Assembly: GCA_037142615.1 (NCBI GenBank)
Contig: JBAXAI010000009.1
Span: 32,001-96,000 of the forward strand
Direction: 5' to 3'
Origin: Spirochaetales bacterium
GTDB taxonomy: Bacteria > Spirochaetota > Spirochaetia > JABEVK01
Length of the DNA: 64,000 bases
Shown: positions 1 through 64,000 of the stretch, in pieces
How the letters are laid out: every line of letters starts with the position of its first letter
Position numbering within the stretch: position 1 is the stretch's first letter
The notes under the pieces: generated by a model
The model's database searches: none
Told to the model about the DNA's origin: nothing
What the model saw: only the letters and a program-made list of their open reading frames with translations
Program-made: the position numbers and the translations under genes

Positions 1-1
1 C

Positions 2-67
2 AAGGGGCGCCGCCTCGTCGGGGTGGTCAGCATCATGGATATTCTCGACAAAGTGATGAGGGGCTAA
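2..67 (+). CDS. 3' end of upstream gene, probably CBS-domain protein (partial)
   Basis: Frame 2 reads KGRRLVGVVSIMDILDKVMRG*, matching the CBS C-terminal pattern LVG(I/V)(I/V)(S/T)xxD(I/L)L. The stop lies 1 nt before the next ATG. Confidence 0.6.
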   Translation, partial: KGRRLVGVVSIMDILDKVMRG

Positions 68-68
68 C

Positions 69-1307
69 ATGGATACCGTGCAAGTTCTTACCCTGGCAGG
101 GTTTTTGACAACCTTGGTTCTGATCACCGTTTGGAAAGAGGCCCGAACGGCGCTGGTGCTCTGCGGCGCCGTGTTTGTGGCGGTCTTGCACCCATCGACA
201 GCCTTGAGCCATATCGACATTGGGGTCTTGGGCCTGTGGCTGGGCATGCTTGTGCTGGCAGGGGCCCTGCGGCAAACGGGCCTGTCGCAGTACTTGGCGT
301 TGTGGTCAGCCAAGGCGGTGCGCGGAAATCCCGTGGCGATTTTGCTGGTCTACGCCGCGCTGGCACTGCTGTTCTCGGCCGTCGTGGGGAGTGTGCCCGC
401 GATGTTCCTGATGGTACCGGTTTCGCTTCTGGTAGCGGTTGAGCTCGACATTTCGCCGCTTCCCTTTGTGATCGGCGAAGCGGTGGCGGCGGGCTTGGGC
501 GGCGCCCTGACTCTGGTGGGTGACCCGGCCTCGATGGTGGTCGCCTCGACCTTCGGGGTGGACTACACCACTTACCTGAGTTCTGTCGCGCCGGTGCTGG
601 GCCTCACCGCTGTGTTCTTTTTTGGCACCCTCGTGCTCGTGTTTCGCTCCAGCCTCAAGGTGACCAATGAGCGGAAGGCCCGGATCCTTGACTTTGACGC
701 CAGCCGTTCCCGTCCTGATCAAGCGCTCCTGACACCGGTGCTCGGCGTGTTGGTGCTAACTCTGGTCGGACTGGTTGTCGCGGGCTGGTTTCAGGTGCCG
801 GTGGCGTTGGTGGCCCTCGGTGGTGCGGGACTCCTTTTGTTGCTGACCGGACCCAAGGATGCCTTGAAACATTTGGGAGAGGCCGACTGGAACGCCCTGG
901 TGTTCGTGGCGGGCCTGTTCCTGCTGGTGGGTGGCCTGCTCGACTCCGGCGTTCTTGGTGTGCTGTTGCCGGCCCTGGCCCTCTTCCCTGTTCCGCTGCT
1001 TTGGTTTTCGGGCCTTTTGGCGGCTCTGGTCGATAACGTGACGGCGGTCACGGTGCTGGCGCCCTTGGTCCAGTCGCTGGCAGGGGCCCCGGTGTCGCCT
1101 GTGCCGGTTTGGCTCCCGCTCGTCCTGGGTGGAGCCTTGGGAGGTTCGGCAACGCTCTTTGGGGCCTGGGCGAACATCGCCGCCGCTGGCATTGCGGGCA
1201 AGAGTGGCTACAAGCTGAAGTTCTGGACCTTCACCCGCTACACTCTGTTGCTGTCCATCGTCAACTTGCTGGTGGCGAGCGTGGTATTGCTGATTCCCGG
1301 CTTGTAG
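69..1307 (+). CDS. ArsB/NhaD (SLC13/ion transporter superfamily) permease
   Basis: 412 aa, highly hydrophobic. Motifs GGALTLVGDPAS, LVDNV and LGGSATLFGAWANI are typical of IT-superfamily permeases. Confidence 0.85.
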   Translation: MDTVQVLTLAGFLTTLVLITVWKEARTALVLCGAVFVAVLHPSTALSHIDIGVLGLWLGMLVLAGALRQTGLSQYLALWSAKAVRGNPVAILLVYAALALLFSAVVGSVPAMFLMVPVSLLVAVELDISPLPFVIGEAVAAGLGGALTLVGDPASMVVASTFGVDYTTYLSSVAPVLGLTAVFFFGTLVLVFRSSLKVTNERKARILDFDASRSRPDQALLTPVLGVLVLTLVGLVVAGWFQVPVALVALGGAGLLLLLTGPKDALKHLGEADWNALVFVAGLFLLVGGLLDSGVLGVLLPALALFPVPLLWFSGLLAALVDNVTAVTVLAPLVQSLAGAPVSPVPVWLPLVLGGALGGSATLFGAWANIAAAGIAGKSGYKLKFWTFTRYTLLLSIVNLLVASVVLLIPGL

Positions 1308-1972
1308 TCTGCAGGAACTTCGGCGGTCCACCGGTACAAGGTGTGAGCGCTAGCCAGGTATTTTTTTTCGAAAAGTGTCTCGGGCACTTCGGGGTTCCAG
1401 GTCTCGACGGCGCGTTCGACACCGGTCAGCACGGCAAACGCCTGCGCCATTTCGGCGGCGTAGACGGCCCAATTGGTGCGGAGCTCCCAAACGCCGCCGG
1501 TCTGCAGGGCAACCGGAAAGACCGGGTGAAAGGGCCAGCGCCGCAGTCGGTGCTCGGGCTTGGGCCACGGATTGGGGTAGTAGAAAGCTTGGTAGACAAA
1601 GGTCCAGCCTGCGGCTAGCGCCAGCGGCCAAAAGTCTTCCAAGTCGAGCCTCTGCAACACGTAACGGCCCCCGACTTCATTGCGGGGCAACAGGTGAAGG
1701 CCCAACCGGCGAGCAGACTTGTCGAGGCCCAGAACGAGCGCCTCGGGAAACCGGCGTGATAGCGCCAGGGTGCTCAGGCCCGTGCCGCAACCGGTGTCGA
1801 GCACCAGCGGCCCGCCCCAGGCCTCGACGACGGTTTCGAGTTCGCGGAAGGACGCAAGGTTGTGGGCGGCCACCGGACGCTTCCAAGGCTGGCTAGCGTG
1901 CTTGAGGACAGTTTCGTTGAGTCGGGGATGCGGCGCTGTTTGGCGGCTGGTCACCGGCGACGAAGGATTCAC
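1238..1972 (-). CDS. TrmB-like SAM-dependent methyltransferase
   Basis: SAM motif LDTGCGTG plus GLDKS, YPNPWPK, ELRTNW and TLFEKKY. GTG start. The 3' end overlaps the transporter by 70 nt. Confidence 0.8.
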   Translation of the reverse strand: MNPSSPVTSRQTAPHPRLNETVLKHASQPWKRPVAAHNLASFRELETVVEAWGGPLVLDTGCGTGLSTLALSRRFPEALVLGLDKSARRLGLHLLPRNEVGGRYVLQRLDLEDFWPLALAAGWTFVYQAFYYPNPWPKPEHRLRRWPFHPVFPVALQTGGVWELRTNWAVYAAEMAQAFAVLTGVERAVETWNPEVPETLFEKKYLASAHTLYRWTAEVPADYKPGISNTTLATSKLTMDSNRV

Positions 1973-2038
1973 ACGCTCAGTCTGGCGCCGTCAAGACCAA
2001 AAGGCAAGTCCAGACTATACTTCGAGGTGAGGAACCCC

Positions 2039-2533
2039 ATGCCCCTGTTTATTTTGCCTCTGGCTCTGCTCAGTCTGCTGACGTTTCAAGCCTCGACCCC
2101 GGGTCCTTCGGGAGAGGGGGCCTTGGCCGGCGACACCCTCATCCAACTGGCTGATGGCACCGCGAAGGCGGCCTCCGACTTGGTTGCGGGCGACCTTTTG
2201 CAAGGCTGGAAGAACGGAAAAGGCCCGGTTTCTGTGGTTCTTAAGGCTGTGGTGCGACTCAATGCCAACGCCTACCAGGCGGTGAGAACAGCGCAGGGAA
2301 CACTCCGAGCCAGCGGCAACCTCTGGGTTGCCACAGCAAGCGGCGGGTTGGTCAAACTATCGGCACTCGCCGGCCAGGGCCCCGCAGGCGACCTGGTGGG
2401 GCTGGCCACCAAGGGCACGCAGTCGATCCCGGTGCTCGGCAAACGGGAATACCCGTCCAACCTTCCGCTGTTCAACCTGGAACTCGCCGCACCGGGATTG
2501 TTCGTGGCCGGTGGCGTGCTCGTCCACGACTAG
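2039..2533 (+). CDS. Exported standalone Hint (intein-like) domain protein with degenerate catalytic residues
   Basis: ATG at 2039 follows GAGGTGAGGA. Hydrophobic signal-like N-terminus, block-A-like ALAGDTLIQLADG...DLVAGD, and block F/G-like LFNLELAAPGLFVAGGVLVHD-stop. Confidence 0.75.
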   Translation: MPLFILPLALLSLLTFQASTPGPSGEGALAGDTLIQLADGTAKAASDLVAGDLLQGWKNGKGPVSVVLKAVVRLNANAYQAVRTAQGTLRASGNLWVATASGGLVKLSALAGQGPAGDLVGLATKGTQSIPVLGKREYPSNLPLFNLELAAPGLFVAGGVLVHD

Positions 2534-2585
2534 AAGCGCGCTTTCGGACTAGCGCAAACGGTGGGTCCAGTGCGATTCTTGAAGA

Positions 2586-3959
2586 ATGCCGCTCGACAGC
2601 GTCACCGTCATCACTTTCTCGCTCGTGGTCGCGCTCGTCCTGAGCCTCTTTAGCTGGTCCTTGGTCTTGAGTCCACGGTCGCCCCGCTGGCGCGTGTCGT
2701 GGGCCTGCGCCAACACCAGCCTGACGCTTGGAGTATTCCTGTTGCTGGGTCAGGACTCGATCACCGCCTGGCTGTCGATCGTGTTGGCCAACGGGCTCAT
2801 CGTTGCTGGCTTCGTCCTGCTGGAAGCGGGTCTCCGCAGATTTGCGGAAAAGCCTTTCGAGCCCTGGTATCTGTGGGTCTTCTTCGGTGTGCTGTTCGCC
2901 GGTTTTGTCGTGTTGACGTTCGGTTGGTATTCCCTCGTGCTGCGGACCGTCTTCCATGCAGGGCTTGTGCTCTTAACCGTGGTCCGAATGCTTGTGCTGA
3001 CCAGAACCGGACTGGCACAGGATCGAAGGCACAACCCCTGGATGCTACGGTTTTTTGAGGGCGTACTCGTTGCAGTGGCCCTTTCGTACGTGGTTCGCCT
3101 TGGATTGGTCTTCGGTGAAAACTCGCGGACCGTGCTTGACCCCAGCAATTCCTTGGCCCTCATCTTTTTGTCGACAACCGTGGGAATGGTAGCGTGGACC
3201 ATGTGTCTGGTGGGCATCGAAGTGTACCGAGGTCAGCGTCTGGTCGAAGTCTCGCTGGCAACCCGCGACACGATGTTTGCACTCATTGCTCACGACCTAA
3301 AAGGACCCGTTGGAAACTTGGCCGCCTTGTTGGAGGTCGCAGGCGAAAAAGGGACCACCGACGAAGAAAAGGCGGCGACGTTGCGCGTGGCAGCCGAGGC
3401 GGCGCGTGAAAGCTACACCCTGCTCGACGACCTGCTGAGCTGGGCGCGTAGCCAGCGGGGTGATCTGGCGCTGACTCCGCAGGTCCTCTCGGTGGAAGGA
3501 CTGCTCCGGGAGTCAATGCACCCCCTGCAAGCCACGGCAAACCGCAAGAACCTGACCCTAACGGTGAAAACCGATCCCGACCTCGTGGTGTGGGGTGATG
3601 ACTCGACTCTCCAGACGGTGCTCAGGAACCTCGTTTCGAACGCCATCAAGTATTCGCCCCGAGGTGGCAGGGTCACGGTCGAGGCCTGGCAGACTGGACG
3701 CTTGGTGGTCGTCCGCGTCCTGGACACCGGGCCCGGTATGTCGGCTCGCGTTTTGGACGAACTTGCCAACGACCGTCAATTGACTCCGGCGCCTGGAAGC
3801 GAAGGTGAGCCGGGGACGGGCCTGGGCCTGAGGCTGTGTCAGGCGTTTGCCCTCGCCAACAAGGGGAGCCTCAAGTTCCGCGCGCTCCGGGAGAACCCGA
3901 ACTCGGGAACCGAGGTGATGCTCACGCTCCCCTTGCCAGACTCAACACTTCGAGACTAG
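2586..3959 (+). CDS. Sensor histidine kinase with multi-TM N-terminal domain
   Basis: H-box IAHDLKGP, N-box RNLVSNAIKYS, G1 DTGPGM and G2 GTGLGL. About 7 hydrophobic segments precede the kinase core. Confidence 0.9.
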   Translation: MPLDSVTVITFSLVVALVLSLFSWSLVLSPRSPRWRVSWACANTSLTLGVFLLLGQDSITAWLSIVLANGLIVAGFVLLEAGLRRFAEKPFEPWYLWVFFGVLFAGFVVLTFGWYSLVLRTVFHAGLVLLTVVRMLVLTRTGLAQDRRHNPWMLRFFEGVLVAVALSYVVRLGLVFGENSRTVLDPSNSLALIFLSTTVGMVAWTMCLVGIEVYRGQRLVEVSLATRDTMFALIAHDLKGPVGNLAALLEVAGEKGTTDEEKAATLRVAAEAARESYTLLDDLLSWARSQRGDLALTPQVLSVEGLLRESMHPLQATANRKNLTLTVKTDPDLVVWGDDSTLQTVLRNLVSNAIKYSPRGGRVTVEAWQTGRLVVVRVLDTGPGMSARVLDELANDRQLTPAPGSEGEPGTGLGLRLCQAFALANKGSLKFRALRENPNSGTEVMLTLPLPDSTLRD

Positions 3960-4132
3960 GCGGTAACGTCGACCTTGGTGCCTTGATAGGCCCGCAAAGG
4001 CGCCTTGGCGGGCGAAGCCTCAACGGCTTCGTTGTCGGGGGCAGCCTCGCGGCCTTCACCGGCTTCGACCGGGGCAGGGGTCTGCATCGCCAGCTTTTGT
4101 ACCGACGACGACAGATCCGAAGAAATGTTCAT
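3956..4132 (-). CDS. Small 58-aa protein ending in GTKVDVTA (not in the ORF track)
   Basis: AAGGAG RBS 5 nt before ATG 4132. Translation MNISSDLSSSVQKLAMQTPAPVEAGEGREAAPDNEAVEASPAKAPLRAYQGTKVDVTA*. It exactly fills the gap between two kinase genes. Confidence 0.7.
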   Translation of the reverse strand: MNISSDLSSSVQKLAMQTPAPVEAGEGREAAPDNEAVEASPAKAPLRAYQGTKVDVTA

Positions 4133-4147
4133 GGAAACTCCTTGAGG

Positions 4148-5527
4148 CTATGCGCCTCGAACCCATTGTCGAGAATTTCGGTCAGCTTGTCTGTGAAGAT
4201 TGGGTGAAGGGAGGAAAAGTCGAGCCTCCACCCGGCCCGTGCCAACGTTTTGCAGCAGCAGGGTTCCACCATGCAATTCGACGATGGCCTTGGCGATGGC
4301 CAAACCCAGCCCGTTGCCGGGCCGGTTACGCGAACTTTCACCCCGATGCAGCCGCTGGAACAAGAAGGTTTGCTCCTCGGCAGCGAGGCGACCGGGGTTG
4401 GTGATCACCACCAGCACCCCCCCGGCTGAGGCAGACCAGTCGACGGTGAGCAGCCCCGGACCCTGAGCGTGAGCCAAGGCATTGGTGAGCAGGTTGGCGA
4501 GGGCGCGGTGCAGAAGCTCGGGATCAGCGTCGAAGGTACCGTCGACGACTGTCGAAGTCCAAGTGCGGCCCCGGCTCCCGGCGAGCTCGACCAAAGGAGT
4601 CAGGAGCGGGGGAATGAGCTCGCTCAGTAGGCAGAGCTTGAGTTCGGGTCGCATTTCGGGCGACTCGAGGCGACCGAGGGCCAGCAGGTCGCCGGTCAGG
4701 GCCTCGAGCCGGTTGACTTCCCCCAACAGCAAAGGGAGGCGCTCGGTGCCCAGCTCGAGCACCCCGTCGGCCAAACCCTCCAGCTGAACTCTCAGCCCAG
4801 CCAACGGGGTTCTCAGGTCGTGGGCGATGTCTTGCGCCCACTGGCGGCGGAGGTCGGCCTCGCGGATCAGGGCGCGCTGCACCCGGGTGGCCTGGGCCGA
4901 ACTCTCTTGAAAGGCCTTCCACGACGACAGGGAGGCAGCCAAACCCGCGACCAGCAGACCGATCAGCAGTGCCCAGCCGAGATTGGCCAGGAACTGACGG
5001 TTCTCTTCGATGAGCTCGAAGGTGTGGTGGCCCGACCAGAAGTAGCCCTGCGTGCGCCCCCCGAGCGTCAGCGGCGTCAGACTTCCCCGGGCCTGAAGAT
5101 GGCTGAACAGGGTTTCGCCGGCGGCGGGGCGGTCTTCAGCAGGCAAGAGTTCGGTGGGGTCACCGTCGCGGTTGAGTTGACTCGACTTCTCGCCGGCCGT
5201 GTCTTCCTCGTACCAGGACTTTCCATGCCACGACCAGAACTCCAGCGATCCGTCGGCGCGGAAAACGAAGGCGAAAACGGTAGGCTCGAGGTAGTTCATC
5301 AGCGCTCGGCTGACTTCTTCGCCTTCGAGATCGCCAGTCTGACCCAGCAAATGGTCGAGTTCGCTGAGCAGGACGCTGTGGATCGCCCCGGTGGCTTCCT
5401 GCTGCCAGCGGTCGCGGCTAAAAAGGTAGCCGGCCACGAAGACGACCGCGAACACCAGCAGAAAGACGGCCAGCGCCTTGACGACGCTCCGCATGAGCAA
5501 AGCGAACAGGCTCGGAGAGGGACTCAA
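4148..5527 (-). CDS. Sensor histidine kinase (BaeS-like), partner of adjacent OmpR-family regulator
   Basis: IAHDLRTPL, NLLTNAL and GNGLGLAI motifs, with two TM segments. The start is TTG 5527 overlapping the regulator stop (TTGA), or alternatively ATG 5494. Confidence 0.85.
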   Translation of the reverse strand: MSPSPSLFALLMRSVVKALAVFLLVFAVVFVAGYLFSRDRWQQEATGAIHSVLLSELDHLLGQTGDLEGEEVSRALMNYLEPTVFAFVFRADGSLEFWSWHGKSWYEEDTAGEKSSQLNRDGDPTELLPAEDRPAAGETLFSHLQARGSLTPLTLGGRTQGYFWSGHHTFELIEENRQFLANLGWALLIGLLVAGLAASLSSWKAFQESSAQATRVQRALIREADLRRQWAQDIAHDLRTPLAGLRVQLEGLADGVLELGTERLPLLLGEVNRLEALTGDLLALGRLESPEMRPELKLCLLSELIPPLLTPLVELAGSRGRTWTSTVVDGTFDADPELLHRALANLLTNALAHAQGPGLLTVDWSASAGGVLVVITNPGRLAAEEQTFLFQRLHRGESSRNRPGNGLGLAIAKAIVELHGGTLLLQNVGTGRVEARLFLPSPNLHRQADRNSRQWVRGA

Positions 5528-6219
5528 ACGCGCAACCCGGCAAAGCGGTAGCCGACACCTCTCACGGTCTCGATCCAAACTTGTTCGCCGAGCTTGGCTC
5601 GGAGGTTCTTCATGTGCGTATCGACGGTGCGCTCGCCGGTGTCGACGTAGTACTGCAAAGCTCCCGACATGAGCTCACGGCGCGAAAGTGCGACCCCGGG
5701 ACGCGCAGTGAAGGTGTCGATGAAGGCCCACTCCCCTGGGGTAAGCAGCACTTCGTCGCCGTCGATGAACACCTTGCGCGAGGCGTCATCAAACTCGAGG
5801 CGGTGTACACCCACCCTCGATCCGGGGAGCACATAGGCCCGCACCAGAGCCTGGGCAGGTTCAGCGGTGCGGCGGCGCAAAATCGCCCGAACCCGATGGA
5901 CCAGTTCGCGCGGCGAAAACGGTTTGACGACATAGTCGCTGGCTCCGAGTTCCCAGCCGGCGAGGCGCTCGGCCTCGTCGCCCCGGGCTGTCAGGAACAA
6001 GAAAGGGGCCGGGGTCAGCTTGCGCAGGTCGCGAGCCAGCGAAAAGCCGTCGCGACCGGGCAACATCACATCGAGCAGGAACAGGTCGAAGCGCGTGGCG
6101 ACGGCCAGGAGGTCGTTTCCCTCACTGCGGGTCTCAACCTCGTGACCGTCCTGCCTCAAGTAGGCGGCGACACCTTCCCGGATGGACTCGTGGTCTTCCA
6201 CCACCAAGATTCGAGCCAT
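5524..6219 (-). CDS. OmpR/PhoB-family response regulator
   Basis: ILVVED, LLDVMLPG, KPF, ERTVDTHMKNLRAKL and ETVRGVGY motifs. GAGGAGG RBS. Confidence 0.95.
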   Translation of the reverse strand: MARILVVEDHESIREGVAAYLRQDGHEVETRSEGNDLLAVATRFDLFLLDVMLPGRDGFSLARDLRKLTPAPFLFLTARGDEAERLAGWELGASDYVVKPFSPRELVHRVRAILRRRTAEPAQALVRAYVLPGSRVGVHRLEFDDASRKVFIDGDEVLLTPGEWAFIDTFTARPGVALSRRELMSGALQYYVDTGERTVDTHMKNLRAKLGEQVWIETVRGVGYRFAGLRV

Positions 6220-6243
6220 GTTCCTCCTCGTGCGGCGTCTACC

Positions 6244-6333
6244 TTAGGTAAATGCCAAGACCCCCACCGTGATCAGAACAGCGAGAAAGCTGATGACCAA
6301 GTAGGTGGTTAGTACAAGATTACTCTTTTTCAT
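6244..6333 (-). CDS. 29-aa single-TM peptide at end of the GntR-ABC operon (not in the ORF track)
   Basis: AGGAG RBS then ATG 6333. Translation MKKSNLVLTTYLVISFLAVLITVGVLAFT*. Overlaps the GntR stop by 14 nt. Confidence 0.55.
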   Translation of the reverse strand: MKKSNLVLTTYLVISFLAVLITVGVLAFT

Positions 6334-6688
6334 GCGATTTCTCCTGATATTTTTGCTCGACTTCTTGGAGCGTGATGCCTAACTGGTCCATGGCTCGGAA
6401 CACGGCCGGTAGCTCGGCGTCGAAGAACTGCCGCCGGAGCGACTCGCGGGCCCGTTCGGCACCACCGGCAGCCACGAAATAGCCGGTACCCCGCTCGTTG
6501 CGGGCTATGCCGGCGTCGGCCAGAATCTGCAGGGCCCGAACGGCCGTGTTGGGGTTCACCTCGAGGCTGGTAGCCAGGTCGCGCGCCGAGGCGAGGCGTG
6601 CTTCGGGAGCCAAACGGCCGGCGATCACGTCGCGCATCAGCGTGTCGGCAATCTGCACAAAGATGGGTTTGTCGTTATTGAACCGCAT
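6320..6688 (-). CDS. GntR-family (YtrA subfamily) transcriptional regulator
   Basis: 122 aa from ATG 6688. Motifs KPIFVQIAD, SARDLATSLEVNPNT and RGTGYFV, with the short C-terminal domain typical of YtrA. Confidence 0.92.
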   Translation of the reverse strand: MRFNNDKPIFVQIADTLMRDVIAGRLAPEARLASARDLATSLEVNPNTAVRALQILADAGIARNERGTGYFVAAGGAERARESLRRQFFDAELPAVFRAMDQLGITLQEVEQKYQEKSHEKE

Positions 6689-7460
6689 GGCGCGCCTCTT
6701 TTTCCGCGACGCGGAAGGAACCGAACAGCAGGGCGCAGACCGGGGTGAAGACGAAGATGCCGAAGTGCCAGAACCACTGGAGGCCTTGCTGGAAACTGCC
6801 GTTGAAGCTACGGAACTGCCAGTCGGCGGCACTGGTGCCGTCGGGCCCGACATTTTCCATGCCCACGAAGACGTTCGATCCTGGGCCCAGTACGCCGAAC
6901 AGTTTGAGGCCCAGGCTCCCCAGCAAGGCCAAAGCCGCTGCGAAGCCGACCAGCGAGGCAAACGTCTTGAGCAAAGCAAACTTGCCGAACACGGCCGAAC
7001 CGGTGAACAGGAGCAAGTTCATCACCACGAAGAGCCCCCACATCTGCCAAACGCCGAACTCGACGGGGAGCTCCACGCGGTTGGTGAACACCCAGAGCAG
7101 CAAGCCGACCAGCGAGGTGACGACGGGCACAATCACCTGAGTCTGAAGCAAAGCCGCCAGGTACTTTTCGCCGCTGGTGGCCGGGAGAAGCAACCAGTCG
7201 GTGGTCGATTTGGGCGATTGCATGGCGTGGAAGGCCCGTGCCGAGGTGAGAAAGCAGGCGAGGACAACCAAACCCGGCCAGCCATAGTTGTCGCGTTGGC
7301 CCATCGAGGAGGCAGCGCCACCGCTCAACAACATGGTGAAAACCCAGCCCAGCACGTTGAGCCCAACAAGAATAGCAGCACCGAGAAGGATGGGAATGAA
7401 GTCAGAAACAAAACGAGATCGGATAAGGAAATAGACCCGTTTAGGCTGAAGATTACGCAT
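6675..7460 (-). CDS. ABC transporter permease (exporter type)
   Basis: About 6 TM segments and the motif LLLPATSGEKY. AGGAG RBS before ATG 7460. Translationally coupled to the ATPase and GntR genes. Confidence 0.8.
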   Translation of the reverse strand: MRNLQPKRVYFLIRSRFVSDFIPILLGAAILVGLNVLGWVFTMLLSGGAASSMGQRDNYGWPGLVVLACFLTSARAFHAMQSPKSTTDWLLLPATSGEKYLAALLQTQVIVPVVTSLVGLLLWVFTNRVELPVEFGVWQMWGLFVVMNLLLFTGSAVFGKFALLKTFASLVGFAAALALLGSLGLKLFGVLGPGSNVFVGMENVGPDGTSAADWQFRSFNGSFQQGLQWFWHFGIFVFTPVCALLFGSFRVAEKEARHAVQ

Positions 7461-8211
7461 GGGCGACTCCTTGGATTGCGCCGACCAGCGCGGCCAGCCG
7501 GCCCGGCTCGGTGAGTGCGGTGTTGAAGAGCGCCTCAAGATCGCCGAGGCCTTGCGCCTGCAACTCGGTGGCGAGATCGGTGACCGGCAGCACAAAGGGA
7601 ATCTTGCCCTGGTCCATGATCAGCACCGGGTCGATGAGGTTCTCGAGATCGCGAACCTGGTGGGTGCTCACGAGAATAACGCGGTCTTCGCGGGCCGCCG
7701 CAGCCAACATCTTGCGAAAGGTGACCTTGGCGGGAATGTCGAGGCCGTTGGTCGGCTCGTCGAGCAAAAGCGTGTTCGCGCCGCTGGCCAACGCGAAAGC
7801 CAGGCAGAACTTCTTGCGTTGGCCGTAGCTGAGCTTCGACAGGGGCTTGTCTTCGGTGAGCGCAAAGTCGCGGCGCAACTGGTCGAACAGCGCGCGGTCG
7901 AACGCAGGCCGGAAGGGGAGCTGGGTGGCCAGCCAGGCCTCGGGCTTTTGCGCCGGTACCCAGGGGTCCTCGGGCACAAAAGCAACCGCCGCCAGGTGCT
8001 CGGCCTCGCGGCGGGCCGGGTTTCGGCCGAAGACCTGCATGCTTCCGGCCTGAGGCAACAACGCCCCCGCGATGAGCTTGAGCAGGCTGGTCTTGCCCGC
8101 GCCGTTGAGCCCCAAAAGGCCGCCGATGGAGCCAGCCGGGAGCTTCAGGTCGAGCTTGTCGAACAGCACCGTCTTCCCGTACCCGAAGGTCAGGGATTCC
8201 AGATGAATCAT
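7453..8211 (-). CDS. ABC transporter ATP-binding protein (YtrB-like)
   Basis: Walker A GLNGAGKT, signature LSYGQ, Walker B LLLDEPT and H-loop STH. Confidence 0.95.
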   Translation of the reverse strand: MIHLESLTFGYGKTVLFDKLDLKLPAGSIGGLLGLNGAGKTSLLKLIAGALLPQAGSMQVFGRNPARREAEHLAAVAFVPEDPWVPAQKPEAWLATQLPFRPAFDRALFDQLRRDFALTEDKPLSKLSYGQRKKFCLAFALASGANTLLLDEPTNGLDIPAKVTFRKMLAAAAREDRVILVSTHQVRDLENLIDPVLIMDQGKIPFVLPVTDLATELQAQGLGDLEALFNTALTEPGRLAALVGAIQGVAHA

Positions 8212-8222
8212 ACTTACTCCTC

Positions 8223-8271
8223 TAGTGTAGTAGTCTGCTAGTACACTACTTCACAGGAAATAAAGTGTCAA
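8223..8271 (-). promoter_or_regulatory. sigma70 promoter overlapped by YtrA-type operator
   Basis: Minus strand TTGACA(8271-8266)-17 nt-TAGTGT(8248-8243). The inverted repeat TAGTGTA-N12-TACACTA at 8223-8248 resembles the AGTGTA..TACACT YtrA box. Confidence 0.75.
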
Positions 8272-8313
8272 GTGGTCGGCCCCTGGGCGATGGTTTGGGC
8301 TTACACTTACATC

Positions 8314-10722
8314 ATGGATACAAACCCTTTTCTTCATGGGCTGGTTCTGGCCGGCGAAATCCATTACTTCCGGTTGCAACGGTCCGAGTGGGAGTCGAGG
8401 CTCGACGCGCTCCAGCAGTCCGGCCTCGATACCGTAGCCAGTTACATTCCGTGGTTGTGCCATGAGCCGCACCGGTTGCAGTTTGACCTGACTGGGAGCA
8501 CACGGCCCGAGCTGGACCTTGGCGCGTTCATCGACCTGTGTGGGGCCAGGGGGCTGAAGTTTTTTGCGCGGCCGGGTCCGTTCGTGATGGCCGAGCTCAA
8601 GAACGAGGGCATCCCCTACCGGGTTTACAAGGACCACCCCGAATTGGTTTCCCCCACCTGGAAGGGCCTTCCGGTGCCCAACAAGAATCTGGACTACTCG
8701 GCCAAGGCCTTCCTGACCGCCACCAGACAGTGGTACCACGAGGTCGCGCAGGTGTTGAGACCGCGCCTGTGGTCCGCGGGAGGGCCGGTGACCGCTGTGC
8801 AACTCGACAACGAAATCGGCATGCTCAGCTGGGTGGCCAACAGTCCCGACCTGAGCGAGCAGGTGATCACCGACTTTGGCGACTGGATGCTCGACCAGTA
8901 CACAAAAGCCGAGCTGATCTCCCGCTACGGGTTTGTGCCAGGCCGTGCGCACCTGGAAGACTTCTGGGTTCCGGCCGAACCGTGGGCGCTGGAGTTTGTG
9001 AATGACCTCGGCCGTTTTTTGCGCCTCCGCTTCAGCCGTTACGTGGGCTTTCTGAAAGACGCCCTGGCGATTGAGGGGTTGGGCCCGCTGGCCAACGTGG
9101 TGAACGTCCATGGCACTGGTGGGGGGCGTGGGCACCCCTTCCCCATCGGAATCAGCCAACTGCTGAAAACGTGGCAGGATCACCCCGACGTCACGGTGGG
9201 AACCGACATCTACTTGGGTGACCTTGGCGTGCACAACCTCGCCGACCTGTACCTGCTCAACGCGGCGACCCGGGCCACGCTGCTCCCCGGCCAAAGGTTG
9301 GGCAGCGTTGAGTTCGAAGCCGGCGATGGCGACTATGGTTCGAATCAGGGTCAGCGCTACGACCCCTCGGCGGCTGACCTGAAAGCTCGTTTGTGCTTTC
9401 GGCAGGGCTTCACAATCCTCAATTACTATCTGTACGCGGGCGGTCGAAACTACCGGCTCGACGAAAAGCCGGCCGACGGAAACGACCGGATTGCGTTCAC
9501 CGGCGAACGCCACGGGTTTGCCGCGCCGATGGATCCGGAAGGCCGGCGCAATACCACGTGGGAACGGATCGGCCGCACAGTGCGCGCGGCAAGAGTTCTG
9601 GCCGACCACCTGAGCACCGCCACCGAGGAGACCGACAATCTGGCCTGGGGCTTCGTTCCCGACTGGTGGATGACCGATGCTCTTCCTCCGAACAGCAACC
9701 GGGCCAAGGCGTTGCGGGAAGATTTGGAGCGGCACCGTTCCGGCGTCAGCTGGGACCTGATGGCCCGCTGGAGCCTGCTTGCCGGCTACCGGTTCGCCGC
9801 CGTTGACCTGTCGCGGCACACCCCCGAACCCGGCTCGGTCTTGTTCTTGGGGAGTTGCTTGCATTTGAATGCCGACATCCAGCAACGTTTGGTCGATTGG
9901 GTCGGTGCCGGTGGCAAGCTGGTGCTGTGGGGCCCGTTGCCGACCCACACGCTGACCGGCACCCCCTGCACCTTGTTGGCGGACGAGCTCGTGGCCTCGA
10001 ACGCGGGGACCCTTGAGGCACGGGCTGGTTTTCATCTGTCGGTGGTCCCCGAGGGACCGCTGGCGGGCTGGGCCGAAGCGAGCATTGGCCGTACCGAGAC
10101 CTTTCAGGTGCCAGCCGATGCCGTGGTGCTGCTCCGCGCGTACCACAATCGGGCCGTCGCGGGGTTCGCGGTCACCGTAGAAAGGGGCCTTGCTGTTGTG
10201 CTCGGCGGTGAACTGCAGGGTCGTTCGGAACTTGCGCGGCAACTGCTGGGCTGGCTGGGCTGTGAACCGGGGTTGACGCACGATGCGGACGGTAGCGCCC
10301 TGGTGGTGGGAACCACCCGCGACCCCGAAGGTGGCCGCGTGTTGCACGTGATGAACCTCGACGGTTGTGAGACCCGGACCCACCTCTGGGACAACGGGCT
10401 TGCCCTCCTCGAAGAATGCGAACTGGTGCTAGGACCCAAGGAAGGACGGATGTTGCCGTTGGGTCTGTTCCCGGCAGGTGGCCCTGCGGGGGTGCGCGTG
10501 GTTTGGTCCACCGCCGAACTCGAGGGAGCCGATTCCCAAAGCCTGACTCTGCGCCGAAACCAACCCCAGGACACGCTGCTCGTCAGTTGCCCCGGTGGCC
10601 GCGTACCGCAGACCTCGGACGACTGGCAGGTTGAACCGGGACCCCGACCCGAGCAGTGGCGAATCACCTCGGCGCGGTTGGTTTGGCCGGCCACGCTGGT
10701 GCGGTTGGAGTTTGGGGTATAG
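8314..10722 (+). CDS. GH35-family glycoside hydrolase (beta-galactosidase/GlmA-like architecture)
   Basis: GEIHYFR, YIPWLCHE, RPGPFVMAE, acid/base motif QLDNE, candidate nucleophile VEFEAG and NYYLYAGG. ATG 8314 preferred as start. Confidence 0.85.
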   Translation: MDTNPFLHGLVLAGEIHYFRLQRSEWESRLDALQQSGLDTVASYIPWLCHEPHRLQFDLTGSTRPELDLGAFIDLCGARGLKFFARPGPFVMAELKNEGIPYRVYKDHPELVSPTWKGLPVPNKNLDYSAKAFLTATRQWYHEVAQVLRPRLWSAGGPVTAVQLDNEIGMLSWVANSPDLSEQVITDFGDWMLDQYTKAELISRYGFVPGRAHLEDFWVPAEPWALEFVNDLGRFLRLRFSRYVGFLKDALAIEGLGPLANVVNVHGTGGGRGHPFPIGISQLLKTWQDHPDVTVGTDIYLGDLGVHNLADLYLLNAATRATLLPGQRLGSVEFEAGDGDYGSNQGQRYDPSAADLKARLCFRQGFTILNYYLYAGGRNYRLDEKPADGNDRIAFTGERHGFAAPMDPEGRRNTTWERIGRTVRAARVLADHLSTATEETDNLAWGFVPDWWMTDALPPNSNRAKALREDLERHRSGVSWDLMARWSLLAGYRFAAVDLSRHTPEPGSVLFLGSCLHLNADIQQRLVDWVGAGGKLVLWGPLPTHTLTGTPCTLLADELVASNAGTLEARAGFHLSVVPEGPLAGWAEASIGRTETFQVPADAVVLLRAYHNRAVAGFAVTVERGLAVVLGGELQGRSELARQLLGWLGCEPGLTHDADGSALVVGTTRDPEGGRVLHVMNLDGCETRTHLWDNGLALLEECELVLGPKEGRMLPLGLFPAGGPAGVRVVWSTAELEGADSQSLTLRRNQPQDTLLVSCPGGRVPQTSDDWQVEPGPRPEQWRITSARLVWPATLVRLEFGV

Positions 10723-10730
10723 CCGGCTGG

Positions 10731-12242
10731 TCAGGTCCGCTCTACCGTCCAGAAGTGCACGCCGCACACGCCCTGGAGAGTCTGGAGGTCAAGGGCTTCG
10801 TCGTGCGCCAAGTCCACGAGCCGGTCTTCGACCATCACCGGTTCGCTGGCGGCCTTGAGGGCCTCGAGCTCGCTACCCCGGGGGTAGCGGGGGCGTCCCG
10901 AGGTTCGCCACGCGGTGAAGGCGTTGCCGCGCACCTCGTCGACCACCCACTGACGAACCCGCCAGCGCCGATCGGGCAGGCCCTCGAACCGGAGCTTGCG
11001 GTCGATCTCGGCCCGGTCGAGTGTCCAATCCTCGCCAAAGAAGTGGGCCTTGGTGGCCTCGCTGAAGTTCCAGCTGAGGATGGCCAGATTGCCGTTGGCG
11101 GCACGGGTGGCGATGGTGTCGCGAGGGATCTGTCCCTCGGGCAGGAGTTCGTGGTCGTGCAGTTCGCTGAGCCACCGAAAGGCGTGGAACACAGGCTTGT
11201 TGACCCCGTCGACATTGATCAGGCCGTATTTGCCGCTGAAGGGGTCGAGACCGGGGCCGGATTCCTCGAAAATGTCGCTGAGCGTCCACCAACTGTAGCT
11301 TCCTACCAGACCGGTCACGTCGCGCAGCGTCTGCAGGGCGAACACGGCGCTGAAGGCGCTGTCTTTGCCGAACACATCCTCGTGGATGGGGCTGATGTTC
11401 CATTCGGTGTAGTGAACTTCGCGCGCAGGCTGACCAGCGTCCACGGAGTCTGCAGCGCGCACCTTGGCCACGGTGTCGCGGACCTCGGCGGCCATGGTCG
11501 GTTGACCCCGGTAGGCGAAGTCCTTCACGACGCGGCCCATTTCGAGGGCCACATCGGCGCAGTAGTGGTGGGTGCTCACGAAGTCCAGAGGAACGTTATT
11601 CTGGGCACAGAAGGCCGAGGTCTCGTCGATCCATTGATTCTTGCTGGTAGCCGGACCGCCCACCCGCAGTTGGCTGTCGACGGCCTTCACGGCCCGGGCG
11701 GTCAACTCGTACAACCGCAGGTAGCCGTCGAGGCCGCCCGACCAAAACGCGTCGATGTCGGGCTCGTTCCACACCTCAAAGTACCAGCTGCGCACTTCGG
11801 CCAGCCCGTAGCGGTCGATCAGCGACGTGGTGAACGCCGTGACGAGATCGGACCATTTGCCCTCGTCCTTGGGAGGCGTGATGTTGCCACGGTACTGAAA
11901 AATCGTCGCGTCGCCGCTGGCCAGGCCGTAGGGCATGAAGCTGAGCTCCAGGAAGGGCTGGGCGCCGTTTTCGAGCAAGAAGTCGACGATCTTGAACAGG
12001 TTGCGGAAGTTGTAGGGGTCTTTTTGGTCGTGGTCGCCCCGGTAGATGCCCACCAGGTCGTGCAAGATGCCGTGAAAGCGCACCCGCTTAAAGCCGATAG
12101 CCTTTTGCACGCGGCGAAAGTGCTCGCGCCAATCCTCGCGCAGGGTGAGGTAGGCGTGGCAACTACCCACGCATTCCGCGTGCAGCTTGGCGAACGGACG
12201 GCTCGGGCCGTCGAGCCGGTAGGTCGCGGAGCGGGTCGTCAT
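10731..12242 (-). CDS. GH39-family glycoside hydrolase (beta-xylosidase-like)
   Basis: RFHGILHD, ELSFMP, FEVWNEPD (acid/base), VGGPAT, DFVSTH, YTEWN (nucleophile) and SDIFEE. Confidence 0.9.
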   Translation of the reverse strand: MTTRSATYRLDGPSRPFAKLHAECVGSCHAYLTLREDWREHFRRVQKAIGFKRVRFHGILHDLVGIYRGDHDQKDPYNFRNLFKIVDFLLENGAQPFLELSFMPYGLASGDATIFQYRGNITPPKDEGKWSDLVTAFTTSLIDRYGLAEVRSWYFEVWNEPDIDAFWSGGLDGYLRLYELTARAVKAVDSQLRVGGPATSKNQWIDETSAFCAQNNVPLDFVSTHHYCADVALEMGRVVKDFAYRGQPTMAAEVRDTVAKVRAADSVDAGQPAREVHYTEWNISPIHEDVFGKDSAFSAVFALQTLRDVTGLVGSYSWWTLSDIFEESGPGLDPFSGKYGLINVDGVNKPVFHAFRWLSELHDHELLPEGQIPRDTIATRAANGNLAILSWNFSEATKAHFFGEDWTLDRAEIDRKLRFEGLPDRRWRVRQWVVDEVRGNAFTAWRTSGRPRYPRGSELEALKAASEPVMVEDRLVDLAHDEALDLQTLQGVCGVHFWTVERT

Positions 12243-13456
12243 GAGGGCCTCCGGAAGCCGCAGGCCGCGAGCCCGCGCTGAATCACGGCCGCTTGGCTAA
12301 GAATCTTGGGAATCAGGCCAGTTTCGGCGTTGTCGAGCGACAAGAGCGTGATGCCCTTGTCGATGCCGATGGAACGCTCGGCATACCAAGGTTGGGAACC
12401 TTCCAAGTTGTAGGCGTCGAGGAACCCGTAGCGGCCCCAAAGTTTGGGTTGTTCGGCGCGAAGGCGCTCCAGGCTTTCGCTGACCTGATCGGGGAGAAAC
12501 ATGGAGCTCCCGGCCATGCCGCAGGGAGCCAACGTGCCGTCGTTCTTGTGCCCTTTGTGCTGCCTGCCGTCCCCAGAAGGGGGCGACCCGTAGCTACCCG
12601 AATAACCCTTCGGTCCGTCGCAGGCCGTGGGTCCCCAACTGTGCGCCGAGAACGCCTTCCAGCCTTCGGGGTTGGCGGTGCACCACGCTTGGGCCGTGAC
12701 GCTGGCACGATACGAATTCTCCCACCAGTCCAGCCCGAGCGGATCGACAAGGCCTTTTACGGGCAGGAAAGCCTGGCAAAACTGGTGCACGAACAGACTG
12801 TTGCTGCGGCAATGAACGAACTCCGGCAAACCGCCCCACGAGCCGACATTGCGCTCGAAGGCAGTGAGCATCGAACCGGGCACAGGGTGGCTTTGGCTCC
12901 CTGCGCCCAGCACGCACATCAAGAGCTGCTCGGCGTAATGGTCCCACGAGCCTTCAAAGCCGCGTTCGGGCCCGTAGTACCCCATGGCGAAGTACTTTTT
13001 GTCGGGTGTGCGGTACCAGTCCCACTCGATGCCTTCGACCAGCTCGTCAAATTGCCGACCCAGGGTGCCACCGAAGTAGGTGCCGGCCGTCACGAAACCG
13101 GCGGCCAACAAGGCCGTGTCGATGACGCTGACTTCGCAGTTCCAGGCCTTGAGGCCGCTTTCGGGCACCAGGAAGTGATAGTAAAAGCCGTGGACACGGG
13201 GGGTGTTCTGGTGCGCCTTCAGCACTTCCCTGGCGCGCTGCTCGGCCTGCGCCCGGGTGACCCAACCCCGCTCGATGCCGATAGGGAGCGATGCCAGCGA
13301 AAAACCGGTGGCCGCAATGCTACCGGGCTGATCGGTCTTGGCCTCGCCCCAACCGTCGCGGGCATGCCCGTGAACGGTTTGTTCCCAAAAGTAGTCGAAA
13401 CTCGCCCGAGCCTCGTCGAGGGCCGCCCCCGCAAGTCGGAACCGGGTTTGACTCAT
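12239..13456 (-). CDS. Glucoamylase-like/GH144-type (beta-1,2-glucanase clan) protein, no signal peptide
   Basis: FDYFWE, SIAATGF..ERGW, GFYYHF, SVIDTALL, SLFVHQF, WGPTACDGP, DGTLAP, YGFLDAYN and IGIDKG. ATGA-coupled start at 13456. Confidence 0.8.
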   Translation of the reverse strand: MSQTRFRLAGAALDEARASFDYFWEQTVHGHARDGWGEAKTDQPGSIAATGFSLASLPIGIERGWVTRAQAEQRAREVLKAHQNTPRVHGFYYHFLVPESGLKAWNCEVSVIDTALLAAGFVTAGTYFGGTLGRQFDELVEGIEWDWYRTPDKKYFAMGYYGPERGFEGSWDHYAEQLLMCVLGAGSQSHPVPGSMLTAFERNVGSWGGLPEFVHCRSNSLFVHQFCQAFLPVKGLVDPLGLDWWENSYRASVTAQAWCTANPEGWKAFSAHSWGPTACDGPKGYSGSYGSPPSGDGRQHKGHKNDGTLAPCGMAGSSMFLPDQVSESLERLRAEQPKLWGRYGFLDAYNLEGSQPWYAERSIGIDKGITLLSLDNAETGLIPKILSQAAVIQRGLAACGFRRPS

Positions 13457-14697
13457 TTTTTGCCCCCGGCGGTGAGACCCACCTTTTTCAGGCCGCGCTG
13501 GATGGTGGGCGACTTCATGACGGCCTTCCAAACCACGCCGCTGGCGAGGTTGGCCAACGACAGCACGGTGATGCCTTTGTCGATGCCGATGACATCGGGG
13601 TTGATCCACACGGGCGAGCTCTTCGGGTTAAAGGCGTCGGCAAACCCATAGGTGCCGCTGAGCCCCGGGACGGCGGCCAACGCGTCGGTGGCGCGGGCAA
13701 CCAACTCAGGCACGAACATGGCGCTTCCCAGAGGTCCGGCCGGGGCCAGCGTGCCGTCCACGAAGTGCTGGTCGTTATTGAACCCCGAAGGCGCCGAGCC
13801 GTAGCGGCCCTCGTAGCCGTGTTGCGAGTCGCTGGCGGTGTAGCCCCAAAGATCGGTTCCAGTGAACTTTTGAGCCGACACGCTGGCATCGACCGAGTTC
13901 TGCCACCAGTCTACCCCCTGCTTGTCCTTGAGTCCGCGGAAGTCGATGAAGGCGTGGCTGTACTGGTAGGTGAAGAGGCTTCCAAACCACGAGTTGATAA
14001 AGCCCCCGGAGCTTCTGTGGCGGGTGAACGCGTAAAACTCCTCGCCGGTCAGAGGAGTCTTGGTGTTGCCGGCGCCCAAAATGTACATGCCCAAGCCCTC
14101 GGCATAAAAGTCCCACTTGCCGTTGAACATCGGTTCGTCGGTCCACGACATAAACACCTGCTGGCTAACCTTGTTGGTGAACCGGAGCCAGTTCATGCCT
14201 TCGGCCAGAGCTTCGGCACGGGCTGCCAGGGCCGGCGAAAAGTACTGGCCGGCAGCGAGCGCCCCGAGAATCAGAAGCATGGAGTCGACGCTGCTCACCT
14301 CGCTTCCCGGCGACGGCCGCGAAGTTCGCATGTCGACAAAGTGGTACCAAAAGCCGAACTGGCGGTCCATTTTTTCGAGGGTGGTGAAGGTGCCGGCCAC
14401 GCGGACTTCGGCCTCTTTGCGATCGATCCAACCGGCATCGGCCGCCACCACGAGAGCCGCGAGCCCGAAACCCACGGAAGCCGTGCTGGCCAGATTGGCG
14501 TTGCCCGGCCAGCGGTCGCGGATCATGCCGTAGCCGGGCGAGTCCTTGCCGGTGTTGACCTGCTCGAGAAAAAACTTGGTCGAGAGCCTGAGCTCGGTCT
14601 GCTCGGCGGGCGTCAGTTTGGCCAGCCAGGCGGCCTCGGCAGACGAGGCCGGGCCGAGGAGAGCAACCAGCAGAAGGACAAAGGGGGTTCGGTTCAA
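13453..14697 (-). CDS. Glucoamylase-like/GH144-type protein with signal peptide
   Basis: TTG 14697 with AGGAG RBS and signal NRTPFVLLLVALLGPASSAEA. Motifs GMIRDR, STASVGF, GFWYHF, SSVDS, GSLFTYQYSH, WGYTASD, DGTLAP and IGIDKG. Confidence 0.8.
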   Translation of the reverse strand: MNRTPFVLLLVALLGPASSAEAAWLAKLTPAEQTELRLSTKFFLEQVNTGKDSPGYGMIRDRWPGNANLASTASVGFGLAALVVAADAGWIDRKEAEVRVAGTFTTLEKMDRQFGFWYHFVDMRTSRPSPGSEVSSVDSMLLILGALAAGQYFSPALAARAEALAEGMNWLRFTNKVSQQVFMSWTDEPMFNGKWDFYAEGLGMYILGAGNTKTPLTGEEFYAFTRHRSSGGFINSWFGSLFTYQYSHAFIDFRGLKDKQGVDWWQNSVDASVSAQKFTGTDLWGYTASDSQHGYEGRYGSAPSGFNNDQHFVDGTLAPAGPLGSAMFVPELVARATDALAAVPGLSGTYGFADAFNPKSSPVWINPDVIGIDKGITVLSLANLASGVVWKAVMKSPTIQRGLKKVGLTAGGKK

Positions 14698-16025
14698 GAG
14701 GCGCTCCTGGAGGTTCGGTTCGGGTTGAGTTCGGCCAGCTTCACGAAGCGGGCAATGAGATCGTCGAGGGCAAACGACGGGAAGCCCGTCAGGTAGGTAT
14801 GCGCCGTGTTCGCGAAGCCGCGGGTCCAGCGGTCGTCGATACCGGCCTTCCCGACGAGGGCACCCAGAAGGCTGCCAGCGGTGGCGGCCGTGCAGTCGTT
14901 GTCGAGGCCCATGGCCACCGTGTCGGAGATGGTCTTGGTGAAGTCGCCCTTGCCGAGGAGCAGGCCGAAAATGGTGAGGCAAGCGTTGTTCCGGGTGTGC
15001 GCCGAGGGCATTCCCGGGAAGCGCTCGTCGACGGCCTTCCGGGCCGCGAGGTAGTCGGAGAGGTTTGGACCGAGCTCGAGGGCCCAGCGCACGTCGCGGG
15101 CCAACTCGCAATCCGCCGGAATCTCGGAGAGCCCCACATCGAGGCAACCGCGCACCGTGGTTTCGCAGAAGGCGGCCGCCTGCGCTGCGGCCCAAAACAT
15201 CTCGCCGTAGACGCCGTTGCGACGGTGGCTGAGCCAGGCGTCCCGATAGGCGAGTTCAGCCGCCTGCTCGGGCCGACCGGCGCAGGCCCAGGCCCACCCG
15301 TCTGAGCGGATCGCGGCGCCGATGATGCCCGTCCACATGTTGTCCACCTCGCCGGTGAGGGTTGCGGGGACCCCGGCCTTCAGGTTCTTGAGGGCGATGT
15401 CCTCGGCGGTGCACGCGATGGGCAGGTGCTCGAGCCAAAAGGCGCCCACGTCGTCGGTGGTGAAGTCGAAGCCGTACTTTTCGAGCACCAGCAGGGCAAC
15501 TTGGGTGTAAATGAGGTCGTCGTCGACGGGCACGCCGTTCATGCCGGTCAGGCTGAAGGCCTTGCGGGGGCTGACCCCATAGTGCAGGCCTTCGGGGTCG
15601 GTGACCTCGTGCCAGTACTCGGTGGGGGGAAACGGCGTACCCGTCTGGCGGGCGAAGTCCTTCATCCTCTCGATGGGCCAGCCTTCTACCGGCAGCCCCA
15701 GGCAACAAGCGGCGAAGCGTCCGAGCACCGCGCCGGCCATCGTGTCCGCCAGAGTTTTGGGCTCGAGACGGTCAAGCAAGGTCCGTGGCCCCTGGGGCCG
15801 AAGAGCCCGAATTGCGGCCAAGTCGTTGGGCTCGCGCCGGGCCAACTCGGCCTCGGGCTCCAGGGCCACGATCTCGGCCACTGCGGCCTGAAGTTGGCCC
15901 TCGATGCGCGCGAACACCGCCGCAACAGCCTCGGTGCTCCCGCGCTCGCTCTGCTGCATGCCGAACTCGCGCATTTGCCACAGGTTGTGGTCCGCCTTCG
16001 AAAAGTCAGGGTATCGCATGGTCAC
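14694..16025 (-). CDS. ADP-ribosylglycohydrolase (ARH/DraG) family protein
   Basis: G.P.EGW, VDDDLIYT, GAAIRSD, DAWLSH..NGVYG and GLDNDCTAATAGS metal-binding motifs. Confidence 0.85.
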   Translation of the reverse strand: MTMRYPDFSKADHNLWQMREFGMQQSERGSTEAVAAVFARIEGQLQAAVAEIVALEPEAELARREPNDLAAIRALRPQGPRTLLDRLEPKTLADTMAGAVLGRFAACCLGLPVEGWPIERMKDFARQTGTPFPPTEYWHEVTDPEGLHYGVSPRKAFSLTGMNGVPVDDDLIYTQVALLVLEKYGFDFTTDDVGAFWLEHLPIACTAEDIALKNLKAGVPATLTGEVDNMWTGIIGAAIRSDGWAWACAGRPEQAAELAYRDAWLSHRRNGVYGEMFWAAAQAAAFCETTVRGCLDVGLSEIPADCELARDVRWALELGPNLSDYLAARKAVDERFPGMPSAHTRNNACLTIFGLLLGKGDFTKTISDTVAMGLDNDCTAATAGSLLGALVGKAGIDDRWTRGFANTAHTYLTGFPSFALDDLIARFVKLAELNPNRTSRSAS

Positions 16026-16906
16026 TCTCCTGTAATTCCAGCCTTGTCAATACTTTGCACAAACCATCGTTGCATAACCGCGTACAGAGCCAACAAGGGC
16101 GCGGTCGCCAGCAGCAGTCCGGCCATCCGCACGGCCTCGTTGATCTTGTCGACCGACCCGGTGGCACCGCCGGGGTAATGCTTCTCGAAGGCCGCCGTGA
16201 AGCGGTCGATCTGCAACGGAAGGGTCGTCCAGCCGTCGCCAAAGAACAGGCCCGACTGAGCCGTCTCGTTCCAGTACCACACCATTGAAAACAGGAAGGC
16301 GATGAGAAAGGCCGGCGCCATGAGCGGCACCGTGATGCGCAGGAACACCTTGGCGGCGCCCGCTCCATCGACCAGGGCTGATTCCTCGAGGCTCTTGGGA
16401 ATCATGCGCGCAAACTGGAAGAACAGCAGGATGAACAGCGAGGCACCGATGCCCTGAGCCAACAACGCGGGCACAACGGTCGAAGCGAGCCCTCCAAGCA
16501 GATTCAGGTCTTTGAACACCAGGAAGCGCGGGATGAGAAGCACCTGCGGGGGCAGTATGAACACCACGAGCATGAGCACAAAGGCTAGTCGACTGCCGGG
16601 AAAGGGGTAACGGGCAAACCCGGTTCCCACCAAGGCGCATACCAGCGTTTGGGCCAAGGCGGGGAGCAGGGCCGCCAGCAGCGTCAGGGTCAGCGTCGTC
16701 GGGAAGTTGAGCACCACCCAGGCCCTGGTGAAGTTAGCGACGTCGGGCTGGCGTGGCAGCCATTGCACCATGGGGTCGAGCAGGTCGGTAAGGCTCTTGA
16801 AACTGGTGGCCACCATGAACAGCAGGGGGTACAGGTACACGTAGGCTATGCCAGCGAGGACGGCGTAGAGCGCGATTCGAAGGCCCAAAGGACGAAGCCG
16901 CTTCAT
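16022..16906 (-). CDS. Carbohydrate ABC transporter permease (MalG-like)
   Basis: EAA loop IPKSLEESALVDGA, plus WYWNE and 6 TM segments. Confidence 0.92.
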   Translation of the reverse strand: MKRLRPLGLRIALYAVLAGIAYVYLYPLLFMVATSFKSLTDLLDPMVQWLPRQPDVANFTRAWVVLNFPTTLTLTLLAALLPALAQTLVCALVGTGFARYPFPGSRLAFVLMLVVFILPPQVLLIPRFLVFKDLNLLGGLASTVVPALLAQGIGASLFILLFFQFARMIPKSLEESALVDGAGAAKVFLRITVPLMAPAFLIAFLFSMVWYWNETAQSGLFFGDGWTTLPLQIDRFTAAFEKHYPGGATGSVDKINEAVRMAGLLLATAPLLALYAVMQRWFVQSIDKAGITGE

Positions 16907-17766
16907 TCGGGCCTCCGCTCACGGGCTGGCCGCAAAAGCCACACGCACAAGCCCAACAACAGCGTCGTCACCGCGAACTGGCTCCAAGCCAGAGCCGAAG
17001 CATAGCCAAAACCTGTGGCGACGTTGAACAGGTTGCTCGTGATGAGAAGGATGATTTCGTTTTCGCTGAAGGTGCTCATCTGAACGATGGTGTACAGCGC
17101 GTTCACCAGCATCAGGGGCTTGAGGGTCGGCAACGTGATCTTCCAGAAGCGTTCCCAGGCGTTGGCGCCGTCGATGGATGCGGCTTCGTTCATCGCGGGA
17201 TCGAGCTTTTGCAACGCGGCGAGGAACACCAGAATCTGCACGCCCGAGAACCAGAGGATGAGGATGAGCTGGCTGAAAAGCCAACTCAGCGGGTCGGCAA
17301 GGAACCCCGGCATCCAGTCGCGCAAGAAGGCCAGAATGCCGTATTTTTCGATCTGCGGGATGGTCGAGGCCCCCTGCGAGCTCAGTTCACGGATGAGCGG
17401 GCCGCTCATGATGACCACGGGCAAGAAGAACAACGTGCGGAACAGCCCCCGCAGAGGAAAGCTGCTCGAGAGCATCAGGGCGATCAGGCAGGCAAAGATG
17501 ACGATGACAGGCACCGCTACTAGCAAGTGCTGGAGGCTCGAGAGGAGTGCGGTGACGAACTCGGTGTCGGTAACAAAGGCCCAGGCGTAGTTGGCCAGGC
17601 CGACGTCCTTGGTGACAATGCCCTCGGTGTTGGTGATTTTCACTTCGGCCAGACTCAGCAGAAAAGAGCGAACCAAAGGGAAAACAGTGAGGAGCACAAA
17701 CCCGGCCAGCCAAGGGAGGTTGAAGGCCAGACCGGTCAGGGCGCGGCGAAGGTGCTTGAGGGTCAC
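16903..17766 (-). CDS. Carbohydrate ABC transporter permease (MalF-like)
   Basis: EAASIDGANAWERFWKITLP, VGLANY and FGYASALAW. Confidence 0.92.
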   Translation of the reverse strand: MTLKHLRRALTGLAFNLPWLAGFVLLTVFPLVRSFLLSLAEVKITNTEGIVTKDVGLANYAWAFVTDTEFVTALLSSLQHLLVAVPVIVIFACLIALMLSSSFPLRGLFRTLFFLPVVIMSGPLIRELSSQGASTIPQIEKYGILAFLRDWMPGFLADPLSWLFSQLILILWFSGVQILVFLAALQKLDPAMNEAASIDGANAWERFWKITLPTLKPLMLVNALYTIVQMSTFSENEIILLITSNLFNVATGFGYASALAWSQFAVTTLLLGLCVWLLRPARERRPE

Positions 17767-19871
17767 GGGCGGGCCTCCTTGCCGGGCTTCAGGCTGTAGG
17801 TGTCGTCGCGGTAGTCAAGCACGAGTACCGACCCGTCGTCGAAGGTTTCGGTGACAACGGGCCCGGCTTCTTCGACGCGGCTGACCAGCGCGCGGGTTTG
17901 CACCAGGTCGAGCGCGGGAGCAATCCAGGCCAGGGCCTCTTTCAGGGGGCCCTTCCAGTCCGACCACGAACTGCTGAACAGACGCAGGGCACTCATCTCG
18001 AGTTTCCAGGTTGGCTCGGCGGTAAAATAGACGCTCGGCCCGAGCCCGAAGTCGACCATGCGCAACAGGTCGTGCGGCAGGTCTGGTGAGTAGTTTAGGT
18101 CGCCTCCGTACAGGGCCACCAACCCGTGGAGCAGGTTGGGAATAAACGGAACACTGGCCCCGCCCCAGCGCAGACCGGAAGACCAGGCCGGAAAGCCGAT
18201 GATCGAGCGCACCGTCGGTAGGGCCCATTGGGCAGGATCCAGCAGGGTCAGCTCGGCACCGCTGGACTGAACCAAGTTTTGCAGCAGGGCCCGGCGCTCC
18301 TCGAGGGCCCTGACGCGGCCGCCGCCACCTGAGTTTCCCCAACCGCTCAGGAGGCTCCCCTCGTCCCAGAGTGCGACACCGGCTCCGGTCGCCCTTGCAA
18401 ACGGAGCAAAGGCCCGAGCTTTCTCGGCCATGGCGGGCGGCGAGAGCAAAGTGAGAGCGGGGCGTTCGCCCTGGAAGTCAAACCGCAGGGCCGTCGTGTT
18501 GTACCGAAGGGCCGGGTCGGTCCAAAGATTCCAGCCGGGGTTGCCGTCGGTGGCCAACATCACGCTCCCAGCCAACTGAACCACGGGCACCTTCTTTTTC
18601 AGGTCGGCGACCAACTTGGCAAGCCCGTCGGCGGTGCCGGCAAAGCCCTTGCCCACTTGATTGGTGGCAGGCTGTCCCCAACCCTCGCCGCCATTCTGCC
18701 ACCCGGCGAGTACGATTTGCCCGGGGGCGCGGGCGAAGGTAGAGGCCTCGTCCACCAGGGCCCGGGCCTGCGCAGCTGTGGTCATCACGATTTCGCCGCG
18801 ACCAACGAGTTGCCCGGTCGAGGCCGCGCCCAGGAGGGTTAGGTTCCAGGAGGCGGGCCGTGTATCGATCTTCTGCACACCCGAGGCAAGCCAGGCCTTT
18901 CGCACGCGCTGGGCGAGTCCGAGCCAAGTGGCCTGTTCGCCGGCAACAAAGCGATACAGCACCGAAAGATCCGTCTTCTGGCGCTCAACAGGCACTACCG
19001 TGATTCCGGCGCCGGTTCGTGCGGTTGGCTGAACGTAGGGCTTGCGGACCTGAAAGCTGGCCGTCAACCACGTGAACCCCGTCGTCACTCCGGCAGGCCA
19101 GGCTTGGATGGAGGCGAGCTCGCCGCCGGAAACCAGTTCAGCAACCCAAGCCGCTTTGTGCTCTTCGCGGACAAGACCATACACCGGCCACTGAACCCTG
19201 TCCCAACTGTTCCAGCTCGGCTCGGTGCCGTCGGCCATATCGACGCCCCACACAGGCTTGACCCAGGCCTCGCTTCCCGTCGGGGCTTTTTCCCGGAAAG
19301 GAACCAGCGTCCCGGGGCCATCGGGAAGAACCAGATAGCCCTTCGGGTCGGCGCCCTTGGCGGCTCCGAGGAAGGGGTAAAGCCAGACGCGGGCGAGCCG
19401 GTTGTCGCCGCCGTCGCGCACACCGTTCGCGGGAACCCGCACCAAAATACCGTCGTCGGCCACGGTAACCTCGACGTCGAGCTCGATGCCGCTCTGCGCG
19501 AACTTGACGGTGCCTCGGGCCCCACCGGGAAGTTCGGTCACACTGACCACGGACCCCTCGGTGGCGGCGCTGGCCCTACGGGTCACAACTGCGGCCTTGG
19601 GGTACCAGTCGATCGAGACGCCGCTCTTGGCAAATCCGGCCCAGGCGTCGTTCAGGTCAGCCAACTGAGCTTCGGGAGGCGCAGAGTTCCAGAGAACCCG
19701 GTTGCGGCTGTCAGTGACCTGGATGGACAGGTCCACAGGGCTCATGCGAAGGGTCAGGGGTTGGGCCGACAGCCCGAAGGAAAGCAAGAAGAGACCTGCG
19801 GTGAGGGCTGCCGGAAAGCCGGACCGGCAGGACTTTTGGCACTGGCGGGACTGGCGACTAGCGTCTCGCAT
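17763..19871 (-). CDS. Exported DUF5696-like protein of glycan ABC clusters
   Basis: Signal-like segment and motifs YPFLGA...GYLVLPDGPG, PVYGL, GWQNGG and VPFIPNLLHG. Its position between a YIP1 protein and permeases is typical of this family. Confidence 0.65.
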   Translation of the reverse strand: MRDASRQSRQCQKSCRSGFPAALTAGLFLLSFGLSAQPLTLRMSPVDLSIQVTDSRNRVLWNSAPPEAQLADLNDAWAGFAKSGVSIDWYPKAAVVTRRASAATEGSVVSVTELPGGARGTVKFAQSGIELDVEVTVADDGILVRVPANGVRDGGDNRLARVWLYPFLGAAKGADPKGYLVLPDGPGTLVPFREKAPTGSEAWVKPVWGVDMADGTEPSWNSWDRVQWPVYGLVREEHKAAWVAELVSGGELASIQAWPAGVTTGFTWLTASFQVRKPYVQPTARTGAGITVVPVERQKTDLSVLYRFVAGEQATWLGLAQRVRKAWLASGVQKIDTRPASWNLTLLGAASTGQLVGRGEIVMTTAAQARALVDEASTFARAPGQIVLAGWQNGGEGWGQPATNQVGKGFAGTADGLAKLVADLKKKVPVVQLAGSVMLATDGNPGWNLWTDPALRYNTTALRFDFQGERPALTLLSPPAMAEKARAFAPFARATGAGVALWDEGSLLSGWGNSGGGGRVRALEERRALLQNLVQSSGAELTLLDPAQWALPTVRSIIGFPAWSSGLRWGGASVPFIPNLLHGLVALYGGDLNYSPDLPHDLLRMVDFGLGPSVYFTAEPTWKLEMSALRLFSSSWSDWKGPLKEALAWIAPALDLVQTRALVSRVEEAGPVVTETFDDGSVLVLDYRDDTYSLKPGKEARP

Positions 19872-21912
19872 GGGCTTGTGCCTCCGAAAACAGGCTGGTG
19901 AGGAAGCCTGCAAGCTGGTCCCAAAGGACATAAAGAAAGCCGGCGACGAGGGCCAGGATGAGCGCCGCGAACACGGTGAGAAGCACATTCTTGACCATTT
20001 GCCGGAAACTGAAGCCGTGAAGTTCGGCCAGACCGGCAAGCCCCAGGCTCACGCTCCAGCCCCAGGCTGCGGCGGCACCGAAGTCGAGCAAAAAAGCCTC
20101 CTGAAGCGAAAGTGCGCGTGAAACGACAGCGAAAACGGGCCAACTTATGACGAGGGGAACCAGCGAAAGCGCCAACACCGACAGGACCTGCGTTCCTTTG
20201 CCGTTGCCAAAGTCGAGCGTCGAGACCAGCCAGTTCGCCAGTGCGACCACGACGACTGGCACGATCAGCACCAGCAATTCGGTGGTGAGGTTGAGCCACT
20301 CGAGGTCGGGACGGGCAAACAGCCAGCTTGCCAGCCAGTAACTGGCGAGGTGGAGAAGGGTCGCGCCAAGCAACACCAGCAACGCCGCCGTCGGGCCGAA
20401 CACCTGGTGGCGACGGATGGCCGTGGCACCGTCGAGCGGGTGCAGGGCGAACCAACCGACAAACTGCAACCGCAGGGTCAACTTCTCTTGCCAAGTGGTG
20501 CCCGTGCTCAACTGCCACGGAAGAATACGGCGGTACACGGGAATCTCGAGGCGGGGATGAGCCTTGCGGTGGCGCGAGGCGAACCATGACCACACGGACA
20601 AGACCAGCAGGAGTGTTCCGAAGGTAGGAGCCAGATATTGCCCGAACCAGCGGTCCCGCAGTTCCCGGAACGAGTCGGACCAACCCTGACGGCCGTTGCC
20701 GCGCTCAAACGAACCCAACGCGGTTTCGTAGTCACCCGCGAGGAACTGGCCGCGCGCGATGCCCTGATGCGCCAGGGCAAATAAGGCGTCACGGGCAAGA
20801 ACCTGTTCCCAGAGGCCCCGGCTTTCGAGGTATTTGCCCTGCTCGTGCAGGTCGAGGCCCTGGTACACGAGGCGGGCGAAGGCGGTCGGCACCGCGTGAA
20901 TGAGCAGGCCGCGCGCGTTATCGAGAAGGAGCAGGCTGCCGTCGGGCAAGGCTGCCAGACCGCTGGCCGACTTCACGCCACCGGCCAACTGCGGGTCGGC
21001 ACTCGCGCTGAAGCCGAAGATGATGTTGCCCTCGCGGTCGTGCACGGTGACGAAACCGCCGGCGTTGACGGTCAGGAGATGCCCCTGCGCGTCGGTGGCG
21101 ACGTCGGCCAAGGACTTGCTGCCGGTGTAACCGCTGGCCAAGAGGTTGGAGCCGGCGACGTTGAGCCGCCGAAGTCCGGCCTTATCACCCTTGGTAACGG
21201 TGAGGATGAGCCCTTCCTGATCCAGCGACAGGTTGTCCGGCGACGGTGGGACCGAGCTCAGCAACCGGGCCTGCTGTTCCTTGTTGAAAATCAACCGCTG
21301 AAAGAGAAGTTGTAAGTCGAGCTTGACCGGATTCACCCCGTAGTAACCTAAGAACTCGCCGACACTGGACAAGACCACCAGGCCGTTGCTTGAGCCCTGG
21401 CTCATGACGGTGACCGTGCCCTGATGGTCGACCACCAGTTTGCGGGGCTTGAACTCACGTTTCTCGCCAAAGAGTTTGGAGTCGGGTCGGCCTAACTGGA
21501 GAAGGCGCTCACCTTGCTGGGACCACGCCGAGACCGTGTCGTCGCCCGCGTCGGCCACCCACAAGCGTCCATCGGGGCCAAAGGCAACACCGGAGGGCTT
21601 TTGCAGCGTCCCTTCGCCGACGGTGACCCAGTTCCAGCCTGCTTCGGCGGGTGTGCCCAGTTGCAGGCGGCCGTTCCCGGTGTCGGCGACCAAAATGCGC
21701 CCCGCGGCGTCCGTGGCCACGTCTTCGGGGTCGGCCAGCCCCAGCGGAAGCTCGAGGTCGGGTGCAGGCAGGTAGGCGGTGGGACTGCCCACCCACCAGC
21801 CGAGGCGGCCGCTGGTCCAGGTCCACCACGGCGCGGTCTGCGCTGCGAGCGAGCCGCCCAACAGGAGGGCCAGTGCCAGCGCGCGGCCGGCCGCCCAATT
21901 CGGGCCCCTCAT
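19858..21912 (-). CDS. NHL-repeat beta-propeller + TPR + YIP1-like membrane domain protein
   Basis: NHL repeats (PEDVA...VADTGNGR; PSGVAFGPDGRLWVAD), TPR-like helices and a C-terminal multi-TM region starting at HPLDG. Confidence 0.75.
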   Translation of the reverse strand: MRGPNWAAGRALALALLLGGSLAAQTAPWWTWTSGRLGWWVGSPTAYLPAPDLELPLGLADPEDVATDAAGRILVADTGNGRLQLGTPAEAGWNWVTVGEGTLQKPSGVAFGPDGRLWVADAGDDTVSAWSQQGERLLQLGRPDSKLFGEKREFKPRKLVVDHQGTVTVMSQGSSNGLVVLSSVGEFLGYYGVNPVKLDLQLLFQRLIFNKEQQARLLSSVPPSPDNLSLDQEGLILTVTKGDKAGLRRLNVAGSNLLASGYTGSKSLADVATDAQGHLLTVNAGGFVTVHDREGNIIFGFSASADPQLAGGVKSASGLAALPDGSLLLLDNARGLLIHAVPTAFARLVYQGLDLHEQGKYLESRGLWEQVLARDALFALAHQGIARGQFLAGDYETALGSFERGNGRQGWSDSFRELRDRWFGQYLAPTFGTLLLVLSVWSWFASRHRKAHPRLEIPVYRRILPWQLSTGTTWQEKLTLRLQFVGWFALHPLDGATAIRRHQVFGPTAALLVLLGATLLHLASYWLASWLFARPDLEWLNLTTELLVLIVPVVVVALANWLVSTLDFGNGKGTQVLSVLALSLVPLVISWPVFAVVSRALSLQEAFLLDFGAAAAWGWSVSLGLAGLAELHGFSFRQMVKNVLLTVFAALILALVAGFLYVLWDQLAGFLTSLFSEAQAHARR

Positions 21913-22775
21913 TTGATCCCCGAGCGGGCCATGGTGTTCATCACGCGGCCCTGGAACACGATGAAGACGATGAGGTTGGGCACAAACATGAGCAGCGATG
22001 CGGCCGCGGCCATACCCTGCCCGGCCACGGTCGTTCCGCTCGAACTCGCCAGCGTACCCAAGTAGAACGCCAGAGTCTTGAGGTCTTCACCATCCACAAA
22101 CAACGAGCTGGTTTCGGCATTGTTCCACGCGGCCTGGAAGCTCAGGATGGCCACCGTCGACAACGCGGGAGCGACCAGCGGCACAATCACCTGAAAGAAA
22201 ATGCGCGCGTCGCCGGCGCCGTCGATGCGGGCGGCTTCGATGAGCTCGTCGGGCACTTGATCGACGAATTGCTTGATGAGGAACACCCCCACCGGCATGG
22301 CCAACAGCGGCAGGATGTGGGCGAACACCGTGTCGAGGATGCCCAGTTGGCTCATCACCAGGTAGCGTGGAATGGTCACCGCGATAGGCAGGAACATCAG
22401 GGCCAGGGTGTTGATCTCGAACAGCAGTGACCTGGCGCCGAACTTTTTCTTCGACAGCGCATACGCGGCCAGGCTGCCGGTGAGCACCGAGAGCACCACG
22501 ACACTCAGGCTCACCACGAGGCTGTTGGCCAGGTAGCGGCTGAAGGGAATACCTCCCTTATCGATTTGACCGAACAGGTCGCTGAAGTTCTGCAGCGTCG
22601 GATGCCCGGGGATGAACACCGGCGGAAAGGCGAACAGTTCGTCGAGCGGCTTGAACGCGTGGAACACGATGAACAGGATGGGCAACGCCATGAACAGCGC
22701 CAGCGGGAACAAAAACAGGTAGAGGGGAAGCTGCGCCTTGTGAAAACGTTCGGGGTTGAAGCGGGCGTGTTTCAT
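21909..22775 (-). CDS. Carbohydrate ABC transporter permease (MalG-like)
   Basis: VPDELIEAARIDGA and FQAAWN motifs, with 6 TM segments. Confidence 0.92.
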   Translation of the reverse strand: MKHARFNPERFHKAQLPLYLFLFPLALFMALPILFIVFHAFKPLDELFAFPPVFIPGHPTLQNFSDLFGQIDKGGIPFSRYLANSLVVSLSVVVLSVLTGSLAAYALSKKKFGARSLLFEINTLALMFLPIAVTIPRYLVMSQLGILDTVFAHILPLLAMPVGVFLIKQFVDQVPDELIEAARIDGAGDARIFFQVIVPLVAPALSTVAILSFQAAWNNAETSSLFVDGEDLKTLAFYLGTLASSSGTTVAGQGMAAAASLLMFVPNLIVFIVFQGRVMNTMARSGIK

Positions 22776-22777
22776 GC

Positions 22778-23668
22778 TCAGTCCTCCTTGTTCCCGAAGG
22801 TTTTCCAGGCCAGGCGGGCCACGATCCAGACGAGACCCAGCAGGACCACCGACACGGCAGCCGCGTAGCCCATCTCGTAGCGGAAGAAGCCGTAGTCCTC
22901 GATGTGGTTGACGATGAGCTGGCCGGCGTTCTGCGGCGTGGGGTTTTGACCCGACAATTGTACACCGATGGCGCCTGCCTGGAAGGTCCCGACGACAGCC
23001 ATGACGGCCCCGAAGAGCATCTGTGGCTGCATGCTCGGCAGCGTGATGTACACCGTCTCCTGAAAGCGGTTCTTGATTCCGTCGAGAGCGCCGGCCTCGT
23101 ACAACTGCGGATCAACATTGAGCACGCCGGCGAGCATCGCCAGAAACCCGACGCCCATGCTCCCCCAAATGGTCACAACCATCATGATGGGCATCAGGAA
23201 CAGGGGATTCGTGAGAAACTGCACAGGCTCGCGCAAGAGCCCGGCGTTGAGCAACAGGCTGTTGAGGTACCCCACCTGGTCGCCCGAGAACACGATGGAC
23301 CACACCACCGAGATGATGACGCCACCGGTCAGCGACGGCGCGTAGATGAACAGGCTGAGAATGGTGCGCGGGAGGCGCGGAACCTGAGCCAACGCCCAGG
23401 CCAGCACAAAGCTCAACAAATAGCCGCCGAGCCCTGCTACAATGGCGAACTGCAGTGTGTTGGGCAGTACGTTCTTCATGAAGGTCTCATCCTGCGTGAA
23501 CAGGCGAACGTAGTTGTCGAGACCGATGAAGCGCGGGGGTTGCAGCGTGTTGAACCACGTGAAGCTCAGCGCGATGGCCGCCAGCGTGGGAATCAAGATG
23601 AAAATGGCAAACAGGAGCCAGTAGGGTGCCAGCAGCACCAGCACGGTGGGGTCAAACTTCTTCTTCAT
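22778..23668 (-). CDS. Carbohydrate ABC transporter permease (MalF-like)
   Basis: [20 protein letters not shown] and EMGYAAA. ATGA-coupled start at 23668. Confidence 0.92.
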
Positions 23669-26442
23669 GGCGAGGTCCCCAAGAGAGTCTGGATGGTGTC
23701 GATGTCGGGCACGGGCCACGGTTTGGTGAGCTTGCCGTCGGCCGCGTAGCCAAACTCCGCCAACTTGCGCAGAATCTCGCGGTCGGCAGCGAGGGCTGCC
23801 TGGTCCACAGCTTCGCGGGGGTTGGTGCCGTTGAACACCATTTTGTTCCAGGCGTCGCTCATCTGCCGCTCGACCATGTAGGTGCCGGGCATTTTGGGGG
23901 CCTCGCGCAGCCACTTCCACTGGGCCAGGATGGCGGCCTTGTGGCTGGCGGGAATGGGGGTCTTTTCGAAGGCCTTGAGGTTGGCCGGGAACCACAGGTT
24001 GCTCAGGCCGTAGGTCGACAGCACGCGCTGCGAGTAGCGGGCCTGGGTGTCGCCCGAAAGCCACCATTGCAGAAACTTCCAGGCCGCGTCGGGGTGTTTG
24101 CTGCCCGAAAAGATCACCGCAGTGGCCCCGGAACCGGGGGCCCAGCGCTGCACGTTGCCCGAGGCGTCGGCTATGCCGGGCTGGGGAGCCAGGTCCCACG
24201 AGCCATTGAGCTCGGGAGCCGACCACAACAGCTGAACGTAGCTGGTCGCGTTACCAATGCCCAGCGGAATGCTGCCATCCTTGAAATGCTCGAAGAACAC
24301 CGGCACCTGCATGGGCAGGCTGTACAGCGTGAACATCTCGGCGAGGAAACGCAGGCCGGCGAGGGCTTCCTCGCTCCCGAGGTCTGTCCCCGAGCCGTCG
24401 GGTTTGTACAACCGGCCACCAGCTTGGTTCACGAAGGGCAGGGTCTGCGGAAAGCTTTTGAAGCCCGCGCCGCCGGCGATGGGCAGGTACACCTGGAGCC
24501 CGTTGCGGCGCAGGGTTGGCACCAGGTTCACAAGGTCTTTCCACGTGTCGGGGGGGTGCACGCCCAGCTTGCCCAGAATATCCTTGCGGTAGAAGGTGAG
24601 CCAAAAGTCCTGGGTTTCCGGGAAGGCGTACACCCCCTCACGCAGAACAAGGGGCAGGAACGACCCCGGCATGAACTCGCTGGCCAACTTCGAAAACCCA
24701 GGCTTGCCGCGCAGGTCGGTCAGCGCGCCGCGAAGGGCCAGCTCGAAGGGCAGCCAGTTGCTGAGCCCGAGTCCGACGTCGGGAACCCGGCCCGCCGCGT
24801 TGGCAAGGATGATCTTGCCTTCGTCGGGGATCAGCGAGATGCGAACCCCCAATTCGGGCACTTCCTCGTCGGCCATTTGCTGGATGAGCTCGGCCTGAGC
24901 GCGGGGGCGGTTCACCCACACCGACAGCGCGGCGCTGGCCGTGTCGCGGCGGTTGTACTCGGCCGGGGCGAACGACAGCCAGAAACGGCGTACTCCGTCG
25001 GACCAGCGCTCGAGCCAGTTCACCGAGCGCGGCGAGTTCGCCAGATAGCCGACGGGCGCCACCGTGATCAGGTCGAGGTCGAGCGCCTGATCCTCGAGCA
25101 GGGCGCGGGTGGCGGCCAGCATTCCCGATACCGAGCCGGAGCCTTCGGAAAGCCAACTTCGGCGGTACGGCAACTGGTCGCGCTCGAGGGCCAACTGGCG
25201 CAGGCGGTCGCTGGCGATGCGCAGGTTCACACCCTCGCGGGTTTCTCCTGCGGTGCCCACCGCGGCTGAGAGCTCTTTGCCGGCCGCTTGCAGCTCGTCG
25301 GCCCAAGCCACCAGCAACTCACCAGCACCCGGAAGGTAGTCGTCGAGCTTCCAGTCGCGCAGTTGGTCCTGGGTGTCGCCGGTGAGAGCGCGCAGTTGCA
25401 GGCCCAGGTCGCGGGTGGTGGCAAGCACCGTGTCGACCTTTGCCAGAACCCCTGCGAGCGGGGCGAGCGTCACGGTCAACTCGAGCGTGTGCGTTCCGGG
25501 TTCCAGCTCGAAGGCGAGCGGTTGGCCGGTGCTGTCCAGAAGGGGGGCCGACGTCCAGCTGGGCACCGCAGGCAGTCGCACCACGCCGTCGGTGGTCACC
25601 GGGCGGCCGTCGAGCCGGGCCAAGCGGAAGCTCGCTCCGTTCACCTTTCCCGTGATGCGGGAATGGAGCCAGATTTCCTGGGGTCCCGCGACGGCCGTGG
25701 TGAACTGCCACGTCAGCGACTGGCCGGCGGTCTTCCACTCGCGGCCACCGACGGCGTTGAGCAACAAGTGGTCGGTGTCGTAAGGCGACAGTTCGGGGTC
25801 ACGGAAGGTTTCGGACGCAACAGCCAAGTCGGAGGTGGCCAGGGCACGCTCCCCTTCCAGGTACGACGGCGAACCCTCGGCGTGTCGCTCACCGGCCGAA
25901 AGGCGCGGCCAAGGCTGAGCTGCCGGTTGAGGGACAGACCCCGTTACCACCATCCCCGAGCTGAGAGCCTCGACCCGGTATGACTTGGCTCCAGCAGGGG
26001 CCGAAAGCAGCAGGTCCAGGGTCCCATCGTTGAGCCTCAACTGCCGCGCGGTTTGAGTCGCGGCGGGGTGGCGGCGGGCGCGAAGGTCATTTCCAAAGCG
26101 GTCGGTGCGGGGGTCGGAGTCGAGAACAAACTCCAGCGGCACACGGCCTCGAAGTTCCGAAAGCACTTTGCCCGTGGCGTCGAGCCAAACAATGCTCACG
26201 AGTGCGGGGGGTGCGAAATTGGCGTCGAGTTCGAGGTCGACGGCAAGGCGAAAAGGCTGGCCTCCCTCGGTGGGCGAGGCCGGAGCGAGCGACGCCGCGA
26301 CCGAACCAACTCCCGGGGGAGACCAGGCAGATAGGGCCGACGCCTGCAGACGGCAGGTCGCCGGCAAAACAAATATCCCAAAGAGAAGGGCAAGCGCCCC
26401 GAGAACTCCAGCGACGACCTTGAACAGGTTCGGGTTTCTCAC
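23665..26442 (-). CDS. Large (925 aa) extracellular solute-binding protein with long N-terminal extension
   Basis: The C-terminal ~420 aa is a sugar SBP ([31 protein letters not shown]). The N-terminal part has a TM anchor, beta-sandwich-like segments and a helical region. Confidence 0.8.
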
Positions 26443-26457
26443 GGCGCTCTTCCCAAC

Positions 26458-27765
26458 TTACTTAATGAAACCGAGCTTGCGGGCGGCTTCCTTGTACTTG
26501 GTGTTCGACAGCGTGTTGAGCTCGTCGATCACGTCGGCCACTTTTACGTCACCGCGAACCGAGTTCCACAGCAGGTCGCCGATCTTTTGTCCGGCCTTGA
26601 CCTGGCCATCCCAGCGGGCGGGAATGTAACCGGGGAGCCATTTGAAGGCTTCGACGACGCCCTTGTCGAGAGTGGCGTAAAGGGCCTTCACACCGGGGAC
26701 GGTCTGCACTTTGAAGTACGCGTCGAGCACCGTCTTGTCGGTCACCATGGGCAGGGTGCTGGGCAGCGTATTGGCCTTGGCGGCGAGTTGCAGACGCTTC
26801 AGGAAGCCTTCTTTGCCCCAGCTCATCCATTTGGCGAACTCGTAGGCTTCGGCGGGGCGCTTGGTCCCGTTGGCGATGCCAACGTAGTCGTTGACGATGA
26901 TGGTGCGGCCACCAGGAACGCCGATGAAGTCCCAGTTGAACTTGGCGAGCTTGGTGATATCGGGAACGGCCCAGGTTCCGTCCCAGCGCAGGGCGATGTT
27001 GCCGTTGTTCCAGGCTTCGCCGTGCCAGCCACCGGGGAACTTGTCCTTGATGTCCTTGGGCTGGGCTTCCCAAACGGCGGGAGCGGTCCACAAGCTCTTG
27101 GCGAGCGCGATGCCTTCGAGGAACTCCTTGCTGTTCAGGTTGAACTTGCTGCCATCCCAGGTGAAGTAGCCCATCTTGGGGTTGGCCGCCGAGGCGTACC
27201 AGTCGACGATCTGGACTTCTTCGCTCAGGGGCAGCACGCCGCTGGCCGGTTGGTTGTAGTCCTTCATGATCTTGGTGAAGTCAGCAAGCTTCCACGCGGT
27301 GGTGGGGGCCTTGGCGTTCGCGCCTTCGAACACGTCCTTGTTCACAAAGTAGCCCATCATGTGCAGGGCGAACGGAACGGCGAAGGTCTTGCCGTTGTAG
27401 ACGGTGGCGCCGGAGACGACCTTGGGAAGGGTGCTGTACTCTTTGTCGGCCTTGGCGAGGGCGCTGATGTCCATCACCCAGTCGTTGGCCAAGGCCCCGG
27501 GGATAGTCTGGAGCATGAACACGTCGGGCAAGCCACCAGCAGCGGCGGCAGCGGCGAGGGCGGCGGGCCAGTCGCCCGTAATGCGGTCGTCAATCTTCAC
27601 CACGATGTTCGGGTGAGTTTCCATGAACGCAGCGATCATCTGCCGTTCGATGTTGTTTTCTTCGGCCGTTCCCAAGTTCCAGTTGGCGTACTTGAGCGTG
27701 ACCGTCTGAGCGGACAGACCAATGACCAGCATGGTCATGGCCAGAATTACCAGGAATTTCTTCAT
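26458..27765 (-). CDS. Sugar ABC transporter solute-binding protein
   Basis: GGAGG RBS, signal peptide MKKFLVILAMTMLVIGLSA, and motifs LPDVF, YNGKTFAVP, NKDVFE and AYEFAKWM. Strong codon bias suggests high expression. Confidence 0.92.
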   Translation of the reverse strand: MKKFLVILAMTMLVIGLSAQTVTLKYANWNLGTAEENNIERQMIAAFMETHPNIVVKIDDRITGDWPAALAAAAAAGGLPDVFMLQTIPGALANDWVMDISALAKADKEYSTLPKVVSGATVYNGKTFAVPFALHMMGYFVNKDVFEGANAKAPTTAWKLADFTKIMKDYNQPASGVLPLSEEVQIVDWYASAANPKMGYFTWDGSKFNLNSKEFLEGIALAKSLWTAPAVWEAQPKDIKDKFPGGWHGEAWNNGNIALRWDGTWAVPDITKLAKFNWDFIGVPGGRTIIVNDYVGIANGTKRPAEAYEFAKWMSWGKEGFLKRLQLAAKANTLPSTLPMVTDKTVLDAYFKVQTVPGVKALYATLDKGVVEAFKWLPGYIPARWDGQVKAGQKIGDLLWNSVRGDVKVADVIDELNTLSNTKYKEAARKLGFIK

Positions 27766-27815
27766 GGTTTCCTCCAAAAAATCGATTCCGGCAGTCCTAC
27801 GGACCACCACGGGGT

Positions 27816-30299
27816 TTAGACCCCGATTTCCACCACGATTGAGCTGGATGTACCCGGGGCCGGAGCCTCGGCTAGTCCATCGGGACGGAGTACCCCGTCC
27901 TGCACCAACGAGCGCACCCGGTTACCAGGACCCACCCGCTTCACCTCGATCTCGACCCGGCCGCCGCGGAAGGGGCGCCCGTAGCGGAACCCCGGCCATT
28001 CTGCGGGTACCAGCGGCGCCACCCGCAACTTCCCGCCCTCGGGTCGAACGCCCAGCAACCAGTGGACGGCCATGCGGTGCATCCACTGGGCGCTGCCGGT
28101 GTACCAACTCCAGCCGGCCCGGCCGTGCAGGGGCGAATCGGGGCCGTCGATGTTGCCGGGCATCACGTAAGGTTCGGCCTGCCAGCGCTCGGGGTTGGCC
28201 CCCCGTTTGGGAGGGCAGATTCGGGCCCAGGCCTCCCAGGCCAACTCAGCGTTGCCCAACAGCGCCCAAGCCCACACGGCCCAGGTCGCGGCGTGGCTGT
28301 AGGTGCCGCCGTTCTCGCGAAGACCGGGGGCGTAGCGCGTGATGTAGCCGATGTCGGTGCGGGGGCTGTGATAGGCCGGTCGCAACAGCACGGCTCCGTC
28401 TGCCTCGAGCAGCTCTTTTTCGACGCTCGCCATAGCCGTTGCCTGCCGCTCGGCGGGCGCCAGCCCGGAAATGACCGCCCAGGTCTGCGGGTTGAGAAAG
28501 ATCCGACCCTCGCTCGCCGACGCCGTGCCGAGAATCTCAGCGTTGTCGTTGGTGGCGGCGTGGTACCAGGCTCCGTCCCACGCGTGGGCTTCGAGGGCCT
28601 TGGCCATGCCCGCGCGCAGGCCACGGCAGGTCTTGGCGAAGGCAGGGTCGCCGCGCTTCTCGACCAGCGGGGCCCAACGCTCGAGGATGAAGCCGAGAAA
28701 CTGGGCCACCCACATGCTCTCGCCCTTCATCTGGTTGCCCACCGCCGACAGGCCGTCGTTCCAGTCGTGGTCACCCATCAGTGGGATTCCCCGGGGAGAG
28801 AAGCGGCTGAAGGCCTTCTTGAGCGCGCGCTCGCAGTGTTCGCGGATCGTTGCTTCGCCGCCGTCCTGCCAAGGGGCCATGCGGTCGAGAATCGCTTCAT
28901 CGCCGGTTTCTTCGAGGTACAGTTCGACAGCAAAGGGAAGCCACAGCAAGTCGTCCGAACAGGTGCCGCGGGGGCCCCCTCCCCGGATGGTGAACCACCA
29001 GTGCAGTACGTCCCCTTCCTGAAACTGATGCCCGGCGTGCAGCACAATCTGGTCTGCTGTGCGCTCGGGGTGGCTCTCGAGCCAGACCAGACTGTCTTGC
29101 AGTTGGTCGCGGAAGCCCCAGCCGGCGCTCACTTGGTAGGGGCCGCTCTTGGCCCACAGCCGGCAGGCGATGGCCTGATAGCGGCTCCACCGCTGGGTAA
29201 ACAGCGTGAAGGCGTCGTCGGGCGTCGACAGAGTCTCGACGTCGAGCAAGTTGTCCCAGAAGGCGTGAACCGCCTCACGGGCCTTGCGGGCGCCTTCGGG
29301 GTGGCAATGCTCGGCGACCAGGGCGGTCCAATCCTCGGCGGCAACGGGAGTCTTCACGCTGGTGGCGTAGCCGCCGGGACCGTGCTGGGCTCCTCCTTGG
29401 GCGAGCGACAACGGCGGAGGGGCGTCGGCGTGGCGGGCAGCGCCCGTAGCGAACACGACGATGACCGTCTGACCCGGCTCCAACTCTACGATAGTGCGAA
29501 GGGCGGCGATGGCATCGCCGATACGGCCGGTATTGCGCGCCAACTCGTCGGCCTCGAGGGCAGCGGGTGCGGCGGCGTTGCCCCAGCCCCCTAGGAACGA
29601 CAGCTTGTCGGCGTCGTACGACTGCACCTCGGCACTGCACGCGTGGAAGGCGGTGTACGGCCAACTGACGTTGTTCCACCGACCGAGTTCGTCGGGGAAG
29701 CCCCATAGGTGTTTGTTTGCGGTAAGGGCCCCTTGTTTGGCGTGCCACGCGGTGTCGATGAACAGCTTGTGAAACTCGCGATGCTCAGCCGGGGCCTGGC
29801 CCAGTTCCCACTCAAGGGCGCTGGTCAACTCGATACGCCGTGGCTTCAGGCCGGTGTTGGTCAGGTGAAGCTCGGCCAGTTCCATCGGTGCGCCGGGCAC
29901 GGCATAGCGCCACAGGTCGCTGCGGATGTCGCCCTGTCGTTGCAAGAAGCGTGCAAAACCGGCGCCGTAGCGCACTTCAAACTCGTCGGGTGTCTTTCGG
30001 GTGGGCTGCCAGGTGAGGCTCCAGACGTCGTGGTAGGTCGCACCCGGGGTCAGATCGCGGGCGTAGAACCAGGTTCCCATGGCGTCCTGGACGAGGTCCT
30101 GAAACGAACGGGTCACGCGGTTCTGCCCCGCGTTGTCGCGCCACGAGTAGCCGGCGCCCACCTGGCTCACCAGGAAGTTCCACTCGCCGTTCGAGACGAT
30201 CTGCGACCACGGCCGTGGCGTCTTGGCCTTGCGGATGACGTATTCCTTGCCGTCGGCGCTGAAGCCGCCGTAGCCGTTGTCGAGTTTCAGCTTTTTCAT
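27816..30299 (-). CDS. GH94 glycoside phosphorylase
   Basis: GGFSADGKEY, TPRPW, GFRDQLQD, SDDLLWL, DWNDG, GES, WDGAWY, ENGGTYSHA, EPYV and WYTGSA. ATGA-coupled to lacI. Confidence 0.92.
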   Translation of the reverse strand: MKKLKLDNGYGGFSADGKEYVIRKAKTPRPWSQIVSNGEWNFLVSQVGAGYSWRDNAGQNRVTRSFQDLVQDAMGTWFYARDLTPGATYHDVWSLTWQPTRKTPDEFEVRYGAGFARFLQRQGDIRSDLWRYAVPGAPMELAELHLTNTGLKPRRIELTSALEWELGQAPAEHREFHKLFIDTAWHAKQGALTANKHLWGFPDELGRWNNVSWPYTAFHACSAEVQSYDADKLSFLGGWGNAAAPAALEADELARNTGRIGDAIAALRTIVELEPGQTVIVVFATGAARHADAPPPLSLAQGGAQHGPGGYATSVKTPVAAEDWTALVAEHCHPEGARKAREAVHAFWDNLLDVETLSTPDDAFTLFTQRWSRYQAIACRLWAKSGPYQVSAGWGFRDQLQDSLVWLESHPERTADQIVLHAGHQFQEGDVLHWWFTIRGGGPRGTCSDDLLWLPFAVELYLEETGDEAILDRMAPWQDGGEATIREHCERALKKAFSRFSPRGIPLMGDHDWNDGLSAVGNQMKGESMWVAQFLGFILERWAPLVEKRGDPAFAKTCRGLRAGMAKALEAHAWDGAWYHAATNDNAEILGTASASEGRIFLNPQTWAVISGLAPAERQATAMASVEKELLEADGAVLLRPAYHSPRTDIGYITRYAPGLRENGGTYSHAATWAVWAWALLGNAELAWEAWARICPPKRGANPERWQAEPYVMPGNIDGPDSPLHGRAGWSWYTGSAQWMHRMAVHWLLGVRPEGGKLRVAPLVPAEWPGFRYGRPFRGGRVEIEVKRVGPGNRVRSLVQDGVLRPDGLAEAPAPGTSSSIVVEIGV

Positions 30300-31270
30300 G
30301 GTGTTCCCCCTTGCAAAACGGCGCCGTGCGAAGCGCGGAGAACGGGTTTGAGCGCTACCAGTCGGGTCTGACTCCAGCCGGGGTGAGCCAACATCTTGAG
30401 CAGGATGTCGGCCGCCTGACGGCCCCACTCGGCGCGAGGCACCTGAACCGTCGTCAGCGCCGGGTGAAGAAACTCGGCCACCTGGATGTCGTCAAACCCG
30501 GTAACACCGATGTCCTGACCCAGCTCGACCTTCTCGGCCGTGAACACGCGGTAGATGCCCAAAGCCGTCTCGTCGTTGGCGCACACAACAAGCTTTGGCC
30601 GAAGCTTCAGGCCCAGAATCTGGCGGGCAACCCGGTGGCCACCGTCTTCGGTGAAGTCTCCCCCAAGAACCCGGAGGTCCTTTCCGAACCGGAGGTGCAT
30701 GGCGGCCAACCGCTCTTCGGCGTCGTGGGAGTGTTCGGGTCCCCCGACGTAAACGAGGTCTTCCCTCGGCGGTGAGCCCAGACCATCGAGCAACTGGTTG
30801 AGCCCACCCGCGTTGTCGAGCACGCAACTGGAAAGTCCTGCGGCCTTCAGGTTGCGGTCCATTGTTACCAAGGGAAGTCCCGCGGCGGCGGCCTCAAGGA
30901 TCTTCTGGTCGGGGATGGCGGCGTCGAGAATGACGCCGGCGTCGAGGCGGCGTCCGCGCAGGTAATCGGTCCGTGGCGATCGGAAGCAGACAATCAGGTC
31001 GTACCCGGCAACATCCAGTTGGTGCCGCACGCCCGCGAGCACATCGTGGTAGAACGGCCCGGCGAGGTCGTTCACGAAGAAGCCCACCGTGCGCGTTTCG
31101 CGGATCTTGAGGCTACGGGCGATTTCGTGCGGTCGGTAGTCGAGTTCGCGGGCAATGGAAAGGATCCGGTTGCGGGTCGTAGGAGCCACCCGGCTGTCGC
31201 CGTTGAGAGCAAGAGAGGTCGTCGAAACAGAAACCCCTGCGCGAAGGGCAATTTCCTTCAGTCCGGCCAT
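30296..31270 (-). CDS. LacI-family transcriptional regulator
   Basis: HTH LKEIALRAGVSVSTTSLALN, hinge YRPHEIARSL, and motifs CANDETA, GFDD and LTTV. Confidence 0.95.
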   Translation of the reverse strand: MAGLKEIALRAGVSVSTTSLALNGDSRVAPTTRNRILSIARELDYRPHEIARSLKIRETRTVGFFVNDLAGPFYHDVLAGVRHQLDVAGYDLIVCFRSPRTDYLRGRRLDAGVILDAAIPDQKILEAAAAGLPLVTMDRNLKAAGLSSCVLDNAGGLNQLLDGLGSPPREDLVYVGGPEHSHDAEERLAAMHLRFGKDLRVLGGDFTEDGGHRVARQILGLKLRPKLVVCANDETALGIYRVFTAEKVELGQDIGVTGFDDIQVAEFLHPALTTVQVPRAEWGRQAADILLKMLAHPGWSQTRLVALKPVLRASHGAVLQGGTP

Positions 31271-31291
31271 GTTGAGTGAACCCCTATAACC

Positions 31292-31369
31292 ATCGATACG
31301 TTTCGATTGTGCCTAAAGACCCTATCGAAACGATTGAAATACGATACACCCAGTCTTTCGAGCGCGCAA
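31292..31369 (-). promoter_or_regulatory. sigma70 promoter and two LacI-type operators of the glycan operon
   Basis: Minus strand TTGCGC(31369-31364)-17 nt-TATCGT(31346-31341). Near-palindromes with central CG: ATCGATACGTTTCGAT (31292-31307) and ATCGAAACGATTGAAA (31324-31339). Confidence 0.75.
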
Positions 31370-31377
31370 GGACTTTC

Positions 31378-33294
31378 TTAGACGGTGAAGCCCTTCACCC
31401 GTTCCTGCAGGCGGAACGCGGCTTCGGCGTTGGCTTGGGCCCCCATGGCGACGGCTGCCATGGCCTTGGTCAACTGCTGGGTCTTGAGGGATTGCGACGT
31501 GACAGCCTGCTCGATGCGACGGGTGGCTTGAATGATTTCGGCCATCGCCCGCGAGGCGTCGACCGAATGGCCCTTCTGCTCCTGGGTGAGGTCGCGGATC
31601 ACGTTCATCGCCTCAACCAACCCTTGTGTCGAGCCGAGAACCTGATCGGTGCCGGTCTGCTGTTCGGTCATGGTCAAGGCGATCGTACGCAGCAAAGTCG
31701 AGGTCTCTTCGGTCCGGCGGGCGATTTCAGTAAAAGCGTCGCCGGCCTGGCCCGCCAGTTGGCCCCCGGTTTGGATCTTGCGGTCCATGTCCTGGATATG
31801 CGTGCGGATCTCGCGAGCGTTGCGCGCGCTGGTCTCGGCCAGATTGCGAACCTCGTCTGCGACCACGGCAAAGCCGCTCCCCGAGTCCCCTGCGTGGGCG
31901 GCTTCGATGGCGGCATTCATTGCCAGAAGATTGGTCTGCGCGGCAATTTTGGCAATCAAGCCCACAATCTCGTTGACGCTGCGCGAAGCGTCTTGAATCT
32001 CGCCCATCGAGCGCGACATGTTGCCCATGGCGGTCGCACCGGCCTGGGTGATCTCGGCCAAACCTTGACCCACGATATCGGCCTTTCGGGTCATCTCGCC
32101 TACCGAAGTGATGTTTCCGGCCATTTGGGCGATCGCCGTCGAGCTCTCGCCCACCAAGCGCACCTGTTCCTCAACCCGCGTCTCGACGATGAGAGTCGAT
32201 TCCCCGACCTTCGCCAGCAACTGCTCCGCTTGCCGGATGGCGCTCACCTGCTCTTCGACGGACTGCTGGACGTTGCCCTGCGAGCCCGCGAGGCTGATGG
32301 TGGTCAGCGAGGCGTCGGCCGACTCGGCCTGGACCTGAGTCGACGACCCAGAGACTTCGGTGGCGCTGGCCTTCACCTCGGCCACCAAAGGCTGAAGGTT
32401 AGAAAGAAACTGATTGATGTGGCCCGTCAGGCGGCCGATTTCGTCATAAAAAACGACGGGAACCCGAACCGTGAGGTCCGAAGACCCGGTGGCGAGTTCG
32501 GTGATCTTCGTATCGAGCCGCCTGAGTTGACGGCGGAGGTTATCGACCACGACAAAAATGAGAAAAACGGTCCAGATGACGAGGAAAGCCGCAAGACCGC
32601 CCATCTGCAACACGACGCCCAATTCGCTGGAAGCCAGCGCCTGATCGCCCGAAACGGTGGCCCCTGCCAGAGCATCGGCGGCCAACTGAGAGTAGTAGTG
32701 ACTCACTTCGCGGTAGAAACCGAGGGTTGCCACCGACATGAGAATACTTCCCAAGAACACCGACCCGAGGACAGTCCACAGCAGCCGGCTGGGCAAACTG
32801 AGGTCGCGGATCTGGGGCGGCAGTTCCCTCACTCCCAGCTTCTCACGAAGGCGGACCAAGACGCTGTCCGACATGGCCAACCCTTGAAGAATCCCCATCC
32901 CACCGGTAGCTACACCCAACAGCACGCTGACCCACAGATCCAGCGCGGCCATTTTTCCACCAGCCAGAAGGTCGAGCAACAGGGTTTGACCGGTGGTCCC
33001 CAACACAAAAACCAACACGTTCGACACCACAAAAAAACGCGGAAGACCCGCGAGGACCTTCCAGACCTCGGTCCTTTCCAACTGGGGTTTGCGCAGAGCC
33101 CTCACACGCCACCGCATCACCACGGCCCCGCCGATCGCCATCACAAGAGCCCAGGGGATGGTGACAAACAGGGTGCTGAGCAAGGTGGTGAACGCCCTGT
33201 GGAAGAACAAGGCCTCAAAAAGCAGGATGAAGCCTTGACCCAAAAGAGTCAGGCCGAGGAAGACGAGGGCAAGAAGGTTGGCAGGGTTTCCCAT
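31378..33294 (-). CDS. Methyl-accepting chemotaxis protein with multi-TM sensor
   Basis: HAMP DLTVRVP..DEIGRL and hairpin [34 protein letters not shown]. Start estimated at ATG 33294. Confidence 0.9.
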
Positions 33295-33338
33295 GATGGT
33301 CCATTGTCGTGCACCGCGTTCGGGTTTACAATACGGGC

Positions 33339-33758
33339 ATGTCACTGACGGTTTCCCGCACCAATAATCAAGAAGCGGTGATGGCAATGGTGCGCCAGTT
33401 GCAGTCGCGCGATGCAACGGTCCGCAACCACGAAGCCGCCCATATCGGGGCCGGCGGCGGGGTGATCACCGGTGGTGCCCACTACAGCTACCAAAAGGGC
33501 CCCGACGGCCGCAACTACGCCATCGGTGGTGAGGTCGGCATCGATTCGAGCCCGGTTTCGGGGAATCCGCAGGCCACTCTCAGCAAAATGGCTTTGGTGA
33601 AGGCGGCCGCTTTGGCGCCTTCGGAACCCAGCGCGGCCGATCAGTCGGTCGCCGCCTCCGCCACCCAGATCGAGGCACAGGCGCGGGTCGAGGCCTACCG
33701 CAAGGGCCAGCAAACCAGTGATTCAGCACGGGGAACCAACGTGGATCTGACGGTATGA
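33339..33758 (+). CDS. SprA-related family protein (putative metalloprotease-like)
   Basis: [30 protein letters not shown] and [12 protein letters not shown]. The C-terminus is GTNVDLTV. Confidence 0.8.
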
Positions 33759-34576
33759 AACCCCTTCCCTGCGTCCGCACGCTCGCTGGGTGGGCCGTTG
33801 TCATGGTGCTGACGCTCGCGACCCAGCCTCTCGCGGCGCAGTCCGAGTCCGTGCCGGTCGTGAAGGCGCTTTTGGTCGACGGTGGCCCCTTTCTCCAGGG
33901 CAACCGCACCATCGAACCGATGGTCGCTGGCAAAAAAGTCACCGTCTCGTCGTTCTGGATGGCCGAGACCGAGACGACGCAGCGCCAGTACAAAGAGGTC
34001 ACCGGGAGCGATCCGAGCTGGTTCCACAACGCCGAGAACCCTGTCGAGAAAGTCTCGTGGTACGAAGCCATCGCGTTTTGCAACCTGCTGTCGGTCCGCG
34101 ACGGCCTCGAGCCTGCCTACAGTGTCGAAGGGACCAAGGTCACGTGGAACCACGAGGCCCAAGGTTGGCGGCTTCCCACCGAGGCCGAGTTCGAGTTTGC
34201 GGCGCGCGGGGGTCTGCAAGGTCACGACTACGCGTTCCCGGGGAGCGGCGCCGCCGACGAAGTGGGCTGGAGCTTCAGCAATTCCGGCAAGCAAACCCGC
34301 CCGGTCAAATCCCTAAAGCCCAACGAGTTGAATCTGTACGGGCTGGCCGGAAACGTGTGGGAGTGGTGTTGGGATTGGTACACCTTCGATCGGTCGTCGT
34401 TGCCGGAAGTGAACCCGCAGGGGCCGTTGGTCGGCTCCGACAAGGTGAACCGGGGCGGCGGTTGGAACGACGACTTCGTCGATTCCTTCCGCCCGTACTT
34501 CCGCGCCGATGACGGTCCCGACTCGCGCGACAGCGACCTCGGGTTTCGCGTTGTCCGCAACTCGCTCGGCTTGTAA
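33755..34576 (+). CDS. Exported SUMF1/formylglycine-generating-enzyme-family domain protein
   Basis: Signal peptide and motifs PVEKVSW, RLPTEAEFEFAARGG, PNELNLYGLAGNVWEWCWDWY, RGGGW and GFRVVR. Confidence 0.9.
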   Translation: MKPLPCVRTLAGWAVVMVLTLATQPLAAQSESVPVVKALLVDGGPFLQGNRTIEPMVAGKKVTVSSFWMAETETTQRQYKEVTGSDPSWFHNAENPVEKVSWYEAIAFCNLLSVRDGLEPAYSVEGTKVTWNHEAQGWRLPTEAEFEFAARGGLQGHDYAFPGSGAADEVGWSFSNSGKQTRPVKSLKPNELNLYGLAGNVWEWCWDWYTFDRSSLPEVNPQGPLVGSDKVNRGGGWNDDFVDSFRPYFRADDGPDSRDSDLGFRVVRNSLGL

Positions 34577-34589
34577 CTCCACCCCTGGG

Positions 34590-35729
34590 CTAAAAAGTCG
34601 TGAGCGGCAACAGGATGAACTGGAGCGTCACGCCCGCCTCGTTTACCCTGGCCAAGGTCGCCGTCTCGCCAAGCTTGCCGCGGGCGACATCGTGCTGGGC
34701 CGCGTCGGCGAAGACGACCACCTGCCTGGGGTTGGCCGCTTTGCTACCCGCAGGCGCCACCACGTCGAGCGCGGCCGAAAGGGCCTCGATCGCCGCTTCG
34801 GGCACATCGCCTCCGGCATCGGCCGACGCCCCGAGCAGTTCACTCTTCCAAACCGAGCGGTCCGAGGTCAGCTTGACGGTCTTGGTCAAGTACAGTTCCT
34901 GGTAGTCGCGGTAGAACACGAAGCCGAGCCGCAGCCCGGCCAGGCCTTCGGTGAGGGCTTCGATCTGCGGCGCCAAGGTTTCCCGGACAGCGGCAAGGTC
35001 CTGCTTCATGCTCTTGGTGGTGTCGATGGCCCACACCAGGTCGACGTTGTCGCGCAAGGTGGCCGTCAACCGCTTCACGCCGTCGGCGGGATCGAGGGCC
35101 TTTTCGGTCGGGCCCAGGCGCCGGAACAGGTCCTCGGCGCCTTTGACGTACTTGCCATGGTCGGGAGGCAGTTCGGCCACGACTGTCAGCGTGGAAAGCT
35201 CAAAGGCGTTGTCTTTGTACGCGCCGGTGTAGTCCTCGTAGGGTTTGGCGAACGTACGGATCGAGAACCACACCTTGCCACCGGCCTTGGCCAACTCCTG
35301 CGACACGTTGAGCTTGCCATAGCGGGCCCCGGGCGCCGTGGTGCTGCCGTACTCGATCAGCGTCGGGATCACGACTTCGAACGAGGCGCCAAAGCGGGGG
35401 TCTGCCACCACCGTCGATGACACGAGAAACGAGTTGGGCGCCTTGAGCGGCACGCCGTTCAGCAGACGTTTCTCGTTCGCCCCGGAAGGGTAGTCACCCA
35501 CGGACTTCCAGGAATACGTGGCCAGCTTGTGGTCGGGCAGTTCGTAGGATTCGACCAACATCACCGACGAAAGACCGGTCGTCTGCCGGATGATCAGGTG
35601 GAACCCGTCGTCACGGCTCTCGATGCGCACGTCGCCGGCCTTGAGCGTCAGCCCTTCGGGCACCTGAGCCCACACCGCCGAAGCCGTGAACAGCGCGAGG
35701 AACACACTGCGGAACCAAGAAGCTTTCAT
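34590..35729 (-). CDS. Exported vWA-domain protein
   Basis: Signal peptide, MIDAS DTTKSM, and motifs FYRDY, GGDVPEA and FADA. Confidence 0.85.
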   Translation of the reverse strand: MKASWFRSVFLALFTASAVWAQVPEGLTLKAGDVRIESRDDGFHLIIRQTTGLSSVMLVESYELPDHKLATYSWKSVGDYPSGANEKRLLNGVPLKAPNSFLVSSTVVADPRFGASFEVVIPTLIEYGSTTAPGARYGKLNVSQELAKAGGKVWFSIRTFAKPYEDYTGAYKDNAFELSTLTVVAELPPDHGKYVKGAEDLFRRLGPTEKALDPADGVKRLTATLRDNVDLVWAIDTTKSMKQDLAAVRETLAPQIEALTEGLAGLRLGFVFYRDYQELYLTKTVKLTSDRSVWKSELLGASADAGGDVPEAAIEALSAALDVVAPAGSKAANPRQVVVFADAAQHDVARGKLGETATLARVNEAGVTLQFILLPLTTF

Positions 35730-35786
35730 ACCTGCCAGATTACGGCAGAAACCGTCCCTCGGGCAAGGTTTGCCCGGAGGGGTCTG

Positions 35787-38700
35787 TCAGCGCGTTCGCA
35801 TGACGGCGCCGCCGAAGGTAAAGCCGCCGCCAAAAGCGCACAGCCCGACCACCTTGCCGGGCACCAACTCGGGGGTCAGCTCGAAAAGTGCCAACGGAAT
35901 CGAGTTCGACGACGTGTTTCCAAAGTGCCCGATGTTCGAGAAGATCCTGTCGGCCGTCAATTTTGTCTTTTGGCGCACGGCGTTCAAGATGCGCTGGTTG
36001 GCCTGGTGGGCCACAACGAGGTCGAGGTCGTGCGGCGCCATACCGCTGGCGTGGCAAGCTTGTTCCAGCAGGAGCACCATGTGCTTCACGGCTTCCAGGT
36101 ACACCTTGGGACCGTCCATGCTGATGAACTCTTCGGCTGAAAGCGGCACCTTGAGGCTGCTCCCGTCCTCGCCACGGCCCGAAAGTACCGGGCGGTCAAA
36201 CTCGGCCAGGATTTCGTGGGCCCTGTCGGCACCGACCACCAGGCTGGCGGTGGCGGCATCACCAAAGACGGGGGCCGTCTGCACGTCGGTGTGGTCGGTT
36301 CGTCGGCTGAGCACCTCGGTGGTAATCACCAAAACGCGCCCGTTGGGGTTGTAAGCCAAATGGTCCCACGCCGCCTGCAGGCTGTACAGGTAGCCGGAAC
36401 AGGCCGCGTTGATGTCGTTGACCTGAATGAGCGGTTCCACACTTCGGCCCCTGGTCAATTCGGCCAGAACCAGACAAGCCATCGAGGGCGTGAAACTGGC
36501 GGGGGTCCCCGTGGTGCAAAAAACCGCTGTCAGGTCCTCGGGCGCGAGTTTGTGGGCGTCGAGGAGTTCGCGGCTGGCGCGGACCGCCAGGCTGAGCGCT
36601 GTTTCGTCGTCGGTGGCCCACTGGCGCGTATGAATGCCGATGCGCTTCACGATGCCGGCGGGGGTCCAGTCGGGGCAAAGGGCCGCGATCTCTTCGTTGG
36701 TCACGGTACGCGAACCGGGGGCGATGCGGATGCCGGCCACACCAACCAGCGGTGCGCGGGCGCTGCGGTGCGTCGGCTGGGACTGCGCCCCGGTGTCGAG
36801 CCAAACGATGTGCGGGGTCCCGGGGTTCTCGAGCGTGATCGGCTTCTTTGAAACGCGGGCCGAGCCGGTGGCCACTTTGAGCAAGGGTGTGCCCACCTTC
36901 ACCTGCTCACCGACGGGGACCAAGACCTCTGCGAGCGTACCTTCCAGCGGGCTCGAAAGGTCGAACGCGGCCTTGTCGGCCTCAAGCTCGGCCAGCTTCA
37001 GGCCCGGCGTGAGTTTCTGGCCCGGCTTTACCAACCATTCCAGCACGGTCACCGACTCATCCGAGGGACTGGAACCGACGGCCTCGACGAAGGCAAAGCC
37101 GGCCTCGATCTTCAGGTCGAGCTCCCAGGTCAGTTCGCCGCCAAACAGGTCGACGGCGGTGGTGAGGATTTTTTTGTACGACGGGAGCACTTCGAGCTGG
37201 TTGCCGAAGTTGCACGGCACGTAGGTGTCGGGGCGTGCCACACGCCGTATCTGCACCGGCACCCCGGCCTTTTCGGCGACGGTGGCAGCGATTTCACTCG
37301 CCATCGACGCCGAGTGAGAATCTTCCTGCGCGATGATCAGTCGGCCGGTCTTGCGCACCGACTCGAGCACCAGCGGCTCGTCCCAGGGTGAGAGCGAGCG
37401 CAAGTCGATCACGTCGCAGGGCTTGCCGGCGGCGGCCAGCGCGTCGGCAGCCTTGAGGCACAGGTTCAGCGTGTTGCCCCAGCCCACCAGCGTCAACTGA
37501 TCGCCATGCCGGTGCAAGCGCCCGCGGCCGATGGGAACCAAGTGCTGGCGGATGTCTTTGCTGGTGGCCTGCGTGCGGTCGTTGAGGCAGCTTTTCGGGT
37601 AAAAGAACACTGTCGGGCGCTTGGACTCGAAAGCGGCGTTGAGCAGGCCGGCCGCGTCGCCGGCGGTGGCTGGCAAAAAGACGTCGAGGCCGGGCGTGTG
37701 CGCGGCGATCGATTCCATGCTGCTGGCGTGGAACGGCCCCAACCCTGGCTTGTAGCCACCGCAACTGACCATCAGGATCATCGGCGCCTTCCAACCACCG
37801 TCGGTGCGCCAGTGCATCGAGCCCATTTCGGCGAAAATCTGGTTGTAGGCGATGGCAAAGAAGTCGGCAAACTGCAAAAAACCGACGGGGTGACGACCGG
37901 CCAGGGCCTGCCCCACGCTGACGCCCACAATGGTTGACTCGGCCAGCGGCGAGTTCTTCACGCGGCCGGGGAAGGCTTCGCTGAGTCCCTTGGTGACGCC
38001 GAACACGTCGCCTTTGGGGTCTTCGATGTCTTCGCCAAACAGGCTAACCGCCGGATCGGTTTCCAAGCGGTGGCGGAGCACTTCGCGCAGGGCTTCAAGC
38101 ATCGTGATCTGCTCGCCGCCCTCGACACCGGTGTTCTCCTCGGCCGGGTTGGTCAGGTGCGACGGCAAGTCGGCCTTAGCGGTATAGATTGGTTCGGGCT
38201 CGGCGCTGTCTTGGGCCCGAAGGGAGTCGGCCTGCACCTCGTCCTTCAGGCGCGCGCGCAGCTCGGCAAGCCGGTCCAGTGCGACACCGTTGTGCTCCAG
38301 CCAAGCCTCGAGGCGGGGCAGCGGGTCATCGCGGCGCCGGGTCTCTTCGATCTCTTCGAGCGAGCGGTAGCTTCGGTGGTCGTCGGCGTTGGTGTGGCTG
38401 TTGAGCCGGCTGACCTGAAAGATCACGATGGCAGGGCCCCGATGCTCGCGGACCCCTTCAACGGCCCGGCCGAAAGTCTCGTAGCTTGCCACGGGGTCGC
38501 GACCATCGACGCGCAAGAGCGGAAGCCCGTAGAACTCCTGGGCGTCGCCGCTGGGCCGACTGTAGAACGTCTGGCCCTTGGTCTTGGTGCTGATGGCCCA
38601 CGTATTGTCTTCCACCACAAAGAGTACTGGAAGATGCTCGCGCACAGCGTGGGCGATGGCCTCCAGCACCTCACCTTGCTGGGTGGTGCCGTCACCCAAC

Positions 38701-39122
38701 GCGCAAACCACCAGCGGTCGGCTGGGCTGCTCTTTGATCACGGAGGCGACGCCGACAGCCTGCAACGCGTTGTTGCCCACGGGCCCGACCAGACTGAGCA
38801 CTTTGAGCGCTGGGTCGCTGAGGTGCGCCGACATCTGGCGGCCCCGGCTGTGGCTGCCGTCCTTGCAAAACAAGCTCAGAAAGAACTGGTAAGGGCTGAT
38901 ACCGCGGTCGATCAGGAGCGCCTTGTCGCGGTAATGGCAGTGCAGGTAGTCGTCGGCAGTCAAATGGGGGTTCAGGAAGGCGATGTTTTCGTGGCCGGTT
39001 CCCGAAACATGGAAGAACGCTTCGCCGCGCTGGGTGTAGTCTTGCTCCAGGAGGTCGACCTCCCGAGACTTGACGATGCTTTCATAAATAGAAAGGAATC
39101 GCTCCACGGTGGGTTGTTGCAT
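35787..39122 (-). CDS. Fusion: 2-oxoacid dehydrogenase E1alpha + E1beta + lipoyl domain + FabH/KAS III
   Basis: TPP motif GDG...EDNTWAIST and HTNADD. E1beta motifs GEDI..GDVFGVT, SPLAE, FHA and IDLRSLSPWD. Lipoyl motif ELEADKA (K717). KAS III triad AACSG (C908), HQAN (H1039) and GNTSS (N1069). One uninterrupted 1111-aa ORF. Confidence 0.93.
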   Translation of the reverse strand: MQQPTVERFLSIYESIVKSREVDLLEQDYTQRGEAFFHVSGTGHENIAFLNPHLTADDYLHCHYRDKALLIDRGISPYQFFLSLFCKDGSHSRGRQMSAHLSDPALKVLSLVGPVGNNALQAVGVASVIKEQPSRPLVVCALGDGTTQQGEVLEAIAHAVREHLPVLFVVEDNTWAISTKTKGQTFYSRPSGDAQEFYGLPLLRVDGRDPVASYETFGRAVEGVREHRGPAIVIFQVSRLNSHTNADDHRSYRSLEEIEETRRRDDPLPRLEAWLEHNGVALDRLAELRARLKDEVQADSLRAQDSAEPEPIYTAKADLPSHLTNPAEENTGVEGGEQITMLEALREVLRHRLETDPAVSLFGEDIEDPKGDVFGVTKGLSEAFPGRVKNSPLAESTIVGVSVGQALAGRHPVGFLQFADFFAIAYNQIFAEMGSMHWRTDGGWKAPMILMVSCGGYKPGLGPFHASSMESIAAHTPGLDVFLPATAGDAAGLLNAAFESKRPTVFFYPKSCLNDRTQATSKDIRQHLVPIGRGRLHRHGDQLTLVGWGNTLNLCLKAADALAAAGKPCDVIDLRSLSPWDEPLVLESVRKTGRLIIAQEDSHSASMASEIAATVAEKAGVPVQIRRVARPDTYVPCNFGNQLEVLPSYKKILTTAVDLFGGELTWELDLKIEAGFAFVEAVGSSPSDESVTVLEWLVKPGQKLTPGLKLAELEADKAAFDLSSPLEGTLAEVLVPVGEQVKVGTPLLKVATGSARVSKKPITLENPGTPHIVWLDTGAQSQPTHRSARAPLVGVAGIRIAPGSRTVTNEEIAALCPDWTPAGIVKRIGIHTRQWATDDETALSLAVRASRELLDAHKLAPEDLTAVFCTTGTPASFTPSMACLVLAELTRGRSVEPLIQVNDINAACSGYLYSLQAAWDHLAYNPNGRVLVITTEVLSRRTDHTDVQTAPVFGDAATASLVVGADRAHEILAEFDRPVLSGRGEDGSSLKVPLSAEEFISMDGPKVYLEAVKHMVLLLEQACHASGMAPHDLDLVVAHQANQRILNAVRQKTKLTADRIFSNIGHFGNTSSNSIPLALFELTPELVPGKVVGLCAFGGGFTFGGAVMRTR

Positions 39123-39167
39123 GACGCAATAACGGTACGTTGGACACTCTAAAAAGTCAACAAACGC

Positions 39168-39488
39168 TTACGTCTGCAGGGGCTGGATGAACAATCTTTC
39201 ACCGTCGTAGAAGACCACTGCCTTGGGAGGACAGCCGAGCAGTTTCCAGTGGGAAGCGCCAAGCTGAAGGGTCTGATGGGGGCACTCGTTGAGAATATCG
39301 ACCTCGGCTGGGCTACGAGTTCCGGACTCGCCCTTGAGGTAGTCCTGGACACTGATTTCGCCACAAAGCTGGACTTCGTGCTTCACGCGCATCAGGCCGA
39401 GGTCAAAGCCGTCGTTGGGATGAAGGATCAGTTTCCCCTTGGGGATGTGCTGACTCGCCGAAACCTGCAGGGTCAACGTCTTCTTCAT
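39168..39488 (-). CDS. Hypothetical 106-aa protein
   Basis: AGGAGG RBS. It fills the gap between the lipid-kinase-family gene and the fusion gene. No family recognised. Confidence 0.7.
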   Translation of the reverse strand: MKKTLTLQVSASQHIPKGKLILHPNDGFDLGLMRVKHEVQLCGEISVQDYLKGESGTRSPAEVDILNECPHQTLQLGASHWKLLGCPPKAVVFYDGERLFIQPLQT

Positions 39489-39498
39489 GGGCCGCCTC

Positions 39499-40533
39499 CT
39501 AATGACTACGTGACAACGTCCTCAGACCGCTGGCCACGCGTTTCATCGTCAGGGGAAAATCCCCTGGTTCCAGCCAGAACTCCTCGCCATCGAGTTGCAG
39601 AGGAAGCCGCGCCGACTGGTGAACCGACAGCGAATCGCCCCGGGCAAACTCGATGCCGGGCAAGCCCCGGTGCGTCCCCCGGTAAATGGGTTCGCGGTAG
39701 CTGAGTTTGGTCAGCAGGTTCACCCGGTGGGCGAGCACGAGGTTGTCTTCGTCGGGCAAAATATGCTTTCCGGCCCCGTAGGTCCGGTGCCCGGAGGTCC
39801 CGAAGGCCACCAGCAGCAATTGGTCTTTCCACGCCGCCACCGGCTTGCCGTCTTGGGTCAGCTCGACGTCCATGACCACCATCTTGGTGGCCCACTCATA
39901 GAACAGCGTCGCCGCGTCGACCATGAGGCTGTACGTGTTGCCTGGCATCACTTTGCGGAAGCGATTGGTGAGAGACACCACCCAGGCGTCGAGACCGACA
40001 CTGCCGATGTTGAAGCTGTGGTGCAGACCCAACCGGGGCGCGCGTACCTCGAGCATGTCGAGCGGGCGCGGTTCAAAACCGGGGGCCTCGTCGCCCGAGA
40101 GCACGTCGAGACAAGTGTTCCAGTCGTCGGCGTCGGCAGCGTCGTTTCCTGTCCCCAAGGGCAGCCGGAAAAACAGGAGTTTGGCCTTTTCCTCGTCGGT
40201 CATGCCCAGGGCAGAAATCAAGGCGGCACGCGAGGTGCCGTCGCCGCCAGCCACGATGACAAGCTGAAGATCGGGACCCACGGGGTGCGCCACCATGGGT
40301 GGCAGTTCAGGGCTGGTCAGACGGATGCTGACGGTCACCTTTCGCCCCGGGGTTGCGACAACAGGCCGTTCTACCAAGCCCTGAATGAGGCGGCTGAGGC
40401 GACCTTTGTGGCGAAAGGCTCCAGCGTGCGGGTTCACCAGCAGGTCGATGTGCAACGACCGGTCGGGAAAAAGGCGGGTGGCGCGTAACCAGGCGCTGAA
40501 CAGGGCACTGAAAGTGGCGACTGAAATTTCCAT
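39499..40533 (-). CDS. Diacylglycerol/lipid kinase family protein (DAGK_cat)
   Basis: VNPHAG, AGGDGT, PLGTGND, NIGSVGLDA and QLDGE. Start estimated at ATG 40533. Confidence 0.85.
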   Translation of the reverse strand: MEISVATFSALFSAWLRATRLFPDRSLHIDLLVNPHAGAFRHKGRLSRLIQGLVERPVVATPGRKVTVSIRLTSPELPPMVAHPVGPDLQLVIVAGGDGTSRAALISALGMTDEEKAKLLFFRLPLGTGNDAADADDWNTCLDVLSGDEAPGFEPRPLDMLEVRAPRLGLHHSFNIGSVGLDAWVVSLTNRFRKVMPGNTYSLMVDAATLFYEWATKMVVMDVELTQDGKPVAAWKDQLLLVAFGTSGHRTYGAGKHILPDEDNLVLAHRVNLLTKLSYREPIYRGTHRGLPGIEFARGDSLSVHQSARLPLQLDGEEFWLEPGDFPLTMKRVASGLRTLSRSH

Positions 40534-40553
40534 CACCACGAATTGTCGGCCCT

Positions 40554-41903
40554 CTAGCCCGAAATTGCCAATCCGTATTCTTTGATCTTGTTGAACATGG
40601 TCCGCCGGGTGATGCCAAGCTCTTCGGCGGCCCTGGTCTGGTTGCCTTCCCACTTGAGCAGAGTTTCCTGGATGGCTTTGCGCTCCAGTTCCCTCAGGGT
40701 GCCACCGGCCACCGGTTCTGAGTCGGTCGCCTCGCCGGCTTCCAACAGGGGAAGTTCCAGGTCGGCCTCGGTGACGACTTCGCCTTCGGCAAAAATCAGC
40801 GCCCTTTCCAGCAGGTTTTCGAGCTCGCGGATGTTCCCCGGAAAGCTGTAGGCCCGCAGCCTCGCCATGGCGGCCCCGGTCAAACCCGAAACCTTCTTGC
40901 CCATGGCTTTGGACAACTTATCGAGCAAACGCGAGCACAGCCACGGCAGATCGTCGAGCCGGTCGCGCAGGGGCGGCAGCAAAATCGGCACCACGTTGAG
41001 GCGGTAGTACAGGTCCTCGCGGAAGCGGCCGGCCTTCACCTCGTCGGCGAGGTTGCGGTTGGTCGCGGCCAGAATGCGCGATTCCACCGGGATCGACACC
41101 GTGCCGCCGATGCGCTGGATCTTGCGTTCCTGCAGCACCCGCAGAAGCTTCACCTGCAGGGGCAACGGCATTTCACCGATCTCATCGAGGAACAGTGTGC
41201 CGCCCGAAGCGAGCTCGAAAAGGCCATTCTTGCGTTTGTCGGCGCCGGTGAACGAACCCTTTTCAAAACCAAACAGCTCGCTTTCCAAAAGGTTCTCGGG
41301 GATGCCACCGACATTGATGGCCAAGAAGGGCCCGCTGGCAAAGGCCGACTCGGTGTGGATGCGCCGCGCCAGCACTTCTTTGCCCGTGCCGCTTTCGCCG
41401 GTGATCAGGATCAGCGAGGTGGTCGGTGCCGCCTTTTTGACCAGCGCGTCGATGCGCACCCAGGCCGAGGACTGCGGACCAAGTCCACCGGCGGTGCGGC
41501 TGTCGGCTGGCTGCACTTGCACGCTGCGGGCAATTCGGTGGTCGCGGTGGGCTTCGAGGGCTTGCCTCAACCGGTAGTCGAGCTCGTCGGGATCAAAGGG
41601 TTTGGTGATGTAATCGCGGGCTCCGCGCTTCATGGCTTCGACCGCGTCGGCGATTTCGCCGTGGGCCGAGATCATCACAAAGGGCACATCAGGCCCTTCG
41701 GCTCGGCACCAGCTCAGCAGTTCCAGCCCATCCATGCCGGGCATTTTGAGGTCGGCAATGACGCCCGCGTAGGCCTCTTCTTGCAAACGGCGCTGGGCAG
41801 CCAGACCGTTTTCGGCGGCCTCGGCCTCCCAACCCGACGAGCGGAGCAGTTTGACCAGCGCTTCGCGGATGTTCTTCTCGTCGTCGGCGACCAGGATTTT
41901 CAC
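40554..41903 (-). CDS. sigma54-dependent response regulator (NtrC/AtoC/ZraR family)
   Basis: Receiver domain, GESGTGKE, ESELFG..KGSFTGA, LFLDEIG, FREDLYYRL, GNIREL and a Fis-type HTH. Confidence 0.95.
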   Translation of the reverse strand: MKILVADDEKNIREALVKLLRSSGWEAEAAENGLAAQRRLQEEAYAGVIADLKMPGMDGLELLSWCRAEGPDVPFVMISAHGEIADAVEAMKRGARDYITKPFDPDELDYRLRQALEAHRDHRIARSVQVQPADSRTAGGLGPQSSAWVRIDALVKKAAPTTSLILITGESGTGKEVLARRIHTESAFASGPFLAINVGGIPENLLESELFGFEKGSFTGADKRKNGLFELASGGTLFLDEIGEMPLPLQVKLLRVLQERKIQRIGGTVSIPVESRILAATNRNLADEVKAGRFREDLYYRLNVVPILLPPLRDRLDDLPWLCSRLLDKLSKAMGKKVSGLTGAAMARLRAYSFPGNIRELENLLERALIFAEGEVVTEADLELPLLEAGEATDSEPVAGGTLRELERKAIQETLLKWEGNQTRAAEELGITRRTMFNKIKEYGLAISG

Positions 41904-43168
41904 GGTGTTCCCTCCACAGGATGGCTTTCAGAGACCTTGGCCTCGGGCAGGTCGATGTACACCCTGGCACCGCCTTCGGGCCGGTTCTCCCACTTGAGGG
42001 CTCCGCCGGCGGCTTTCACAAAACTCTCGGTGATCGAAAGCCCGATTCCGGAACCTTGGATCTTGGTGGTGAAGAACGGCGTCGACGCCTCCTTGAGGCT
42101 TGCGCCGGTAAAGCCAGCACCCGAGTCGAGCACCTCGAAGCGTACCCAACCGGCCTTGGGATGGCTCAGGCGCACTTCCGGCCGGGCGTCGGGGCCGCTT
42201 TCGACAGCGTTCTTGAGCAGGTTTTCGAGCACCGAGCGAAGCCGGTGCGGGTCAAAACTGACGCGCCAACTCTGGCCGGGTTCGCGGTTCCAACGAATCG
42301 GCTCGGCAAAGCGTTCGAGCAGAGAGGCCAGAGCCTCGCCCAGGTCGACCACCACCGGCTGGCCCGACGGATCCTTGAGGAACTCGCGCACCCGGCTCAC
42401 CAAGTGATTGATCCGTTGGGTTTCCTCTTCAATGAGAATGAGTTCTTGCGGCGGTTCGGCCCCCGCGCTGCGTTTGAGCAGGGCCGTCTGAAGCAAAATG
42501 GCCGCCAGCGGGTTCTTGATTTCGTGTGAAAGCGTTCGCGCCGCCTCGGCAAACTGCAGCAGCTCGCGGTTGTTGCTGATCGCCGCCTGATACTGGCGGC
42601 TACGGTTCCACAACCACCCGATGAAGACCAGAAAGGCCGCCCAAACCAGCGGCCCCAGCACGGCGGCAGCCGTCCACGCCACCCCTTGCGACAGGAGCGA
42701 GTCTTCCTTGAGGCGCAGGAACAGGGCGGCACCGCCCAATCTTCGGGGCTGATGGTCGGCCTCGCCTTCGTCGTCGGTGACCATCATCGGGCCGGGCCGG
42801 TCGAGGCGTTTCAGAAAATCCAGCACTCCGAGTCCGGCTTGCCGGAACACCCGGCCATCGCGTCCAGCCCCACCATTCATCAGGGGCAAAACAAGCTCTG
42901 CGGGTGCTTCACCGTACTGGACGAGGGCTTCACCCGTGCGGGTGTACAGGCCGAAACCCACAATGTCAGCGGGCAGAGTCGGGGGCAATTGCCCCAGGAG
43001 CGTCACCCGCACCAGTTCGTCGCCCAGCCGCTCGGTTTGATACTGAAAGACCTCGTCGAGGTGCGACTGCTGCTCGTGGACGAACAGCAACCACAACACC
43101 GATCCGGTCAAAAAGAGTGTCAGGAGGACGACGAGGGGCATGTGCTTCAGAAGCTTCATATTCCGCAT
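41900..43168 (-). CDS. Sensor histidine kinase (ZraS/AtoS-like)
   Basis: SHEIKNPL, NLLKNA, DSGAG, PFFTTK and GSGIGL, with two TM segments. Confidence 0.92.
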   Translation of the reverse strand: MRNMKLLKHMPLVVLLTLFLTGSVLWLLFVHEQQSHLDEVFQYQTERLGDELVRVTLLGQLPPTLPADIVGFGLYTRTGEALVQYGEAPAELVLPLMNGGAGRDGRVFRQAGLGVLDFLKRLDRPGPMMVTDDEGEADHQPRRLGGAALFLRLKEDSLLSQGVAWTAAAVLGPLVWAAFLVFIGWLWNRSRQYQAAISNNRELLQFAEAARTLSHEIKNPLAAILLQTALLKRSAGAEPPQELILIEEETQRINHLVSRVREFLKDPSGQPVVVDLGEALASLLERFAEPIRWNREPGQSWRVSFDPHRLRSVLENLLKNAVESGPDARPEVRLSHPKAGWVRFEVLDSGAGFTGASLKEASTPFFTTKIQGSGIGLSITESFVKAAGGALKWENRPEGGARVYIDLPEAKVSESHPVEGTP

Positions 43169-43192
43169 TGTCGTCCTCCTTGGGTCACTTTG

Positions 43193-43750
43193 CTAATCTC
43201 GGTCGTCCGATTCGCCGCGCCGTCCACCATCATCGTCTTCCGAGTCGAAACTGCGGCTCTGCGATTGAAAACTGCCGCGGCGGTCGGCAACAAACGCTTG
43301 GGACACGGCGTTGGTCCTACCGCCTGACGTCACGTTCGAAACGAGCACCAATGAAACGTTGCCGGTGCGGGCCTGAAGGATCTGGCCCTGGACGGTCACG
43401 GTGTCGCCCGACTTGAGGCCCATCGACGCCAGCGTGTCGGGTGCGATCGCCAGGAGGTACTGCTTTTTGCCCACGGTCAGGCCCACCGTGCCCCAAGCGT
43501 CCATCACAACCTTGCCCGTCAGCGACTGGGTAGAACTGGACTTCGGGGTTTGGCCGAACTGCTGTTGGCCTTGACCGAACGACTGCTGGTTGTTCCAGGC
43601 AGGCGCAGCCTTGCGGCCGGTACTCGCCGCGCCGAGGGCATCCGGGGCTCCGGTGCTCGAAAACGGGTTGGTCGGAGTTCCCAAAGACTGAGCGGAAAGC
43701 ACGAACCCAAGGCCCAGCGACAGCAGTGTGTAGAGAGTCTTTTTCATCAT
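43193..43750 (-). CDS. Exported protein with small beta-rich (OB-fold-like) domain, paralog of upstream gene
   Basis: Signal peptide and Q/G-rich linker. Core LTGKVV...LTVGKKQYLL...LKSGDTVTVQG aligns with the next gene. Confidence 0.75.
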   Translation of the reverse strand: MMKKTLYTLLSLGLGFVLSAQSLGTPTNPFSSTGAPDALGAASTGRKAAPAWNNQQSFGQGQQQFGQTPKSSSTQSLTGKVVMDAWGTVGLTVGKKQYLLAIAPDTLASMGLKSGDTVTVQGQILQARTGNVSLVLVSNVTSGGRTNAVSQAFVADRRGSFQSQSRSFDSEDDDGGRRGESDDRD

Positions 43751-43758
43751 CGATTTCC

Positions 43759-44217
43759 TCAATCGTCCCCACCGCGCCGGGCGAAGGCCTGCAGGGTGAT
43801 CACCTTGCCGCCTATGGTGGCAGTCAGGGGTCGGTAGCTCGGCTTCACGTCCTGGCCCTTCACCGTGGTCAGAACGCCCTCAAAAGCCACCTTGTCGCCG
43901 GTCTTCACGCCGAGTTGCTGCACCTGATTCGGGAACAGAGTCAGGGTGTAGACCACGCTCCCCACCTTGAGGGTGGCTGCATTGTTGGCTCCCAGCGTGA
44001 TAACGCCGGTCAGCGCCTTGTACTCCTGCAGCACGCTCACGCCGGCCTTCCAGGTCACCTGCGGACCACCAAAACCCCCGGCGCCAGGACCCCCAGGGCC
44101 AAAGCCACCCCCGCCATTACCGCCTCCGCCACCACCCCCGAAAGGATCAGGACCGTTTTGGGCAAACAGCGCGGCCGACCCCGCGAGCAACAGGACTGTC
44201 AATAATCGTCTCTTCAT
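43759..44217 (-). CDS. Exported protein with Gly-rich N-terminus and OB-fold-like domain
   Basis: GGAGG RBS and signal MKRRLLTVLLLAGSAALFA. Core LTGVIT...LKVGSVVYTL...VKTGDKVAFEG. Confidence 0.75.
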   Translation of the reverse strand: MKRRLLTVLLLAGSAALFAQNGPDPFGGGGGGGNGGGGFGPGGPGAGGFGGPQVTWKAGVSVLQEYKALTGVITLGANNAATLKVGSVVYTLTLFPNQVQQLGVKTGDKVAFEGVLTTVKGQDVKPSYRPLTATIGGKVITLQAFARRGGDD

Positions 44218-44265
44218 TTCTTCCTCCATGCTGGGGCTCGTTGTGGCCCGACACATCCGTAGTTG

Positions 44266-44282
44266 AGCAAACGCCGTGCCAG
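44266..44282 (-). promoter_or_regulatory. sigma54 (-24/-12) promoter
   Basis: Minus strand CTGGCACGGCGTTTGCT matches the consensus TGGCACG-N4-TTGCW, about 50 nt upstream of ATG 44217. Confidence 0.88.
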
Positions 44283-44330
44283 CTATTGGCAGTTCGAGCG
44301 AGTCCGACAGACCATTTTCGGCGAAGGTTC

Positions 44331-44378
44331 TGTGAAATTTTTTCCGCCAGTGGGCCCTGACGGGAAAAAACTTCCCGT
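44331..44378. promoter_or_regulatory. Tandem palindromic enhancer (UAS) sites for the sigma54 activator
   Basis: ACGGGAA-AAAAC-TTCCCGT (44360-44378, perfect 7-bp arms) and the related TGTGAAATTTTTTCCGC (44331-44347), upstream of the -24 box. Confidence 0.6.
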
Positions 44379-44396
44379 TTATGATAACACAAGCAG

Positions 44397-44993
44397 GTGC
44401 GAGTTCCCCTCCTGCCCGCCCGGGCCGAATTGACGGTGTCGAGGTCACGCTTTCTCGCCCTCATCGAAGGCATCGCTTCGGCCGAAGAGGCCCGAGCTCA
44501 CTTGAAGGCTCTCAAAGCCCAGCACGCCGATGCCAGCCATGTAGTCCACGCCTTTGTGCTCGGCGAGGGCAACTCCCGCAATTCCGGCTGCAGCGACGAC
44601 GGCGAACCCCCGGGTACCGCTGGGAGGCCCGTGCTCGATGTGTTGGCCGGCAGCGGAGGTTCGAATGCTTTTGTCGCCGTGGTCCGCTGGTTCGGCGGCA
44701 CCAAACTGGGCACAGGGGGGCTGGTGAAGGCTTACTCCGAGGCGACGCGGGCCGTGCTGGCCGTCACAGCCTGGACCACGCTGCGCGACCTGGTCTCGCT
44801 GGGCCTGGAACTCCCGTATGAGAGCCTGCGCCCGCTGAAAACGCTGTTGGAAGAGGCCGAAGCCCAGGATGTCGTCGAGGTGTTCGCCGAAACCGTCACC
44901 GTCACCGCACGGGTGCCCCGGGAACACGTTGAAACGCTGCAGGCCCGCACCCGTGACCTGACGCGAGGGCTAGAGTTCCGCAACCTCGGGTAG
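44397..44993 (+). CDS. YigZ/IMPACT family protein
   Basis: SRF, SDDGEPPGTAGRP and VVRWFGGTKLGTGGLVKAY. Confidence 0.92.
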   Translation: MRVPLLPARAELTVSRSRFLALIEGIASAEEARAHLKALKAQHADASHVVHAFVLGEGNSRNSGCSDDGEPPGTAGRPVLDVLAGSGGSNAFVAVVRWFGGTKLGTGGLVKAYSEATRAVLAVTAWTTLRDLVSLGLELPYESLRPLKTLLEEAEAQDVVEVFAETVTVTARVPREHVETLQARTRDLTRGLEFRNLG

Positions 44994-45962
44994 CCGACCC
45001 TTCTTCTGGATGACGTAGTAGAGGTACAGCTCGAGCAACATGCCGTGGTGTTCGCCCTTGAACTGCCGTAGCCTTTGGTCAAACTCCGAGGTCAGCACGA
45101 GGATGTTCTGGAGGTCACTCAGGTTGTAGTGGCGCGCACCGTTGCGCAACCCTGCCTGAGCCTTCTTTCCAAACACCTTGAGCTGGGCGAAGGCCTCTTC
45201 GGCGGGATTGCGCTCCATCAGTTTGACTTGAAACGCGAGCAGGTTCTTGAACTGCCATGTCAGCCCGCCAAGCAGGCCGATCCCTTCGGTCTCTTTCGAG
45301 GCGATCATTTTCTTGAGCACTTCGAGCGCCTTGGGAAACTGCGCCTCGGTGATCTTTTCAAACAGCGTGAAGACGTTTTCCTCGCGTGAATGGACCAGGT
45401 AGTGCTCGAGGTCGTCGAGGCTGATGGTGGCGCCGCGCTCGAAAAACGCCAGCAGCTTCTGGGCCTCCATGCGCAACTGGTCGGTACTGTTGTCGATCAT
45501 TTCGAGAAAGAACTCGGCCGCGTCGGTGGTCAAGCCCAAACCGATGTCCTTGAAATGGTGGATGAGCCAGCCTTTCTTCTCGTTTTCGAACATCTCCCAA
45601 AACACGTGCACCTGGTCTTTGGCCAGCACCCGGGTCAGAGTTTCGAGCTTGGTTTCGTCGCTGACCAGCACGAGGGTAGATTCCTCGGCCGGGTGCTTGA
45701 GGTAGCCCTTGATCAAGTCGAGGTCGGCTTTTTTGTAGTCCTCGACGCTGTTGACGACCACGAGCTTGTGCGCGCAAAACAGGTCGCCGTTCTGCAACAG
45801 TGACAAAATGTCGGTGAATGGCGCCTCAAACGCGTAGAACTTGTGCTGTTCGGGGGCCTCTTTGAACTGCTTGGTGAGCTTGTCGCGCAGGGCGTTCAGG
45901 TGTTCCTGACGACGACCGTGCTCGGGCCCCATCAGCAGGCATACCCGGTCCGAAGCGGCCAT
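44970..45962 (-). CDS. holA: DNA polymerase III subunit delta
   Basis: 330 aa with LLMGPE, DLF..KLVVV, EAQKL and ENVFTL. Downstream of ptsH/lexA as in spirochaete gene order. Confidence 0.8.
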   Translation of the reverse strand: MAASDRVCLLMGPEHGRRQEHLNALRDKLTKQFKEAPEQHKFYAFEAPFTDILSLLQNGDLFCAHKLVVVNSVEDYKKADLDLIKGYLKHPAEESTLVLVSDETKLETLTRVLAKDQVHVFWEMFENEKKGWLIHHFKDIGLGLTTDAAEFFLEMIDNSTDQLRMEAQKLLAFFERGATISLDDLEHYLVHSREENVFTLFEKITEAQFPKALEVLKKMIASKETEGIGLLGGLTWQFKNLLAFQVKLMERNPAEEAFAQLKVFGKKAQAGLRNGARHYNLSDLQNILVLTSEFDQRLRQFKGEHHGMLLELYLYYVIQKKGRLPEVAEL

Positions 45963-46564
45963 CAGTACTTCCGGATGACGGTGACGAGCTTGCCGAGAAT
46001 TCGCACACTCTGCGTGTAGATGGGGTTGTAAGCGGGGTTTTCGGCCTGAAGCTTGACCCGGGTGCGCTCCTGGAAGAAGCGTTTGAGCGTCACGGCGTCG
46101 TCGCCGGTCATCGCCACGACGATTTCACCGTTTTCGGCGGTCGGCTGGCTCTTGATGACGGCCAAATCGCCGTCGAGGATGCCTGCGCCGGTCATGCTGT
46201 CGCCCCGAACCCTGAGCGCGAAGTGGTTGCCACGGTCAAGAAAGTCTTGCGTCACCAGCAGGTTCCCCTCGAGGTTTTCTTCGGCCATGATAGGGATGCC
46301 CGCCGCGACGCGTCCCAAAATCGGTATCGAGATGACCGGGCTTTCGTCGTCGCCGTCTTGGATCACTTCGATCGACCGTGACCGGTTGCTGTTGCTGCGG
46401 ATGAGGCCCTTCTTGCTCAGTGCCTTGACGTGGTTGTAGGCGCCCATCACCGAAAGGTCAAAGTGGTCGGCGATCTCGCGGATGGTGGGAGGGTACTTGT
46501 TAAGCAGCAGAAACTCTTTGACGAAGTCGAGAACTTCTTCCTGCCGACGGGTCGCAGCCTTCAT
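45962..46564 (-). CDS. lexA: SOS repressor LexA
   Basis: YPPTIREIA HTH, cleavage site VAAGIP, catalytic Ser in GDSM and catalytic Lys in TLKR. Confidence 0.95.
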   Translation of the reverse strand: MKAATRRQEEVLDFVKEFLLLNKYPPTIREIADHFDLSVMGAYNHVKALSKKGLIRSNSNRSRSIEVIQDGDDESPVISIPILGRVAAGIPIMAEENLEGNLLVTQDFLDRGNHFALRVRGDSMTGAGILDGDLAVIKSQPTAENGEIVVAMTGDDAVTLKRFFQERTRVKLQAENPAYNPIYTQSVRILGKLVTVIRKY

Positions 46565-47937
46565 TTTTCCACCTCGATGGCGAACTTCTTGAGTTTGGTA
46601 TGCAGGTTGCTGGCGTACAGCCCCAAAGCCTGCGCGGTCTTGGCGATATTATACTGGTTTTTGCGGAGTTTTTCTTCGATGAAGGCCTTCTCGAACGCGT
46701 CTTTGGCGTCGTTGAGCCCCAGATGCTCCCAAGGGTCGAGTTCGCTGGCCACGGGCTCGCCGCTCTGCGTGGTGTGTCCCAGAAAAAGCTGCGCCGCTTC
46801 GGGGCCGATCACGTCGTCATCGACCATCAAGGAAACGCGTTCGAGGTAGTTGCGCAGTTCGCGGATGTTGCCCGGCCAGGGGTAGGCCTTGAGCACGGCC
46901 AGGCCCTCAGCCGAAAACACGGGAAGCGAGCCCTCGGTCCCTTGCACCCGGTGAAAGCGCCGAAAGAAGTAGGCGATCAACTCGGGCAAGTCGTCGGTGC
47001 GCTCACGAAGCGCGGGGACAGAAATCGGCACCACGTTGAGGCGGTAGAACAGGTCTTCGCGGAACCGGCCTGTGGCCACCTCGGCGCGAATATCCTTGTT
47101 GGTGGCGCAAATAATCCGCACATCGACCTGCAGCGTCTGTTCGCCACCCACCCGTTCGAACCGCATTTCCTGAACGGCCCGCAAGAGTTTGGCTTGAGCA
47201 GGGAGTGACAGGTCGGCCACCTCATCCAAGAAGAGCGTTCCACCATCGGCCAGCTCAAACTTGCCCTTGCGGCGGCTCACAGCGCTCGTGAAGGCGCCCT
47301 TTTCGTGACCGAACAGCTCACTCTCAAACAGGGCGTCGGGAATGGCGGCGCAATTGACTTCAATAAAGGGTTTGCGGACGCGCGGGCTGCGTCGGTGGAT
47401 CTCGCGGGCCACGAGCTCTTTTCCGGTACCGTTTTCACCCAGGATCATGACCCGGGTGTTGGCACCGGCGCTTTGGCCAATCAGGTCGTGCACCTTCTTC
47501 ATTGAGCTGCCGGACCCGATCATCTGATCCTCGCTGGCCAACACGGTCTTCAGTTCGCGGTTTTCGCGCTTCAACTCGACCATCTTCAACGCGTTTTGCG
47601 TCACGGCCAGCGTCTTGTCCATCGACAGGGGCTTTTCCAGAAAATCCCAGGCCCCGTTCTTCACGGCCCGCACCGCCATGTCGATGTTGGCGTGCCCCGA
47701 AATCATCAGCACGGGCAACTCAGGATAGGTTTCGCGTATGGCCTTGAGCACGTCGAGGCCGCCCATCCCAGGCATCCAGACGTCGAGGAAGACGAGGTCG
47801 ATGAGTTCGACCGAAAGCAGACGAAGGCCTTCGGGACCATCGGCTGCCTTGAACACCTGGTAATGTTCGTCGGTCAGAATGTCGCTCAGGACGTTGCGGA
47901 TGCCGTCTTCGTCATCGATGATCAGAATCTGGTTCAC
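46561..47937 (-). CDS. NtrX-like sigma54-family response regulator
   Basis: LDVWMPG, MISGH.NI..AV, GENGTGKE, GAFTSA, FLDEVAD and WPGNIREL. Confidence 0.9.
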   Translation of the reverse strand: MNQILIIDDEDGIRNVLSDILTDEHYQVFKAADGPEGLRLLSVELIDLVFLDVWMPGMGGLDVLKAIRETYPELPVLMISGHANIDMAVRAVKNGAWDFLEKPLSMDKTLAVTQNALKMVELKRENRELKTVLASEDQMIGSGSSMKKVHDLIGQSAGANTRVMILGENGTGKELVAREIHRRSPRVRKPFIEVNCAAIPDALFESELFGHEKGAFTSAVSRRKGKFELADGGTLFLDEVADLSLPAQAKLLRAVQEMRFERVGGEQTLQVDVRIICATNKDIRAEVATGRFREDLFYRLNVVPISVPALRERTDDLPELIAYFFRRFHRVQGTEGSLPVFSAEGLAVLKAYPWPGNIRELRNYLERVSLMVDDDVIGPEAAQLFLGHTTQSGEPVASELDPWEHLGLNDAKDAFEKAFIEEKLRKNQYNIAKTAQALGLYASNLHTKLKKFAIEVEK

Positions 47938-49709
47938 GTCGCGCTCTCCAAAGGGAGGTCCAAAAAGAACGTCGTGCCGAACCCCGGTTCGGACTCAAAC
48001 CAGACTCGTCCCTGGTGGTCGAAAAGAATCCGTTCGACAATGGCCAGGCCGAGCCCGGTGCCGTCGGCTTTCGACGTCACGTAGGGGTGAAACACGCGGT
48101 CACGCAGGTCGGCCGGGATGCCCGGCCCGTTGTCGTGTAACTGTACCCTACAATAGGAAATGTTGCCCTTCTTGACAAGGTTCGACACGGCAGTGATTTG
48201 CCCCTTGCCCCCCATGGCGTCGACGGCGTTCTTCACCAGGTTGGCGAACACCTGTTCCAGCTGCCTTTCGTCGGCCTGGACAGTCACGTCGGCTAGCACC
48301 CCGGCGGCACTGACCGTCAGTTCAGCCTGCGAGGCCGCGTAGGTTCCCAGCACCCGTTCGATCAGAGGCTTCAGGTCGACCCGGCTCTTCTGGGGGGCCG
48401 GTAGGCGGGCGAAACCGGCGAACTCCTTGAGAAGCGTGTCGAGGCGCACCACCTCGGTCACAATGGCTTCGACGGCTGGCTCCACGATTTCGACCAAGCG
48501 CGAAGGGTCCGATTGGGCGCGGCGGAGGATGCGCTCGGCCGACAGGCGGATGGGGGTCAAGGGATTGCGAAGCTCGTGGGCCAACTGCCTCGCGATCTCT
48601 TGCCAAGCCGTGACCTTTTCAGTTTGTTGCAGTTTTGTGCGGCTCACGGCCAACTCGGCTGTCATGGCGTTGAAGCTTTCGGCCAAAAAAGCCAGCTCGT
48701 CCCGCTCGGGGGTTAGAATCTTGGTGGTGTAGTCACCCGACGCAATACGGCGGGTCGCCGACTCAAGGTTGATCAGCGGACGGATCAACTCGTCGCTCTG
48801 GGTGAACGAGATGAGCAGGGCAATCAGTAGGATGGGCAAGGCAAACAGCAAGAAAAACAAGGATAGGAGATTCCGGAAGGTGTCATTGCTGGTCTGCAGT
48901 TTTTTGAACGTCTCGACGGCTTCGGTCAGGCTCTGAGTGGCCTCCTCGAAACCTTTTGGCAGAATCTGAGACACCACGACCGAGTACGGAATGCCTCCAG
49001 CGACCACGTGGCGGAGCTGACGGAGGAGGGTCACCGAACCCGAGGTCTCCTTGGGAAGTGGGCCATCAACCATCGGGAGGCCGGCTGACCTGGTGAGGCG
49101 CGCGCTCTTTTCCCCGATCGACAGAAGCTCGCTCCCTGTCGGGTCAAACACCTGAAGGGCATCGGGCTTGAGGTTCGACGCCTCGAGCGCGTTGGCAAGC
49201 AGGGCCACATCCCGTCCTGGAAGCGCCCGGCGGACCATGTCGGGGATGAGCGGCGACTGAGAAATGTTGGTCAGTTCTTCGATGCGGTCGTGGTGATACT
49301 CCAGGGCCGTGTCGAGCCCGCCTTGAAGCGCCTCGCCCCAGCGTTGGTTCACCCAAGTCTTCATGGCCGTATCGATGAAACTGATCGACAGGATGGTTTG
49401 GGGCACCGAAGCCAGCACCGCTGTGAGGGCAAAGAACAGGCTGATGCGCATTTTGAGCTGAGTGCCGGGCTTGCCCTGTTTGCGGTCGCGAAGAAGGGTC
49501 CAGATCTGGTAGCCGACGGCGCCAAGCAACGTGAGCGGCAACACCAGCACCACGGGAATGAGGACGGCGTCAAACTGACGTTTGGTGTCGGCGACATCGG
49601 CAAGAATCTGGCTCGACAGAAAAAGGGTGAAGGCGACCAGCAGGACCAACAGGCCCAGCAGGCTTAGGAACGGGGCAAAGCGTTTGGAGGTAGAGAGGTC
49701 ACTCTTCAA
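47934..49709 (-). CDS. NtrY-like sensor histidine kinase
   Basis: Three N-terminal TMs, HAMP, AWQEIARQLAHELRNPLTPIRLSAER, NLVKNA, DNGPGI and GTGLGL. Start uncertain; TTG 49709 assumed. Confidence 0.88.
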   Translation of the reverse strand: MKSDLSTSKRFAPFLSLLGLLVLLVAFTLFLSSQILADVADTKRQFDAVLIPVVLVLPLTLLGAVGYQIWTLLRDRKQGKPGTQLKMRISLFFALTAVLASVPQTILSISFIDTAMKTWVNQRWGEALQGGLDTALEYHHDRIEELTNISQSPLIPDMVRRALPGRDVALLANALEASNLKPDALQVFDPTGSELLSIGEKSARLTRSAGLPMVDGPLPKETSGSVTLLRQLRHVVAGGIPYSVVVSQILPKGFEEATQSLTEAVETFKKLQTSNDTFRNLLSLFFLLFALPILLIALLISFTQSDELIRPLINLESATRRIASGDYTTKILTPERDELAFLAESFNAMTAELAVSRTKLQQTEKVTAWQEIARQLAHELRNPLTPIRLSAERILRRAQSDPSRLVEIVEPAVEAIVTEVVRLDTLLKEFAGFARLPAPQKSRVDLKPLIERVLGTYAASQAELTVSAAGVLADVTVQADERQLEQVFANLVKNAVDAMGGKGQITAVSNLVKKGNISYCRVQLHDNGPGIPADLRDRVFHPYVTSKADGTGLGLAIVERILFDHQGRVWFESEPGFGTTFFLDLPLESAT

Positions 49710-49962
49710 AACGGTTGTCGATGAGCTTGACCAACGCATCCACGGCCGCAGCCTCATCGGAGCCGCTGGCAGTAATCTTGACAACCGTATTGCATAGGAC
49801 GCCCAGAGTGATCAGACCCATGATCGATTTGGCATTGATCTTCTCATTTTCTTTCTCGATGAAGATTTGCGAACTGAACTTGTTCGCGAGAGTGACGATC
49901 ATCCCTGCCGGTCTGGCATGGATACCCGCCCTGTTCTTCACCGTCACGTCCTTCTCAACCAT
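49699..49962 (-). CDS. ptsH: Phosphocarrier protein HPr
   Basis: GIHARPA (His15) and NAKSIMG (Ser46), 87 aa. Confidence 0.95.
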   Translation of the reverse strand: MVEKDVTVKNRAGIHARPAGMIVTLANKFSSQIFIEKENEKINAKSIMGLITLGVLCNTVVKITASGSDEAAAVDALVKLIDNRFEE

Positions 49963-49972
49963 GAGCCGACCT

Positions 49973-50968
49973 TTATAAGACGGGAGTGTCCTTGTTTTTC
50001 CTCAAATATACGTTGCGCGCGTTCTCGCTTTCAAGCCATGATATCACGTTTTGGTTGAATTCTTGGGCTGAATGAAAACCCATCTGCTTGAGGCGATGGT
50101 TCATCACGGCGGTTTCGATCAAGATGGCGATGTTGCGCCCTGGTTTGACGGGAATCTTCATGGAGGGCATGCGAACACCGAGGATCTCGGTACCTTGGTC
50201 CTTGGTACCCAAGCGCTCGTACTCCTTGTTGGGGTCCCACAGTTCCAGTTCGATCACCATCTCGATTTCTTTCTGGAATTGTATGGCAGAAACGCCAAAC
50301 AACTGGGCCACGTTGATGATGCCGATGCCGCGAACCTCAAGGTGGTGACCCAACGTGGGATTCACGGGCTTGCCGAGCAAGGTATTGCCGCTCACACAGC
50401 GGATGTCGACCGCGTCGTCGCACACCAGGCGGTGGCCCCGCTCAATCAGTTCCAGCGCCGCCTCGCTCTTGCCGACCCCGCTGTCGCCCAGCAGGAGCAC
50501 ACCCATGCCCGACACTTCGACAAACACTCCATGCACGGTTCTCTGCGGCGCGAAAATGTCGGCCAGGGTGCGGATCAGGCGCACCGAAAAGTCAGACGAA
50601 CTGAGCGTGGTCGACAGGACGGGCACGTGGTGCACTTCGGCGAGCTCGATGAACCGCTCCGGCGGCAGGTGATTGGCGGTGAAGATCATGCAGGGCGGTT
50701 CGAGGCGGAAAACCTGCTCCACGCTGGCCCAGTTGTTCTCGTGCTCGAGCTTGCGGATGTAGGCACTCTCGCCGTTGCCGAACAACTGAAGCCGCATGGC
50801 GTTGAAGTCGTCGAAGAAGCCGCTCAGCGCCAAGCCCGGCCGGTTGATGTCGGGCTGGGTGATCGGCTTCGACAAGCCTTTCCGCCCGGCTTTGCAAACC
50901 AGATGCAGGGCATTGTGAGCCCGTAGGTCGAGGTCGAGCAAGTCCAGGACGGTGAAGGCTTTGGTCAC
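49973..50968 (-). CDS. hprK: HPr kinase/phosphorylase
   Basis: INRPGLAL, GDSGVGKSE, GHRLVCDD, LEVRGIGII and PVKPGRN. Confidence 0.96.
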   Translation of the reverse strand: MTKAFTVLDLLDLDLRAHNALHLVCKAGRKGLSKPITQPDINRPGLALSGFFDDFNAMRLQLFGNGESAYIRKLEHENNWASVEQVFRLEPPCMIFTANHLPPERFIELAEVHHVPVLSTTLSSSDFSVRLIRTLADIFAPQRTVHGVFVEVSGMGVLLLGDSGVGKSEAALELIERGHRLVCDDAVDIRCVSGNTLLGKPVNPTLGHHLEVRGIGIINVAQLFGVSAIQFQKEIEMVIELELWDPNKEYERLGTKDQGTEILGVRMPSMKIPVKPGRNIAILIETAVMNHRLKQMGFHSAQEFNQNVISWLESENARNVYLRKNKDTPVL

Positions 50969-50970
50969 GG

Positions 50971-51300
50971 CTATTCGACCTCTTCTTCTTTGACGGTGTG
51001 GCCGTGCGGGTGGTGCTCCTTAAGCTTGTCCTTTTCCTTCGAGACCTTGGCGTCGAGCTTGTGCATGAGGTTTTCAATGGCCGGGTAAAGTTCCAAATGG
51101 GATTCGGTAAGGTGCACGTTGGAGCCAAAACGGAAGTGCACGTTGGACTCGACCTGAAAGCTCGCCTTTTCCTTGGTGACGGTCACTTCCACGGTAACGA
51201 TCAAGTCTTTGAACGGGTCAATGTGGCTCAGTTTCTCGCTGATAAACTCCCGGGTCCGGTCGCTGATGTCGTAGTGGACACCCTTGATGGTGATGTTCAT
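50971..51300 (-). CDS. hpf: Ribosome hibernation promoting factor (short HPF/RaiA)
   Basis: MNITIKG..., LYPAIE...KL...KEK. AGGAG RBS. Directly downstream of rpoN. Confidence 0.88.
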   Translation of the reverse strand: MNITIKGVHYDISDRTREFISEKLSHIDPFKDLIVTVEVTVTKEKASFQVESNVHFRFGSNVHLTESHLELYPAIENLMHKLDAKVSKEKDKLKEHHPHGHTVKEEEVE

Positions 51301-51314
51301 GTTCGTGCTCCTTC

Positions 51315-52664
51315 TTACGCGTACTCTTTCGAAAGTTCCAGGCGGTACTTGGTAACGGTGCGCCGGGCAATTTCGATGCCTCTTTGACTCAAGAGGTCCG
51401 AGATCTTCTGGTCTGACAGCTTCTTGGTCCCGGCCCCCGCCCGGGTGCCCGCTTCGTGGGCAGAGAGGATTTCGCGGATGATTTCCTTGACGCCTTCCTT
51501 TGAGAACTCGCTGGAAGAAATGGCGTTGCTGAAGAAGTGCTTGAGTTCGTACAGGCCCCATTCGGTTTGCACATACTTGCCGGTGGTGATGCGCGACACC
51601 GTCGATTCGTTCTTTTCGATCTGTTCGGCCACGTCGCGCAACGTCAGGGGCTTGAGGTACTTGGGTCCTCGGCGAAAGAACTCCACCTGAAACTCCATGA
51701 TCGACCGGCAGACCTGAAAAAGGGTGCTGCGCCGATAACGGATGTTCTGGATGAAGCGCTCGGCCTCGCTCACCTTTTGCTTCACGAAGGAGCGGGCGTC
51801 TTTGTCGACCAGGCCTCCGCCCAACCCACTCTGGAAGCCATCGTCGATCCTCAGCACGGGGATTTCTTCTTCGTTGAACACCAACTGCAGTTGCCCGTTC
51901 TTGAAGCCGATGGCGGCGTCGGGGACCACGTAGCCGGGGGGTTGAAGCGAGTAGGCGCGGCCAGGAAAAGGCGTCAGGCTCGACAGATCTTCGAGCAAGG
52001 CCTGGATTTCGTCTTCGCTCACCTTGAGGCGGCTGGCGAGTTCTTTGTACTTCTTTTTTTCGAGAAGCTCCCAGCCGTCGGTGACCAAGTGGGTGGCTTC
52101 CTCGTCAAAATGCTGCAGGCGCATCTGGACCAGCAGTGACTCCCGCCAGTCCGAAACGGCACACCCTTGGGGCTCCAAACGGCGGATGGTCTCGAGCAAC
52201 TCCTCGATCAGCTCGGCCTCAACGCAGGCAACACCGTCGGTCAGGGGAAAAAGCATCGAGGGTGGCTCGAGGTGAAACCCGTCGGCGTCCAAGTTGTTGA
52301 TAAGCAGCTCGCCAATTTCGAGCGAGGCCGGTGGGAGCGGTTGCAGGCGAAGTTGCCACAGCAAGTGCTCGTGCAGGCTTTCGCCGCGGCTGATGACGCC
52401 CTCCAGAAAGCGCCGCTGGGTGTCTTCGTCATCGAAGGACGAGCCGGAAGACCGGATGCGATGGCCCGACATGGCGTCGAGCTCATCGTAGCTGACGAGT
52501 GTCTTGTCGCCCACGGCCTCGAGCGCCGGGTTCTTTTCGAGCTCTTCTTCGATGCGCTGTTTGAGTTCGTTCAGAGTCAGAGGCAACAGGTTGATGGACT
52601 GGATGAGCTGGAGGGACATCTTCTGTCGTTGCTCCTGCCGCATAACCGGTCGTTGAAACTGCAC
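51315..52664 (-). CDS. rpoN: RNA polymerase sigma-54 factor
   Basis: Q-rich region I, NPALE, LKPLTLRDVA, ESTVSR, LSDQKI and RpoN box ARRTVTKYR. GTG start at 52664. Confidence 0.95.
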   Translation of the reverse strand: MQFQRPVMRQEQRQKMSLQLIQSINLLPLTLNELKQRIEEELEKNPALEAVGDKTLVSYDELDAMSGHRIRSSGSSFDDEDTQRRFLEGVISRGESLHEHLLWQLRLQPLPPASLEIGELLINNLDADGFHLEPPSMLFPLTDGVACVEAELIEELLETIRRLEPQGCAVSDWRESLLVQMRLQHFDEEATHLVTDGWELLEKKKYKELASRLKVSEDEIQALLEDLSSLTPFPGRAYSLQPPGYVVPDAAIGFKNGQLQLVFNEEEIPVLRIDDGFQSGLGGGLVDKDARSFVKQKVSEAERFIQNIRYRRSTLFQVCRSIMEFQVEFFRRGPKYLKPLTLRDVAEQIEKNESTVSRITTGKYVQTEWGLYELKHFFSNAISSSEFSKEGVKEIIREILSAHEAGTRAGAGTKKLSDQKISDLLSQRGIEIARRTVTKYRLELSKEYA

Positions 52665-52785
52665 GTTAGCCCCCCTCTGGCTTCCATGGTAGTGCAAGAA
52701 GGGGGCCAAATCAAACAGTTCCGGAAGAACCGAACCCGTTGACAGTGCCGAACCGTTTCCCGATGCTGGGTTCTAGGAGTATCCC

Positions 52786-53475
52786 ATGAAATCAGTTCTG
52801 CTCGTCGTTGTGCTATTGTGCCTATCGTTTGTCAGCCTCACCGCCCAGGCGGTTGGGGGTGGCCTGTCGGTCTTCGTTCCCGAGGAACTCTACACCTCAG
52901 GCCAAGGCACCGTGGCTTTCGAGCAGGGGCTGTCGACATCGATTGGCTTCGGGGACCTGCTGAGCATTCCGATCGGCGTGGCCTACCATGCCGCCGGCAG
53001 CTTCGTCCTCGATCCCGCCGAGCACCCGGATCACGTTGGCCCCGACCTCTATGGCGACGTGCTCATCCCTTCAGTTCAGGTCAAGATGCACGTTGGCTTG
53101 GGGTCGCTGGTCTACGTCGAAGCTCACGGTGGCGGAGCGGCCGCGTGGGCCTTTTCGCTGCGGCCCACCGCATCGTTCGCGCAGGCCCTCGTCACGGACA
53201 GGACTGCCCTCGCCGTGGCCACCGACGTTGTGATCAAGCAGGGGCTCGGCTTCGGCTGGGTTGCCGGTGGGGCCTTCGGGGTAAACTTCGGCGCCATCAG
53301 CGTCGATCTCGGGGCGACATACCGCTGGCTAAGGATTCCGCTGGACCTTTCGGCGAACGTCACCAGCGGCCAGGCGGGCAGTTTTTGGTCCGCCTCGACC
53401 CCGTTCACATCGACGACCCAAGCCGCCCTTTTGCGGGGCTTGTCGATCCAACTCGGCGGCAGCTACAAGCTGTAG
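52786..53475 (+). CDS. Putative outer-membrane beta-barrel protein
   Basis: AGGAG RBS, signal peptide, alternating amphipathic strands and C-terminus LSIQLGGSYKL. Upstream TTGACA-17-GATGCT. Confidence 0.65.
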   Translation: MKSVLLVVVLLCLSFVSLTAQAVGGGLSVFVPEELYTSGQGTVAFEQGLSTSIGFGDLLSIPIGVAYHAAGSFVLDPAEHPDHVGPDLYGDVLIPSVQVKMHVGLGSLVYVEAHGGGAAAWAFSLRPTASFAQALVTDRTALAVATDVVIKQGLGFGWVAGGAFGVNFGAISVDLGATYRWLRIPLDLSANVTSGQAGSFWSASTPFTSTTQAALLRGLSIQLGGSYKL

Positions 53476-53494
53476 GCTCGCCACCTAGCAGGGC

Positions 53495-54217
53495 CTACAT
53501 GCTAAAGTGTTCTCCCAAATAGATTTGTCGGGCTCGCTCGTCGGCGAGGATCTCGTCGCGGGTGCCCTGAGTCAAAATCTCGCCCACGTTAATGATGCAG
53601 GCGCGGCTGGTGATGTCGAGGGTATCGCGCACGTTGTGGTCGGTGATGAGCACACCAATGCCCTGGTCGGCCAGTTGCCGGATGATTTTTTTGATCTCGT
53701 ACACGGCGATGGGGTCGATGCCGGCGAACGGCTCGTCGAGCAGCAGGAACTTCGGTTCAATGGCCAGCGCCCGGGCGATCTCGGTGCGGCGCCGCTCGCC
53801 ACCCGACAGCGTGTAGGCCTTCTGTTTGCGCAGGCGCTCGATGCCCAGTTCCACGAGCAGTTCCTCGAGTCGGGCCTTGCGGGCCTTGCCGTTCATGCCC
53901 CGACGCGTTTCGAGCACGGCCCGGATGTTGTCTTCGACACTCAGTTTGCGGAACACCGAAGCCTCTTGCGGCAGATAAGCGATGCCCGCGCGGGCCCGTT
54001 TGTACATGGGGTAGCGCGTGATGGCCTTTTCATTGAGCAGGATCTTTCCGGCCGTGGGGCGAAGGAAACCGGCGATCATGTAAAACACGGTGGTCTTGCC
54101 CGCGCCATTGGGGCCGAGCAATCCGACGATCTCGCCGGCATTCATCGAAAAACTCACCTGGCGGACGGCCATTTTTTTGCCAAAGCGCTTTTTGAGGCCC
54201 TGTACCGAAAGCGTCAC
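53495..54217 (-). CDS. lptB: LPS export ABC transporter ATP-binding protein
   Basis: GPNGAGKTT, YLPQEASVFR, LSGGERRRTEIARAL, DEPFAGIDP and TDHNVRDTL. Confidence 0.96.
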   Translation of the reverse strand: MTLSVQGLKKRFGKKMAVRQVSFSMNAGEIVGLLGPNGAGKTTVFYMIAGFLRPTAGKILLNEKAITRYPMYKRARAGIAYLPQEASVFRKLSVEDNIRAVLETRRGMNGKARKARLEELLVELGIERLRKQKAYTLSGGERRRTEIARALAIEPKFLLLDEPFAGIDPIAVYEIKKIIRQLADQGIGVLITDHNVRDTLDITSRACIINVGEILTQGTRDEILADERARQIYLGEHFSM

Positions 54218-54882
54218 GGTTGAGCCTCCTGGGCTGCCGGGGTTTCTTTGGCAGGGGTGATGCTGCCCGATACCCGGCCGTCGAGCAGGATCTCTTCGGT
54301 CTTGAGGTTGACGCGGATGGTGCCGGCCTTATACTCGTCTTTCTTCTTGTTCACCTGCGGCAACCCTGTTAGTTCCAAGCTGTCTTTCGTACGCGCGTAC
54401 ACGGCGTTTTCGCTGCGGCAAACGAGGTCCTTCTTGAAGATCTTGACGCCGATCTGCATGTTGAACTTCTCCAGGGCCTCATCGTATTCGAAGTACCCCG
54501 AGCGGATGCTCAGTTCATTGGTCGGGTCCTGCATTTCGCAAACGCCGCGGAAACGGCTCAACTTGAGCACCCGGTCGTACTCCATGGTATCGGCCTTGAT
54601 GGTGATGTTCTTTTTGCCATCGACGACCACAACCTGACCCTTGCAGGTGGCATACCGGAACGACTTGCCCGAGAGTTCGATCGAGTCGGCCTGGATGGTC
54701 AGGTTGCCCGTGCTCACGGTGGCGTTGCCCGTCAGTTGGGTTTTTTCCTGGCCCGCGGTGAAGTGGCTGGTGAGCCGGTCACCCCGAAACGTGAACGGGT
54801 CTTCGGCGGCAAAAACCGGTGCGGCCAGCACCAGGCACAAGGCCGACACGAGCAAGCTTTGCCTGGGCAGACGACCCATCAC
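54214..54882 (-). CDS. lptA: LptA/OstA-family periplasmic protein
   Basis: Signal peptide, beta-jellyroll repeats (LTGNA, IQADSI, LTGLP) and position before lptB. Confidence 0.8.
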   Translation of the reverse strand: MMGRLPRQSLLVSALCLVLAAPVFAAEDPFTFRGDRLTSHFTAGQEKTQLTGNATVSTGNLTIQADSIELSGKSFRYATCKGQVVVVDGKKNITIKADTMEYDRVLKLSRFRGVCEMQDPTNELSIRSGYFEYDEALEKFNMQIGVKIFKKDLVCRSENAVYARTKDSLELTGLPQVNKKKDEYKAGTIRVNLKTEEILLDGRVSGSITPAKETPAAQEAQP

Positions 54883-55445
54883 GGGGCTTCCTCATTGGTC
54901 TGCCAGACGCCGGTAATGGCCTTGTCGAGAGCGAGGTCGTTGCTCTTGAGGTTGAGAACCATACCCTGCGCGGTGATGCGCGAGCCGTCGTCTTTCTTCA
55001 ACACAACGCTGCTCCCATCGAGGGTAGTCATCACCTTCTCCTGATTCTTCCACTCGACGCTCCCACCCGGGCCACCGATGATGGTGAGCGCGACACCCTG
55101 CTTGGTCGAAGAGGCCCGCAGGGTTCCGTCGAGGTGCGCGTTATTGGTGTCGGTATGAATGATCGCCGCCTGCGAACTCCCCTGCGACACCACTTTGCCC
55201 TCGCCATCATACTCTTGGAAGGTGAAGTCCTTCAATCGTATCTCTTGGTGGGAACTATAGTTTTCAGCTCTTGCGCCCTGTACGGAGTACAATACGCGTC
55301 CATCCCGCACGGTGGACTGCTCGAAGTCCTGCATCACCAGAAGGGGAACGTCGTCGGGGTTGACGGTGGGCGTAGAGGTCAAGTCAAGCGTGCATCCCGA
55401 AACAGCGAGAACGAAAACAAGGCTGAACGGGAGGCCACTCTTCAT
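54879..55445 (-). CDS. lptC: LptC-like lipoprotein
   Basis: Lipobox-like VSGC, beta-rich sequence and position between pyrG and lptA. ATGA-coupled start at 55445. Confidence 0.72.
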   Translation of the reverse strand: MKSGLPFSLVFVLAVSGCTLDLTSTPTVNPDDVPLLVMQDFEQSTVRDGRVLYSVQGARAENYSSHQEIRLKDFTFQEYDGEGKVVSQGSSQAAIIHTDTNNAHLDGTLRASSTKQGVALTIIGGPGGSVEWKNQEKVMTTLDGSSVVLKKDDGSRITAQGMVLNLKSNDLALDKAITGVWQTNEEAP

Positions 55446-57040
55446 TTGGCCACTGAGGCAGCGACAAACGCCTGAAACAGCGGGTGCGGCTTGGTCGGCT
55501 TGCTGGTAAACTCGGGGTGGAACTGCACGCCGGTACTCCAGGGGTGGTCCTTCCACTCGGTCGACTCGACCAGGCCACCGTCGGGGGTGTAGCCCGAGAT
55601 TTTCAAACCGGCGTTTTCGAGCGCCTCCTTGTAGGCGTTGGCAAACTCGTAACGGTGGCGATGCCGTTCCCAAATCACCTCGTGGCCGTAGGCCGAGCGG
55701 ATGTGGGTGTGACCCTTGGTGTGCGTGGCGCTCTTGCCCAGACGCATGGTGCCGCCCATCTTGGTGATGCCTTCCTGCTCCTCGAGCAGGCTGACCACGG
55801 GGTGCGCGGTCTGTGGGTTCATTTCGGTGCTATTGGCCCCTTCGAGGCCCAGTACGTGGCGGGCGTACTCGATCACCATGATCTGCATTCCCAGGCAGAT
55901 GCCCAGGTAGGGTTTTTTGGACTCGCGGGCGTACTGAGCAGCCAGGACCATGCCCTCCACCCCCCGCTGACCAAAGCCACCGGGTACCAGGATGGCGTCG
56001 GCGTGACCAAGAAGGTCCTCGGCGGTGGCGCCCTTTTCGAACTTCTCGGCGTCGATCTTGAGGACCTTCACCTTCACCTTGTTTCCCATGCCCGCGTGTA
56101 CGAGCGCCTCATCGATGCTCTTGTAGGTGTCGTGCAGGTCGACGTATTTGCCCACCATGGCAATGGTCACGGTGTTCTTGGCGTTTTTGTAGCCCTCAAC
56201 CATCGCGGACAGATGGTCCACCTGCGCCGGCTTCAGATCGAGGTGCAGTTTGCGAAGCACGATTTCGTCGAGCTTCTGCTGGTGGTAGATCAAAGGAATC
56301 TCGTAAATGGTTGTATTGACATCAATTGCTGACAGCACCGATTCGACGTCAACGTTGGTGAAGTTGGCGATCTTTTTGCGCATGCCGTCGCTGAGTTCTT
56401 TTTTGGCTCGGCACAGCAGAATGTCGGGCTGGATGCCGATCTCACGCAGTTCTTTGACGCTGTGCTGCGTCGGCTTGGTCTTCATCTCGTCGCCCGAGAC
56501 GGTGGGCACCAGCGTGAGGTGCACCGACAGCACGTTTTCACGGCCTAGCTCGTGAATAATCTGCCGGGCGGTTTCAAGGAAGGGCACCGATTCGATGTCG
56601 CCCACCGTGCCGCCCACCTCCACGATGGTGATGTCGGTTTCTTTCGAGGCGCCGATGCGCAGGATCTGGCTCTTGATTTCGTCGGTGATATGGGGAATCA
56701 CCTGCACCGTTTTGCCCAGGTACTTGCCTTCGCGCTCTTTGTTGATGACGGTTTGGTACACTTGCCCGGTGGTGATGGAGTTGGCCTTGCTCAGCGGACT
56801 CGAGGTGAAGCGGGCGTAGTTGCCTAGGTCGAGGTCGGTTTCGGCGCCATCGTCGGTGACGTACACTTCGCCGTGCTGGTAGGGGCTCATCGTGCCCGCA
56901 TCGACGTTCAGATACGGATCGATCTTGATCATGCTGACGCGGAAGCCCCGGCTCTCCAAAAGGGTGCCGATCGAGGCGGCCGCAATGCCTTTTCCGAGGC
57001 TCGAACAAACCCCGCCCGTGACGAAAATGTATTTCTTCAT
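55442..57040 (-). CDS. pyrG: CTP synthase
   Basis: KYIFVTGGV.SSLGKG, GTVGDIES, KTKPTQHSV, GICLGMQ, ERHRHRYE and QFHPEF. Confidence 0.98.
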   Translation of the reverse strand: MKKYIFVTGGVCSSLGKGIAAASIGTLLESRGFRVSMIKIDPYLNVDAGTMSPYQHGEVYVTDDGAETDLDLGNYARFTSSPLSKANSITTGQVYQTVINKEREGKYLGKTVQVIPHITDEIKSQILRIGASKETDITIVEVGGTVGDIESVPFLETARQIIHELGRENVLSVHLTLVPTVSGDEMKTKPTQHSVKELREIGIQPDILLCRAKKELSDGMRKKIANFTNVDVESVLSAIDVNTTIYEIPLIYHQQKLDEIVLRKLHLDLKPAQVDHLSAMVEGYKNAKNTVTIAMVGKYVDLHDTYKSIDEALVHAGMGNKVKVKVLKIDAEKFEKGATAEDLLGHADAILVPGGFGQRGVEGMVLAAQYARESKKPYLGICLGMQIMVIEYARHVLGLEGANSTEMNPQTAHPVVSLLEEQEGITKMGGTMRLGKSATHTKGHTHIRSAYGHEVIWERHRHRYEFANAYKEALENAGLKISGYTPDGGLVESTEWKDHPWSTGVQFHPEFTSKPTKPHPLFQAFVAASVAK

Positions 57041-57048
57041 GGGATTTC

Positions 57049-57117
57049 ATTCTCCCCTTAAGGCACGGGTGTGTCAACAAAGGTTTTCTTGACTTGACTG
57101 GTCGCCAAGCCTAGACT
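57049..57117. promoter_or_regulatory. Divergent sigma70 promoters for pyrG and cheR
   Basis: Minus strand TTGACA(57077-57072)-17-GAGAAT(57054-57049). Plus strand TTGACT(57089-57094)-17-TAGACT(57112-57117). Confidence 0.6.
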
Positions 57118-57137
57118 TCAGCCTTGGGAGACTGGAA

Positions 57138-57959
57138 ATGTCGGAGTTCCTTACGGATCAGCACTTTGAAAAGTTCCGCAGTCTCATCTACGATTCCAGC
57201 GGCATCACGTTCTCGAACTCGAACCGCCCCATTCTCGAAAGTCGGCTCCGGGAACGGCTCCGTCTGGCCAAACTCGACGACGTGGGCGTGTATTTTGACC
57301 TGATCAAACGCAGCGAAGGCGAAATGAAAACCTTCCTCGATTCGATCACCACCAACCTGACCCGCTTCTTCCGCAACCAGGCGCACTTCGATGCGATGGA
57401 AAACCACGTGCTTCCTGACCTCATCAAGCACAAACGCGCCAAAAACCTCGAAAAGAAGATCCGCGTGTGGAGCGCCGGCTGTTCCACCGGCGAGGAACCC
57501 TACACCATTTCGATGATCCTCAAGGACAGGTTGCCTCCCGACTTCACTTACGACATTACGGCTTCGGACCTCAGCCTCAAGTCACTGATGACCGCTAGCC
57601 AGGGGTTCTATCCGGATGCCCGCATCCAAGGCATCCCAGACGGTTACCTGAGCCGTTTCTTCACCCGCGCCGGTGATGGCTATCAGGCCAAGGATGAGAT
57701 CAAGAACCGCATCAAGTTTGACTATCACAACCTCAAGTTCGATTCGGGACTCCGCAACCTCGACATCATTTTTTGCCGCAACGTGCTCATCTACTTTGAC
57801 GAGGCGGCGCAGAAGAACGTCATTGACCGGTTCTGGACCTCGATGACCAACCATGCTTTTCTGTACATCGGCCATTCCGAGTCGCTGTTCGGCATGAAGA
57901 CCGAGTTTAAGTTCCTCAAGACCGAGTGGGCCGTCTTGTACACCAAGCTTCAGGACTAA
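57138..57959 (+). CDS. cheR: Chemotaxis methyltransferase CheR
   Basis: TTNLTRFFR, VWSAGCSTGEEPY, IFCRNVLIYF and GHSESL. Confidence 0.96.
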   Translation: MSEFLTDQHFEKFRSLIYDSSGITFSNSNRPILESRLRERLRLAKLDDVGVYFDLIKRSEGEMKTFLDSITTNLTRFFRNQAHFDAMENHVLPDLIKHKRAKNLEKKIRVWSAGCSTGEEPYTISMILKDRLPPDFTYDITASDLSLKSLMTASQGFYPDARIQGIPDGYLSRFFTRAGDGYQAKDEIKNRIKFDYHNLKFDSGLRNLDIIFCRNVLIYFDEAAQKNVIDRFWTSMTNHAFLYIGHSESLFGMKTEFKFLKTEWAVLYTKLQD

Positions 57960-57962
57960 CGA

Positions 57963-59114
57963 ATGACCGAACAAACCATCAATGTCCTGATCGTGGACGA
58001 TTCCGCGCTGATGCGGAACCTCATTGGCCGAATTGTCGAGGCGGCCCCTGGCTTCGCGGTCGCAGGCAAGGCTATGAACGGCCTGTTTGCCCTCAAGAAG
58101 CTCGAGACTCTGACACCCGATGTCATCGTTCTTGACCTCGAAATGCCCGAAATGAACGGCATCGAGTTCCTCAAGAAGCGCCGTGAACTGCGCATCGACG
58201 TTCCGGTGATCATCCTGAGTTCCATCGCCCGAAGGGGTGCCGAAGTCACGATGGAAGCCCTCAATCTCGGAGCCTCGGATTTTGTGAAGAAGCCGTCGGG
58301 CTCCGTGAGTGAAGACATTCATCTGGTGGGCGAACAGCTGATTGAACTGCTTCGCGTGTACGGCGGACGGCGCAAGCCGCTGGCGGCCTACATGCCCCGG
58401 CCGGTGGCGCCGACACCCTCGCCAGAGGTGCACGTCCCGGCGCCGGTGGCCCACGCTCCGCCTTCCGCGTACGTGGGCCAACCGGCCAAACCGTTGGTAC
58501 TTCCTTCGGGCAACCTTCGGCCGCATAGCAATTTGCAGATCCTTGCCATCGGTATTTCGACCGGAGGGCCCAACGCGCTGCGCCAGGTCTTCCAAGACCT
58601 TGATCCGAACTTCCCGTTGCCGATTTTGGTGGTGCAGCACATGCCGGCCGGCTTCACCGCCGAGTTTGCCCGCTCACTCAACCGCAACTGCCCGCTCGAG
58701 GTAAAAGAGGCCGAAGAAGGCGACATCGTCAAAAAGGGCCGCATCCTGATCGCACCCGGCGACTACCATATCGAGGTCGAAAAACGGTCGCTGGCAGGGA
58801 TTGTGCATGTGACCCAAACCGAACAGACCAACGGGCACCGGCCGTCGGCGGGGGTGCTGTTCAAGTCAGTGGCCAAACAGTACGGGGCGAGCGCGTTTGC
58901 AGTGATCATGACGGGCATGGGCAAGGACGGCTCGGCCGAGATCGGCGAAGTCTATCGGGCTGGTGGCCTCACGTTGGCACAAGACGAAGCCAGCAGCGTC
59001 GTGTTCGGCATGCCCAAGGTCGCTATCGAAATGGGCCACGCCGAAAAGGTTGTTGCCCTTGCCGAAATGGCCACCACGCTCAACTCGCTGGCCAAGCAGT
59101 TCGCTAAGGCCTAA
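57963..59114 (+). CDS. cheB: Chemotaxis response regulator methylesterase CheB
   Basis: Receiver domain, Pro-rich linker, GISTGGP, VQHMP, HRPS and TGMGKDG. Confidence 0.96.
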   Translation: MTEQTINVLIVDDSALMRNLIGRIVEAAPGFAVAGKAMNGLFALKKLETLTPDVIVLDLEMPEMNGIEFLKKRRELRIDVPVIILSSIARRGAEVTMEALNLGASDFVKKPSGSVSEDIHLVGEQLIELLRVYGGRRKPLAAYMPRPVAPTPSPEVHVPAPVAHAPPSAYVGQPAKPLVLPSGNLRPHSNLQILAIGISTGGPNALRQVFQDLDPNFPLPILVVQHMPAGFTAEFARSLNRNCPLEVKEAEEGDIVKKGRILIAPGDYHIEVEKRSLAGIVHVTQTEQTNGHRPSAGVLFKSVAKQYGASAFAVIMTGMGKDGSAEIGEVYRAGGLTLAQDEASSVVFGMPKVAIEMGHAEKVVALAEMATTLNSLAKQFAKA

Positions 59115-59521
59115 GCCCGAGCGGCAAATGGCGTGAAGTCGCCCACGGGGATGATAGCCTCGACCTTCGGGTGGCCCGACTCCGGGTTTTGCGGAAAAAT
59201 GAGGCTGGCGCCTAGACCAACAGCGGCGAGCACCGCAGCCACCCAGCCGTTCCAGAACACCAAGCCGAGGGCCAGCAACGCCGCGGGAACGACGACGAGG
59301 CGAACAACTCCGCCCCAAGCGGCACCGGTCGGTGTGCTCACTTCGACGTAGTCGCCGAGTGAAAGATTGAGGTTCTTGTTGTTGAGTGCCTTGAACTCGA
59401 CCAGGGCGGTAGAACTGGCGCAGTGGCAGGCCGAGCCGTCGCCGCTGCAACAGGCCAGCGGAGCAAAGCTGATCCACACGTTCTTGCCTTCAATCTTCTT
59501 GATCGTTCCCTGACGGTTCAT
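59111..59521 (-). CDS. RseC/MucC-family membrane protein
   Basis: N-terminal GTIKKI, Cys cluster CCSGDGSACHC, GDYVEV and two TM segments. GGAGG RBS before ATG 59521. Confidence 0.7.
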   Translation of the reverse strand: MNRQGTIKKIEGKNVWISFAPLACCSGDGSACHCASSTALVEFKALNNKNLNLSLGDYVEVSTPTGAAWGGVVRLVVVPAALLALGLVFWNGWVAAVLAAVGLGASLIFPQNPESGHPKVEAIIPVGDFTPFAARA

Positions 59522-60311
59522 GCGCTTCCTCCAAGCAGGGCCGCGAGATCCGTTCGATGGACTTGGGCCGGCCCGAGTTTTCAATATCGATCAAAACGCC
59601 CTGAAAAACCAGACCCTCCCAGCTTTCCTGGCTGCGGTCGGGCAACCCGGTCAAGAAGCGGCCGATTTCTTTGGTGGGCAAAAAGCCCTGCACCGACTGC
59701 ACCGACCCCGTGCGACCAGCGTCGGTGATGACGGCCGTGCCTTTGGGCATCAGGCGCTCGTCGGCGGTGACGATCTTGCCGTGGCTTCCGATGACAGCCG
59801 AAACCCGCCCGTCGGCGTAGTGAAACAAGGTGTTCTTTTCGGCGGTGGTGGCCGCGTGAAAGTCGACCACGACGGCCTTGACCTCGCGCGGGATTTTCTC
59901 GAGCACGGCGTCGAGCGTAAGGAAGGGGCTGGGCACGTGCGACTTGGAAAAGCCGCTTTGGCCGAGCAGCGAAATGACGCCGATCCGGCCCGCCGGGGTG
60001 TCGAACACCTTGAACCCCCGACCGGGTGACTCGGCCGGATAGTTGGCCGGCCGAAGAACAAAGCTCATCGTCGAAAGCGCCGGCGGCAGATCCTTCTTGA
60101 AGTAGGCGCACTCGCCCAGCGTCACGGCGCCGAGGCCCAGCTTGTGGAGGTAGAACGCGTGGTTCTTGCCCAAGCCGAAGCCGCCGGTGGTGCCGTCGCC
60201 GCTGCCGAAAATGAAGTCGGGCTTCAACTCGTCTTTGAGGGCGGCCAAAGTGCTCTTGAGGGTGAAGATTCCAGGCTTGCCGACGATTTCGGCCACGTAG
60301 AGCACTCGCAT
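59490..60311 (-). CDS. YmdB-like (TIGR00282-type) metallophosphoesterase, divergent active site
   Basis: EIVGKPG, LRPANYP..PGRG, VDFHAATTAEK, DGRVSAVIGSH and TDAGRTG. ATG 60311 with GAGGT RBS. Confidence 0.82.
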   Translation of the reverse strand: MRVLYVAEIVGKPGIFTLKSTLAALKDELKPDFIFGSGDGTTGGFGLGKNHAFYLHKLGLGAVTLGECAYFKKDLPPALSTMSFVLRPANYPAESPGRGFKVFDTPAGRIGVISLLGQSGFSKSHVPSPFLTLDAVLEKIPREVKAVVVDFHAATTAEKNTLFHYADGRVSAVIGSHGKIVTADERLMPKGTAVITDAGRTGSVQSVQGFLPTKEIGRFLTGLPDRSQESWEGLVFQGVLIDIENSGRPKSIERISRPCLEEAHEPSGNDQED

Positions 60312-60446
60312 GCCTGAGCCTACCTCACTTTGACTCCCTGCGAAAGGGGAGTATATTGGTCGTGTGGCCCGTTGGGCCGCTCCGGTCGCCGAAGGGGTCC
60401 GGATATCCCAACTTGATGCCCAAGATGGGCGTCTAGGAGAGTCAAG

Positions 60447-60956
60447 ATGAGTAAGGACAACAAGTTCCCGTTCCCTGACCTGAACAAGCTTCTCGATGAG
60501 GTGTTCGGCCAGGTCGATTCCATCAGCGAAAAGCTGCAGACCGAGATGGAAAAGGGTTTCGCCTTTCACGGCCACGGCATTTGGGGCGAAGGCCTGGATT
60601 TCTACCCTGGCTACGCCTACCCCCCCATGAACGTTTACCTCACCCCCGACAAGTCGATCGTGATCGAAATGGCCATGGCTGGCTTCCAACAGGAAGACCT
60701 GAGTCTGCAGTTCGTGGGCGACAACCTGGTGTTCAGCGCCAAGCCCCAAAACGTCGAAGAGACCGAAGGCCTGCGCTACCTGAAGCGCCGCTTGAAGGTT
60801 AAGCCCGTTGAGGAACAGAAGTATTTCGTTCCTGCCGACAAGTTCGAGCAGAGCCAGATCAGCGCCGTGTTCAAAAACGGCCTGCTTCGAATCACGGTGC
60901 CTTCGAAGTCGATCGTAACACCCAAAGAAGGCGTCAAGGTCGATATCAAGGGTTGA
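60447..60956 (+). CDS. Hsp20/alpha-crystallin family small heat shock protein
   Basis: YPPMNVY, EMAMAGF...L, AVFKNGLLRITVP. AGGAG RBS. Confidence 0.9.
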   Translation: MSKDNKFPFPDLNKLLDEVFGQVDSISEKLQTEMEKGFAFHGHGIWGEGLDFYPGYAYPPMNVYLTPDKSIVIEMAMAGFQQEDLSLQFVGDNLVFSAKPQNVEETEGLRYLKRRLKVKPVEEQKYFVPADKFEQSQISAVFKNGLLRITVPSKSIVTPKEGVKVDIKG

Positions 60957-61002
60957 GCAAGGGATTGGCGGAAAGTAACCCTTTCGATTAACCTTGGGGA
61001 CA

Positions 61003-62370
61003 ATGAAGCCCAACCGCCGAATCGTCTTCTTCTATCTGGTCTTCTGCCTCGCCTTTGGCTTGGCCATGGGACTGGTATTTCCCGTGTACGCGGGATTCTT
61101 TGTCGAGTTCAAAAGCCCGGCGCATCAAATGGTGTTCGTGTTGGGTTGCCTGGTCGCGGGCGTGGTCGTCGGTTTGGCCTCGTACGTGATCGGGCGACTC
61201 ACCATTCTCCGGGTCATCCGCATGATTTCGCGGCGCTTCGAAGTGCTCAGCAGCGCCGAGGGCGACCTGAGCCAAGACATCGACTTCCAGTCATCCGACT
61301 GCCTGGGCGAACTGGTAAGCCACTTCAACGCGTTTCAAGGCAAGCTTCGCTTACTGGTGCAAGAGCTGCGGGAGTTGTCGAACGAAGTGCAGTCCCTGTC
61401 ATCCTCGCTGAGTTCGGCCGCAGAGCAATCGGCAACCACGCTCGAGGAATTGTCGGCGACGGCCAGTGCGGTGGCCCGCCAGGCCCAGTTTCAGTCTCAA
61501 GACACCCAAAAGTCGGTCGAGGAAGTTCGGGTCATCCTCGAAGGCATCGAGAGCTCGGACCGCTCGGCCGGCGGCATGGCCTCGCAGTTCTTCCTGTTCA
61601 GCCAGTCGATGGAGGCCAACCGAAAAGGAATCCAGGCCGTATCGCAGGAAGCCCAGACTACAGGCAGGCTTGCCGAGCAGCTCGGCCATTCGGGCGACAG
61701 CGGACAGCAAGTCCTGATCCGTCTGAGTGAAGAGATCTCGGCCGTAGCGCAACGGGCCCACGAGATTCAAGACATCGTTCAGATCATCCTCGACATTGCC
61801 GGTCAAACCAACCTGTTGTCGATGAATGCAGCCATCGAGGCGGCCCACGCAGGCGAGGCCGGAAGGGGCTTTTCGGTGGTCGCCGAAGAAATCCGCAAAC
61901 TTGCCGACACCAGCGCGGCCCAAGGACAAACCATCAAGCGGCTTCTCGGAGGAATCGCGGAGGCCGTGAACCAGACCCTGGTTCAGTCGAAGGCGACGGA
62001 AGCCAGCTTTGAGGCCATTCAGCGCGACATCGCTTCGGTTCGCAATTCGGGCTTGTCGATTTCGCTCCAAATGGTCAAGCAAGAGGAAGAGGACTCGAAG
62101 TTGTCGGAAGGACTGCTGGAGTTTACCCAGCTCTACGAGGGACTGTCGCAGACCTTGGTTGATCAGCTTCGGCGAAGTCAAATCGTGAGGGAAAGCCTGA
62201 CAGCGGTCGAAGATGCCAGCCACCAAATCAGTGAGGCAATGGGCGAACAGTCGTTCGGCGCGGAACATTCTGCCATCGCGATGACACAGGTCAAAGAGAC
62301 GGCAACAAGTCTGTCGCGGGTGGTCGCCGACCTCACGGCGCTCACGCAGAGGTTCAAGCTCAAGTCGTGA
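61003..62370 (+). CDS. Methyl-accepting chemotaxis protein (two TMs, almost no periplasmic domain)
   Basis: HAMP GDLS...LGELVSHFN and hairpin [37 protein letters not shown]. Confidence 0.92.
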
Positions 62371-62380
62371 TCGCCAACCC

Positions 62381-62410
62381 TTGACACCACCCCCGGGTTC
62401 CCGCTAAGTT
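62381..62410 (+). promoter_or_regulatory. sigma70 promoter of the tRNA gene
   Basis: TTGACA(62381-62386)-18 nt-TAAGTT(62405-62410), 12 nt before the tRNA 5' end. Confidence 0.6.
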
Positions 62411-62422
62411 GTCGGCACACCT

Positions 62423-62504
62423 GCCCAGGTGGTGAAATTGGTATACACGCTAGTTTCAGGTACTAGTGCCGCGAGGCGTGGAGGTTCGAGTCCTCTTCTG
62501 GGCA
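62423..62504 (+). tRNA. tRNA-Leu (anticodon CAG)
   Basis: Acceptor stem GCCCAGG/TCTGGGC-A, anticodon arm CTAGT-TTCAGGT-ACTAG, long variable arm and T-loop GGTTCGAGTCC. CCA is not encoded. Confidence 0.96.
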
Positions 62505-62533
62505 ACTGCTAATTCCTTGCAGTGAAAGGGATT

Positions 62534-62562
62534 AAAGAGCATCGCAAGATGCTCTTTTTTAT
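62534..62562 (+). terminator. Rho-independent terminator after tRNA-Leu
   Basis: AAAGAGCATC-GCAA-GATGCTCTTT hairpin with a GNRA loop, followed by a T run. Confidence 0.8.
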
Positions 62563-62732
62563 TGCCCGAAGGCTTTTCGGGGCACTGACGCCGATATTGA
62601 CGCCTTTTGGTTTGCCTCGCCGGTGGGATGGAATGTGGCGAGATTTCGGGATTAGGAACCCTTCCAAGGAAGACTCTGCCCAATCCTGAGCTTGAACGAA
62701 AGAGTCCGCGAGCAATCTTTATCGCCCATGTG

Positions 62733-63038
62733 TCACGGAATCGAGTCAGCCGCGGCTATGGCGGCCTGCAAGGCCTTCAGTTCAGCGTTGCAGTCGGGGC
62801 AACCACGCTTCAGATGCCGGTCAACGCCAGGAAAGAGGGTTCCGACGTTATCGTGACGCTCCAAACCCTCGACATACTGATCCAGGAGTTCGCAGGTCTG
62901 GTCGCAGTCGAGTTCCTCCTCGTCCGTCATTTCCAGAATGGTCCGCAGGTCCGGCATCGTCGAGGGAGGGCCGAAGCCGGGTTGCAGAAGGTCCTTCAAA
63001 GGGGTCACCAGAATCTCCTTGGCACGACGATCAAGCAT
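62733..63038 (-). CDS. Putative zinc-binding (zf-HC2-like) soluble anti-sigma factor
   Basis: ELDCDQTCELLDQYVE...RHLKRGCPDCNAEL. Overlaps the ECF sigma stop. Confidence 0.75.
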   Translation of the reverse strand: MLDRRAKEILVTPLKDLLQPGFGPPSTMPDLRTILEMTDEEELDCDQTCELLDQYVEGLERHDNVGTLFPGVDRHLKRGCPDCNAELKALQAAIAAADSIP

Positions 63039-63678
63039 GCTCCACCTCTCTAGAGGGGACGGCTGGGGATTTTCTTTCTTTTGGCTTTTGCCCTGTAGGG
63101 TCCACCATTACTCCTTCCCTGAGGAGCCTCTGCCTGAGCTTAAGTCGGGCATCGTGGACAATCTTGTACAGAGCACCCCTCGTCGTGCCGAGCTTGACGA
63201 CGACGGCATCCGACGACATTCCTTGAACGGCCAGCGCGGTCAGTGCTGTCTTTTGCAAGGGTGTCAGCTCCTCATCCATGATTTTCTGGACCCAGGTCAG
63301 CATCATGTGGTCCTCCACGCTTTCCAAGGCAGCATCTGGCGAACTCGCAATGGATTCGTCGTCCTTCAGCGGGACGTCGTTCCAGCGGGCGCGACGAAGC
63401 TCGGCCAAGGCCACGCGGATGGTGATCTTGTGGGCCCAGGTGGTGAACCGCGACAACCCCTGGAAGTCCCCCAGACGCGTCAGGATGATGATCAGCGCCT
63501 CCTGGACAAAATCCTCGCAATAGCCGGCAAAATCCTGATGGTCCTGCTGCAGCACGTTATGCAAGGCGCCGACCAACCCCCGCAGCAGGATGATGCGCAG
63601 GTCGCCTAGAGCCTCGGTCCTTCGCCCGTCTTCCGAGGAGAGGTCTTCGATCCAGCGTGCGTTGTCGCGTTCCGTCAC
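63031..63678 (-). CDS. ECF-subfamily RNA polymerase sigma factor
   Basis: EDFVQEAL, SRFTTWAHKI and region 4 LTPLQK...TRGALYKIVHDARLKL. GGAGGAG RBS before GTG 63678. Confidence 0.9.
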   Translation of the reverse strand: MTERDNARWIEDLSSEDGRRTEALGDLRIILLRGLVGALHNVLQQDHQDFAGYCEDFVQEALIIILTRLGDFQGLSRFTTWAHKITIRVALAELRRARWNDVPLKDDESIASSPDAALESVEDHMMLTWVQKIMDEELTPLQKTALTALAVQGMSSDAVVVKLGTTRGALYKIVHDARLKLRQRLLREGVMVDPTGQKPKERKSPAVPSREVEHA

Positions 63679-63790
63679 CGAAGCTCCTCCTCGACCTTCC
63701 CCCTTCAAAGTCAGGGAATCCGTCCGAAAGTTCAAGAGCTACGTAAGGGAACCAGCGGACACCCCCTCTAGAAGGCACAGGAGAACTGAA

Positions 63791-64000
63791 ATGAACGAAA
63801 ACAACAATCCAGAGCCGGCCTCCAAACCCGGCTTTGTCATGGTCCACATGAAGGTGCACAGCCTCGACGACCTGAACGAACGGTACGCACCCCATGTGTT
63901 TCCCATTCTGGCCAAACACGGGGGAGAGATGATCGCTGGGACGGCGACGCCTGAAGTCAAGGAAGGCGAGTGGAACGGCAATTGGGCGGCCGTGCTCCGG
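63791..64000 (+). CDS. DUF1330-like protein (5' part, runs off window)
   Basis: AGGAG RBS. Translation MNENNNPEPASKPGFVMVHMKV...Y...VFPILAKHGGEMIAG...EVKEGEW...AVLR matches the DUF1330 pattern. Confidence 0.75.
   Translation, partial: MNENNNPEPASKPGFVMVHMKVHSLDDLNERYAPHVFPILAKHGGEMIAGTATPEVKEGEWNGNWAAVLR

What the first reader, a model, noticed from the sequence alone, without database searches (positions are those of the whole stretch)
35787..39122. Single-chain E1alpha-E1beta-lipoyl-FabH enzyme: a possible CoA-independent fatty-acid priming machine
Seen: one 1111-aa ORF carries an intact TPP-binding E1alpha, an E1beta, a lipoyl domain (ELEADKA, K717) and a KAS III domain with a complete triad (C908, H1039, N1069). 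It has no E2 acyltransferase domain, and I found no E2 or E3 gene in the window. Established: 2-oxoacid dehydrogenases normally pass the acyl-lipoamide to CoA through the E2 catalytic domain, and FabH then uses acyl-CoA. The naphthyridinomycin/quinocarcin pathways use PDH-like E1/lipoyl proteins with a separate KAS III-like transacylase. Inference: FabH occupies the position of the E2 core, so the acyl group could pass from the lipoyl arm straight to the FabH cysteine. That would channel a 2-oxoacid, most plausibly branched-chain, into beta-ketoacyl-ACP without an acyl-CoA pool. No PKS/NRPS genes are nearby and a lipid-kinase-family gene lies two genes upstream, which favours membrane lipid metabolism. 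I know of no biochemical description of this four-domain architecture.
Basis: partly seen in the sequence, partly recalled or inferred. Interest (0 to 1): 0.9.

Follow-up and report, generated by a model that had tools for sequence, protein, structure and literature searches.

The report
Fused oxoacid decarboxylase–lipoyl–ketosynthase enzyme
One bacterial gene joins the first enzyme of a 2-oxoacid dehydrogenase and its lipoyl swinging arm to a fatty-acid-starting ketosynthase, so it may start fatty acid chains from 2-oxoacids without coenzyme A, which no experiment has yet tested.

Summary
Window 35787-39122, on the minus strand, is an intact 1111-aa ORF with E1alpha, E1beta, a lipoyl domain and a KAS III domain. 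It has no E2 catalytic, E3-binding or ACP domain. It is not an assembly artefact. 119 of the 120 best database clusters share the architecture. 55 species genomes from at least seven phyla encode it, and an independent metagenome contig spans all domain junctions. In 161 aligned members the catalytic and lipoyl residues are invariant or nearly so.

New here: the fused KAS domain keeps the triad and the ACP-docking arginine but has lost both residues that sandwich the adenine of CoA in FabH. Nine stand-alone KAS III genes from the same six genomes keep them. This favours direct transfer of the acyl group from the lipoyl arm to the ketosynthase cysteine.

Not supported: all six carrier genomes checked also have a canonical FabH and E2. 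The lipid-kinase neighbour is confined to close relatives, and no partner gene is conserved. The substrate is unknown. I found no published description in 10 library searches. Verdict: real, probably a new variant, untested biochemically.

The parts
35787..39122 (-). Whole ORF, 1111 aa plus stop (P0001): E1alpha-E1beta-lipoyl-KAS III fusion
   Evidence: conserved full length in 119 of the 120 best clusters
38190..39071 (-). E1alpha (ThDP/PP) domain, residues 18-311. ThDP motif GDG...DN is residues 143-173 (38604-38696). H243 (38394-38396) is equivalent to human BCKDH His291alpha.
   Evidence: Pfam E1_dh 3.5e-40. Alignment to 1dtw_A and 1um9_A. G143, G145 and N173 are 161/161. HTNADD is invariant in 90 rows.
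37191..38111 (-). E1beta (Pyr + C-terminal) domains, residues 338-644. E395 (37938-37940) = Glu59beta. F421 = Phe85beta. H465 (37728-37730) = His128beta of G. stearothermophilus E1p.
   Evidence: Pfam. Alignment to 1w85_B. Residue roles from PMC2663715 passages. Fold TM 0.91 to 1um9_B.
36867..37076 (-). Lipoyl domain, residues 683-752, with lipoyl-lysine K717 (36972-36974) in ELEADKA
   Evidence: Pfam Biotin_lipoyl 2.1e-13. K717 161/161, D716 154/161, A718 156/161.
36744..36866 (-). Lipoyl-to-KAS tether, residues 753-793. Length varies (37-93 aa in the family) and conservation is low.
   Evidence: mean pairwise identity 0.34. pLDDT below 50 at 777-789.
35790..36743 (-). KAS III (FabH-like) domain, residues 794-1111. 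C908 (36399-36401), H1039 (36006-36008), N1069 (35916-35918). R1044 (35991-35993) = E. coli FabH R249.
   Evidence: Pfam. Alignment to E. coli FabH. Fold TM 0.93 to 2ebd.
39499..40653 (-). DAGK_cat/YegS_C lipid-kinase-family gene upstream on the same strand. This is lineage-specific context and not shown to be a functional partner.
   Evidence: homologues adjacent only in L003 and L004
39168..39488 (-). 106-aa orphan ORF between the kinase and the fusion (context only)
   Evidence: no Pfam hit; one homologue, in L004 at 49.5% identity

Best explanation
The gene encodes a self-contained chain-initiation enzyme.

Step 1: the fused E1alpha-E1beta module uses ThDP to decarboxylate a 2-oxoacid. Its identity is unknown. 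A short branched-chain or straight-chain 2-oxoacid is my guess.
Step 2: E1 reductively acylates the enzyme's own lipoyl-lysine K717.
Step 3 (the new step, inferred): the S-acyl-dihydrolipoyl arm swings on its 37-93-residue tether into the former pantetheine tunnel of the fused KAS III domain and acylates C908. This replaces both the E2 transacylase and acyl-CoA.
Step 4: H1039 and N1069 decarboxylate malonyl-ACP, docked at R1044, and Claisen condensation gives a 3-oxoacyl-ACP that enters type II fatty acid synthesis.
Step 5: the dihydrolipoyl arm is re-oxidised in trans by one of the cell's free dihydrolipoyl dehydrogenases, as happens for the free lipoyl protein GcvH (established knowledge, recalled).

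Shown: the domains, the intact catalytic residues, family-wide conservation, and the loss of CoA-adenine contacts. Inferred: steps 3 to 5, the substrate and the product.
For: - All parts are intact and under selection. In 161 aligned full-length members (115 database clusters plus 46 locus translations, so some may be duplicates), K717, C908 and H1039 are 161/161. N1069 is 159/161. The ThDP-motif residues G143, G145 and N173 are 161/161.
- Mean pairwise identity by domain is E1alpha 0.62, E1beta 0.69, lipoyl 0.57 and KAS 0.53, against 0.34-0.43 in the linkers.
- The E1 residues needed specifically for reductive acylation of lipoate are present. These are the equivalents of His128beta, Glu59beta and His271alpha/His291alpha (roles from PMC2663715 passages, and the title of PDB 1ols). 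They are invariant in the 90-row alignment.
- The KAS domain keeps the condensation machinery, which a pure transacylase would not need. It also keeps R249 (161/161) and K257 as R or K (159/161).
- The KAS domain has lost W32 (0/161 Trp; D128, G14, E11, K6, R1). No Arg appears among the five commonest residues printed for position R151 (P83, Y21, F18, A12, V8 = 142 of 161). These two residues stack the CoA adenine in E. coli FabH (PMC4606726 passages).
- Within-genome control: 9 of 9 stand-alone KAS III genes from six carrier genomes keep T28 (per the realignment), W32 and R151. 6 of 6 fused KAS domains from the same genomes lack W32 and R151.
- No E2, PSBD or ACP domain lies in the protein.
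- No conserved partner gene is found among 103 neighbours of 27 loci. An ACP gene lies within 10 kb in only 1 of 57 sources. Both fit a self-sufficient enzyme that uses housekeeping ACP.
- The support functions exist in the genome: LipA next to a LipB/LplA-family gene and two Lpd genes above the cut-off.
- The AF2 model is confident (mean pLDDT 89.7) with a disordered tether.
- The fusion is found in independent assemblies.
Against: - There is no biochemical or genetic evidence of any kind. I know of no precedent for acyl transfer from lipoamide to a ketosynthase cysteine.
- All 6 carrier genomes checked have a canonical FabH and at least one E2. The enzyme is therefore not needed for bulk priming, and its physiological role is open.
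- There is no E3-binding domain, so re-oxidation in trans is an assumption.
- Two of the four basic residues of the E. coli ACP-docking patch are not kept: K214 becomes L, Q or V, and K256 becomes Q.
- NCBIfam FabH models score below their cut-offs: 226 against 249 bits and 190 against 292. The KAS domain is divergent and could have another acceptor or extender.
- Loss of W32 and R151 shows only that canonical CoA-nucleotide binding is gone. It does not show that lipoamide binds.
- The substrate cannot be read from the sequence.
Confidence: 0.5

Rival explanations
1. The KAS III domain acts only as a transacylase. It takes the acyl group from the lipoyl arm onto C908 and passes it to holo-ACP, or to CoA, without condensation. 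It would be a functional stand-in for the E2 catalytic domain, like the acyl-loading KAS III proteins of natural-product pathways.
For: KAS III occupies the E2 position, and there is no E2 domain. A KAS III (NapE/DinQ) is described as having acyl-unit-loading activity beside transketolase-like E1, lipoyl and ACP components in the naphthyridinomycin/dnacin clusters (PMC7570522 passages). E. coli FabH has a known acyl-CoA:ACP transacylase side activity (recalled).
Against: H1039 (161/161) and N1069 (159/161), which serve malonyl decarboxylation, are as conserved as C908. Dedicated KAS III-like acyltransferases often alter this pair (recalled). No dedicated ACP is encoded nearby, with one found in 1 of 57 sources.
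Confidence: 0.15
2. The fusion only brings consecutive pathway enzymes together. The E1-lipoyl part cooperates with a separate E2 and E3 of the cell to make acyl-CoA, and the KAS domain then uses that acyl-CoA like any FabH.
For: Every carrier genome checked has E2 and Lpd genes. The E1beta C-terminal domain, which binds the E2 peripheral-subunit-binding domain in related complexes, is intact (the title of PDB 1w85).
Against: The CoA-adenine-stacking residues W32 and R151 are missing from all 161 fused KAS domains but present in all 9 stand-alone KAS III genes of the same genomes. A lipoyl domain in cis would be redundant, because E2 cores carry their own. No E2 is a conserved neighbour.
Confidence: 0.15
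3. The enzyme makes a specialised product and not a fatty-acid primer. Examples would be a beta-keto acid, methyl ketone, pyrone or signal molecule, or a dicarboxylate intermediate such as 3-oxopimeloyl-ACP from 2-oxoadipate in the manner of BioZ. The extender could be malonyl-CoA or malonyl-ACP, or E1 could cleave an acyloin or a ketose and not a 2-oxoacid.
For: The enzyme is redundant with canonical FabH in all 6 genomes. It is patchily distributed: 9 of 401 sampled Spirochaetota genomes, plus scattered other phyla with some probable transfers. In the window's lineage it sits in a two-component/sigma-54-regulator string. An SDR lies directly downstream in L009, L015, L017 and L048. BioZ structures are among the fold and sequence hits.
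Against: There are no PKS/NRPS or tailoring genes, and no conserved accessory genes. The KAS domain scores higher against FabH (2ebd, 141 bits) than against BioZ (9j6e, 96 bits). The E1 is of the alpha/beta PDH/BCKDH class and not the E1o/E1a class that handles dicarboxylic 2-oxoacids. R249, the ACP-docking residue, is invariant.
Confidence: 0.18
4. The ORF is an assembly chimera or a decaying pseudogene.
For: One independent contig (run X2) lacks one base at 38966, inside a C5 run. One Spirochaetota genome (G337) holds only fragments with in-frame TGA stops.
Against: The frame is open for 1111 aa. The same architecture is seen in 119 of the 120 best clusters and in 55 species genomes. The X2 contig of 3103 nt has 0 substitutions and spans all three domain junctions, and X3 pieces from another study tile the gene. 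The catalytic residues are invariant.
Confidence: 0.01

Closest known systems
Heterotetrameric (alpha2beta2) E1 of 2-oxoacid dehydrogenase complexes, closest to Thermus thermophilus branched-chain 2-oxoacid dehydrogenase E1 (PDB 1um9); also G. stearothermophilus PDH E1 and human BCKDH E1
   Same: ThDP motif, Glu59beta, Phe85beta, His128beta and His271/291alpha equivalents, and the fold (1um9_B 192 bits, 1um9_A 129 bits, TM 0.91). It should therefore decarboxylate a 2-oxoacid and reductively acylate a lipoyl-lysine.
   Different: Alpha and beta are one chain, in a transketolase-like arrangement (TM 0.70 to human transketolase). The lipoyl domain is attached in cis to E1 and is not on an E2 core. 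There is no E2 catalytic domain and no peripheral-subunit-binding domain. NCBIfam E1 models all score below their cut-offs.
FabH / KAS III (E. coli FabH, Aquifex 2ebd)
   Same: Thiolase fold (TM 0.93), the Cys-His-Asn triad, the oxyanion-loop glycines, and R249 of the ACP-docking site.
   Different: It is fused behind a lipoyl domain. It lacks W32 and R151, which hold the CoA adenine. F87 is Thr in 150/161 members. It scores below the TIGR00747 and PRK09352 cut-offs. The proposed acyl donor is a protein-bound acyl-dihydrolipoamide and not acyl-CoA.
Naphthyridinomycin/quinocarcin/dnacin C2-unit system (NapB/NapD or QncN/QncL, NapC/QncM ACP, NapE/DinQ KAS III)
   Same: A ThDP E1/transketolase-like enzyme loads an acyl unit on a lipoyl group and delivers it to a carrier other than CoA. 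A KAS III protein is part of the gene set (PMC7570522 passages). The lipoyl intermediate and the E2-type transfer are recalled from Peng et al. 2012 PNAS, which is not held.
   Different: Those are separate proteins in an NRPS cluster with a dedicated ACP, and they use a ketose donor. Here everything except ACP is one chain. There is no NRPS or dedicated ACP nearby, and the KAS domain keeps a full condensing triad.
Corynebacterial OdhA-type fusions (an E1 fused to an E2 catalytic domain)
   Same: Precedent that dehydrogenase-complex components can be rearranged by fusion (bioRxiv 10.1101/2020.07.24.212647, seen only as a search listing and abstract start; details recalled).
   Different: OdhA carries an E2 catalytic domain and no lipoyl domain, and it still makes acyl-CoA. 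The present protein carries a lipoyl domain and a ketosynthase.

Membership tests
2-oxoacid dehydrogenase E1, alpha/beta class | ThDP-binding motif GDG-X(25-30)-N(N) in the alpha part | tested here: met
   G143-D-G...D172-N173. G143, G145 and N173 are 161/161.
2-oxoacid dehydrogenase E1, alpha/beta class | Catalytic Glu59beta, His128beta and His271alpha/His291alpha, the residues for cofactor activation and reductive acylation of lipoate | tested here: met
   E395, H465 and H243 align to them and are invariant in 90 rows. Roles from PMC2663715 passages.
2-oxoacid dehydrogenase E1, alpha/beta class | Score above curated NCBIfam cut-offs for PDH E1alpha/E1beta equivalogs | tested here: not met
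   TIGR03181 175.8 against 411 bits; PRK11892 198 against 454 bits
2-oxoacid dehydrogenase multienzyme complex (E1-E2-E3) | E2 catalytic (2-oxoacid_dh, PF00198) domain that passes the acyl group to CoA | tested here: not met
   Absent from the protein and from the window's contig
2-oxoacid dehydrogenase multienzyme complex (E1-E2-E3) | Peripheral-subunit (E3/E1)-binding domain | tested here: not met
   No E3_binding hit at E<=0.01. The tether is 41 aa and poorly conserved.
2-oxoacid dehydrogenase multienzyme complex (E1-E2-E3) | Lipoyl domain with lysine in a DKA motif | tested here: met
   ELEADKA, K717 161/161
2-oxoacid dehydrogenase multienzyme complex (E1-E2-E3) | The lipoyl-lysine is actually lipoylated, and E3 re-oxidises it | not testable with these tools
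   Only the genes are seen: LipA plus a LipB/LplA-family gene, and two Lpd genes elsewhere in the genome
FabH / KAS III | Cys-His-Asn catalytic triad on a thiolase fold | tested here: met
   C908 and H1039 161/161, N1069 159/161. TM 0.93 to 2ebd.
FabH / KAS III | Score above the curated FabH cut-off | tested here: not met
   TIGR00747 190.3 against 292.1 bits; PRK09352 226.3 against 249 bits. The genome's stand-alone FabH scores 356.9.
FabH / KAS III | Acyl-CoA primer site: adenine stacked between W32 and R151 | tested here: not met
   0/161 Trp at the W32 position, and no Arg among the five commonest residues printed for the R151 position, which cover 142 of 161 members. 9 of 9 stand-alone KAS III controls keep both.
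FabH / KAS III | ACP-docking arginine R249 | tested here: met
   R1044 161/161. Its role is recalled from Zhang et al. 2001, which I did not read here.
FabH / KAS III | Condensation with malonyl-ACP to give 3-oxoacyl-ACP | not testable with these tools
   Needs an enzyme assay
Nap/Qnc-type ThDP-lipoyl-ACP unit-loading system | Dedicated ACP and NRPS genes in the same cluster | tested here: not met
   An ACP-like gene lies within 10 kb in 1 of 57 sources. No NRPS-sized ORF is in the window. No such families appear in the neighbour tally.

The most novel reading that the evidence does not exclude
A lipoyl swinging arm delivers its acyl group directly to a ketosynthase active-site cysteine. That would make this a one-polypeptide enzyme, using a 2-oxoacid plus malonyl-ACP, that starts acyl chains with neither acyl-CoA nor an E2 core. 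It would be a previously undescribed acyl-donor chemistry for thiolase-fold condensing enzymes, and a third use of the lipoyl arm beside transfer to CoA and to ACP.
Probability: 0.5. Interest if true: 0.85.

Novelty: new variant of a known kind. Interest (0 to 1): 0.72.

Why it matters
If the proposed transfer is real, it changes a textbook rule. Acyl groups on lipoamide are thought to leave only through E2-type transacylases, and KAS III primers are thought to arrive only on CoA or ACP.

It would define a CoA-independent entry of 2-oxoacids, and so of amino-acid or glycolytic carbon, into fatty acid synthesis in free-living spirochaetes, planctomycetes, betaproteobacteria and others.

It would also give metabolic engineers a single portable gene for making branched, odd-chain or otherwise primed fatty acids without rebuilding a dehydrogenase complex.

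The hypothesis is directly testable with one recombinant protein. Cultured carriers exist: Marinobacter halodurans YJ-S3-2 and Xenococcus sp. PCC 7305 (record titles).

Tried and rejected
- **Lipid-kinase link.** The kinase, the 106-aa ORF and the VWA gene have homologues next to the fusion only in L003 and/or L004. I rejected them as family-wide partners.
- **Conserved operon.** ORF clustering over 56 loci and a Pfam tally of 103 neighbours gave only lineage synteny with housekeeping genes (aconitase, NeuB, SerS-like).
- **Split forms.** The 'shorter' search listed 120 hits, most on contigs of a few kb. The six I read from long contigs begin inside E1beta or inside the KAS domain, so they look like truncated gene calls. 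No natural split form is shown.
- **Longer forms.** None was found. The tool itself says this is weak evidence.
- **Replacement of FabH or E2.** Rejected.
- **Substrate specificity.** PMC2663715 gave no specificity-determining residues. The closest PDB and NCBIfam matches do not decide between pyruvate and branched-chain substrates. This is left open.
- **BioZ-like 2-oxoadipate route.** Considered and ranked low (see rivals).
- **Complex prediction.** KAS domain against lipoyl domain gave 'no answer', score 0.00. This is not evidence either way.
- **Expression.** No RNA holder is listed for this DNA. The one metatranscriptome laid (X24) had nothing on the stretch. This is no evidence on expression.
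- **Literature.** The library lacks most subscription journals, supplements were not opened, and Peng et al. 2012 could not be read.

Full report
**The object.** The finding's coordinates are exact, but the gene is on the minus strand. Translation gives an uninterrupted 1111-aa protein, P0001. Pfam places six domains in order:
- E1_dh, residues 18-311
- Transket_pyr, 338-513
- Transketolase_C, 532-644
- Biotin_lipoyl, 690-749
- ACP_syn_III, 903-972
- ACP_syn_III_C, 1023-1109

Nothing at E<=0.01 matches an E2 catalytic domain, an E3-binding domain or a carrier-protein domain. NCBIfam recognises the parts as PDH-type E1alpha and E1beta, a lipoyl segment and FabH. Every hit is below its curated cut-off, so no curated family covers the protein.

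**The gene is real and the family is large.**
- Of the 120 best 90%-identity clusters in the protein database, 119 carry the same six Pfam domains. Identity to the query ranges from 83% down to 54%, mostly over 96-100% of the query. Five shorter entries (876-962 aa) cover 79-86% of it. The exception is an 823-aa entry without the KAS part.
- A pattern scan of one genome per prokaryotic species returned 55 loci. Most are labelled Spirochaetota. Others are Planctomycetota (Pirellulaceae), Beta-, Alpha- and Gammaproteobacteria (including Marinobacter halodurans and a Thiotrichales isolate), the cyanobacterium Xenococcus sp. PCC 7305, Armatimonadota, Sumerlaeota and Bdellovibrionota.
- The scan uses six peptide patterns, so 55 is a lower bound.
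- In an even sample of the window's own phylum, 9 of 401 genomes, counting the window's, have a match that spans the E1beta-lipoyl-KAS junction. Seven show the full junction in an open frame of 1116-1157 aa. One (G215) proved to be a 1209-aa six-domain protein. One (G337) holds only fragments with in-frame TGA stops.
- A maximum-likelihood tree of 47 rows largely follows phyla. Exceptions include Marinobacter nested among Spirochaetaceae and two Armatimonadota-labelled bins nested in the window's clade.
- Contigs of an independent freshwater metagenome (X2) cover 36239-39342 in one 3103-nt piece with no substitutions, bridging all three domain junctions. That contig lacks one base at 38966, within a run of five C. 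Pieces from a third study (X3) tile most of the gene.

**All four modules are under selection.** I aligned 161 full-length members: 115 database clusters plus 46 locus translations, so some proteins may appear twice.
- K717, C908 and H1039 are invariant. N1069 is kept in 159 of 161.
- G143, G145 and N173 of the ThDP motif are invariant.
- Mean pairwise identity is 0.62 for E1alpha, 0.69 for E1beta, 0.57 for the lipoyl domain and 0.53 for the KAS domain. The three linkers score 0.34-0.43.
- The lipoyl-KAS tether varies from 37 to 93 residues, as expected for a flexible arm. The E1beta-lipoyl linker is nearly constant at 23-27 residues.

**E1 is equipped to acylate lipoate.** The closest solved E1 is the branched-chain 2-oxoacid dehydrogenase E1 of Thermus thermophilus (1um9: beta 192 bits, alpha 129 bits). 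G. stearothermophilus PDH E1 and human BCKDH E1 follow. Three alignments support an intact E1:
- Against 1w85_B, E395 falls on Glu59beta, F421 on Phe85beta and H465 on His128beta.
- Against human BCKDH, H243 falls on His291alpha.
- Passages of PMC2663715 assign Glu59beta to cofactor activation, and His128beta and His271alpha to the reductive acetylation of lipoate. The title of PDB entry 1ols says the same for His291alpha and His146beta'.

All of these residues are invariant in a 90-row alignment.

**The key new observation concerns the KAS domain.** I aligned the family with E. coli FabH, taken from the annotated K-12 record, and with the window genome's two stand-alone KAS III genes.
- Kept: the triad, the oxyanion-loop glycines, N247, and R249 (161/161). 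R249 is the arginine I recall as the main ACP-docking residue. K257 is R or K in 159 of 161.
- Lost: W32 is never tryptophan (D128, G14, E11, K6, R1). At R151 the five commonest residues are P83, Y21, F18, A12 and V8, and none is Arg.
- Passages of PMC4606726 state that in E. coli FabH-CoA complexes the adenine ring is stacked between Trp32 and Arg151.
- As a control I fetched the canonical FabH genes of five other carrier genomes. All 9 stand-alone KAS III genes from the six genomes keep T28 (per the realignment), W32 and R151. All 6 fused KAS domains from the same genomes lack W32 and R151.
- F87 is Thr in 150 of 161 members. I recall this as the residue that opens the acyl channel in M. tuberculosis FabH.

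The fused domain therefore looks like a condensing enzyme that still meets ACP but no longer holds a CoA nucleotide. That is the pattern expected if the primer arrives on the neighbouring lipoyl arm.

**Context.**
- In the window the gene lies in a same-strand string: histidine kinase, sigma-54 response regulator, DAGK/YegS-family lipid kinase, a 106-aa orphan ORF, the fusion, and a VWA protein.
- The kinase has a homologue next to the fusion in L003 and L004, the 106-aa ORF only in L004, and the VWA gene only in L003.
- Alkalispirochaeta-type loci instead have a divergent aconitase and housekeeping genes.
- A Pfam tally of 103 immediate neighbours from 27 diverse loci shows no family in more than 5 of them.
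- An ACP-like gene lies within 10 kb in only 1 of 57 sources.

The enzyme therefore has no conserved partner. This fits a self-sufficient module that uses housekeeping malonyl-ACP.

**The host is not missing the classical route.** The window genome (4.27 Mb, 96.7% complete) has:
- a FabH at 357 bits, above the cut-off, and a second KAS III;
- a complete PDH operon with E1alpha, E1beta, E2 and Lpd;
- a second cluster with a fused 819-aa E1alpha-beta, an E2 and an Lpd;
- LipA beside a LipB/LplA-family gene.

Five other carriers (three spirochaetes, Marinobacter and Xenococcus) all have a canonical FabH and at least one E2. The fusion is an accessory route. Its role could be a particular primer, a particular condition, or channelling.

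**Structure.** AlphaFold2 with the 90-row alignment gives mean pLDDT 89.7 and pTM 0.68. Only an E1beta active-site loop (457-463) and the tether (777-789) fall below 50. Foldseek matches the parts to 1um9_B (TM 0.91) and Aquifex FabH (TM 0.93). It matches the fused E1 to single-chain human transketolase (TM 0.70).

**Mechanism proposed.**
1. The enzyme decarboxylates a 2-oxoacid.
2. It loads the acyl group on its own lipoyl-K717.
3. It passes the acyl group to C908.
4. It condenses it with malonyl-ACP.
5. It is reset by a free Lpd.

Steps 1 and 2 rest on conserved residues of known function. Step 4 rests on the conserved triad and R249. Steps 3 and 5 are inference. The substrate is not determined.

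Rivals are detailed in their own section:
- a transacylase-only KAS domain;
- mere co-localisation with use of acyl-CoA;
- a specialised, non-fatty-acid product.

**Comparison with known systems.** The enzyme works like a 2-oxoacid dehydrogenase whose E2 core has been replaced by FabH. It fails defining features of both families: there is no E2 or PSBD, the canonical primer site is gone, and scores are below the curated cut-offs.

The nearest described logic is the naphthyridinomycin/quinocarcin C2-unit system. There, a ThDP enzyme and a lipoyl group deliver an acyl unit to an ACP and not to CoA, and a KAS III gene (NapE/DinQ) sits in the cluster (PMC7570522 passages). That system is multi-protein, NRPS-linked and has its own ACP. 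I could not read the primary paper.

**Novelty and caveats.** The library searches I ran found no description of this fusion. The library omits most subscription journals, and I opened no supplements. I rate this a new variant of a known kind, with high but unproven mechanistic interest.

Noticed in passing
window 44266-44281 (minus strand): An exact match to the sigma-54 promoter consensus TGGCAC-N5-TTGCW lies upstream of the same-strand string of histidine kinase, sigma-54 response regulator, lipid kinase, 106-aa ORF, fusion and VWA gene. With up to one mismatch the window has 4 matches against 2.5 expected, so only the exact hit is notable.
   Followed up: partly
window 39168-39488 (minus strand): A 106-aa ORF sits between the lipid kinase and the fusion. 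It has no Pfam hit and only one homologue among the 56 loci compared (L004, 49.5% identity).
   Followed up: partly
L070 (G000:C11:13500-20500), ORF 864-3323 minus: The same genome has a second single-chain E1alpha-E1beta (819 aa). It is followed by a normal E2 (492 aa) and an Lpd, so fusion of alpha and beta also occurs in an otherwise classical complex.
   Followed up: partly
L009 7487-8638, L015 13399-14358, L017 14375-15184, L048 9550-10356: A classical short-chain dehydrogenase/reductase lies directly downstream of the fusion on the same strand, in three spirochaete loci and in the cyanobacterium Xenococcus. It may be a ketoreductase partner or a coincidence, since SDRs are very common.
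   Followed up: partly
G337:C1:814572-815494 and 1147349-1148200: One Spirochaetota genome holds only pieces of the junction region with in-frame TGA stops, which looks like a decayed copy.
   Followed up: no
window 38966: The independent X2 contig lacks one base inside a run of five C (minus strand), early in the E1alpha part. This is a low-depth contig error or a frameshift variant in that population.
   Followed up: partly
L039 (Marinobacter halodurans), L005 and L007 (Armatimonadota-labelled bins): In the family tree Marinobacter nests among Spirochaetaceae. The two Armatimonadota bins nest inside the window's Spirochaetales clade at 68-70% identity. The causes could be gene transfer or mis-binned contigs.
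   Followed up: partly
L073 9039-9785 (minus), genome G215: A PlsC-type glycerolipid acyltransferase (PF01553) lies two genes upstream of the 1209-aa fusion in this spirochaete. Two of the 103 tallied neighbours elsewhere belong to the FeeM N-acyl amino acid synthase family.
   Followed up: no
window 44970-46564 (minus strand): A LexA-type repressor (Peptidase_S24 + LexA_DNA_bind) is immediately followed by a gene with weak DNA polymerase III delta-subunit domains. They lie between two sigma-54 two-component pairs.
   Followed up: no
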